64,000 nucleotides of DNA from Rhina ancylostomus (lineage: Eukaryota), in assembly GCA_030265395.1 (NCBI GenBank), contig JARFYF010000017.1:34528229-34592228 (forward strand). The letters are read 5' to 3'. The notes beneath the pieces are model-generated. The model did not search any database. It was not told where the DNA came from and worked only from the letters and a program-made list of their open reading frames with translations. The position numbers and the translations under genes are program-made. Shown here piece by piece: positions 1 through 64,000 of the stretch (positions are counted from its first letter, which is position 1; every line of letters begins with the position of its first letter).

Positions 1-3000
1 GATGCAAATAACCATTATGCAGTTTTGGAAATCAGAATACACCTCTAATTTTATAGTTCACAAGGCTATTTGGCATATTGTACCTTCACTAGTTCTAGCT
101 CCATGTTAGGGCTGTTTTCTCTGATCTTGCATCTCCACCCTTTGCTTGTACTTTTCAGTATTTTCTTTTCAAATGTTTTTTTTAAATGTCTTGTAACCAT
201 TTATGAGATGTTCACATATTCCAGTAGACAACTGCATAAAAATAATTAGTGGTTAGTCAGCTAACCGAAAATATCCAGAATATACTATAAATAGGCTCAA
301 ATGCTGACTATAACATTTCCTAACATTTTTATCACCATTATTTTAATAGTTATATACATCAAAAATATTTGATACTTCATCCATATTTCATTCTGCACAT
401 TAAACTTTCAACCTTGCTGCAAGAGCAGTAAATTAGCAGAGCTGATTACTTGTCATCTTGGAACCACCTTACTTTCAATCCATTTCCGACAGATCTCTAT
501 CTTAGTTTGTCTGAGGATTTGTGTTGATGGGGATGGGGGTGGGGAAACAGGTGGAATATTCAAAATCTACACTACAAGGCATTCATCAAATCAAATTTGT
601 TCATGACTTAAAACCTATGTCTAGAAACTGTATGGTGCAGAATTTTACAAACTAGACAATTGGATTTCCATTAAAAAATGAGATGTAATTGGAAAGTGGA
701 GACTCGTCACAAATACTGTATTTTTATTCTGGGCAATGAGGCCCTCACCATGCACACTGGCATCCAATCATATGCAGTGCTTGCCTAGATGCCACTTCTG
801 GGATTCTGATGCAGCAGGTTTTCACAGAATCATGCTTCTCCATGATTTTTAAAGAAACCAGCAAGTGCAGGTACCAGGATGACACTTGAAACTGAACCCA
901 GATCCTCAATCTACACATGAATCTTTTAGCAAAAGTGAAGATCTCCTTCCTCTTGTCTTTGCCTTATCTGATTTCTCTTCCATTCACAATCGTGGGTGAA
1001 GGGAACATTTTGCCTCACGTTGAGCTGAATTAGCGGCCCCATACTCCACTGAAATTCCTAGTGGCAAGCCCCGTGGACAAACTTTTTTTTATGGTCCACA
1101 TCCACAATGCCAATCTTCAGTAATCTTGAAGACAGTTGTGCTTGTAACATTCTCAAAACTCTGGATGTTGAATTGGACCCAGGGCAAAGGTTTTAATGCT
1201 GGACTATATAACAGCAAAGAATTATAACAACAACCTGCATTTACAAAATTACTCTAACACAAGAAAATCCAAAAAAAAAGGAGAGGAAAAGATCTACTGG
1301 ATTATACAATCTGTGCCACACTATTATGGTGCCATGTGTACCACAATTCATGCATTTCTCCGGCATCTTTATTCCTGGCACCGATTGATACAACATACCC
1401 TGTTATCTAATCCTTTGTACAAGGGCTTGCTATTCCTATTTTATTGATAAAATGGAACTGATCTTTCCCACTGGCATATCATCATGAAACTTGATGGGAA
1501 ACTTTTTGGGAATTTGATGTGTGGGTAAAAAGATTATGCACATCAGTTTAACTTGTCTTTGAATTACATCTGGCCTATTCATGTTGTTAAGCTCAATGTT
1601 CCATTTAAATAAAGCACAACACTAACATCCAGCCTCTCATAACAGTTTAATCACACTGCTGGATTATGTAGGAGTGGGAGCACTACCTGCAATCTCCACA
1701 TGCCCAAGCTGACCTGGGCAGGTTATCGAGGCTCAATCTCACTGGCTTTCCACACCTTGGATTTGGGCTTTGGGTTCCGGACGATAACAAGACCTCAGGT
1801 GGCATTGTCTGGAACCCCCACAGGGATGAAACTCACGCTGCCAAAGCTGTCATAGATTTTAACAAGTTTAAGGTTTCTCATATGCAAATATCCTTAAAGG
1901 GTATAAACTTGAAGTAAAATTATTAAATGTGTTTAGAATTGTAAAAGTTTAAAACACATAAATAACTTAGAAATAATTAAACCACTAACATAAAGTAAAA
2001 TTAAAAAAAACTTACCTTCTGTCTCCTAACCCACAAGCAAAGTATCATCATTGAAATCAATAGGGTCTTACATTCTGTGCCAATTTCTGAGTGGCAATTC
2101 CTCGGTGTAATACTGGGGAGTCCCGAAAGTCTGGGGTTCGCCATTAGGCTCCAGTGGAGTGTAGTGACAGATGCATTGCCATCTATTAGTCAACAAGCCA
2201 CAGAGGTCCACGTTCAACCACACGTATGCAAAAGTCCGAGAGGAAGAAGTTTCCAAGGCTGTACCGCCATCTCCAGCCAGTAATATTCACCTCATACAAA
2301 TTTGCTTTCTTAAACAGGAGATTTTTATAATGCTAAATACTTCTGCTAAAGAATTCATCTCCCTGAAATAGCTTTGAGCTTAGTCAAGGACTAAGTTAAT
2401 ACCGTATTCACAGTCAAGAGGCTCTTTTTGATTTAGGTCACACTGAACTCTGTTAAATCCTACTGCATTTCCCATTTTCTGGTTCCCTTGTTCATTGCCA
2501 TTATATTTATTTCCTTCTGCTCAGACATTCTTGCTCTTAATTTCAAAAGCACTCTCACCATCACTCTCTTTCAGTCGTACCCCATCCACAAAATAAACTT
2601 ATCCTTGACCAGACTGTTCTTTCAAACTATTGTCTTGTTTCCATTCTCTCTAAGATGAGTGGTCATCTCCCAGATCTTTGTTCCTTTGTCTTCCAGCTCC
2701 CTGGTTGAATCACTAATATTTAGTTTATACCTCTTCCATTTCATAATTTTGTTGCAAAGTTCTGCATTAATTCTCATTCTACTCACCACTTTGCCACCTT
2801 TAATAATATTCACTCATGCTGTCACCATACAGTATCTCTCCACTGTTATGCAACTGCACTGGGACTACCTTTGCTCTATTCCACCATCAAGACCCCATCA
2901 TCAACCTACAGACTATCCTAAATATTCATTCCCTCCACCATGGGCACACCCTGACTTGGAAATATATCAATGATCCTTCATCATCAATGGGTCTAAGTCC

Positions 3001-6000
3001 CTGAACTCCCTATCGAGTAGTACTGTCAACCACAGTGGTTCAAGCAGCCCATTAGCACCTCTTCTCAAGCATAGTAAGTGACATAGTAATAAACACAGGG
3101 CTTGCCAGCAACAGCCACAACGCATAAATGAATAAAAACCACATATGCTGCAATGTTGGTTCTCCTCATCCCTCGCAAATTACTGTTAAAGTGAGTGCTG
3201 TTAAGTCTTTACCTCATTCTACCAAATATAAAACAAACCTACAAATACCCCTGGCATTGGTACCTGCACTGACTGGCTCATCCCATATATTATTCCATTA
3301 ATTCTTAAATCCTTCGAGATCAGTTGACTGTGTACAGTGGAAATGAGATTATCCTGGGATACATATCTTGCCTATGCTTGCTTCTGGAAATATTATGGCA
3401 GCAATGCAACTATTGAGGATGGCTGGAGATCTGTGTGAGAATAAACTGCAGGCAAACACTTCTGGAGTGGGATTTAGCCATTAATTTCTTTTCTCAATCT
3501 CTACCCATAAGCTCTTCAAGACAAAGTAGAGGGCTTTGTCCAATTTAGAATCCATAGTGTCAGTGATGGAGAAAGAGCATTCACTGGAGAAGCAGTGCTT
3601 GATTTTGGTCCACTATCTTTTGGGGATCCCCTGCACATGCCTGGGGAATTGCCACTCTTTTCATGGCAGATTGCAAATTTCACGGTCCATCTTACTTGGC
3701 TGCACGGATATCAAAATGGTATACCTGCAGACTTTCTGGCATACCTTGTGGAAGCTCTGAAGTACTTCTGGCCACGACTGAGCTCCCTTTATATTCACAG
3801 CTTCCATTAGGTAAACAGATGAATGCCTGTCTCTGGCCTTTCATTCATTCTAATGTTGCTTCTCTTCAGTCATTCTATTTGTTCTTTCTTAACTATGCTA
3901 TGCATTTCACCATGTTTCCCTCCTGACCTCCTCTTCCAGATTCCTCCTTCCCCGTAGCAAGTTTCCAACCATCTGATTACTACAAGTCACCCTCCAGAAT
4001 GCGATTATAACTACGTGCTCTTTAACATAGTCTGGTTGGGTCAAATATCATGTTTCCTTATTGTAACTTCTATACATTCCATTTCAATATGCATCATGTC
4101 TCAATTACTTTCTAGCTCATTTCCTCCTTGTTCAGACTACCTTAAGGCTTAATATTCTATAATTTGTTATCTGCTGGTATAATTTACTGAACATTTGTTA
4201 ATTAGCTTTAGGAACCTACTTTTGAACGTGATTGGACTGCTTGCTTGTCTTTTTGTAGTATAATAGGATGTTACAAAATACACCCTAAACACTGAATATG
4301 CATCGATAGCATTTTCTTAAAATATTTTGCATAATTATTAAGANNNNNNNNNNNNNNNNNNNNNNNNNNNNNNNNNNNNNNNNNTTACAAAATATTATTT
4401 CCATAGGAAAATGAGGTAATCTCTGGTTAAAATAACTTAGAGCCAAAGCCCTTCAATTTTAAATTGTCGCAGTACAGAAAATAAGGATAATATTTGGTAA
4501 AATATACAATTACAATATGGCAGAAACATAATTAAAGTGACTCTAAAGTGAAAATATTCTGGAAGTGAACCAGAAGCACTGCTGAACCTGATAACTGTGT
4601 ATTACATTTTAATGTGTGATAAATTCAAAGCAAAAACAAACTTCAGTCTAGTACTTTTACACGACCCATGCATATTATGGACGTCTGCAGATGAGCAAAG
4701 ATCAAGATAGAATTTTTTTTTTAGAATTTGCCAAGTAAAAGAAATCCATAATATGTTATACAAAAAATAGAATGCTTAGGGAATCGGGATGTATATGAAA
4801 ATCTAAGCCTTTGACATATCTTAAGAATTTGGCCATTCAGTCCTTTGAATCTAGTTTATCATTTTATCAACCAAGACATAATTTTGCATTTATTATTGAT
4901 TTCCTCATTTTAATCACATGTTTTAATATTTCCACTATATGAATGCATGTGTCTCCTTTTAAACATCTCAATTAAGTATGCTTTCTTTTCAGTGGGCATA
5001 ATTCTCTGCCTTCTCACAAAGCCTTTAGGTCAAGAATTCTTTTGGATTCATGGTTAACCAACCTAGTTTTAATTTTATATTTATTCACATTCATTAGTCA
5101 TAAAGATTTATTAATTGATGAAGATTTATTCATTAAACTCACGCCTGTATTTAGGAATACAACAGCCATATAGTCATCAGGTTCTCTGTCCACATTTCTG
5201 TTCTTTGTAAACTTCTGTTGTTTCACTTGGGTTCTGAGATCCAATATCTGTTGTTGTTAATTTGTGAGCAGATTTCTTTTTACAAAAATATAGGATGATG
5301 TGGTTTGGGAGGCTTGTTTTGTGTGTGGAAGTGGCTTTAGATAAAAGCACAGAATGTCAATTGTCAATAGTTCAGTTTGATCCCCTGGTGAGAGAGACTA
5401 ACTGTAACTGTCTCTAATTGTCATTCTGTTGCCAGCTACAGTTTGAAATACTGTGTAAAAAAACTTTGCATTGTGTTGGGTAAGAGCACAGTTTTTTTAT
5501 TTCATGGAAAAATATGCTATAATTTTCTCAATCTGGGTTTGCACTCTTATAAGATAAATAAATCAGCTTACTTCAAAGGCCTACAGTGATTTTGGAAACA
5601 GATAGGTAGAATTGGCAAAACTCTGGCATTAACATGAGATTTTACAAGAAACATAATTGTGTTGTTATTGTTCTTTTAAAAAAAAAGAGAAGTCCTTAGG
5701 GTACTGACCTTTATCTCATATTTAAAACCTTGGCTTTAACAGAAATACATTTTCAATTTATTTTTCAATCATTATATTATAAAAGGAAAGAAAAAAAAAT
5801 ATTGTTCTGAACCCTTTTAGCCAGGAAAAGGTTACAATAAGATACAATTGAAGCTTTCTAGGGAGTAACCAAGAATGTCCCTATGGAACAACATTAATCG
5901 AATAAACTAATCTTTGCTGTAGAGATTAACTGGATGGGTTCAGTAGTGTAATATCAGCAGAATGCTAAGTATCAGGACCATCAGCTGCTTCAAAGGTGCT

Positions 6001-6543
6001 GGAGGCAGTGGGAGAGCCTCCCTGTTGGGCCCACCCCACTGATCCTGCAAATTTGGTAAACTTCATAGAAATTTAATAAGTCCTGCTGCTTTGTGTTTGC
6101 CTGCAGAGGAAACAGCCTGATGCTGAGAGGCACATATGTGACAATTTACAAGCATTTTGGAAACTACAGCAGTTGTTGTAGAGGCCTGGGGCCTATGCAG
6201 CTTAAGCCAATATGTACATCCTCAAGGTAAATAATACTTTAAGACAATGAATTGGTTCAAAGGATCTTACCTGTTTCATATGTTAGCCATATTATGTTAT
6301 ATTGTAAAGCATATGTGCCTGAACTTCAATTTCTATCATCTCTCAGCACTGCAGACTAGTCTTCTACACCAACTCATGGTAACAGTACTTATATGCATCT
6401 TATAACTATCACATACAATAGATGAGCAGATAAAGGAGTTGTTGTCAGGATACTATCATCAAACATGTAGTTACACTCAATAACAGTGGACAGCAGGCAG
6501 TTCTTAGCTAATTAATAAGATTGGTTTTCTTTGTTTAATAGGA

Positions 6544-6575
6544 GTGTGTGTGTGTGTGTGTGTGTGCGCGTGTGC
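6544..6575. repeat. (TG)n microsatellite
   Basis: Run of gtgtgtgt... ending gcgcgtgtg, seen directly. Confidence 0.95.
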
Positions 6576-8529
6576 ACGCCTGCAGGGGTGGGGAGACTGC
6601 ATTGATTGGTTGGTGGTAAGAAGCAAATGAGCATGAAAAAGGGAGAGGAGATGGTGTTGGTAATGATATTGGTTAGGGACACATAACAATAGAAAATCCA
6701 GAATCTCTGCATTTAATATGAACAAAAGTAATTTGATAAATCTTCTCTCTTTCCCTCCAGATGTTATTCCATTTCCAACAGTTCATCGTTCACTGAAATA
6801 TCGAAACTCAAGCCTTTTCTGTATCCCTGTCATGCAACTGCTTAACTTGCATGTCTGTGGTTAAAAAGATTGGAAGGTGTTTAGTTCCTTTAATTTCACC
6901 CTTGAAATACATGATNNNNNNNNNNNNNNNNNNNNNNNNNNNNNNNNNNNNNNNNNNNNNNNNNNNNNNNNNNNNNNNNNNNNNNNNNNNNNNNNNNNNN
7001 NNNNNNNNNNNNNNNTTTCACCCTTGAAATTCATGATTGCTAACAGGACAACTTTTTTTATTTGCTCTATTGTCTTGAATCCCATAGCTGACAATCTGTT
7101 CCATGAGGTAGGCTTTTTAATCAATCAACTAGATAATCAAATGTCACTGGCTATCTGCTCCATGTAATTACTTTTGCAATTAAACATCGACCTCTAGTTG
7201 CCTCATCTAATTAGAGGGATGGGCAGATTTTCATCTAGATTGATTTTTTAATAAATATTGACTTAAAATATCATGATCTCATCATATTCCTTCATTTCTT
7301 TGTACCAAAAATCAAACAAATGGTCAAATTAACGAGGAGACAGATTCTGGGACATTAGAGGCTTTTCTCAGTTCAGTATGCAGAATTATTGTGAATAGAA
7401 GCACAGCCAATATCATGCTAATGATGATACTCAAGTGCTCCATTACCTTATGAGGGAAAGAGAATGACGATAAAGTGAATGGCAGATTAAGTGTTCATTT
7501 TGAAAATACACAAAGTGAAGTGAGAATCCACGTCTCATTCTTCTGAAAATGCAAATTTAAACATCCCATAAATGTTAATAAATGTAGGTGACTGCATGTA
7601 CTTACTAACATTAAATACTATCAAAATCTGCTCTGGCATGAAGAAATTATTTATATTAGCTATTCTGCAATATTTCTGAAGTAATACGGTCTCACTGCAA
7701 TGGGCATAAGTTATAGGATGCGATATCTTCAACTCTTCGCGGTCACATAAATCCGCCATTATCTTGAGAATGTCCAAATACAATTCAATGGAGCAGCTTG
7801 GCTGACATTGCTACCATATAAGGATTTACTGTCTGGTGAATGGAATTAAAATGACAATGAATTTGTAACTATTTCAGGTGAGACAATTTTGAATACTATT
7901 TTGAGTTGATTTTTTTGTTCTTCTATTTGTACTGAATTTCCTGGATTCTTGTGTACAGCACGTTGCTGGTTTAATACCAAATAAATTCCAAGCATATTTT
8001 TGTTTACAGTGTGCAAGGATAAAAAGAAACAACAGTGAAGATGTTCAAAAATGCAGAATAAGCCTCAATTGGATTCCTGTGAATAATTTTCAGCATCTGA
8101 ATATATTGAAGGAAACATACTGCCCAGACTCACCAGAGTGATCACTGGAATGAGAAAGTGGAGTTTTGAAGGCAAGCCTGAGATATTGTCTTATTTCCTC
8201 TGGAGCCAAGAAGTCTGTGAAGAAATGTAATGGAGATTTTAAAATTATTGAGTTCATTGGAAAAGACCATTTTCTCTCGAGTTTGTGACAAGAAGTTATT
8301 AATTTAAAATTGGCACTAAGGAGAGTGAGAAAACAGTTTAGAAAAAGTATCTTTGCTTAGCTGATAGATGGAATGTTTTGCTCCAGAAAGTGGTTGAAAT
8401 GAAGCTCTTTACATTTAAGCACTGAGAAAAAAAATGAGCACAGACCTTTGAGAAAGAGAGGGCCACAATGAGCGCATTTTTGAATTGCATTCATGGAGAG
8501 TCTATGCAGGCATGATGGGGTCAATAGTC

Positions 8530-8630
8530 ATTTCTGATGAAGGGCCTTCTCTTTCCATGGATGCTGCCTGGCCTGCTGTTTATTTCAGCATTTTTGTTTT
8601 TGTTTCAGATTTACAGCCTCTGCAGTTTTT
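8530..8630 (+). mobile_element. Short Penelope-type terminal repeat fragment
   Basis: ctgatgaaggg...gatgctgcctggcctgctg...cagcatttttgtttttgtttcagatt resembles the terminus next to the Penelope RT at 44370-44450. Confidence 0.55.
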
Positions 8631-10610
8631 GTTTTGCAGTTTGTTCTACCACCAGCTCTCCTGCATATGGTCACATACAGGTAAGCAGCAGGGGTCAATC
8701 CACCACATTCACAATGTACAACTTACTACCTGGATTTATGTTTTCTCATGAAAAAACATCTTCAAATATTATCTGAAATTTGACATTTGACTTTTAGCAT
8801 TAGAAGACCTAGCTTAGAGACAAAGAGGGAAAAGAGTGGTACTTTACACACTGCTCTCACCCTCACTCCCAGAAAACTCAAATTTGTGCTCGTCAGCAAC
8901 CATGACTTGGAAGCCTCCAGTGAAAACATCACTGCTGGGGAAGTGGCAATGATGGACCAAGCTGTGAGGTGGTGAGGATGGAATCTGAAATATATCCTGC
9001 TGCAGAAATGCCAGAGTGAAACCTCCCAGGCTGGGATGAGTGCTGATTCCTCCATCCCCATTAAAAAAAAAGAGACTGCACCAAAAGTACTAACTAAGTG
9101 GACCCAAGGATCATGGAGCACAGGATGCCAATGGGTGCAACATGCTGCAGAATAAGCTGCCCCCTTCCCTGCTCTATCCCAACCTTGGAAGTAAATATTC
9201 AGTTTTACTTTTGAACTTACATCACCCCCCTTTCAGGCAATATATTCCAGATCTTCTTAACTCATTGAATAACAAAATTTATAGCTTCCTGCTGATATTT
9301 TAAATATGTCCTCCAGTTACTGACTGACCCTCCAGCCAGGATGTCCTGAGCTGCTCCAACAAAAGTTCTTGATTTCAAAACTCTTATCAGTTTAAAATAT
9401 AAAGAAAGAAATTGGGCCCCTAATAGCCAGGGTCCCAGGTCTCTGTTCCAGCCTTCAACCCTTCATGCACTTTAACTCACTGGTTTCAAGCTTTGAAAGA
9501 ATGAGCATCATTTTCTTATATCAAATACGGTGAACCATTTTGAATGATCAGCGAAAGGGGGAACATTTTGACAACCGACCAAGAAATATGGGTTTTGCCT
9601 TCTGAATCATGATGCAAGATGTTGGTAACTGTTCTAGAAGCAACAGATAACTTATAATAATTCCTTTACCTACTTGTGAGGAGAGCAGTGGTAAAAGAAG
9701 GGAGAGTGCAGTTACATTTGATTTTTCAGCACTGTGTGAAAAGTTTCAGCTACCAAGACCCTTTGAAGACATTTGCATTGACCAGTGCAATATGGCTAGT
9801 ATTATCTGAGTTGAGATCCCATCACAATAGAGCACCTGGATCTCACAGCTCAGACATTGAATGTCACCAGCAGCAATGCAATTATTCATATAAAGCATAA
9901 GTTCTGCACTGTCTCAAACTTGTACTTTTCTATGCTTACAATGTAGCGCAGGTTCCCAGAAGGTTCAAATGTTGCTGGTGGCTGTCTTGACAGATTCCCG
10001 GAAGGAAGCTCTTATCTGTCAGTTGTCTAGATATACAGGTACTTGGTCTCAGGAGCCACTCTCATCACTGACAGGCATTTAGTAAACATAATAGAAGTGT
10101 ACGTAAGGTCAAAGAGTATTTTATATCAGTTAAGCAAAGCTTCCATGTTAAACTCAAGATATTTTCTGAGAGATTCTCCTAATCCAATGTGCCTGTGCCC
10201 ACCTTTGACATTAGTACCTGTGAACTTTTCTCCTGGGTAAACAGATAATATGTTGAAATACCACCTTAAGCATTTCCACAAAAATGAAGGAATTTGCAGC
10301 ATTTTACACTGGCATTCTCCTGTGGCTTTAGAGCTCATAAAATAATGAAAATAAGTTTTTCCTGGCCACTTTATTTTTTAAATAAAAGTGGTGTGACAGC
10401 TATGCTTGTAAATGTATAAATGTCAATGCAGGAAGTTTACTTATGCACAAATGACCACCTTCTAACCACACGCGCTCCCTTCCCCACAATCTAACCAAAC
10501 AATGACTCAAAGAAAGTGGAAAAACTTTGGTGGGAAACAGGAGGGAAATAACATTAGCAAGTCCAGTCAAACTCTCAATGGCATCCAAAAATGTTATCTA
10601 CATTAGTTAT

Positions 10611-10965
10611 CTGCAAGTTATCTACTTTGGTGGCAAAAGTAGGTAGGCAGATTATTATCTGAATGGCAATAGATTAGGACAAGGGGAGCTGCAATGAGAC
10701 TTGGATATCCTTGTGCACCAGTTGAAAGTAACCATGCAGTTGCAGCAGGTAGCTAAGAAGACAAATTGTACATTGGCCAATGTAGCAAGAGGGTTTGAGT
10801 ACAGGAGCAGGAATGTCTTACTGGAATTGTACAGGGCCTTTGCACGACTACATAGAACACTACAGCACAGTACAGGGCCTATGCAGGGAGCAGAGTACTT
10901 AGCTTGGATGATCAGCCATGTTCATATTGAACAGTGGAGCAGGCTTTAAGTGCCAAATGGCCTGT
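10611..10965 (+). mobile_element. CR1 LINE 3' fragment (RT C-terminal region plus 3' UTR piece)
   Basis: Translation DLDILVHQLKVTMQLQQVAKKTNCTLANVARGFEYRSRNVLLELYRAF matches the CR1 ORF2 C-terminus; gatcagccatg...gagcaggct...aaatggcct tail. Confidence 0.85.
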
Positions 10966-12109
10966 CATACAGTAACTGGAGAAAAAGTCCCAATCCACAA
11001 TTTTACTCCCTTCTCTGGTCTCATTCATTCCCTCCTATTTACATCTCTTCCAGACAGATCAACAGTGATTTTCAAGCCTTCACCACCCTCAGCCAGCACC
11101 ATTCATTCTCTTATGGTTCCAATTTATCACATTTTCATTTTTATCTCCACCCCTTCTCCTTCTCTGCAACGTAAAACATGTTTGATTTCTAACCTTTCCC
11201 AGTTTTGATGGAAGGTCCTCAACCCATAATATTAACTCCGCCTCTATCTGCACAGCTGATCTCCCGAGCTGCTGATTATTTCCAGCATTTTCTGTTTTTA
11301 TCCCCATTTCTGATATTAGCCATAATAAAGGTCTTTCACCACTTCGTGCCTGACAATTTTTTGGAGTATTTGTTATCTTCTGTATTCAACACAGTGTGAG
11401 AAGGTCCACAATTTGGTATGTCTAATGGCTTCTTTCAGAGTGCTTCAGTCCATTATTATATACAAGATGGTAGTCTTGCATAAATAAGCATTGATTGTTT
11501 ATGATAGCATAAGATATATTATTGACGGCAATTTGTGAAAGATTATCAGAGGTGATGCTACTTCCAGTCAAATATACATTTTGTTTTAAATAATGGGCAC
11601 GGAGCTTCTGCTTGATTGCACTGGTTTTGTCGGTGTTATTCACCTCAAATTGGCAAAATGACTGCAAAAGATTGTGGAAATTCAAGTGCAAATTATGTTT
11701 GATGCAAATTGGGTTTGTGCAATGTTTTGTGCTGATCCTCACTAGGTTAGACTAGAATCTATCCCCATCCTTTAAACTGTCATACTATCCCACTACTTCC
11801 CAACCATCCCCACAATCAATACTATTATCCACTTAAAGATTAGTTGGCTCTTTCTGGTGCAAACACACCAAGAAAAACATTTTGAACATACATTTTTTTT
11901 ATAAAAGCTACCAAATTGATTGCGATACCCCAATGTAACTAGCAGCTGTTTTGCCTACTCTTTTTAAAGTAATTTTCAGTTGTTTAAAGCAAGGATGCCC
12001 ACAGGCAGTGAAGCAGATGCGAACAGGTGGAAACAAATTCCCAGTTCCAATTTAAATGTAATTTTTACCTATATTAGCAAAACAGTGGCTAATGATTAAA
12101 TTGCCAGCT

Positions 12110-12470
12110 TTGATAATGCTCTCTCTTTTGAGTCAGAAGGCTGTAGGTTCAGGTCCAACTCCAGAGATCTGAGCACAAAAATCTATCCTGGCACTTCAGC
12201 AGCAACTCAGGGAGTGCTGCACTGTTGGAGATGCCATCCTTCAGATGAAATGTTAAGCTGAGGTTCCACTGGCCTCCCAAATGTGTGTACAAAATCCTGC
12301 AGCATTATTTCAAAATCTAGAAGAAGGAGTCATCCCTGGCCAATATTTACTCCTCAATTGAATCATTAACATCTTCCTCTTCGTGGGTGCTTGCCGTGCA
12401 AAAATTAGCTATCAAGTTTTCAAATGTAATATGATATTGATGGACCACATGTCACATAAATAGAAGTCTT
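12110..12470 (+). mobile_element. Deu-domain SINE (SacSINE1/AmnSINE-like)
   Basis: tRNA-like head (gagtcagaaggctgtaggttcaggtcc) followed by the Deu core gggagtgctgcactgttggagatgccatccttcagatgaaatgttaagctgagg...ccctggccaatattt. Confidence 0.75.
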
Positions 12471-13476
12471 AAATAAATATGTCACTTTTAAATATATCAA
12501 GAATTTTTTTTCTAATTTTCTAGATTAAATTTTAAAACACTATTCAGTTGCGTTGGTTAATGGAAGATGTTGTATTCTGTAATTTGCAAATGAGGCTGAT
12601 TGGCAATCTGAGCCCAAAAGTACAGCAAAGCTAGCAGAATTTTGGCACCAAATTGCACTCAGATTTGTGAACCAGCCCAAAATAGACACACTTGGCACAT
12701 GTCCATTCCATATCAGAATTCCAGAATTATTCCATGGCTGAAGTGCCCTCAATTGCAAAACAAGAAAAAAAATGCTGACATTGAAGGTTTATAAAGGGCT
12801 ATCATCACATAGTTCACATGTTTTATACCATTTTCTTGCAGATCAATTTTGCTATGAATCATCTATATTCTAAATATGGGGAATTATACTAAAATATGCC
12901 AAACACAAATCACATAACATTTCAGAATTAGCATAACACTTTAAAATTACTTAATTTCACAATTTTTAATAAAATCAAAGTGAGAATTTGGAAAAAGTCA
13001 TATATACTTAGGCTTACTTAACCTTTAAAGGAAAGTTTCCTGCAGAAAAACATCTAATAATTCTAGCATCCAACATGCTTCATATGATTCTTTCAAAAAG
13101 TTAAGAAGTAATTGCCATCAGATGAAAATCCTATAAAAGTGAACAGAGCTTTATTTAATGATATATGCAGTTAAGCTACCTTTTCTATACAATTCTGTTC
13201 CATATCAATGGAACTCAGTAATCTTCCACTTTAGATCTGAAACATGTCTTTCTATTCCACATGGATATCGTTCAGAAATGAGTCACTTGGTTTACTTACA
13301 TTGAATCAAAAAATGTTTTTTATTACAATAGCGAAAAATTGTTAAATACAACAGATAGTTCTCAACTGACATCACTAACTGCATTGCACAAAAGTAATGC
13401 ATGTACAGTATGCGAACTGTCAGTGTTTGAAATCTACAAACTCAAGTCTTCAAAGCCTTTAGCACCTAAACATAAA

Positions 13477-13570
13477 GGGCCTGAAATTCCACAGGGGTTC
13501 CCTCAATCTCCTGTTATAACTTCAGCAACTACAGCAGGAGATCAAGACAGGCCCTGCAGAATTTCAGCAC
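13477..13570. repeat. Short imperfect fold-back (MITE-like) element
   Basis: gcctgaaattccacagggg pairs imperfectly with ccctgcagaatttcagcac; inner atctcctgtt pairs with agcaggagat. Confidence 0.5.
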
Positions 13571-14009
13571 CAGATTATTATTTTTCATTCCTGCTGACTG
13601 CTGCTGTAACACTTCCTAAAATAACATGCTTTATTTTTAGTACTCTCATTGAAAGCATATAAAATATATTCGCCATAGCATACTTCTACTGTTGTACACT
13701 TTGCTCTTCTCATTAAGAGGTTTGCCNNNNNNNNNNTGAAATTCCATGGAAGTCTTCCTTTAATTCAGTGGGAGATCTCCCAAGTAAACACAGGAAAACA
13801 GTTATATTGGATCACAGCCTTTTCCTTCAACGTCTGATTGATTTATAAGGCCAAAACTTCTATTTGGTTGCTTCAAGACAAGCAACAAAGCAAGAACATC
13901 CAAGTGTAGTAACTCCCTGAGCAGGTTGATCCAACTGTTGGTTACTGATGTCAAGCAACGTAAATAAATTAAGATAATTTTTAAGCATGTATCAGTTGAT
14001 AAAAGCATA

Positions 14010-14600
14010 GACAATATAATAAGTTAGCAAAGGGAAGTAAGGTAGTTAGTTAACAAGAACCCTCTGGGTGTCTTGGAAACTTAAACATTGTTACTATTAT
14101 TTGTTTGGTAGCACAACTTGGAAGAACCTAGCTATTTGATTCATCATGTGTGAAAAAGAAAATGTACCACTGTATATCTTATCAGTCAGGATCAGGTATA
14201 AAAGTTTGCAAACCTAGTAGCTAGGGGCCAATCAATGGAGGAACCTAGAATGGTCACTAAGCACACTCTCAATCAAAATCTATACAGTCAGTTGTCCAGC
14301 TCTGATCAAGAATTTCTGTATTCACATTCATGTAGTGTGTCCATGTTTTACAACTAATGTGCCGTGACTGACTTTTTCCAATAACTTCAAAGATTCCTTT
14401 ACCAATACGATTGCCCTTGAATATGTAGCAAGTGATATTTTCTAACTACCAATAGCATGAAAACAAAGTGACCCTGAGTTTCCTAAGCAATTAAACCCAT
14501 CTTTAGAAGGCTGATCTGTATCATAATTACTTGGAATAAAGTTGAGTGAAGGACATTCATTGGTGTATTCTCATGTCTTCATGGGTGAACAAATTGGCTG
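14010..14600 (+). mobile_element. Candidate 5' LTR and primer-binding site of a degraded retroelement
   Basis: TATAAAA 14197-14203, AATAAA 14535-14540, ...AACA ending 14591, then TGG at 14595, upstream of the gag-like remnant. The left boundary is a guess. Confidence 0.35.
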
Positions 14601-14811
14601 GTGAATACTTCAAGAATCAATTGATCTCCTTGTTGTTGGAGAAGGCTGCATGCTCAGACCACAGGGTGACCTAAGTCTTGCCAGCAGTGAGGAGACATAT
14701 GCCTCTTTTCTCTTGTTGAATGATTTCACTAAAGAGATAAGTAGCTAAACAATTAAATAAGCAAATCCACAATCAAATAGCATAGAGGGATCATTCATGT
14801 TCATCTCTATT

Positions 14812-14928
14812 GGAACAATGGCTAGAAAGCTTAGCGTAATGCTTTAGAGAGCCAGAGACCCGGGTTCAATTCTGGCTACTGTCTGCAAGGAGTTTGTACG
14901 TTCTCCCCGTGTCTGCGTGGGTTTCCTC
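14812..14928 (+). mobile_element. tRNA-derived V-SINE 5' part (runs into N gap)
   Basis: ttagcgtaatgct...gacccgggttcaattctggctactgtctgcaaggagtttgtacgttctccccgtgtctgcgtgggtttcctc: B-box-like head plus V-domain. Confidence 0.85.
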
Positions 14929-15299
14929 NNNNNNNNNNNNNNNNNNNNNNNNNNNNNNNNNNNNNNNNNNNNNNNNNNNNNNNNNNNNNNNNNNNNNNNN
15001 NNNNNNNNNNNNNNNNNNNNNNNNNNNNNNNNNNNNNNNNNNNNNNNNNNNNNNNNNNNNNNNNNNNNNNNNNNNNNNNNNNNNNNNNNNNNNNNNNNNN
15101 NNNNNNNNNNNNNNNNNNNNNNNNNNNNNNNNAGAAACCTGGAAATGGTGTCATGTGCCATTTTATCCAAGGGCAACAAAGCACCAACTGCAATGCTAAT
15201 GCTTCACTGGCCCACTTTCAAGAACAAAAGAGATAAAATAAGTAATTAAGACAAGAAAATGAAAAGTTAAAAGTATTGAGTTTCAGAGTCCGGAATGTG

Positions 15300-16575
15300 C
15301 CCTGTTAATCTGGTCTGCTTTTGTGGCAATTTTGGATGGGTCAATCCAAGGCGAGAACTGAAGGACGATGAACAGGCCCTTCTGTAAGCAATAACCCTGT
15401 CCTTTAATGGTGATGTGCCAGGTGAACTAAAGGTCAACTGCTCACAGAAATAACCGGTCAAATAACAATCAATTGAGTTAAGATGCAAATGCACTGAGCA
15501 CTCTCGAGTCCCTACTGACCATCCAGTTACCTTTGGCAACCACTTGGCAAACCAAACACTTACCCGGCCAGTGGACCAACCTTAGGGACAAAGAGTTTTG
15601 TAAACAAATGTAGTTATAGGGTTAGCAATCATTGATCAAAACTGATCCAGGTGTACCATCAAAATAAATACGAATTCAGCATGAACAGAGGTTAAGACTA
15701 TGATCCCTAGGACTAAATTCAAGGTAGCTGTAGTGAAAGGCCCCAAAAACTCTCCCTCACGCTCCATGAAAATCTGTTATGACTGTAAAAAGTCAGCCCA
15801 CCATGCAGGACTATTGCTGTGCTTTCTGTAATCTAAATTCTGTTCACTCTTTCATCACCAAATCAACCAAACCTACACCAACAAAAAACTGTCAGTTGTC
15901 CCCATCCTTCGAGAGTCCCATATTCAATAGTCAATGGTGGGATTAGACCTACTGCTCACAGGCGTCATTGGTCCCATGATGGGGAGCATCAACTTGTATG
16001 GGCTGATGTTTCTGAAGTACCCTCATGCAGAAGGGGACTGAAATCATTGTTGTCCATGATTCTAACCCCCCTCCACATGAAACTATTCCATTGAATTTGA
16101 CATATATTCATAAGAATGGTGTGCTCAAAAAGGCCTGATCCCTCTGTTACTGAACATCAGCATTAAAATCAAAGTTAATGAACGATTGTTTAATATGACG
16201 TACAACATAAAGGACATGCTAGGTAGTGGTGTATTAGTCATGCACAATGTTGTTATTGACTTGACCAATATTTGTACCCAGTGGCAGCACCAGGTCTACT
16301 GAGGACTACTGAGTCTGTTTCTGGTGGATACATAGTACTTACTATTAAGAATGCCGAACTGTTAGAACAATATACATCTGAAAATCTAAGATTCCAGCTA
16401 CGTGTGAATGTCTGTTCTATGTTTGCTAAATCTAAACATGATTGTGAGGCTATGAAAGGATAGAAGAGTACTAATGGATCACTTCACTCTACAATTAAAC
16501 ATACAACATAGCAAGAGGGAGTCCATGCACAAGTTACGTGGTCCACACCACAACAGCAAGGTAATGTTTACAGAA
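15300..16575 (+). pseudogene. Degraded retroviral-like gag-protease-RT-start remnant (copy 1)
   Basis: CCHC knuckle CYDCKKSAH/MQDYC with one frameshift (15775-15817); decayed protease active-site-like segment near 15930-15957; retropepsin C-terminal-like DMLGSGVLVMHNVVIDL near 16210-16265; MFAKSKHDC...(KQ)YNIARE...QQG pol entry motifs at 16420-16565. Confidence 0.65.
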
Positions 16576-16867
16576 ACACCTTTACTATTAATTCACTGAC
16601 CGGACATTACAGCAAATGCAAATACTGAATCTTTGCTGAGCCATTACAAAGGGCAGTTAAGAGTCAACCATATCACTGTTTTGTTTGGAGTCACAATGAG
16701 ATTTTCTTCTCTTAAGGTCTTTAATTAAAAAGTTTTGTTTTCTATGATAACTCAGGAACACCTATGAACTAAAATTCTATCTTGTTTCATTGAATTAACA
16801 AATTCCTATGGTGTCATTCGAGCTTGTGTCTCCAGGGTCCATGCCTCTAGTCCACTTGTCCAATGAT

Positions 16868-16974
16868 AAACAGTTTATTTGTTCATTATCTTGCTGTGCG
16901 TAGGATCAAGCTGTCACTTGTCCAGTGACAGCTTGATCCTACGCACAGCAAGGTAATGAACAAATAAACTGTTT
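16868..16974. repeat. Near-perfect inverted repeat (51-bp arms, 5-nt loop)
   Basis: 16868-16918 is the reverse complement of 16924-16974 at 50/51 positions; loop tgtcc. Confidence 0.97.
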
Positions 16975-16989
16975 TTACGTGGTTGATTG

Positions 16990-17230
16990 AGAGTCATAGA
17001 GCAGAACAACACAGAAACAGGCCCAATCAGCTCACCAGATCCATGCCAACCTTTTCTCCCATCCACACTATGCCTTGCCTATTTAAATGTTTGCCTAAAT
17101 GCCTCCCAAGCATCGTCATTGTATCCAATATCAACCACCCTCTGTATGGGAAAAACATACTACTCATGTCCCCTTTAAAATTCTTTCCTCTCATCTTAAG
17201 CCTATGCCCTCTTGTTTTTGATATTCCAGA
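16990..17230 (-). mobile_element. CR1 LINE 3' end fragment
   Basis: gagtcatagagcagaacaacacagaaacaggccc...ccatgccaacc...cccctttaaaattctttcctctcatcttaagcctatgccctcttg is the reverse of the CR1 3' end seen at 28040-28325. Confidence 0.75.
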
Positions 17231-17694
17231 TATTGATATTAATCAGGAAATTTGGAGGTGACTCCTTTGCCCTTCCTCAAAGCCTTTGACTCAGAAACAA
17301 GCACCTTATCAAATGAGCCACAACTGTCACTGATGGTCATGATAGCTCTCTCCAAGATCAAGATTGTCCAATAACTGCTGCTGCCTGCCCTCTTTAGAGC
17401 CGTTGCCCGATCACTGATCACACCCCGCCACTCCACCCCCCAACCAAACCCTGGTCCCATTATCTGTGTCACCTGAATGCTGAAGCCTAGCCCAAACCAC
17501 CACCCCTCCCCCCACCTCCAGATTTCTCCCACAAACCTTGGGATAATGTGGAGTCACCCACCTCGTGCTGTCTGATGTTGGCAGATCACTGTTTCTCAGA
17601 TCTCTGCTAGAGGTTCCTGAATCACAGCTTATAATCTCAGCTGATAGAGGTGGATTCCTCCTGTAGGAACAAGAAATATCTTACTCGGCCATTA

Positions 17695-18215
17695 TCAAAG
17701 TCAAAGTCATGTTTACTGTCATATGCACAAGTGCATGTATGCACAGGTGCAATGAAAAACTTACCTACAGCAACATCACAGCATCATATAAGTAGCATTC
17801 ACAAGAAAAACATGAATTAAATATAAATTATGCATAATCTTTTCAAGAAAAAAAACACAATTAGAACAAAAAAAAAGTCCATTTCAGTGCAAAATGGTCA
17901 GTGCGGTCTTAGTGTTGCTAAACTGTAGCGATTAGGGTTTTGCCGGTTGGTTCAAGAACTGAATGGTTGAAGGGAAGTAGCCGTTCTAGAATCTGATGGT
18001 GTGGGACTTTGGGCTTCTGTACCTCCTGCCCGATGCAAAAAGATGGCGTGGCCCGGATAGTGGGGCTCTTTGATGATGGATGTTGCAGCGCCTCCTGTAG
18101 ATACTGATGGTGGGGAGGGATATGTCGGTGATGGGCTGAGTCCACTACTCTCTGCAGATTCTTACGTTCCTGTGCACTCGAATTGCCGCACCAGACCACA
18201 ATGCAACCAGTCAGT
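17695..18215 (-). mobile_element. Rex1/Babar LINE 3' end
   Basis: Minus translation VWCGNSSAQERKNLQRVVDSA (Rex1 RT C-terminal W-x-G-N motif); the 3' UTR mirrors the copy at 24120-24460. Confidence 0.85.
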
Positions 18216-18440
18216 TCTTAACGTACTTCAGAAACTCTTCCCCACTCTTTGCCCTTTGCTATTTCCATCCCAACCTATAATTGGATAATTAAAGTCCCCT
18301 ATTAACACAACTCTGAATTTTGCATATCTTTGCAAGTTCCTTGGAAGTTTGCTTTTGAATACCCTCCTCACTAGTTAGTGGGTTATAGAAAATCCCAGTA
18401 TTATAGTCACTCCTTTATTGTTTCTTAACTTTAAACACAA

Positions 18441-19224
18441 AGACATGGTAGGGAGATCCACTCCCTACCGAAGTCGAGGACTACTGCGTTCCAATCAGGT
18501 GACCCTAACCTTTGCAAGAAATCGAGATACGACCTCCGTAAAGCTTTCAGAGATGTCAAGAGACAATACTGGGAGTCCCAGACCAGCTGTCAGTTGCAGC
18601 AGGGCTTACAGGCTATAACGGGCGACAAAATGAAGTCAGGCAGCATAGTCAACAACAGTGCATCACTTCCTAATGAGCTTAACGCATTCTATGCACGTTT
18701 TGAACAGAAAGAGATTGGTTTGTCACCACCCACCCTGACAGCCTCCAATGCAACTGAACCCGTGATCACCGCCAAGGACATAAGATCAGTGTTCTGGAGA
18801 GAGAACCCAAGGAAAGCATCTGGCCCGGATGGTGTCCCTGCTCATGTCCTCAGATATTGTGCTGATCAGCTGGCAGGGGCATTTTCAGACATATTGAACC
18901 TCTCCCTGCTTCAGTCTGAGGTTCCCACCTGTTTTAAGAAGACCACTATCATCCTGGTACCTAAGAAGAACAAGGTAATGTGCCTTAATGATTACCGACA
19001 GGTGGCTCTGACATCCACCATCATGAAGTGCTTCGAGAGGATGGTCATGACACACATTAACTCCAGCCTCCCAGACAACTTGGACCCACTGCAATTCGCC
19101 TACCACCAAAACAGTTCTACAGTGGATGTCATCTCCCTGGCCCTACACTCATCTCTGGAGCATCTAGACAGTAAAGACACCTACATTAGGCTATTGTTTA
19201 TTGACTACAGCTCCACCTTCAATA
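18441..19224 (+). mobile_element. Rex1/Babar LINE reverse transcriptase fragment (open to the N gap)
   Basis: ORF 18594+: NELNAFYARFE...NPRKASGPDGVPAHVLRYCADQLAG...VPTCFKKTTIILVPKK...LNDYRQVALTSTIMKCFER...DPLQFAY...LLFIDYSSTFN. Confidence 0.93.
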
Positions 19225-19324
19225 NNNNNNNNNNNNNNNNNNNNNNNNNNNNNNNNNNNNNNNNNNNNNNNNNNNNNNNNNNNNNNNNNNNNNNNNNNNN
19301 NNNNNNNNNNNNNNNNNNNNNNNN

Positions 19325-19580
19325 AAGTAGCTGTTCTTAAACTTGGTGGTGTGGGACTTCAGGCGGCTGTACCTGATGGTAGCTGTAAAAAGATGGCTTG
19401 GCCTGGATGGTGGGGATCTTTGATGATGGATTTTGCCTTCTTGAGGCAGCACCTCCTGTTGATACTACCAATGGTGGGGAGGGATGTGCCCGTGATATAT
19501 TAGGCAGCTTCTTATGTTCATGTGCATTCAAATTGCCATACCAGACCATGATGCAATCAGTCAGGATACTTTCAACAGTA
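19325..19580 (-). mobile_element. Rex1/Babar LINE 3' fragment
   Basis: Minus translation TVESILTDCIMVWYGNLNAHEHKKL and IIKDPHHPG...RYSRLKSHTTKFKNSY. Confidence 0.85.
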
Positions 19581-19839
19581 AAGATGCTGGTGCCCTTTCC
19601 TTGTTTCCTTTCATTATTATCAATCAACAGTGAGAGAGAGCAGGTGTTTGATCTTGGAGGGAGGGGAGAACACATTAATAGTTGCTCCTCCTCACCCTTG
19701 TTCACTCGGTGTTGAGGAGGGTGCATTGAATCACAATTCATTCTCCCACTGTCCTCACCTCTACCCAATCCTTCACCAGCCCAAGTATGGAGAGCTTAAC
19801 TGTAGTAAGTACAGTCAGAACATCGCCATGATGAGCTAA

Positions 19840-20650
19840 CAGCCCAAATATGCAACTGAATCCAGGTCCGACCTGGACTTTGTGCTTCAGTTTTCTTCCC
19901 ATTTCTGAATCTGTTAATGATAACACTTAGCTGCTCCTTCTCAATATTCATAGGAGAAAAAACAAGGTATTCTATTATCCTCTTGCCAAAGGATTGCCAG
20001 GTAATCAGTGGGACAGGGTTAAGCTCAGGGATGGGCTGCTGCCATAGGAACATCTGATAAGATAGTCAATGCATACTGAATAGTCCAAGTATGCGACTGC
20101 TGATGAACGTCTCTTCTTATGTATTTGCTAAATCGAAACATGATTATGAGGGAATGAAAAGATGGAATAGTATTAATGGGTCACTTCATTCTAAGATTAA
20201 ACATATTGTGGGGCAGCACAATGGTGCAGTTGGCAGAGCTGGTGTCTTGCAGCTCTAGCAACCCAGGGTCAATTCTGACCTCTGGTGCTGTTTGGGTGGA
20301 GACTGCATGTTCTCCCTGTGACCGCATGGATTTTCTCTGGGTGTTCTGGTCCCCTTCCACATCCCAGTGAAGTACAGATTGGTAGGTTAATTGGCCATTG
20401 TAAATTTCCCCTAGTATGTTAGTAAGTGGCAGAATCTGGAGGGAGTTGATAACAACGTGGAAAGATTTAAAAATATGCGATTCATGTAGGATTAGTGTAA
20501 ATGGTCGGCACAGATTGGGTGGGCCGAAGGGCCTATTTATATGCTATATCTCTTTATGATTCTATACAACATACCAAGAGAGAGTCATCTTTACATGTTA
20601 GCAATGTTATCTACCCTGCTGGAGCAAAACAATTTTCACAAAACCAGTGT
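19840..20650 (+). pseudogene. Degraded retroviral-like protease-RT-start remnant (copy 2), interrupted by a SINE
   Basis: gtatttgctaaatcgaaacatgattatgag (VFAKSKHDYE, 20121-20150) and the following ~55 nt align with 16420-16500. After the SINE the match resumes (tacaacataccaagagagagt, YNIPRES). A decayed SGSDL-like protease segment lies near 19858-19882. Confidence 0.6.
20210..20565 (+). mobile_element. Full-length V-SINE
   Basis: ggggcagcacaatggtgcag...cagggtcaattctgacc head, V-domain gcatgttctccctgtgaccgcatgg, CR1-like tail gggccgaagggcct...tctttatgattc. Confidence 0.9.
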
Positions 20651-20989
20651 TGAGGTATTTGTTTTCTGTTTTGAAATTTACTAATGAATCTGCTTCCATT
20701 ACCCTTTCAGGCAGTACATTCCAGGTTATAATGCAATGTGTACAATTATTTCTCTTTCATGCTGCAGTTCTTTTGCTAATTACCTTAAGCCTTTGTCATC
20801 TAATTACTCACCCTTCTGCCTATGAAAACAACTTCTCCTTTATTTACTTGAACAAAACCCATCATAATTTTGAACATCTTTGCCAATCTCCTGCTAACTT
20901 TTTCTGCTCTAAGAATACAGATAACTCTCATAAATGCTGCAAGATCTGAGTAACAGACAAGCCAGATAATTCATGTGTTGGTGCATTCT

Positions 20990-22100
20990 TTCTTCTCTAG
21001 CATCTAGATTTATGTTCTGCTCAATGAGATGAGATGGAACAATCTGACTTGTGCCTAATAGTCCAATCCCTCCTGAGGACTGTCATACAGAACTGAGAAC
21101 AAATCCAGAGTTGCTGACCAATCCTTTATGGGTCACTGATTTCGGCAATGGGAATATCAACATTGGAACAATACTGGAAGACTTTTTCTGGCAGTGCTTG
21201 AGATGGTACTAGATGCAAACTTATCCAGTGTTCAAGATTCTCATTTTAAACACAAGTATTTGTTACATCCTCAAAAAATTCTTCCTCCTTTGTGGAGCTC
21301 TCACCATGGCTGCTCCTAAGGGAATTAGGACTTCCTTCTCAACCCAGGTTAAGTTTCTGTACTTTTAAAGTATTGCTTGGGTAAAAATTAGTTGATTTTG
21401 TTCTGTAAAGATATGGGAATTGTGAACTGAGTTAGATTGGGATCTCAAGGATACCCAATTGCTACTGCAGTATTAGGATGGGACTGTACATGATCCAGTT
21501 CCAACACATCTTGAAAAAGTCATTGGTCTCAGTACTTCAAATTAATGAAATAAATCAGTTCCCAGTAGTGAGTACTAATCTATGACCCCTTGCTTGAAAG
21601 TTGAATGGATTTGGATATTGACTGAGAACGTGATTGGATCTGGTTGCAGTGCCCTTTGTCCTTTGGATTTAGGTTGCCACTGCTTCCTGTTTAGGCTCTA
21701 ACTGACGTTTAGCTTCTTGCATGAGACATAGGAAGATTGTTTAGGGTCTTGCAACTATCTTGTCAGCATTCAACTCTTTCAGGAAAGGTGTGTTGAGATA
21801 TTTTCAAAGGGCACCTCATATTAACGGAACCTTAGGATTTAGATTCTCCTGCTAAATTGAATTTTGCCGAGTTAAGTTGCTGAAAGGATATTTGACTTAG
21901 TGATTAAATCCTGTTGAATGATGTGTTCTTCATATCCAAACCTCAGTCTGTTCTTACCTTTTTCTCCTGAATATAAATCTCAATGTAATCTCCAACATCA
22001 AATCTGCTAACAGATAAAGAAAATCAAAGTACAGGGGGCCCTGGGTTTTGTGAGGGATCCATTCCTGAGAACTATCTGTAAACTCAATTTTCCACTATCC
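20990..22100 (-). pseudogene. Degraded gag-protease-like remnant (copy 3)
   Basis: Minus strand gives ILNTG (decayed DTG, 21224-21238) followed by frameshifted ASSTIS, and downstream GLLGT...HLIEQNINLD, resembling the retropepsin C-terminal motif. The upstream region has a degraded-ORF character. Confidence 0.4.
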
Positions 22101-22544
22101 GGAAACAAACAATTTCCCCCAAAATACTGATGTGAAATCTTTTGCCTCGACAGCCATTAGAGACTGATTTGCAAAGAGTAGATATAAGAAGGTCAGTGGA
22201 GGTGATAAGAGTTGTTACCAGCAAGTGAACTGTGACAAATGTTTGTCTGGCTGCAGCCTGGGTAGAGTGATGGAGGGAGCTGATCTGCTAACCAGCAAGA
22301 AAGAAAACTACTGGCAGTTTAATAAAAGAAAGTGTGCATGAACGAGAGGTGGCTTGGGGTTCGTAATGTTTGATCCTACTTGACAGAGACCTTGGAGAAA
22401 GCATTGTTTTTTTTCTATGGGTCGACTCTGCATTGTTTCTTGGTGAAGAAATTCGAGTACTATACCTGAGAGCGGGGTCTGAGTTTGCATCAAGTTAGAT
22501 TTCCATACATCAGATCTTCTGTAATCTGGGACCCCCTGTACTTG

Positions 22545-22700
22545 ACTTGCTGGAAAACTGAAATTAAAAACAAAAAGTGCTGGAAACACTCAGCTGGTCA
22601 GGCAGCACCTATGGATTCCTTTGTTTTTTTTTCCCCACAGATGCTGCCTGACTTGCTGAGAGTTTCCGGCAGTTTCTGTTTTTAATTTCTGGTTACAGAT
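22545..22700. mobile_element. Non-autonomous element with inverted Penelope-type termini
   Basis: aaattaaaaacaaaaagtgctggaaacactcagctggtcaggcagcacct pairs imperfectly with agatgctgcctgacttgctgagagtttccggcagtttctgtttttaattt. Confidence 0.65.
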
Positions 22701-23229
22701 ANNNNNNNNNNNNNNNNNNNNNNNNNNNNNNNNNNNNNNNNNNNNNNNNNNNNNNNNNNNNNNNNNNNNNNNNNNNNNNNNNNNNNNNNNNNNNNNNNNN
22801 NCCAGCATTTTCTGTTTTTAATTTCTGCTTACAGATACTTAATTTATGCACTCAGCCATACAGTGTTAATTCAGGTGATATGGATGGCCATGACAAACCC
22901 TAACATCCAATTCTTACCAGTGCTTTATTTCACAAACAAGCACAACAGCCAGAATATATGGGAAACCACAGGAGAAAACATGCTCCTCTTTCAAGTTTAT
23001 GTTTCTAGAGCCATAAACTCAAGTTGCCCTTTTTCAGAACCCCATTTCAAAGATTGCTGCCTTTCTGAAACCCAAAGAAACCAACACCATACTGATGCTG
23101 ATTAACCTGAAAGCAGCTTTACTGGAAGCCCATTATATGACCACCACCTGGTACACAACACTCCATTGCTCCCCCCATTTCCAGTCTCCTTCCACCAAGA
23201 ATAAAACTTCACAACAGGACCCTGGAAAA

Positions 23230-23975
23230 CATAGATCACTTTCCATTTTCATGAGCTCTCTCTCAGAAAAGGCAGGTATCAGAGACAAAATTCACCATAG
23301 TCTCCAGTGCACCATCACTACCTTTGCACATCTGAGGAAAAGTGTGTTCAAAGGTCAAGACCTTAAACCCAGCGCTAAGCTCAAAGTCTACACAACAACA
23401 GTGATCGCCTCACTTGCTTACACTCCTGAGACATGGAGTACTTATAGGAGGCATCTCAAAGCACCGAAGTTGGCTTGCAAAATCCTCCAAATCCATTAGC
23501 AGGAAAAGGGAGCCAGCATCAGTGTCATTGCCAAGACTAACATCAAATCTCTAACTACAGCAGGTCATATTGTGTGCATGCCCCACAATGGACTCCCAAA
23601 GCACGTGCTCTACTTCAAGCTCTGTCAGGGCTAGACATTACCAAGTGGATAGAGAAAACATTTCAAGGACGGTCTCAAAGTCTCCTTGAAAAAACGTGAC
23701 ATTCTCACCTCTGCGTGAAATTCCCTGACCTGTGACTGCTCAAGCTCCAGGAAGGCACTGAGGACCCAGAGTCTGCTCATCAAGTCCATGTTGCAGTCCA
23801 GCAAAAAACCGGCAGAAGGAGCACTCCACCTTTGACATCCACCTGCTCTGCCATGCACCTCCTGTCCAGCTTTGGAAGTACTGCTGGTCTCACATTGGTT
23901 CCTCAGTTCCCTCAGAACCCACACAGCTGAAGTGGAAGCAGGTCATCCTTGACCGCAAGGATCTACCTAAAAAGA
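23230..23975 (+). mobile_element. RTE-clade LINE 3' fragment
   Basis: KIHHSLQCTITTFAHLRKSVFKGQDLKPSAKLKVYTTTVIASLAYTPETWSTYRRHLKA, then GHIVCMP..GLPK and RKHFKDGLK motifs typical of the RTE RT C-terminus. Confidence 0.85.
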
Positions 23976-24119
23976 CAATTATGTGTCACTAGAACTTAAA
24001 GAATTATCATAATAAAACTACAGACATATACAAAGCTGCAAAACCTGTAAATTATTCCAAAAAAACAAAAATAATATACTGATAAACACTACTTACTAAA
24101 TATAGCTTTAGTTATACCA

Positions 24120-24460
24120 TTGAGCAGGAGCTACAGAAGCTTGAAGTGCCACACCATCAGGTTCAAGAACAGCTATTTCCCTTCAATAATTTGGTTCTTG
24201 AATCAACCGGCACAACCCTAATCACTGCAGTTTAGCAACACTCCTGACCACTTTTATCACTTTGCATTAAAATAGACTTTATTTTATTCTAATTGAGTTC
24301 TTTCTTGTAAAAATTGTGTATAATTTATGTATAATTTATGTTTTCCTAATGAATGCTGCTTGTATGATGCTATATGACTGTGATGCTGTTACAAGTAAGT
24401 TTTTCATTGCACCTGTGCATACACGTACTTGTGCATATGACAATAAACTCAACTTTGACA
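24120..24460 (+). mobile_element. Rex1/Babar LINE 3' end
   Basis: aggagctacagaagcttgaagtgccacaccatcaggttcaagaacagctatttcc...gcatatgacaataaactcaactttgac, the reverse-complement paralogue of 17695-18030. Confidence 0.85.
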
Positions 24461-26449
24461 TAGTTCAAAATATGAGTTGAAGGTACTATATGCTAGAGTT
24501 ATCTCATGAATGGACCAACAGAAATAGTCATTTGCTTTGGTTAAGTAATATTTTCAGCTGGATTCTGTAGGCTATTTCCAGTTGTTTTGATCAGAACCAC
24601 AGACATTGAGGTGCTGAAACTGCACTCAGTCCTAGACATCTGCATATACACTAAAAAACGGAAGTTCCATACTGACTGACCAATTCAGAGGGCATAATCT
24701 ATCAGCTCACTACCCTGCTGATCAGTCCTATACAGGATCTGAGACCCCATAGATTTCAATCGGGTTTCTAGGGCAAAGGGGAAGGCATGTTGTGTTTTAA
24801 AAATTACTCAGCTTTAATGTTTTTAATTATTTGTGTGGTTTAAGGTGTTTTTAGTTAACTTTATTTTCTGAAAAAACATTTTAAGTTATTCAGTTTAACA
24901 GATTTTAAATGTATTTTGTTGTCAGAAATATTTTAACATTCATAAGTCATTTACAGCCTTAAAGTACTACCCACAGTACATTTACAGAAAAGTACTACCC
25001 ACAGTTTTGCAAATGTAAGGGCTGTTTCAGGGGAAAAGCCCTTTAAGCTTTGGGATACAGAGGGCCAAAGGGATAGGCCCTTCTTTTCTGCCCCAGGCAA
25101 GTGCAAGAATGGAAGGACTGCAATGGTGATTTCCAGCCTAGGCAAACTGAGCTAGCACCTACTTCAGATCTTCGTTTGAGCAAAAATATATTTTGCAAAA
25201 GACTTCATATACTGACAGGCCTACTGTGTATTTCCAACAATTTCTAGTCTTATTTTAGACTTTCATCATTTTCAGCTTTTCTTTCATATCCAACATATAT
25301 CCTTAGTTAATTCACTGATATAAAAGGTGCTTCTCTGTGGATGATCAAAAACTCTGTGTTCACTGTAGTCAGACGAGCAATCTAGCTGTTGCAGTAGATA
25401 CAGGTCATCCCATTACAAGTGTGTTCAAAAAGGGTCTGCATTTAAATTCACAGAGTTGGTTCTTCTATGGACATTTAAAGGGCAATAAAGCTATAATATT
25501 GTTGATATATGAGGGAACTGGAGTTTTACAATCCCACATCACCTTGTTGATTTTAAGCAATGAATTATAAATAACATGAAATATTTTTGGAATGTACTGT
25601 ATAAAAATGTAGTACCTTGTACAAAAGTAAAACACAACATAGCTAGAAATCTTAAAAAAAATCATTCAGATGAAAGGTTGTCAACTTGAAGCATTAATTC
25701 TATAAACATTTGAAATACTGCCTGATCTGATCACTTCCTGGATTTTCTGCCTTTACTTCTGCTGTCCTTTTTTGCCTCTGAAAGAAATATATCCACCCAC
25801 ACAGGTAAACCTAAATGAGAATTCTAATTGATTAAGCATGAGGTTTATTCTAAAATCTATTGTTGCAGGCATAAGAATATTTTTTAATTTTGTTCTTCAG
25901 TATAGTATTTTTAAAGTTATAAACTCATTAACCAAATATACACCACTTTTTCATTTTAATTAGATAATTTGTCTGAGCTTTTATTAAACATGATCTTAAG
26001 TATATGGATAAAAGTTAAAGTGGAGAAATTTTGATAATATTACACTATAGTCAATTCTATTTTCTTTACTTGATCGAGCACTAGTCATGTTTTCACCTTG
26101 AAACCCCCAGAAAATCATTCGCTTTCCCTAGAAAAGACAGAAAGCTTCTTTCTAATAATTTCATATCTGAAATTGAAAATCCATGCTAATTGCAAATTTA
26201 ATCAATATGGCATGAAGTAATCTGCAACTAATCTAAAAATTGAATTTTGTTAAAAAATTAATGATAGTTATAATAACTTCAATAAATACTTGATACCGTT
26301 GAACTTCCATTTATATGATGCAAATTGTTATGAATGAAAACATTTAGATAAGTGGTATTTTACTGCATTCCACAGGTTTCATTTTTCTCTATTTATTTAG
26401 CTGTAAACAGGGAATTATCTGCAATGACTTTTCTTCCTGCTCTTGCCCC

Positions 26450-27330
26450 GTTACTTTTAGTATCACTCAGTGATCCATCCCTGGGGTTCTCCTCTTTCTT
26501 ATCTACCAGTTATCTCTCCACATCATAATCTGAAGGTATGGTAATAGTTTTTAGATAAAGGCTATCTCACCACTATCTCCCTCAACCCTTTCAATATGTC
26601 TGAATTATCAGATGGCTTTTTGATACAACCTAGTCAGAAAATCCAGCAAAATATACAAAAGCCTAACTCTGTTCTTCTTCCTTGGCAACAATCTGAGATT
26701 GAACCAGACTGCATAGAATATTGTTATATTTGGCACAGACATGAGCTTCAGGCCAAACATCCATTTCCATCACATTAAGACCACCTAATTTCCAGTTGCA
26801 TTTTAACATTGCCCTGCCTTGATCTACATGCTACTGAGATGCTCATCAACTTATTCCTTACCTTCAGGTATCTATGACAACCCTCTTTTCACCTTAGATA
26901 CACACAAGGTCATCTGAAACTCTGCTAACCATGTTCCAACTTGTAGAAGTCTCAATCATTCATCACCCATCCATTTGCTGGTCTACATTGGCAGCCAATG
27001 AAGCAATACCTTGATTCTGAAATTCTTATCATTACTTTTAAACCTCTCCATGCCTCATTCCCTTTTGTAATCTCCTCCCAGTTCCATGACTCTGAGATAT
27101 CTATGCTCTTTTAATCCTAACCTCTTTAATGTTTCCTGTTTGAATCACTACACAATTGGCAGTTGTGCCATCCAAGGCCATAAGCTCTGGAATTTCCTTC
27201 CTAAATCTCTCTATCCAGTTCCCTTAATATTTTTCTAAATGACAAAGTTTTTGTCATGACCAATCTTTTGGTCATTTGCCTCAATATTCCTTTGCAAATT
27301 TGGTTTGATAATGTCTTAGGAAGCATCTCA
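26450..27330 (+). mobile_element. Old L2 LINE 3' fragment
   Basis: Decayed L2 RT/C-terminal motifs (gatccatccctggggttctcctctttcttatctac; LHWQP..KQYLDSEIL), and a ggccataagctctggaatttccttcct tail. Confidence 0.6.
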
Positions 27331-27484
27331 ACATTTTACAATGTGAAAAGTGAGAGATAAACACAATTTGTTGTGTCATTATTATCCAAACTTAGAAAAT
27401 AAATGGAAGAGTGTAAAAGACACTTCAGAAAATGTTTGTTCTTAGCGGCAAACTGAGCTGTCCTTCTGAATTGGACAGGTAACC

Positions 27485-28325
27485 ACATGGGTGGAGTTGT
27501 GAATAGTGAGGAAGTTGTCAAATAATGCATCAGAATATAGATCAGTTGGAAATTTGGATGGAGAAATGCCAGATGCAGTTTAATCCAGACAAGTGTGAGG
27601 AGCTCAATTGCAAGAGGAAAGTATACAATAAATGGGAGGACCTTTAGGAGCATTGATGTGGAGGGATCTTGGTGTACAAGTCCATTGCTCCCTGAAAGTG
27701 GTAACACAAGTGGATAGGGTAGTAAAGAGGGCATAAGGCATGCTTGCCTTCATCAGTAGGGGCACTGAGTATAAAAGCTGGGAAGTCATGTTGCAGCTCC
27801 ATAAAACTTCATTTAGGCCACATTTGGAGTACTGTGTGCAATTCTGGTTACTGCACTATAGGAAGGATGTGGAGGCTTTGGAGAGGGTGCAGAAGATGTT
27901 CACCAGGATGTTGCCTGGTTTAGAAAGTATCAGCTTTGCGGGACTGTCAGAGGATGAGGAGTGACCTGATAGAAGTTTATAAAATTATGAGAGGCATAAA
28001 CAGGATGGATAGTCAGTCTTTGCTCCCCAATGGAAGGGTCAAATACTAGAGGACATAGATTTAAAGTGAGAGGGGGAAAGTTTAAAGGAATTGTAGAAGC
28101 AAGTTTTTACACAGTGAGTGGTAGGTGCCTGGAACACATGGCAGGGGAGATGGTAGAGGCAGATACAATAGGTATGTTTAAAAGGCATTTAGACCAGCAC
28201 ATGAAAAGGCAAGGAATAGAGGGATATAGATCATGTGAAGGCAGATGGGAATATTTTGGAATGGCATCATGGTCAGTGCAGACACAGTGGGCTGAAAGAC
28301 CTGTTTTTGTGCTGCACTGTTCTAT
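27485..28325 (+). mobile_element. CR1 LINE 3' portion
   Basis: MQFNPDKCE, RDLGVQVH, GMLAFISRGTEYKSWEVMLQLHKTSFRPHLEYCVQFW..HYRKDVEALERVQKMFTRMLPGL, SNTRGHRFKVRG, plus 3' UTR. Confidence 0.93.
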
Positions 28326-29364
28326 TTGTACATGACAAGTTTCACTTTAGTTCATAAACTTGATATTCTATGTGAAAGAGATTTTTCAACATGGAGGGAA
28401 AATAAAGACAGTCGAGAGCATATTTCACAGGAACTTCTGATTGGCCAGCTTTTCATTCTGAACACTTGTAGAATGAGGGTAGAAAGAGACGTTTCCCTTT
28501 TGCACAAAGTAATAACAGCAGCAGTTATCGCCTGTAGCCTCCAGCAACTGGCAAAAGGNNNNNNNNNNNNNNNNNNNNNNNNNNNNNNNNNNNNNNNNNN
28601 NNNNNNNNNNNNNNNNNNNNNNNNNNNNTCTTTCAGCTGATAATGCTACCCAGCACAATTTAGGCTCATAGAAATAACATTTTTTTCTCCTCTAGCAAAA
28701 CAAAAAGACCACAGTTAGCACAAATGCTGCCAACTATTTATATCTGTCTACTCATTGTGAAGAACATATCAAATACATCCTTATTTTCTAAAAATTTTAA
28801 TTCTACTGGCAACTGGTAATGGTACCCCCTTAATGTCCAGCTGCTTAAATGTGTAAAGGTGAAACAGATGTGACCATTCAATTATTCTTATAAATTACTT
28901 GATGCAAGGACCAGTCAAACCTAAAACTTTTCATTCTTATATCACAGAATAAAGACATATCTTGCCAATATACTGCATATAATAAACTCCAAATATCTTA
29001 GGTGTGATCTTTCAGTTATGTAGTTAGTAATTGACATTTATTGTTATTATCTATTGTGGTACTTAACACATTAAGGTCAAATTTACTCAACAAAATTTGA
29101 TAACTCAATCCATTTTTTAAACATACAGAATAGTTTTTGCTCAGTTGTTTGCATAACGTGTGTAAAAGCTAAATAACTGGGTGACTTTAAAAATCCTCTT
29201 GCCATACCAAGGCTAGGATAAGCAAACATTGCACTTACACATTGAAATGGAAGATGAAAGGCAGCCATCTGCCCTTTAGTGGTCAGGAATCCTTATCTAC
29301 TGACCAGAGTCTTTACTGATTTGAGAAAGTACAAGTAGGTTGCACTAAGCGGTATGTTCAAAGC

Positions 29365-30843
29365 TTTTTCTTAAAAGATAATACAATCAAAATGCCTGTC
29401 ACTTAAATTATTTGGACAAATATGATATCGTGGTGATCCCAGCACCTGAGACNNNNNNNNNNNNNNNNNNNNNNNNNNNNNNNNNNNNNNNNNNNNNNNN
29501 NNNNNNNNNNNNNNNNNNNNNNNNNNNNNNNNNNNNNNNNNNNNNNNNNNNNACCTGAGACCCCATCAAACACTAGTCTGAAATACACCTTATTTGTACA
29601 TTGGATTATAACATGAAAGGAGCACCGGCTTCACGAAACATGGCATTGAAGAACTTTTTCTATTTGTATACAAACAACCAACATAGTAAATCCCTTGTTG
29701 TTTTATAGTGTTATATAAAATGGAGACACGGGATTCCCGTTTCCTGAAACCCCCCTACCATATGTAACATCACCATTTTCTTCAGATTGGTATTTTTGGT
29801 TACTGTATGTATTTCTTTATGTTTGAGTCACATGAGACAATATATTCCATGTATCATCATTCTTTTTGTACTGAGCAAAGATTAAAAGATTTCATTTCAT
29901 CATTTATATGGTTGGGTTATGAGAAAAGGGCATGGTGTTAGTTCCATTTTATTGTGTGTGAATTTGTGATGACCATACACCCACCAATATTTCCTTACTT
30001 TATATTCAATAGTGACAATTCCATCCTGTTTACATTCCTCATAAAAATACTTACTAATGTTACAATAGAATAATCCCTGTTTGTTCAGGTTATCAGGATA
30101 TAAGGGCAAATCTGACACCAATAATGTTGGGATTTAATCCTTGCATTAAAGAAAATATTGCAGTGGAAACTGAGCTATTTATTTTCCCCAAGTTCGACAT
30201 AAGTTCCACTGGGGCTGAGTTTCTTCAATTTAAGTCATAGACTCGTGACCATGAAGCAAAATATCCAGGAGTTGACGTGAGTGTAGGAAACATAAAAGAA
30301 GTGTATTCTTTGTCGATTCTGATAATATAATCTCCATAAACCACATTAAGATAAATGGGTTTGATGCTTTTTGCTGGAAAATTCCATAACTTGATCCAGA
30401 ATTCCAAGTTAAAAGTTCTTCCAATAATTTAATAAGTTCTTCAAATTAGAGGAAAACTACAAAATGGTAGCCTTTAAATAATTATCACATTGTCATCAAA
30501 TATTTTTTACCAGTACTCTGAAGGAATATTTTCATCAAAACATCCATCTTGTCAGTGGAAATATTGCTTCACATTTGCAGGGATTATTCATTTCAGTTAG
30601 TTTTTTATTATTCTCTTATTTTATTACTTTATTATTTATTACAATTTATATCGTAAACATTTTCAAAAGAAAGTTGACATACATCAATTGGGAATTAAAA
30701 AATAATTTTAGACACAGTTATCAACTGATTGAATTTCCATTCTCTAAATCTTACCTTTCTTGATGCGAGGGCTGTATTCTAAAGTGAAAGGTTAGTCAAA
30801 ACAGCTGTGTTTCCAATAGTAGTAAAGTGAATCCAATCATGTT
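29365..30843 (-). pseudogene. Degraded envelope/class I fusion glycoprotein-like frame (lokiretrovirus-like, tentative)
   Basis: Minus-strand segments with stops and frameshifts, in order: hydrophobic/Gly segment, heptad-like NNKVIK*ENNKKLTEMNN..C, CFDENIP, FMFPTL, PVELMSNLGKINSS, NIIGV/DL...KQGLFYCNISKYFYEEC, and a TM plus basic tail HDIIFVQII*VTGILIVLSFKKKL. Confidence 0.5.
30755..30778 (-). other. Candidate 24-nt microexon (AATACAGCCCTCGCATCAAGAAAG)
   Basis: Minus strand: tgactaac-ctttcactttag acceptor and AAG|gtaaga donor. Length is divisible by 3 and open in all three phases. It overlaps the env-like frame, so it may be fortuitous. Confidence 0.35.
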
Positions 30844-30943
30844 NNNNNNNNNNNNNNNNNNNNNNNNNNNNNNNNNNNNNNNNNNNNNNNNNNNNNNNNN
30901 NNNNNNNNNNNNNNNNNNNNNNNNNNNNNNNNNNNNNNNNNNN

Positions 30944-31510
30944 CCAGTGGATCAAACTGTAAGCATTTGAAAAGGACTGTGGATTGGGAGCATGAAGTTT
31001 AAAGATTTAGGAGAAGTTGGAAGGTGACAAGAGTTAAGCCGCTTAAAGATCAATGAAGAAAAAAAAGATGTAAACAGAATTCCAGCAAGAATGATAACAG
31101 TAGATGAAGAGGGAGAAGACAAGGGTGATAAATTTCTTCAAGACAGAATTTCATTGTTTCCAACTAAATAATTCTTTCATGTCTTAGAAGATGGATGTTA
31201 AAAATAGCATAACAGAAGGTTAAACCTACAACAGACACAAGTTATAAAATACAACATGATCAAAGCCATGATTTTGAGACATATATGTTCACAAATGATG
31301 ATAAATCAGTCCCAGAAGAACTGTAAGAAATGTACAAATGTAACTACAAGAGGGAGAAAGTCAAGGGTTGGGAAAAGGAGAGGGAAGAAAAGAGTGGAAA
31401 CAAATGTTGAAGTTAATTCTAATGATCCGGTGCACAGGTCAAATGATTTAGTCTTGCAGAAGAAAATCAGACAATAATGTAGAAAAACTCTGCAGCAACT
31501 GGAATAAGGA
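30944..31510 (-). mobile_element. Old L2-like LINE fragment
   Basis: Purine-rich plus strand with decayed reverse L2 RT motifs (gatcaaagccatgattttgagac; ggagaagttggaagg). Confidence 0.4.
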
Positions 31511-34500
31511 GGCAATTGTTGGTTTGACAGCAGGGAACTGCTGTGATAATTTGATCTGTGCTCTGTTAATAAATCACTGCACCATTTCTTCTAGTTTAGT
31601 ATCTGTTTATGCTTCTACAAATTGAAACCCCACTGGCTATGCACTGCAGAACAACATTCAGCGCAATAACACATAGGCTTGTCGATTAGTTCAAGGTGGA
31701 GAAAGATTAGTCGACCGTCCCAAATCTACAGTTACTCCTTCATATTTTGTCTTTCCCTGCTGAGGTAAAGGGGCTCAAACATATGTAAGTAATAAGCTAA
31801 CAGGCCTCCATCTCCTAAGGGTTGACTCAACGGAATGCAGAACAAACCTATAAAAATATAATGGACAGCAAGGTAGAGCAGACTAACAGAACACAAGACC
31901 ACATCTGTACAGCTATTTGGCGATGTGGGGATGCAATGCTTGGATGAATGTTAGTTTTGAGATGTAATAGTGCCCCTTTTTGATCTTGAAACATATTGTT
32001 AGAGGTACAACTTGCAATATATAGATGTGACTAGAGACATAAAGCTTGATAAATTAAGGGGACATGTTTGATCTGATACAACATATCCTAAAAGACCCCC
32101 AAGCTGTTAAAANNNNNNNNNNAAACAATCATGTTTAACAACAAATATTGAGAGTGCACGTGTAAATAGAGACAGTTCCTACCTATATCTTTACCATCAA
32201 TAAAATATCAGTTGCAGTTCATAAACACTTAGATGAGTTTTTGCTCACTGCATTGATACCCCTATCTCTTACATCAAGATTTCAGATCAAGATTTCCTCA
32301 TCAGTAGGATCTGATACAATTATTTTCAATGCACAGATCTTCAGTGGTATATATTTAATAGACACATATTTTTCTGTAGACATTAAATTAGTTTTTCAAA
32401 TGCCATTATTAAGATAAAATGATGAAATATACATAATTTAGCTTTTACAATTCCATTTTGAAAAGTTCCACTCAGTCAATAAAATTAGTTACTTGATGGA
32501 GATATGAAATAATTTAGACTACACAGTGCTGATATTTAAAAGTGTTCTTTTATATAAACGTGATGAAAGGATACTTGGGAACATATCTATGAAGATAGTA
32601 GCCCATATTGGATGTCTTGACTGTTTGCTGAAGAGTTAATATCGGTGCTCCTGGCAGTGAATGAAAAATGCTGCATCCTGTGATTAAACTGTTTATTTAA
32701 GCCACTCTAGAAACAATATAATCCAGACAAAAAATAACTGCGCTTTCCTCGTTAAAGCTTAATGAATTAATTTTGTCATCAAGAAACAAGTGGACTATTG
32801 ATTTAATAGACAAGGTGTTAAAATCAAATGCTGCTAGAAAGAGAGCTCTTTGTTCTGTACTCTATTAGAACATGCATGAAATAAACACTGACAACATGTT
32901 GCTAGGTCAACAAACAGAACATGATTGATGGTGACAATATGTGGCAAAAATCAATATTAAAAAATCTGTCTTCCTTTCAAACACTCCTCCACGTGCAGAA
33001 ACACAAGTAGGAAAACTTTTAACTGTGGGCTGTGTTCCCCCAGTTCAGTATTAATTCTAACATCTGTTTAAAGATCAATTCTTTTCAAATGTGTGTTCCT
33101 CTAAATTGAATAGTTACCCCTTCTTAATGTTGACTGCATTCTTCCCAGTATCAGGAAACTGAATCCAAAGACACTTTCACACACTAATGATGATAAATAG
33201 AGGAATTTTGAATTATATTACAAGGTCACTTTTTTCATCAGTGTTTCACTGTGAGATCAGTTTTCATAGGAGCAGGCACACAAAATTGAGTGAGCGATTC
33301 TATGTCATTAACAACCCAGAGAACTCTCAAGGCTATCATTGTTCCTGTACTCGATTTGTTGAATGATAAAAACTGTTAATGAAAATTAAGCACACAAACA
33401 CATCAATCCTGTCTGAGCCAAGAAAATCCTCAGGCATTTTGTTATGAATATATGTTTCAAACCCATTGAGCAGGTAAAGAAAAATTAGATTAGAATGGCT
33501 AGTTTTTTTTTACATTATCAGTGGTCATTTTATTTTACTTTCTAACCTATTATAACATGCTCTCTGCAGCTTTCAAATGGTATTCTGCACAACAAAAAGA
33601 TGTAGAAAGCTCACTTGTGCTTAACAAATTGTTGTTATTGTCAACCGCAGTAGTAAATGAATGTCTGCAAAATACCATGGTGAAGTCATGCATGAAGAAT
33701 TTTGTATGAACAGGTCTAAAGTAAAACTGGTTGGTCATGTACTGGAAACTAATTATTATGAGCATAGCAAAAATCAGGGTTCATTGTACATTACAAATAA
33801 AGAACTTGATAAAAGCAACATTCATTCAGATTTATGTTGGGGGGAAAATCTTACTACATTTTGATTCTATCTTTTTCAGCTCTAATTCCTAACAGGACTA
33901 AATTGAAGCAGTCATAGTATTATTCTGATGTCTCACTATCTTTTGCTATATATTTCACTTAAGGGAAGAAAATATCTTAAAGTTAGCAACTGTGCAGATT
34001 TCACTGAGCTACAAAATCATTTTTCCTTTTGTGCATACGATTTGTGCATTTTGCCATTTATTTTTAAAATAACAAAAAACAACACGGGTTAAAATTATTT
34101 ATTATTGAATTAACATTTTTCTCAAAAGATTGTGCACCTTTGTTGAATTATTGTATTTAATTATGGGAGTTTATATCTTTCTAAGACCTGAACAAAAGAC
34201 AAGCTGAATTCCTTAGTTCATATCCATTTGGTTAGGATAAAAGCTTACATTCAACCATTTTCAGATGAACACACATGCATAAAATAGAACTTTCTTTTTG
34301 CCTTTCTTGTACTTTTTTCTTCTATGGACCTTTATATCCGGCATTTCCACAGTGTACAATTGACTCAAATGTACTTCATTTAAAACACAGATTTCTACTT
34401 TCGCAAAACAGAAAAAACAAATAAAATAAATTAAATTCTTGCCATTGCCAACTGGAGTATTTTTATGTTTGCTTCATGAAAAGTGGGACTAATAAGTTCA

Positions 34501-37500
34501 GAAATTAGCCCAAAACAATCTGTGTTAAAACTGCCTATTACAGGGAACACTGTAGCTCCTGCTGGGTTTTATTAGTCAAATGTAAAATTAACAACAGTTG
34601 AAAACTATAATAGTTGGTTAGATTGGTTCCAACACAAATTTCCAATTTGAGGTCAGGTGGATACTCAATAAAATTTTATTGCTGGGGTCATAAGTAGTGC
34701 TGTGGATAACTGCAAGCAAACTTGGCTTTTGAAATTTTGTGATATTAACAGATGAGTCTGTATATGCCTTGGTAACTTCTATATAACTACAAATGAAACA
34801 AGCAGTCCATACATTTCAATGTAAACTATGCCTGGGGCCAACCAAATCATGACTTAATATTATTGAATTAGGTTAGCATTATGAAACTAATTCCATGAAG
34901 GAATTTGAACTGCTGTGCTTATTGTCACAGAGAATAATAAATGTTTAATTTTCAAAGTGGCATGCAACTGACTGGAATAAGAGTTTACAAAGATTTAAAA
35001 TTACTCTTCTATCATAGAAACACTCATAAAATTTACACTGCAGATCCACAAACTTTCTTTTAACTCTGTTTTCAGCTCAACTTCAGAGGTGCTTGAGAGC
35101 AGATCAAGAGGAGATTAGGTTATACTATCAGAGATTAGCTTTATTTTTCTACATAACAGAGCCTTTTGGGTTTTGTTATTCAACTTGCCCCTCAGGCCTG
35201 GGGATAATGCCATTAGAACCATTTTGCAGGCAGCAGGGTCCTGTAAATGAGGCCCTGATTTAAGTAGCTTCAAGCTGTGTGAGTGTCAAAGTTCTTGCCT
35301 GTTTACAGGTGACATCGTAAGAACCTCGAAGCACAGTATGGTCTTACAGGGATCATCAATGCTTTCATTAAAATCACTAATAACCCTTATTTCTGAACAA
35401 TCAACTCACATTTCATTTATTACATACAGTCATTACTTCATTTACTGCTGTAATAATACAACCAAGGATAGCAAAAAAAGGATTTTAAAACTGGGGACCC
35501 AGAGCTACCCCTCAAATCATCAATTCCAGTTATGCTCCATAGTTTGGACAATAGGCTGGATCTTTACCCCGATAAAATTACAAAAGTTGGAAGGTTTGTT
35601 AATAGACATAAGAAGTGATTTAAAAAACATGATGAAGAGCCTTTTCCTCCATTAGCAGAGATTGAAAGCAACAGCAAACTCTAAGAATAAGGCAATAATA
35701 GGAATGTATATTTACAAGATGTTTAAATAGCACATTGGAGGTCTAAATAGCATCTTAGCCAAAACTTTTATGGTCCGAGTTCAAAATTTAAAGTTTAGAA
35801 GTATTCAGACTTCTAGTTTAATATGCTGCCTAATGGTGCAAATTAATAATAAAAAAAACAATCACAACATTTCTGCAAATAAAACCCATTAGCAAGAAAA
35901 AAATCATGACCTCACATTTCTGGTCATCACATTAAAGCTACTCAATGGGCAAACAACTAATTCTGTCCATTCACAAATGAGAGAAGTTACACGTATTTGC
36001 TGATTTGCTGCCAAGTACAAGATATGCTTAGCACATAGCTTGTTGCTGAGTTTTAATAAAAATCACATACATAATTCATGGACATTTAACGCATGCAAGC
36101 ATCGGAAGCTGGGAATCCTCTGTTGTCATTCCAGAAGTCACAACTTCCTTACAGTATAAACTAAGGAGCAGACAGCCTGAATAGACCTCCTAACAATTTT
36201 GTTTGTGTAAGCAATCTGACCATCCTGACCATCCTTCCCTTCCTCAACTTTTCACAGTAAAGGCTTCTATTCTTGAGACAGCTTTTCAAACCACCAGCTT
36301 TATTCTTGGAGAAATGCTACTTTTGTGTTCTTAGTTGTGTTAAAAGGCAGATTTGTATTGGTTCCTGTAGACTCATAAGGAGTGAAGCAATGAAAACTAC
36401 CCACCCTATGGATACCCATGTTCCCTGAAAGATAAAATGTGAAGTGCTGCTATGGGTGTCTAACAGAAGGTCTTTGTCCCACAAATGCAAATGAATTAGA
36501 GGAAAAAGTAATCTCAGACAATGAGCAGCATGAAGAATCCATAGAGACTAGACAGCCTTTTAACCAACTGTGGCTATATTGTTTGGCTATGTTTCTTACA
36601 TTCTTTCTAGTATACATAATACTTCACGTTGACAACAGCTTCATATTGTAAACCTATTTATTTATTAGCCATTTAATTTAAAGCATTTAAATTCTGACAG
36701 TTGTTATACTTTGTATCCTTCAGCGCCAAAACTCCGTGTCTTGGCTCCAACGGTTAGAAATTTCACACATTTGATCAAAACAAAAAGCCTGGAAGTGAAA
36801 AGCATATTGGCCGTATGGATATAAAATATAAGGTTAAAACTATATTTAAGGCTCCACCAAGAAATCTAGTTAAACCAGTTTATAACTTCCATCATGCAAC
36901 TAATTTGGATTGATTTGGGACCCAAATAAGCATTATTAATTAATATGGATCCAAATGTGATTTATATCCATTATTCTCAGATGCTAATAAAATTATATGT
37001 TGTTGCTAATTACATTAGAAAAGATACAACAGAGCTTTCATTTTATTTCTTCTTGGTTGCCGGAAGAACATTTGATGAAATAAAGGCACTTTACTTAGTG
37101 ACAGCAAGCAAAATCCAATAGTTTACACCCCTGAATCCTAACTACCTACAGATCATGTATTAACAATGATAATAGCCTTTTAAAAGATTGTGATTATTTA
37201 CGTAGCTTGGCCTAGCTCAACCTTTAAAGTCCTATTGTTTGATCTTGTCCTGTGTTGTGCTATTTCTTTGCAATTGCTTAGCCAAGTTGACTCCATTTCT
37301 CAATAGTCAATTTAGAAATCTTGACTTTATCATGTCCCCCACCCCCACAAATGATGCCAAATTGATATATGTCACTTTTATTCTTTGCAGACATAGTCCT
37401 TTATTAAACTTTATCTTTACCATTGACAAATCTCTTTGAAATCCACCTCACCCACAAACCTTTTGTTGTCCCTCTTAATCCACCCCAAACAACTTTGTCA

Positions 37501-38299
37501 TGCCCTCCAATGTTATGAATCCTTGTTAGGATCCAGATGTCTTTTTTCATTACTAATAGCAGTCTGTAAATAAGTTTTGTAATGGAATGAAAACTTCATA
37601 AAAAATTTTTTGAAGCTGCCCTGCATAACTAAGCCAAAAAATAAGGGAATATGAGTATCCTTAAAGCTCCAAATTGGTATTTGTGACATGTGCATCCACA
37701 CTCGTAAAACAGATCATGTTAGACATTGTAACAGTAGATGCCATATTGCTAGATGCCTTAACACACAAGGAGTGGCTGCAAACTAGAATTCTGCAATGTG
37801 ACCAAGGCAGGACTAACGTCAGTCAGCAAGCAACAATGACTGGACCTCAGCACTGCCATTTTGGAGCTCAGCACTCTAGCCACACCACCTCACCTTCACA
37901 CATCTGTTTATTTAACAAGCAGCAGAGAAAACACCCACCCATGCAAATACAGCCACTTATAGTGATCATTAACTACTTACTGGTCAGTTGCTATTAATCT
38001 CTCCTGGCTACCCAGCTAAATGTTTGGTCCTGTCCATTGTTGCTTCAAGTTACTCAAGTTTAGAGGGAGTGAAGTGACAAATGTTGGATGGAGACACAAG
38101 AGATTCTAAAGATGCTGGAATCTGGAGCAACATTCTGGAGCAGATGTTGAAGGACATTTTGATACATTGAAAGCATCTCCTCCCAGGCAGGACTGCATAG
38201 TGGGCATATATCTGAAATGTGCCATCTGCTCCAGCCATGAATGTAACTTAGGAGCAGGGCAAGGACAGCATTGCTACCAACTATTAATGAAGACAAAGA

Positions 38300-39050
38300 T
38301 TAAAATAAAGGTGAACTTTTGTGTGATTGGCTCCTTCCAGGCTGGAGCAAGAGATATTGGTGATTTCTTGGAGTTTGTCACCTCTATTATGCAAGAGAGG
38401 TTGCTGAAACTCTCATTTTAAAAAGAACAATCTATGCTCTATTTTTTGTGGCATAGCTTCAGAGGCACAGAGAATACATTGTTTTATTGAGATTACAGAC
38501 ATTCCCATAGCATTTCTTCATACTGTCAATGCATGGATACATGTATCTTTTTATCTGTGCCACATATCAATTCTGCCGCATATCAAATCGAAAGGGCTTC
38601 CTCTTCCCCATTGTTCCATTGGTACATGACCACAGTCAACTCCGTGAGTTAAAGCCCAGTATCTTTGCAGAAGTCAAATTTCTTTCACTTTTCAGTGGTG
38701 CCCTAGCCTAATAGCATTTGAACCATCACAGGAAACCAGTGTGGTTACTAGGCTATCAACTGATGATGTGACAGGTCATTCTGATGTGCAGCTGATGCAC
38801 ACGTTTGTGGCAATGAATGTAGTGAAAACCATGGTTGCTGCATGATATCTGATAGAACAAATACTTCTGCTGCCTGACCCATAATGGCAGTTCCTGGCAG
38901 AGTAAATAACAAGATTTACGGTGGTCTCACTGCCTCTAGCTATACGATGAGTAAGTGAGGGTCAGAAGCATGACAAGGAGAAGAATGAGGAAGAAAACAA
39001 AGAGGCAGCAGCTTGGACAATCCTTACTTACCAGAGTTCTCTCAAGTTAA
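38300..39050 (+). mobile_element. Degraded PIF/Harbinger (HARBI1-like) transposase
   Basis: NFCVIGSFQAGARDIGD (cf. family motif FFATGSFQ...GD), SNRKGFLFPIVPLVHDH (cf. NRKGFHSxNVQLVCD), WLLG, and an acidic C-terminal tract, all in the expected order. Confidence 0.75.
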
Positions 39051-39789
39051 TTCAATTGTNNNNNNNNNNTATAATCCCAGGTCCCATTTACCATTAATTC
39101 CATAGTTTATCCACCATCTGTCATTGACCACCAAAATCTCCACAACCACAATTTAAAAGTAAAAGTCAACACCAAATCATCATTAAAACTGAATTTATTG
39201 ATTATGCCATAATACACACAATTACTAATTACTCCCTGTATTCTTTCAGTGCCTGTCTTCTGCTAGTTTTTGTCTGTCAAGAGTGCAACACAGCTTATGA
39301 AAGGCTTTTGACTTAGGGCATAGCTAATGGTNNNNNNNNNNNNNNNNNNNNNNNNNNNNNNNNNNNNNNNNNNNNNNNNNNNNNNNNNNNNNNNNNNNNN
39401 NNNNNNNNNNNNNNNNNNNNNNNNNNNNNNNGCTAATGGTAGCTGGTTTTGCAGGATGATCTTGACAGGCTAGGTTTTGAACTTATAAGGTAGAATGTGA
39501 ACTGGGCATCCCAGCATAGGTAGCCGCAGTCTGAGCCAGTGGACTGTCAATAGTTAAAGCTTCAGTGGAGTGGCAGCGGTTGTCACCTTGAGAAACTCAG
39601 AGGCTTGTGCTCCGTGAGACCATTGCCACTTTCCCATTGGGGTGGCGCCTCACCAAACTTAGTAGTTCATTGAAGGACATAGCGTTTGATGCTGGAAAGT
39701 TGGCCATCGGATCCTGGATCATGGTTGGGTCTACACGTGTTTAAAGGAGTTAGTCGTCAATTCTACGTAGAATAGATAGATTCCATATT

Positions 39790-40385
39790 TCAACTGCACA
39801 ACCTATACACATCAGTATGACCGCCTACTTCTCTGACTCTGAAATATCAGCCATCTCTGACTTTACCTCAATCTACTTAGACCCTTTATCACTGACAAAC
39901 TTACCTATGCCAATGTATTACTGGCTGGTCTACATTCCCAGCTTTCCAGAAATTTTAGCACATTCAAAACCATGGCTGCTTTTATTCCAGCCACTTCCCA
40001 ATCCAATTTATCCATTACTCACGGATTTGGTGACCTATGCCATTTTGCTGTTACCCAAAGCCTGCAAATTAAAGTGCTCAGTTCTATGTTCAATTACTTC
40101 GCCCCTTTCTATTCCTGCATCTTTCACCTTTCTCGTAAAGAGCTACCACATTTGTTGTGACTCTACATTCTCCAGGCAGCTGTTCCTTCGGCAATGTGGA
40201 TCTAAGGTATGCATTATCCCCCAGAAACCTCTACTCTCTCTCTCTCTCTCCTCACAGCCTACCACCTAGACTGAGATTTCAGTGACACACATGAGGCTTC
40301 ATATCCCCATGACAATTCTTCTCTGATTCCTCCTCCATAAAACATTTTGCTACATTAAAGGTGCCTTATAAATACAAGTTGTCAT
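39790..40385 (+). mobile_element. Old L2 LINE 3' fragment
   Basis: MTAYF...IS segment resembling the L2 'TAYFHLRNI' motif, and an L2-type tail ctacattaaaggtgccttataaatacaagttg. Confidence 0.55.
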
Positions 40386-42459
40386 TTAAAAATGTATTTA
40401 TGGATCTTTGCCACCAATTAAAACAATTTTCTTTATTTCAAATAAGCAACATAGTTTATAAATTGACTTGGATTTCAATTTTGGAGCAGCATTTAAGTTT
40501 AGAATGCTAATCTCTTTGGGGAATTCTATGCCTATTTGTGTGCCAGCCACATAGAAATATGAATAGCTAACTGCAACTAAGGGAACATTTTAAAGAAAAG
40601 TGGTAAAACTGGAGGAAAGAAAGCTTCAGAGTACATCATGAGGAGCGTGCTGTGATTTATCTGATCTAATGAGATTCCAGTTCCATAGCAGGCTGCGTTT
40701 CAAGTTCTTAAGGGTCTTGTGACCTTAAGACAAATAATTAAGGCTTTGAAAATACAAAAAGAAAGTTAGTTCATTAACTCTAGTTCAACAATAACCACTT
40801 CTACTGCCAAGCTTTCAGAGACAAGGCTGGTTTCCTTTTAAGTAATTGATGTAGACTTTCTTTAGTGGCCAGGCGAGACAACTTCTCAAACGTCAGTCAG
40901 GAAATCGGACCGTCAAAGGAAAACGATGCATTCCTTCCACCCGGTCTGGGTCAGATCAGCAAAACACAGAATTTATGTTGTTTCTTCCAAGTGCTTACAT
41001 TTTCATGCCCCCCTGTTGCTTAGATAAAGAAAACGTTTCTTCAACTATGTTATATATAACTCCAGCTAAGTTTGTGACAAAATCTGTCCTGTGTCTCTGA
41101 ATTGAGAAAATGAATCCATGTTTTACAGTTTGAAAGCTGAAAGGGTTATTGGATATCACCCGGGGAGCACAAAGCGAACAAGTTCTCATTTCTTATCCTG
41201 ACCTTGTGTGCATTTCCCCTTGCAAACTGTCTAGGCCTTCAGCCTTCATTTCTCATTCTCTCTGTGGTAGCACAGGAAGGACAGCTCAGGGCTTTCTGTC
41301 CAGGCTAAACAGATTGGGTTTTGTTAAAAAGCTTCTTTAACCAGAAACGGAAGGGAATACTGCGAGCAAACTGGAAACTGGCAGAGCTATTACTTTTCAT
41401 GGTTCACAACTCAGTGTCAATATGCAAAAATTCTTCTTATTCCTGGCACTGAAAATGACACTTGGTGCACTGTTACACATTTTCCCACAGTTAGTCTTAG
41501 GCAATGTCCAAAGGTCAAAGGAAACAATTTTGGTTTTAAAAATACAAAAGAGGTCACTTGGTGAAGCAGAACTGGCTCTGTTAAGACAGCAAATGTATCC
41601 ATCCAGTTTAAAGAGATTCATTCCCTATCTGGCAGTTTACTTAGGCTGTACTTCAGATACAGCAGAAATAGAAAACTCATTGTTCTCAAAATTGAATCCC
41701 TGCTTTGTTTTACAGCATTCCCTTAACTGTTTCTTCAACCTACTCCTTGATTTGAAAAAAATCCTTAATGCATTTCTTCAGTACAAATGGGAGCTATTCA
41801 CAGTACCTTTAACAGCTGAGCCACCTATACCGAGATCAGTGCATTTTCTAGGATCAGGTCTAATTAAGTATGAACAGTGTGTTCTTAAATATAATATTCT
41901 AGCCATCCGAACCTTACTATTTTAGGAGAGTGGATACTAGTGCTGCTATATAGATAAAAAATTAGCAGATCTAGGTTCAAAGGGAGCATGTTTTTAATGA
42001 ATTAAAGTTTCAGCACCTTACAAATCGCTGGCACACTGGTGTCAAAATATCCCTAAGCTCCTTGATTTGCTTATGCATTAGTCTCAATGCTCCTCAAGGA
42101 AATGTAGGAAAAGGGTGCCTGTTTGGCAGCTCATGAACAGTGAACTGCTTAGAATGAAAGGAAGATGCCAGTCTACAATATTGCTATCCCTATCAACCCA
42201 AAGAAGTAAAACCCCTGGACCCAATAAATGGCAAAGTATGCATGCCACAAAGGATTTCCGTCCACTCTACAATTCCAATATTTGGAATGTTCACAGTAAA
42301 TGCTCTTTCTGTGGTAGGCCACAATGTAGCATTTAAATAACTTGTAAACTCAATAACCATAAAAGGTTTCACTCAGAATTAACTTTAATAATATCATCAG
42401 TGGAATTAAAAGCACCATACACGTGTATTTATTACACTTGTCTGTAGGAACTACTACTC

Positions 42460-42760
42460 ATCTGGCTGGGGTGTCCAGAATGAAGGATCACAGGTTACAG
42501 GCAAGATATTTAGGACTGAGATGAGGAGGAATTTCTTCACACAAAGGAAAGTGACCCTGTGAATTCAGCACCACAGCGGGTTGTAGAGGCAAAGTCACTG
42601 AATATTTTTAAGGAAATAGATGAATTTCTCAATGTCAAAGGCAATCAAGGGTTATGGGAGGAGAGCAGGAATATGATATTGGGATAGATGACCAGCCATG
42701 ATTGCAATGACTCAAAGAGCCAAATGACCTACTCATTCTCCTAATGTTTCTATGCCTTAA
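42460..42760 (+). mobile_element. CR1 LINE 3' end
   Basis: tttaggactgagatgaggaggaatttcttcac...gaccagccatgattg...ccaaatgacctactc. Confidence 0.8.
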
Positions 42761-44069
42761 TGCTATCTTTTTGTTCATTAGCAGCATTTATATCAAAAAC
42801 AGAAAGAGACAATGAGGAGGTCTTTGGCATGCTTTGTAGGGGCCAATTAAAAAAAAAACATTAGCATGGAAGCCATGGGGGGAAAGAAACATGGTGATTC
42901 AAGTTTATGCCCCTAGCTCAGACCCAGTTCTATCCTTGTGTGGAGGGTATTGGGTTCTTGTACTGCAGAGCATCATTTAGAATATGACCATCAAGAAAAT
43001 GTTTATTTATTGTGGCAGTCAACTCTCAACTGAACTTGAACCATAAGACATCGAACATTGGGATAGTTATCCAAAGGACACAATTTCTTCAAGTAATGGC
43101 AACATCAACAACCTAAAAATAACAGTTTCACAATGGCTAAAATACAGGAAACAACAAACCAATATACATTACCAAACTACGCCCTGTCTTAAAAAAACAA
43201 ACGACCCTGAACAAATAGATGAATACATTTACGTACATTAACTCAAGCACAAATAGTAAATTAACACATCAGTCATTGATTTTTAATCCACTAAGATTAA
43301 CCAAATCGTGCAGGTGTGTTCAGCACTTTCCACACATCTGTTCTACATGTTGGGACAGCTCAAGGGTCATCTTCCCAGAACCTCTCATGGCAATTCTTTG
43401 ATTCTGTCTCAGTTTCACTCTGGCTTGCCTCCTGCTCAACAGGAAAAACTCCCTCAGGATCTTTCTGCCACTCATATGTCTGATCATCAGCAGTTTCATA
43501 TTCACTTACTCTCTGGCAGACACAATTATGCCTTTGGTTCCTTATGGAGAAACCTGCACAATAATTGCATTCCTTTGCTCCTTTTCGGGATTGTGGAATT
43601 CACTTACATTTATACTCTATCATTAGCTCTTCTTGTGCTTCAGCTATTTCTTGGCCTTTATCTTCACTAGAGCTCTTCGAAGCTGGTTCTGCTTTGGCTT
43701 GAAGGACTGCATGCTGAGCAGACACAATTGGTGATACTACAACCTTGGTAACCCCTGCATTAGATTCCCCGCAGCTGCCGAAATGCTTGGTATTCTTGCA
43801 ACTTGGCCAATAGACTTGTGGGAAGCCAATAGCTCTACATGTTTTGAGAGAGATATATTTTGTATGAACTCTTGTGTTTAATACAGCCTGTTTTAAACTT
43901 GCCATGTAACCTCTGCTATGGATTTTATCTTCCAAAGGGTCATCGAGCCTTCATTATGTTTGCTTAACCTGGCTGATCTAGCCAATCCCATGCAGCTTAT
44001 TATCCTTTATCCTGTCTCTCCAAACCATTGTCTAATACAGCAATACCATGCACGTAAGAGATAGTGATA

Positions 44070-44245
44070 GGCTTATGTAATTGTCAAGATCCTCATGGGT
44101 ACAAGAGGTGGCACCAGTACAGTTATCAATATAGAGGAGAAAGAGTTGAGGAATTGGGGCTGGAGTAGGCTTGGAACAGAGACTGTTCAACGTAGGCAAT
44201 GAAGAGGCAGACATATCTGGGGCCCATGGGAGTGCCACTATCACT
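44070..44245 (-). mobile_element. Penelope-like element RT fragment
   Basis: Minus translation PIPQLFLLYIDNCTGATSCTHEDLDNYI (decayed RYIDD catalytic motif). The alternate frame gives MGPRYVCLFIAYVEQSLFQAYS, typical of PLE RT. Confidence 0.85.
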
Positions 44246-44249
44246 ATCT

Positions 44250-44455
44250 CTTACCTGCATCTACCTATCACCACCTTGTGGCCACCCCACCTCCCCCCTT
44301 TTGTCCACCTATCACTGCTCTGCTTTTCCCTCCTTTATATTGGGTTTCCTCCTTTTCTACCTTCCGTCCTGAAGAAGGGTCCTGACCCAAAACATTTACT
44401 GCCTGCTTTTCTCCACGGGCGCTGCCTGGCCTGCTGAGTTCACCCAGCACCATAG
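44250..44455 (+). mobile_element. Penelope-like terminal repeat with decayed hammerhead ribozyme core
   Basis: CTGAAGA (44369-44375), gggt/cctg/accc stem, then AAAA where GAAA is expected. It is inverted relative to the adjacent RT, a known PLE arrangement. Confidence 0.7.
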
Positions 44456-44469
44456 ATGCTGGGATGTGT

Positions 44470-44740
44470 TAACCAGTAGGAGAGTCTCCAATAAGGAGAC
44501 ATAACAAGGGGCTGGTCATCTAAAACTCAGGTTCATAGAAAGTTTTTGTCCCAAATGGTGGTGAATTTCTGGATTCTTTGCCCCAGTGAGAGGTGGAAGC
44601 TGGATTATTATAAGTATTTAAAGTGGAAGTGGAGAAATAGAATGGAAGAGGAGTTGAAGCTAGCATAGATCAGCCATAATATTAAATAGAAGGGCAGACA
44701 TGAAAGGTCTGATAGCCTGCTCCTGCTCCTATTCTCTTGT
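44470..44740 (+). mobile_element. CR1 LINE 3' end
   Basis: ggtggtgaatttctggattctttgccccag...agatcagccat...gcctgctcctgctcctattc. Confidence 0.7.
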
Positions 44741-44754
44741 TTAACAATCTCACT

Positions 44755-45390
44755 GCACAAGTATCAGGCAATGGTTATCTCTAATGAGGGAAACATCTCA
44801 CCTTTACATTCAAGACTGTCCCTCGCTGTCAAAATTCTGGTATAACCATAAACTAGAAACTTAACTGAACCAGCCACCTAAATTGTGGCACTAAAACAGT
44901 CAGCTGGGTCTCTTTTAGTAAATGACATGCCTGACTCCAAACCTTTTCTACCATCTACAAGGAACATGTCAGAAATATGATGGAATACACTCTATTAACT
45001 TGGATAAGTTCATTCCAATAATACTTGAGCAGCTTAATACCATCCAAGATAAATCAGTCCACTTCATTGGCACCCAATCCACCACCCAAAAAATTAACAT
45101 CCTCTCTCACTGGCTCTGGAGTGTGTGCCATCTAAAAACCCCATGTAGATGCTCATAAAGGCTACTTCAACTACATCACCACCCACACCACCCCTCAAAC
45201 CCCCAATCTCTATCAGTAGGAAGATTACAAGCAGCTGGACCATGGGAACCACAACACAAATCATCACCACCTTACCATACCATAAACCATCACTCTGCCA
45301 CCTCTCTCCCATCCCCAGTTGTCCCATTGGCTCCCCTCCATGTCGCACACAATCCTAACTTGAAAACATATCACTGTTGTTTCATCTGCA
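44755..45390 (+). mobile_element. CR1/L2/Jockey-group LINE 3' fragment
   Basis: Colinear with 49830-50330 (caggcaatggttatctctaa; agaaacttaactg; accatctacaagg; catccaagataaa; catgggaac). Confidence 0.65.
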
Positions 45391-48300
45391 TGTGGGTATA
45401 TATTTGTTAACAATAAAGCCTGCTGCATTTCACTGCCACCATCTCAAGAGCATCTCAAATGCCTTCCTAATCCCGTAAGTTAATAAAAGAAATCATGAAG
45501 TTTAAATCTGCTTGTCGTGCATTGTGTAAAATTACAGTGAAGCAAGAGATTTTGAGTAAATAAATAAAGCAATTTTGGTCATTAACAATGTTGACTATAT
45601 AAGCACTAATGGGCTCAGAAGTTCTGTATGCCTGCCAGGTACATTAGGATCATGCTCATTATGCCTTCCAGTGAGAAGAGTGGGATGACACCCTACTAGC
45701 ATGGGCCAGGTGTTTCTTTCACAGGTCGGTGCCATAGTGGGAATTACACAGGGATTTCCTGCCCCTAAACCCACTTTGCCCCAACCCCAAGACACCAGGG
45801 GACTCTACTCAGTGCCTCGAGTAAGGAGGGTCAGATGATGCTGAGCTCACTGCATTTTGAAGTTGTGTAGCAGGAGAGATGGCTTGTAAAAATTTTCAAC
45901 GAAAAGTTAAGTAGAAATACATAAAAATAAATTATTTAAATCATTAAACTAAGGCAAAATGATTTAAAAAATACCTTCCCCTTTGCAGGTTGGGATTCCC
46001 ATTGAAATTTCAGATCCTGTGCCTGGTCGGACTGATTTAGGATCTTGGAGGTGATGTCTCAGCACAGTACTGGGGAATGCCAGTAAGATGGGGGCCCATC
46101 ATTGGACTCTGTGGGGAGTCCAGCAGCAAGGCAGAACTGACAGATTCAGTCTTCATTGTGTCCTGACTAAGTCCTGAACTCACAGCCCCCGTGTATGAAT
46201 CTGGGGCTTACTTCCACTAAATGATTGAACAGCAGCAGTCCCCTTTAGAACCATCCGCCACATAGGACTATGTACAATGTGTATCCACATTCATACTTAC
46301 TTCACTGAGGCCCTGCAAACCCTTTCAGAGTTAATTTGAAGGAGCTGCTTTACTCATATACCCATGAGTTCAAGTGCTAAAACTAAATGATTGAGGAATT
46401 AGAGAATAGTTTGAGCATGTTTACAATCTAAAAACTGGTTGCTGGCAGTTGTGCAGTAAACAGGAGGAAATGGTACCACTAATTGTAACAGAAATATGTT
46501 ATTGTATTGTTTTAGTTAAAGAGGTAAGCACAATGTCAAGCTGACCTTTCACTGCGCCTGCACCGGCTCCACTGAGATGATCTGGATGTATGAGTGTCTA
46601 AAGTTAGAGGAGGATCTATTTTATATAGTTGTCATGGACCTAATGTTGTATTTGCTGCAAAATGTAGTCTGTAACGGGTGAGGAAATACTTCCAATTATT
46701 TTTGAGATCCAACTTTTTGTTCTAAGTAAAATAAGGTTAACTCAAGATATTTGATGTGTTTACACAAATACAAAAAAATTAACATTAACTCCTCTGATTT
46801 CTATGAAATTCTAAATTAATGGCTTCAATATCAAGGTATGTGCATGATTTGTAAAGAAAATCATTTTGCGCGATTCTCTCGAGAAACACAATCCAACAAT
46901 TACCTCTGCTTTATTCTACTAACCTGTTGAGAAAGAAAATACAGATGCCTTGGCATTTTCTTGGTTGTGTTCATAACAATACAGCTAAATAAACATTCAA
47001 CCTCTCAAGAAACTTAGAATTTAATACCCTGTTACTAAAGATAAGAATGGATATCAAGGAAAAGTTAAAAATACATTGCTTTATCTTTGGTAAACACCCA
47101 ATCTAAGTAATTGTTCACTCTTTCATTCTCTCCATCTGATCCAGCATGAACTGGAATGAACAATGATATAGATTTTCATAGAACATTAAACACCACAGCA
47201 CAGTGCAGGCCCTTTGGCCCACAATGTTGTGCTGACATATTCGCTTTAAACATTTATCCCCTCGATACATGCAGAATACAGTTTTCCCATACATTTGCCA
47301 TAACATTGCTGTAAAAAGTTGTAGAAATCCAGAAAGAAGGGTAAGGATAATTTATGTCATTGAGGCTCAGATGCCACACTCTGACCTGTTTAATCATTTC
47401 CTTCAGATCAACCAACAATCTGGATGGTTCATAAAATGCTCTTATTCCCACATACGCTTGTGCCATCAGCACAACAAGAAATTTCACTTTGATCCCTCCA
47501 TTCAAACAATGGATAAAGATGGTAAAATGCTTCTTACCTCGAAATTCCAGACTGGTGGGCAGCAATGACGGTTTTGGATGATGGTCCAATGCATTAAAAT
47601 TCAGTTAAGCCCGAGGCCTTGTCATTGCATTTTTTTGCAGCCAAAAAATGTGCTGAACACTCCTCCTTTCCAGATGCTAGACTTGGAAGCTTATTGGCTA
47701 CAGACCCAGAGGCATGGGCACCTTGCATTTCAAGGGAAGGGAGTTGGGAGGATTGATGGGAGCAGGAGGCCAGTAGAATGTTAGGGGAAATCAGGGGAGC
47801 AAGACTGGTGGCAAATGTGGGGACTGTAATTTTGGGGGTGGGGACAGCAGATTGAGTGGTGGGCTAGAGATCAAGGGGTATTAAAGGTCATCATTTTAAT
47901 TGGGGTGAGGTGGGGAGATGAATGAATAAAGGTAATTACTTACCTTGTAGACCTCCCAGCTCTGTGTGTTGAAGACCATGAGTGGTCAATGATGTGCACT
48001 GCCAGAATATGGAGATCCAAGTTCTCCTGCAATGCTCCAGAAAGAATGCTACACAGCAAATGATGGCATCCCGTGGATCCCTGGCATGGAAATGGGTTGG
48101 GTTTGCAAGGATGATTGACAACAGAAGAGTCTAGTTAACTTTTCCAAGTAATGCAAATGATCCAGAAACAGTTCCTGTCTCATTCCACTCCAAAAACAAA
48201 ATCAATTTTCAATTGAATAAATGAGAACGAGAAAAAAAACAGCTTTATGCAATTAAATTGCTAGGCTACTGTATTTATCCTGCCCTCAGGACTCATGCAT

Positions 48301-48519
48301 GGACCCATTCAAAGCTATCATTATTATTATTAACTATCCCTGTCTACCTGAATGCAAGCTATTCACTCTCCAGTTTACAATTTGACCACCAATCCCATCA
48401 GATGCAAATTCATTTACAAGTCTTCTGTATAGCATTTTGTGAAAAACTTTTGATGCACCAAAGACCTCCATGTCTTTGATTTCAGCAGTCATCCTGACAA
48501 AATTTTTGGCATTAAAGGC

Positions 48520-48721
48520 TATATTTTTTTTAACAAAATAAACTTTATTCATAATAAAAGAAACTATATGCAATAATAAAACAGTTCAAAACTTTACATT
48601 TGTGTTCAGTTCCACTCTTAAGGTTACTTTTTATATACAAAAAACACAGCACCTATGCCACTCGTGTGGCTCCTTGGGCTGATACCCCAATCCCATATTT
48701 ACAATATTTGAGGGGCTTCCT
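48520..48721 (-). mobile_element. Probable LINE 3' end (Tx1-like tail), runs into gap
   Basis: Minus strand ends atgaataaagtttattttgttaaaaaaaa (polyA signal plus A tail); family uncertain. Confidence 0.4.
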
Positions 48722-49234
48722 NNNNNNNNNNNNNNNNNNNNNNNNNNNNNNNNNNNNNNNNNNNNNNNNNNNNNNNNNNNNNNNNNNNNNNNNNNNNNNN
48801 NNNNNNNNNNNNNNNNNNNNNNNNNNNNNNNNNNNNNNNNNNNNNNNNNNNNNNNNNNNNNNNNNNNNNNNNNNNNNNNNNNNNNNNNNNNNNNNNNNNN
48901 NNNNNNNNNNNNNNNNNNNNNNNNNNNNAGTTGTCCTTGTACATGAATCAGCAGAAGTTGAAATCCTGGCATAGCAAGTAATTAGAAATGCTAACAATAT
49001 GTTGGCCTTTATGAATTTGAATGCAAGATACCTTTCAGTTATAAGGTTAGAAGGGAGAAGTTGGGATAAAGCATTCCATAAAGCAAAGAGAGCTGAGAGG
49101 AGATTTGATAGAAGTAAACAACATGATGGCAGGTTTAGATCAGGTGATTACAAGGAAGCTGTTCCTACTAATGCTTGGTTCAAGGCCCTTGGCTAAACCA
49201 AGGTTTTAGCCAAGAGACACAAGGGGGATGTGAA

Positions 49235-50495
49235 GAACACCCAGGTATGCCCTGTTCACAAAAGGCAGTACAAGCCAATCCAGCTAACTACCTCTCAAAT
49301 CAGTCCACTTTCAATCATCAGCAAGCTGATGGAAGGCATCATTGACAGTGCGATCAAGCAACACTCTCCTATAACCTGCTCACTGATCTCCAATTTAGAA
49401 TTCATCAAGACCTCTTGACCAGATTCATCACATCCTTGGTCCACACCTATTGCAAACAGATGAATTCCAAAGGAAGTGAGGTGACTGCCCCTGATATTAA
49501 GGCAGCATTAGACTGCCCTGGCAAAATTGAACTGAATAGGCATCAAGAGGAAAACACTTCTGTGAATGGAAATCAAACCTCACACTCAGGAAGACAGTTG
49601 TACTTTTCAGAGGTCAGTCATCATAGACCCAGGACATCTTCGGCTGATTCATCAGTGACCTTCGTTCATCATAAGGTTAGAATTAAAGATGTATGTTGAT
49701 GATTGCACAATATTTGATCCCATTCATTGTTCCTCAGCAGATGAAGCAGCTCATGCCCACATGTAGCAAGGCCCAGACAACATTCTGGTGTCGGCTGACA
49801 AATGGCATGCAAACTTCAGTAATAGAATGTCAGGCAGTGAACATCTCCAACAAGAGAAGGCCTAAGAGACCAACTCCTGACATTCAATAGCATTACCTTT
49901 ACTAAATCCACCACCTTTAATATCCTTAGGGTCTCTTTTGACCAGAAACTTAATGGGATCATCCACATAAATACCAGGGCTACAAGGACAGGTCAGAGGC
50001 TGTGGCAGGAGACTCAAAAAAACCTTTCCACCACCTCAAGCAGCTCAACACCATCCAGGTTGCTTTGTTAGCACCCCATCAACTGTCCTAAAGCATTCAT
50101 TTGCTCCACCGTCATCACAGAATGGCCACAGCAGACATCATTTGCAATCTTCACTGCTGTACCTGGCTTAGGATACTCTGACAATAACTCCCAAACCCAC
50201 ATCCCCTAACACAAAGAAAGACAAGGAAAGAAAGAGCATGGGAACACCTCCACCTGCAGGTTCCCTTCCAAGTTGCATACCACCCTAATTTGGAAATAAG
50301 TCACTAGTTATTGCTGGTCCTTCTGGGTACAAATCTTGGGAACCCCTCCCCAGCAGCACTATGGAAGTACCTTCAATAGAAGGACAGCAGCAGTTCAAGA
50401 AGATGGCATGCAACCAACTTCTCAAAGCCACTTAAGGATGGGCAATAAGTGCAAACGTCACCTGTAATGTCCAGATCTAGAAAAATGAATAAAGG
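49235..50495 (+). mobile_element. CR1/L2/Jockey-group LINE RT and 3' end (degraded)
   Basis: QVCPVHK...ISPLSIISKLMEGIIDSAIKQH, DIKAALD, and MYVDDCTIF (decayed YADD) motifs; 3' tail aaaaatgaataaa. Confidence 0.8.
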
Positions 50496-50561
50496 ATCAA
50501 GACTGATATCCATAGTATTTTTCACATAACGGGAATCAGAGAAATGGAGTTTGTTCAGCAT

Positions 50562-50857
50562 GGCAGAGTGGTGAGGCTAGTAGAGCCGCCGACTCACAGA
50601 GCCAAAGAGCCAGGTTCANNNNNNNNNNNNNNNNNNNNNNNNGTGGAGTTCTCTCTGCGACTGCATGGGTTTCCTCCCAGGTGAGTGTAGGTAAGTGTTA
50701 GAATCTTGGGGGGGGGGAAAAGGAGGGGGTTCAAGAGAACCTAGAGAAAATAAAAAATGGGATTAATGTAGCATTAGTGTAAAATGGAGGCTTGATGGTC
50801 AGTACAGACTTGATAGGCTGAAGGGACTGTTTCTATGCTGTATCGCTCAATGATTCT
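50562..50857 (+). mobile_element. V-SINE
   Basis: tRNA-like head, gtggagttctctctgcgactgcatgggtttcc, and tail ggctgaagggactgtttctatgctgtat. Confidence 0.8.
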
Positions 50858-51299
50858 AGTGCTGCTGAGGTAAAAGGTCAACCATAATTATATTGAATTG
50901 GCAGGTTAGGCATGAGAAGCAGAATGACCCACTCACGTTTCTATTTCTTATATGTTTCTGTTAAAAATGGCGGTTTCCTGATGCACCTGAGAACCTGGTC
51001 GCAAAATATTAAATCTATGCCCTCTTGTCCTTGAACTATTCATGAATAGGAACAGCTTCACCCAATATACATCTATCATTATCTTGTATGTCACTACCAT
51101 ATATCCCCACAACCTCCTTCACTCTACAGAGAAAAACTCCAGTTTCACCACTGTAACCTTATAGGTGAAATCTCTCGTTCTTGCAGACATTCTAGTGAAT
51201 CTTTCCTGCAGCTAATTTTGGGCCTTCACGTTCTTCCTACAGTTAGGAGAACAGAATTGGATGCCGTAGTCCAGATGTCCCCTAAGAAGTGCTTCAGCC

Positions 51300-51975
51300 A
51301 TTGGAAGAAGGTGGATGAGGAAAAGGCTGGCATGACTTTCCTTGTGGCATACACCAGGACGATCACTCTTTAGTTACCACAGTCAGGCTTGTCTCCTTTC
51401 CTGAAGATGGTCATGATTACAGCATTGTTGAGATTCCTTCTCCCAGATGTGGATTTATGATTGAAGCTCTTCATCACTGAGGTTAGGATTTCAGTGGGGA
51501 TACCTTATGATCCTGAAGCTTATTTTTTTTCATGTAATTCAGATGTGACACTCTTGACTTCTTGTCAGTTGGAGTGATGGCAAACACCGACGAGCTGCTC
51601 CCTGAATCACGGTGTGGATTCTGTACACCCANNNNNNNNNNNNNNNNNNTCTTCACTTTGCAACTACTGTAAGAAAATGCAAGAAGCAGCACCAACATCT
51701 TTTTGACATCATTAAAGCCTTTGACTCTATCAGTCAGGAAGGAGAGGGAACACCTTCCTCAAATTGGCTGCAAAGATATTTGCCTCCTTACACTTCCTCC
51801 ATGACAGCATATGATTCTAGTCAATGGGTCTACCACAGAACCAATCTCAGTGAAGTCAGGTATTGGTCAAAGCTGTGTCATTGCTCCAACACTTTTCACA
51901 TTCTTTCTTTCTTGCCACATTGTTGCCTCTCACTTGCAAAAACCTTCCCGAGGGAGTGGAGCTAATCTTCAGAAC
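51300..51975. mobile_element. RTE LINE fragments (minus before the gap, plus after it)
   Basis: Plus: FDIIKAFDSI and ILVNGSTTEPISVKSGIGQSCVIAPTLF. Minus: ELLPESRCGF-like and IFRKGDK segments. Confidence 0.7.
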
Positions 51976-52039
51976 AGTGATTACAGTAACTTCAGATTTA
52001 GAATAGTCATGGAAGTGGGCAAGGTACAAAGGGCAATAC

Positions 52040-64000: not shown

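Follow-up and report, generated by a model that had tools for sequence, protein, structure and literature searches.

ERVs related to SnRV (clade Huo) occur in all major vertebrate lineages, according to passages of PMC6001957 and PMC4977317, and most ERV loci of cartilaginous fish are class III (Table 2 of PMC11089739, with 2,843 RT loci from 6 genomes). SnRV and the SnRV-like class III ERVs, exemplified here by the NYNRIN-like-annotated proteins of Latimeria, Rhinophrynus, Pyxicephalus and Aquarana, have in common an entry into RT of the form FAxx[KR][HN]DC, a short protease-RT linker, a single CCHC zinc knuckle and a coiled-coil front to Gag. One relative comes from the elephant shark: CmiERV scaffold 2 (lineage I), which clusters with SnRV (Han 2015, in portions of PMC4422223) and which, in Dataset 1 of that paper, is near complete and has a clear primer-binding site (PBS) and two LTRs that differ by 3.3%. 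Lokiretroviruses, as represented in the figures and supplement of PMC7947760, also carry an HDC/YDC motif at the RT entry. Partial background was drawn from accounts of Odin elements (PMC9040795) and FLERVs (PMC5512871); the supplement of the latter contains no matches to the entry motif.

The DNA analysed here, which we call the window, is a 64-kb stretch of a cartilaginous-fish-like genome. Its segment 14010-16595, all of whose features lie on the + strand, shares with SnRV and its relatives the first two of the traits just listed and plausibly, in its probable gag, the other two. It holds the decayed front end of an ancient retrovirus of the SnRV branch, not of a lokiretrovirus, and it is ordinary in every respect except its age. 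The whole is very probably what a class III SnRV-like retrovirus (clade Huo) left behind after one very old insertion into the germline. What is established for the locus is a collinear SnRV-type protease, linker and RT entry, present in single copy, with orthologues in three other organisms, the remainder having been lost within the window. In contrast to SnRV, there is no intact frame, RT core, RNase H, integrase, env or accessory gene: the + frames are all stop-rich (within 15133-16800 no stop-free piece is longer than 85 aa), and the present-day element encodes nothing, is immobile and is inert. The RT core being absent, the element cannot be placed in a tree; by the proxy of likeness in protease and RT entry, it belongs with the SnRV-like class III ERVs.

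That likeness was judged against a panel comprising two Loki-type elements (L008 and L021, called Loki by their likeness to the Loki-Bsp sequence in the supplement of PMC7947760) with 53 homologues, 31 reference retrovirus genomes, a 10,688-nt genome taken as SnRV (L063; the length given for the SnRV GenBank entry in part of PMC12193657 is the same) and 39 homologues of the front of its Pol. A quick tree built on the RT core of 64 rows, from which rows lacking a YxDD match and redundant viruses were left out, served to define the groups. It supports Loki (11 rows) and Gypsy (14) as clades, whereas the SnRV-like set does not form one supported clade but a grade, with three branches leaving an open fork. 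The panel is thinly sampled in places, with one FLERV-like protein, few fish class I proteins and 14 Gypsy proteins. L008 and L021 are contigs filed under metagenomes, bear near-complete lokiretrovirus-type elements (gag, pol and env ORFs) and are probably host fish DNA.

Profiles of the 250 residues preceding the RT core were aligned, with frameshifts allowed, to 15850-16700, and scores were referred both to 200 dinucleotide shuffles and to the best match elsewhere on both strands of the window. The SnRV-like class III profile scores 74.8 half-bits over 16210-16445, a value that none of the 200 shuffles approaches (maximum 45.9) and that stands above anything elsewhere in the window (at most 45.6). 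When the frameshift cost is lowered, the same profile reaches 86.0 over 16016-16445, starting from the protease active-site region, again with 0/200 shuffles as good. Its last 80 residues by themselves yield 39.6, which no shuffle equals (0/200) yet which falls under the best match elsewhere (44.5); the signal therefore needs the protease. The Loki, foamy, class I and Gypsy profiles all score below their own best chance match elsewhere in the window. Single proteins point the same way, z>=4 being reached by 6/13 SnRV-like proteins, as against 1/44 Loki, 0/13 foamy, 0/19 class I and 0/14 Gypsy proteins; the remaining 7/13 SnRV-like proteins score z<4, and SnRV alone as a single sequence is at background (38). 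By profiles and by single proteins, then, the protease and RT entry are nearest to SnRV-like proteins, as a proxy for membership in clade Huo. The preliminary description of this DNA had proposed a fossil retroelement whose retropepsin-like protease leads into FAKSKHDC and the start of RT, and the collinear block at 16016-16445, which beats all shuffles, bears it out.

Within the block, alignment to the SnRV-like profile delimits a decayed retropepsin-type protease at 16016-16290. Its catalytic motif would have lain at about 16022-16036, where D-T/S-G is no longer present, and its C-terminal LG...IDL block is at 16216-16265; the N-half alone is matched by 4/300 shuffles. Profiles, single-protein scores and motif spacing together define a short protease-RT linker with the RT entry at 16291-16445, the motif FAKSKHDC itself occupying 16422-16445. 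ERV proteins of amphibians and others have the comparable entries FATHKHDCG and FAKHKHDCG, and SnRV has FATHRNDCG; the corresponding pattern counts 7/12 against 0/49, a partly circular comparison, the pattern having been written after the group was seen. From the active site to the first RT block the window spans about 188 aa, within the range of eight SnRV-like proteins (185-215 aa). Downstream, spacing suggests that the start of RT continues through 16446-16595 to the N-S of the first conserved block, about where the element ends: the D-to-NS distance is 50 aa in the window and 52-54 in SnRV-like proteins. The KQY...QQG stretch beyond HDC that had been offered as part of pol (QQG near 16557-16563) accordingly has the expected spacing and ends at the expected N-S, but taken alone it is not significant (124/1000 shuffles as good). 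Compared by eye with a translation from Dataset 1 of PMC4422223, the pol of CmiERV scaffold 2 shows KHDCG followed by NG, H, KQY, QG and FT-NS at similar spacing, and its protease end, LGS...D-TN-C-W, also resembles that of the window.

The entry motif is also what invites a reading of the remnant as a lokiretrovirus, which would be the first in cartilaginous fish. Loki elements enter RT through S-H/Y-D-C-G, and the HDC motif common to them and to SnRV-like elements explains why a Loki affinity had been proposed; the Loki profile registers over 16344-16445 (39.9, with 1/200 shuffles as good), and one lamprey Loki protein attains z 4.2. That profile score, however, is exceeded by the best chance match of the same profile elsewhere in the window (43.4), and the alignment does not reach back to the protease; nor do Loki proteins give a + strand match to the region by tblastn. 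The protease-RT spacing of Loki proteins (573-600 aa in the three measurable by pattern) is three times longer than the 188 aa found here. CCHC is absent from the L008 and L021 ORFs and is found in 0/54 Loki-search proteins, 11 of which exceed 2,200 aa and thus probably include Gag, while Fig. S1 of PMC7947760 places Loki in 0/6 chondrichthyan genomes. The Loki reading is largely refuted, and we consider it highly improbable. A foamy-like (FLERV) or epsilon-like class I ERV, a very improbable identity in our estimation, has some points in its favour: both kinds are known in sharks, fish-type foamy and epsilon elements are thinly sampled in the panel, the compact spacing suits foamy (175-179 aa) and class I (162-191 aa) elements too, and the class I profile climbs to 40.7 (4/200 shuffles) at the lower frameshift cost. 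At the standard cost, nevertheless, the foamy (33.0) and class I (35.4) profiles stay within the shuffles (27 and 13 of 200, respectively), none of their single proteins reaches the z threshold, and the foamy Gags of the panel are without CCHC, whereas the window has the remnant of a knuckle. The epithet 'spuma-like' applied in the preliminary description holds in the loose class III sense, the nearest kin being SnRV-like.

The order CCHC-protease-RT is common to Metaviridae as well, so that a Ty3/Gypsy retrotransposon remnant has to be considered, and the 14 Gypsy proteins compared are a small sample; the Gypsy profile, with a score of 29.0 that 81/200 shuffles equal, and the Gypsy proteins, none of which stands out singly, make it most improbable and agree with the earlier view that the element is retroviral and not ordinary Ty3/Gypsy. 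It could finally be supposed that these are chance motifs in old non-coding DNA, or that 16455-16607 is a decayed protocadherin repeat. Each motif alone is indeed common in the window. One search of the PDB produced three weak protocadherin matches (best E=0.025), another produced 0, and an identification as protocadherin was dropped; no cadherin family is matched in Pfam at E<=1 in these frames. By about 30 half-bits the collinear block outscores every shuffle and everything else in the window, which refutes the chance reading for 16016-16445, though not formally for the stretch past 16446, and leaves it next to negligible overall. An SnRV-like origin is the reading that we retain in what follows.

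Upstream of the protease, a probable decayed gag with many stops and frame changes occupies 15200-15774, as judged by eye from its collinearity with the gag of CmiERV scaffold 2. The end of a coiled coil, LRQENEKL (15246-15269), and CPV (15298-15306) correspond to LRQENDDL and CPV in the elephant shark element as given in Dataset 1 of PMC4422223, which likewise has one CCHC. Here the single knuckle (15775-15817) reads C-X2-C-X4-H, the frame being broken between His and the last Cys; four such motifs with one shifted arm occur in the window. SnRV Gag also has one CCHC knuckle. SnRV's own Gag and Pol start are not above background singly on the window, 73/100 shuffles being as good as the window gag against SnRV Gag, and an MHR profile fares similarly (120/500 shuffles as good). 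Among 25 panel proteins only weak matches at the knuckle were obtained, the best of which, equalled by 0, 2 and 7 of 100 shuffles, were with three Gags that have two knuckles, and an affinity to two-knuckle Gags was not accepted, the matches being weak and limited to the knuckle. The gag(CCHC) of the preliminary description thus keeps its knuckle in place, with the last arm frameshifted, but gains no likeness to Gag above shuffles; on the strength of that knuckle and the motifs seen by eye, a gag identity is plausible. Since a single stop codon separates gag from pol in L063 and both share one frame, read-through probably gave the ancestor its Gag-Pol; in the window itself decay is too advanced to tell.

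The signals from which a 5' LTR had been proposed are at their positions: TATAAAA at 14197-14203, AATAAA at 14535-14540 and CA at 14590-14591, closing a candidate LTR at 14010-14591 with a nominal 5' edge, and a 3-nt spacer before the TGG (14595) of a candidate PBS at 14595-14612. Such signals are common by chance. The sequence AATAAA...CA...TGG recurs 58 times in the window (31 on the + strand and 27 on the - strand) and, when TATAA is included, 26 times on the two strands. At 80% likeness the LTR candidate has single-copy depth in 4/4 runs (5.8-6.3 against flanks of 5.2-8.3 in run X1, and 14.3-16.8 against 13.0-18.6 in X4), copy number being read from assembled contigs, which drop rare variants. 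Neither a second LTR copy nor paired LTRs with a target-site duplication were found in the window, and the search at that likeness returned no solo copies. Such a result is to be expected where a locus is old and truncated, yet with it the LTR stays unproven. The candidate is kept alive by its position and by an AATAAA-to-CA distance of 49 nt, compared with 50 in L063, and the chances that the TATA/AATAAA/CA stretch is the worn 5' LTR of the element are about even. The LTR end of CmiERV scaffold 2, again by eye in Dataset 1 of PMC4422223, has the same arrangement of AATAAA...CA, a 3-nt spacer and TGG.

From the general structure of tRNA, G16 and purine17 are expected in a tRNA-matching PBS, and the panel viruses' PBS carry them; the candidate at 14595-14612 does not. 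It is identical to the two commonest panel PBS at 5/18 positions and to any of the panel's six most frequent candidate 18-mers at no more than 8/18. By this structural check and these panel 18-mers, it does not match the 3' end of a tRNA as it stands. The test that the preliminary description had itself set for the LTR and PBS, by further copies and a tRNA match, thus went against them. The LTR candidate is separated from gag by a high-copy repeat (14820-14929), presumably similar to a shark/ray SINE, recognized by its depth (>100,000 in the bin 14782-14995 against ~6 in the flanks) and by a second copy in the window at 62487-62562; a run of N follows it and reaches 15132. This presumed SINE likeness, together with the closest elements, suggests a shark or ray as the host. 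Set beside CmiERV scaffold 2 by eye, the window has a much shorter leader and gag, no recognisable PBS and no 3' part.

The loss of the 3' part was anticipated in the preliminary description as a truncation before the RT core, and is confirmed for the window. RT core, RNase H, integrase and SnRV-type Env queries gave nothing that stands out in the 64 kb (scores 30-56, none near the element), the SnRV Env query in particular remaining at background; with no Pol or Env match downstream, the truncation is real within these limits. The absence of env here is compatible with an ancestral env, the 3' part having been lost. A medium-copy repeat (16494-16707; depth ~30-40x that of the flanks in 4/4 runs) lies at or just behind the end of the retroviral remnant. 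Beyond it, at 16868-16974, two almost perfectly complementary 51-nt arms form an inverted repeat around a 5-nt loop (z -19.8). Between 16866 and 16929 the orthologous contig in X4 carries ~1,065 bases of other sequence, and in the run that matches the window best the contigs, among those listed, stop at 16812 and restart at 16922; either a deletion by fold-back in this lineage or an artefact of assembly would account for this. A high-copy LINE-type repeat extends over 17695-19500 and has related pieces at 19325-19496 and, inverted, at 24118-24459. In a Pfam scan of 87 ORFs the single match was to RVT_1, by the ORF at 18435-19223 within this repeat (E=2.3e-06), and no host gene is thus identified in the window. 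The 60-nt inverted arms at 22555-22694, 83% complementary and 20 nt apart, are probably two tail-to-tail repeat fragments.

Wider searches contributed little. Pfam returned no relevant family at E<=1 for 9 single frames of the element, a word search of 5.8-billion proteins with the 67-aa RT-entry piece yielded 0/15 relevant candidates, and frame 1 had 0 matches in 1.84-billion representative proteins. Viral contigs, Rfam and ARAGORN provided no relative or relevant match, and the best ESM Atlas value, 0.87, is a lead only. DNA pattern scans found 2 or 0 loci each; 29 metagenome loci resolved into 2 of Loki type, 1 chance match and 26 without an in-frame motif.

The stretch is present in nine runs of four organisms (A-D), of which one run per organism was compared at 80% likeness; no RNA run is among those listed, which has no bearing on expression. 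Contigs of organism D differ from the window at 169 of 2,903 bases (5.8%) over 12000-14885 and at 123 of 1,744 (7.1%) over 15133-16866, and D accordingly shares both flanks, the start of the SINE and the point of 3' truncation; in the pieces covered by organisms B and C the difference is 2-3%. The element is no less diverged than the sequence upstream of it (7.1% against 5.8%; Fisher p=0.10), and there is thus no sign of constraint or co-option. At assumed rates of 0.5e-9 and 2.2e-10, taken from passages of PMC10699275 and PMC4422223, respectively, the uncorrected 7.1% would put the A-D split at ~70 to 160 My, and a locus that is orthologous and already truncated across A-D would then be older than ~70-160 My. 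X4, from organism D, also has a second contig of single-copy depth at ~16420, over the RT entry (29.2 versus 14.3), likely a paralogous family copy.

We picture the history of the locus as germline integration of an LTR-gag-pol-env-LTR provirus that would then have gone to fixation; a SINE would subsequently have inserted into the leader/gag region, and later the 3' part may have been lost, what was left decaying neutrally through stops and frameshifts. It is possible, if somewhat doubtful, that this SnRV-like insertion is orthologous in four cartilaginous-fish species and was interrupted by the SINE and truncated before their split. If so, it would provide a host-calibrated minimum of 70-160 My or more for the SnRV-like branch in sharks and rays, older than the LTR-based date of 75 My for CmiERV (in the part of PMC4422223 that deals with it), and the locus could represent a deep lineage without a close sampled relative. 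The paper listings and abstract openings surveyed disclose no study that uses orthology to date an insertion of this sort in sharks or rays.

Taken alone, the locus has little significance: class III ERVs are the commonest in cartilaginous fish, and SnRV-like ERVs are already known in a chimaera (from portions of PMC4422223). It has two minor uses. An FAxxKHDC entry marks an element as SnRV-like rather than Loki, and an orthologous fossil that lacks RT, while escaping RT-based screens, could act as a host-calibrated age point.
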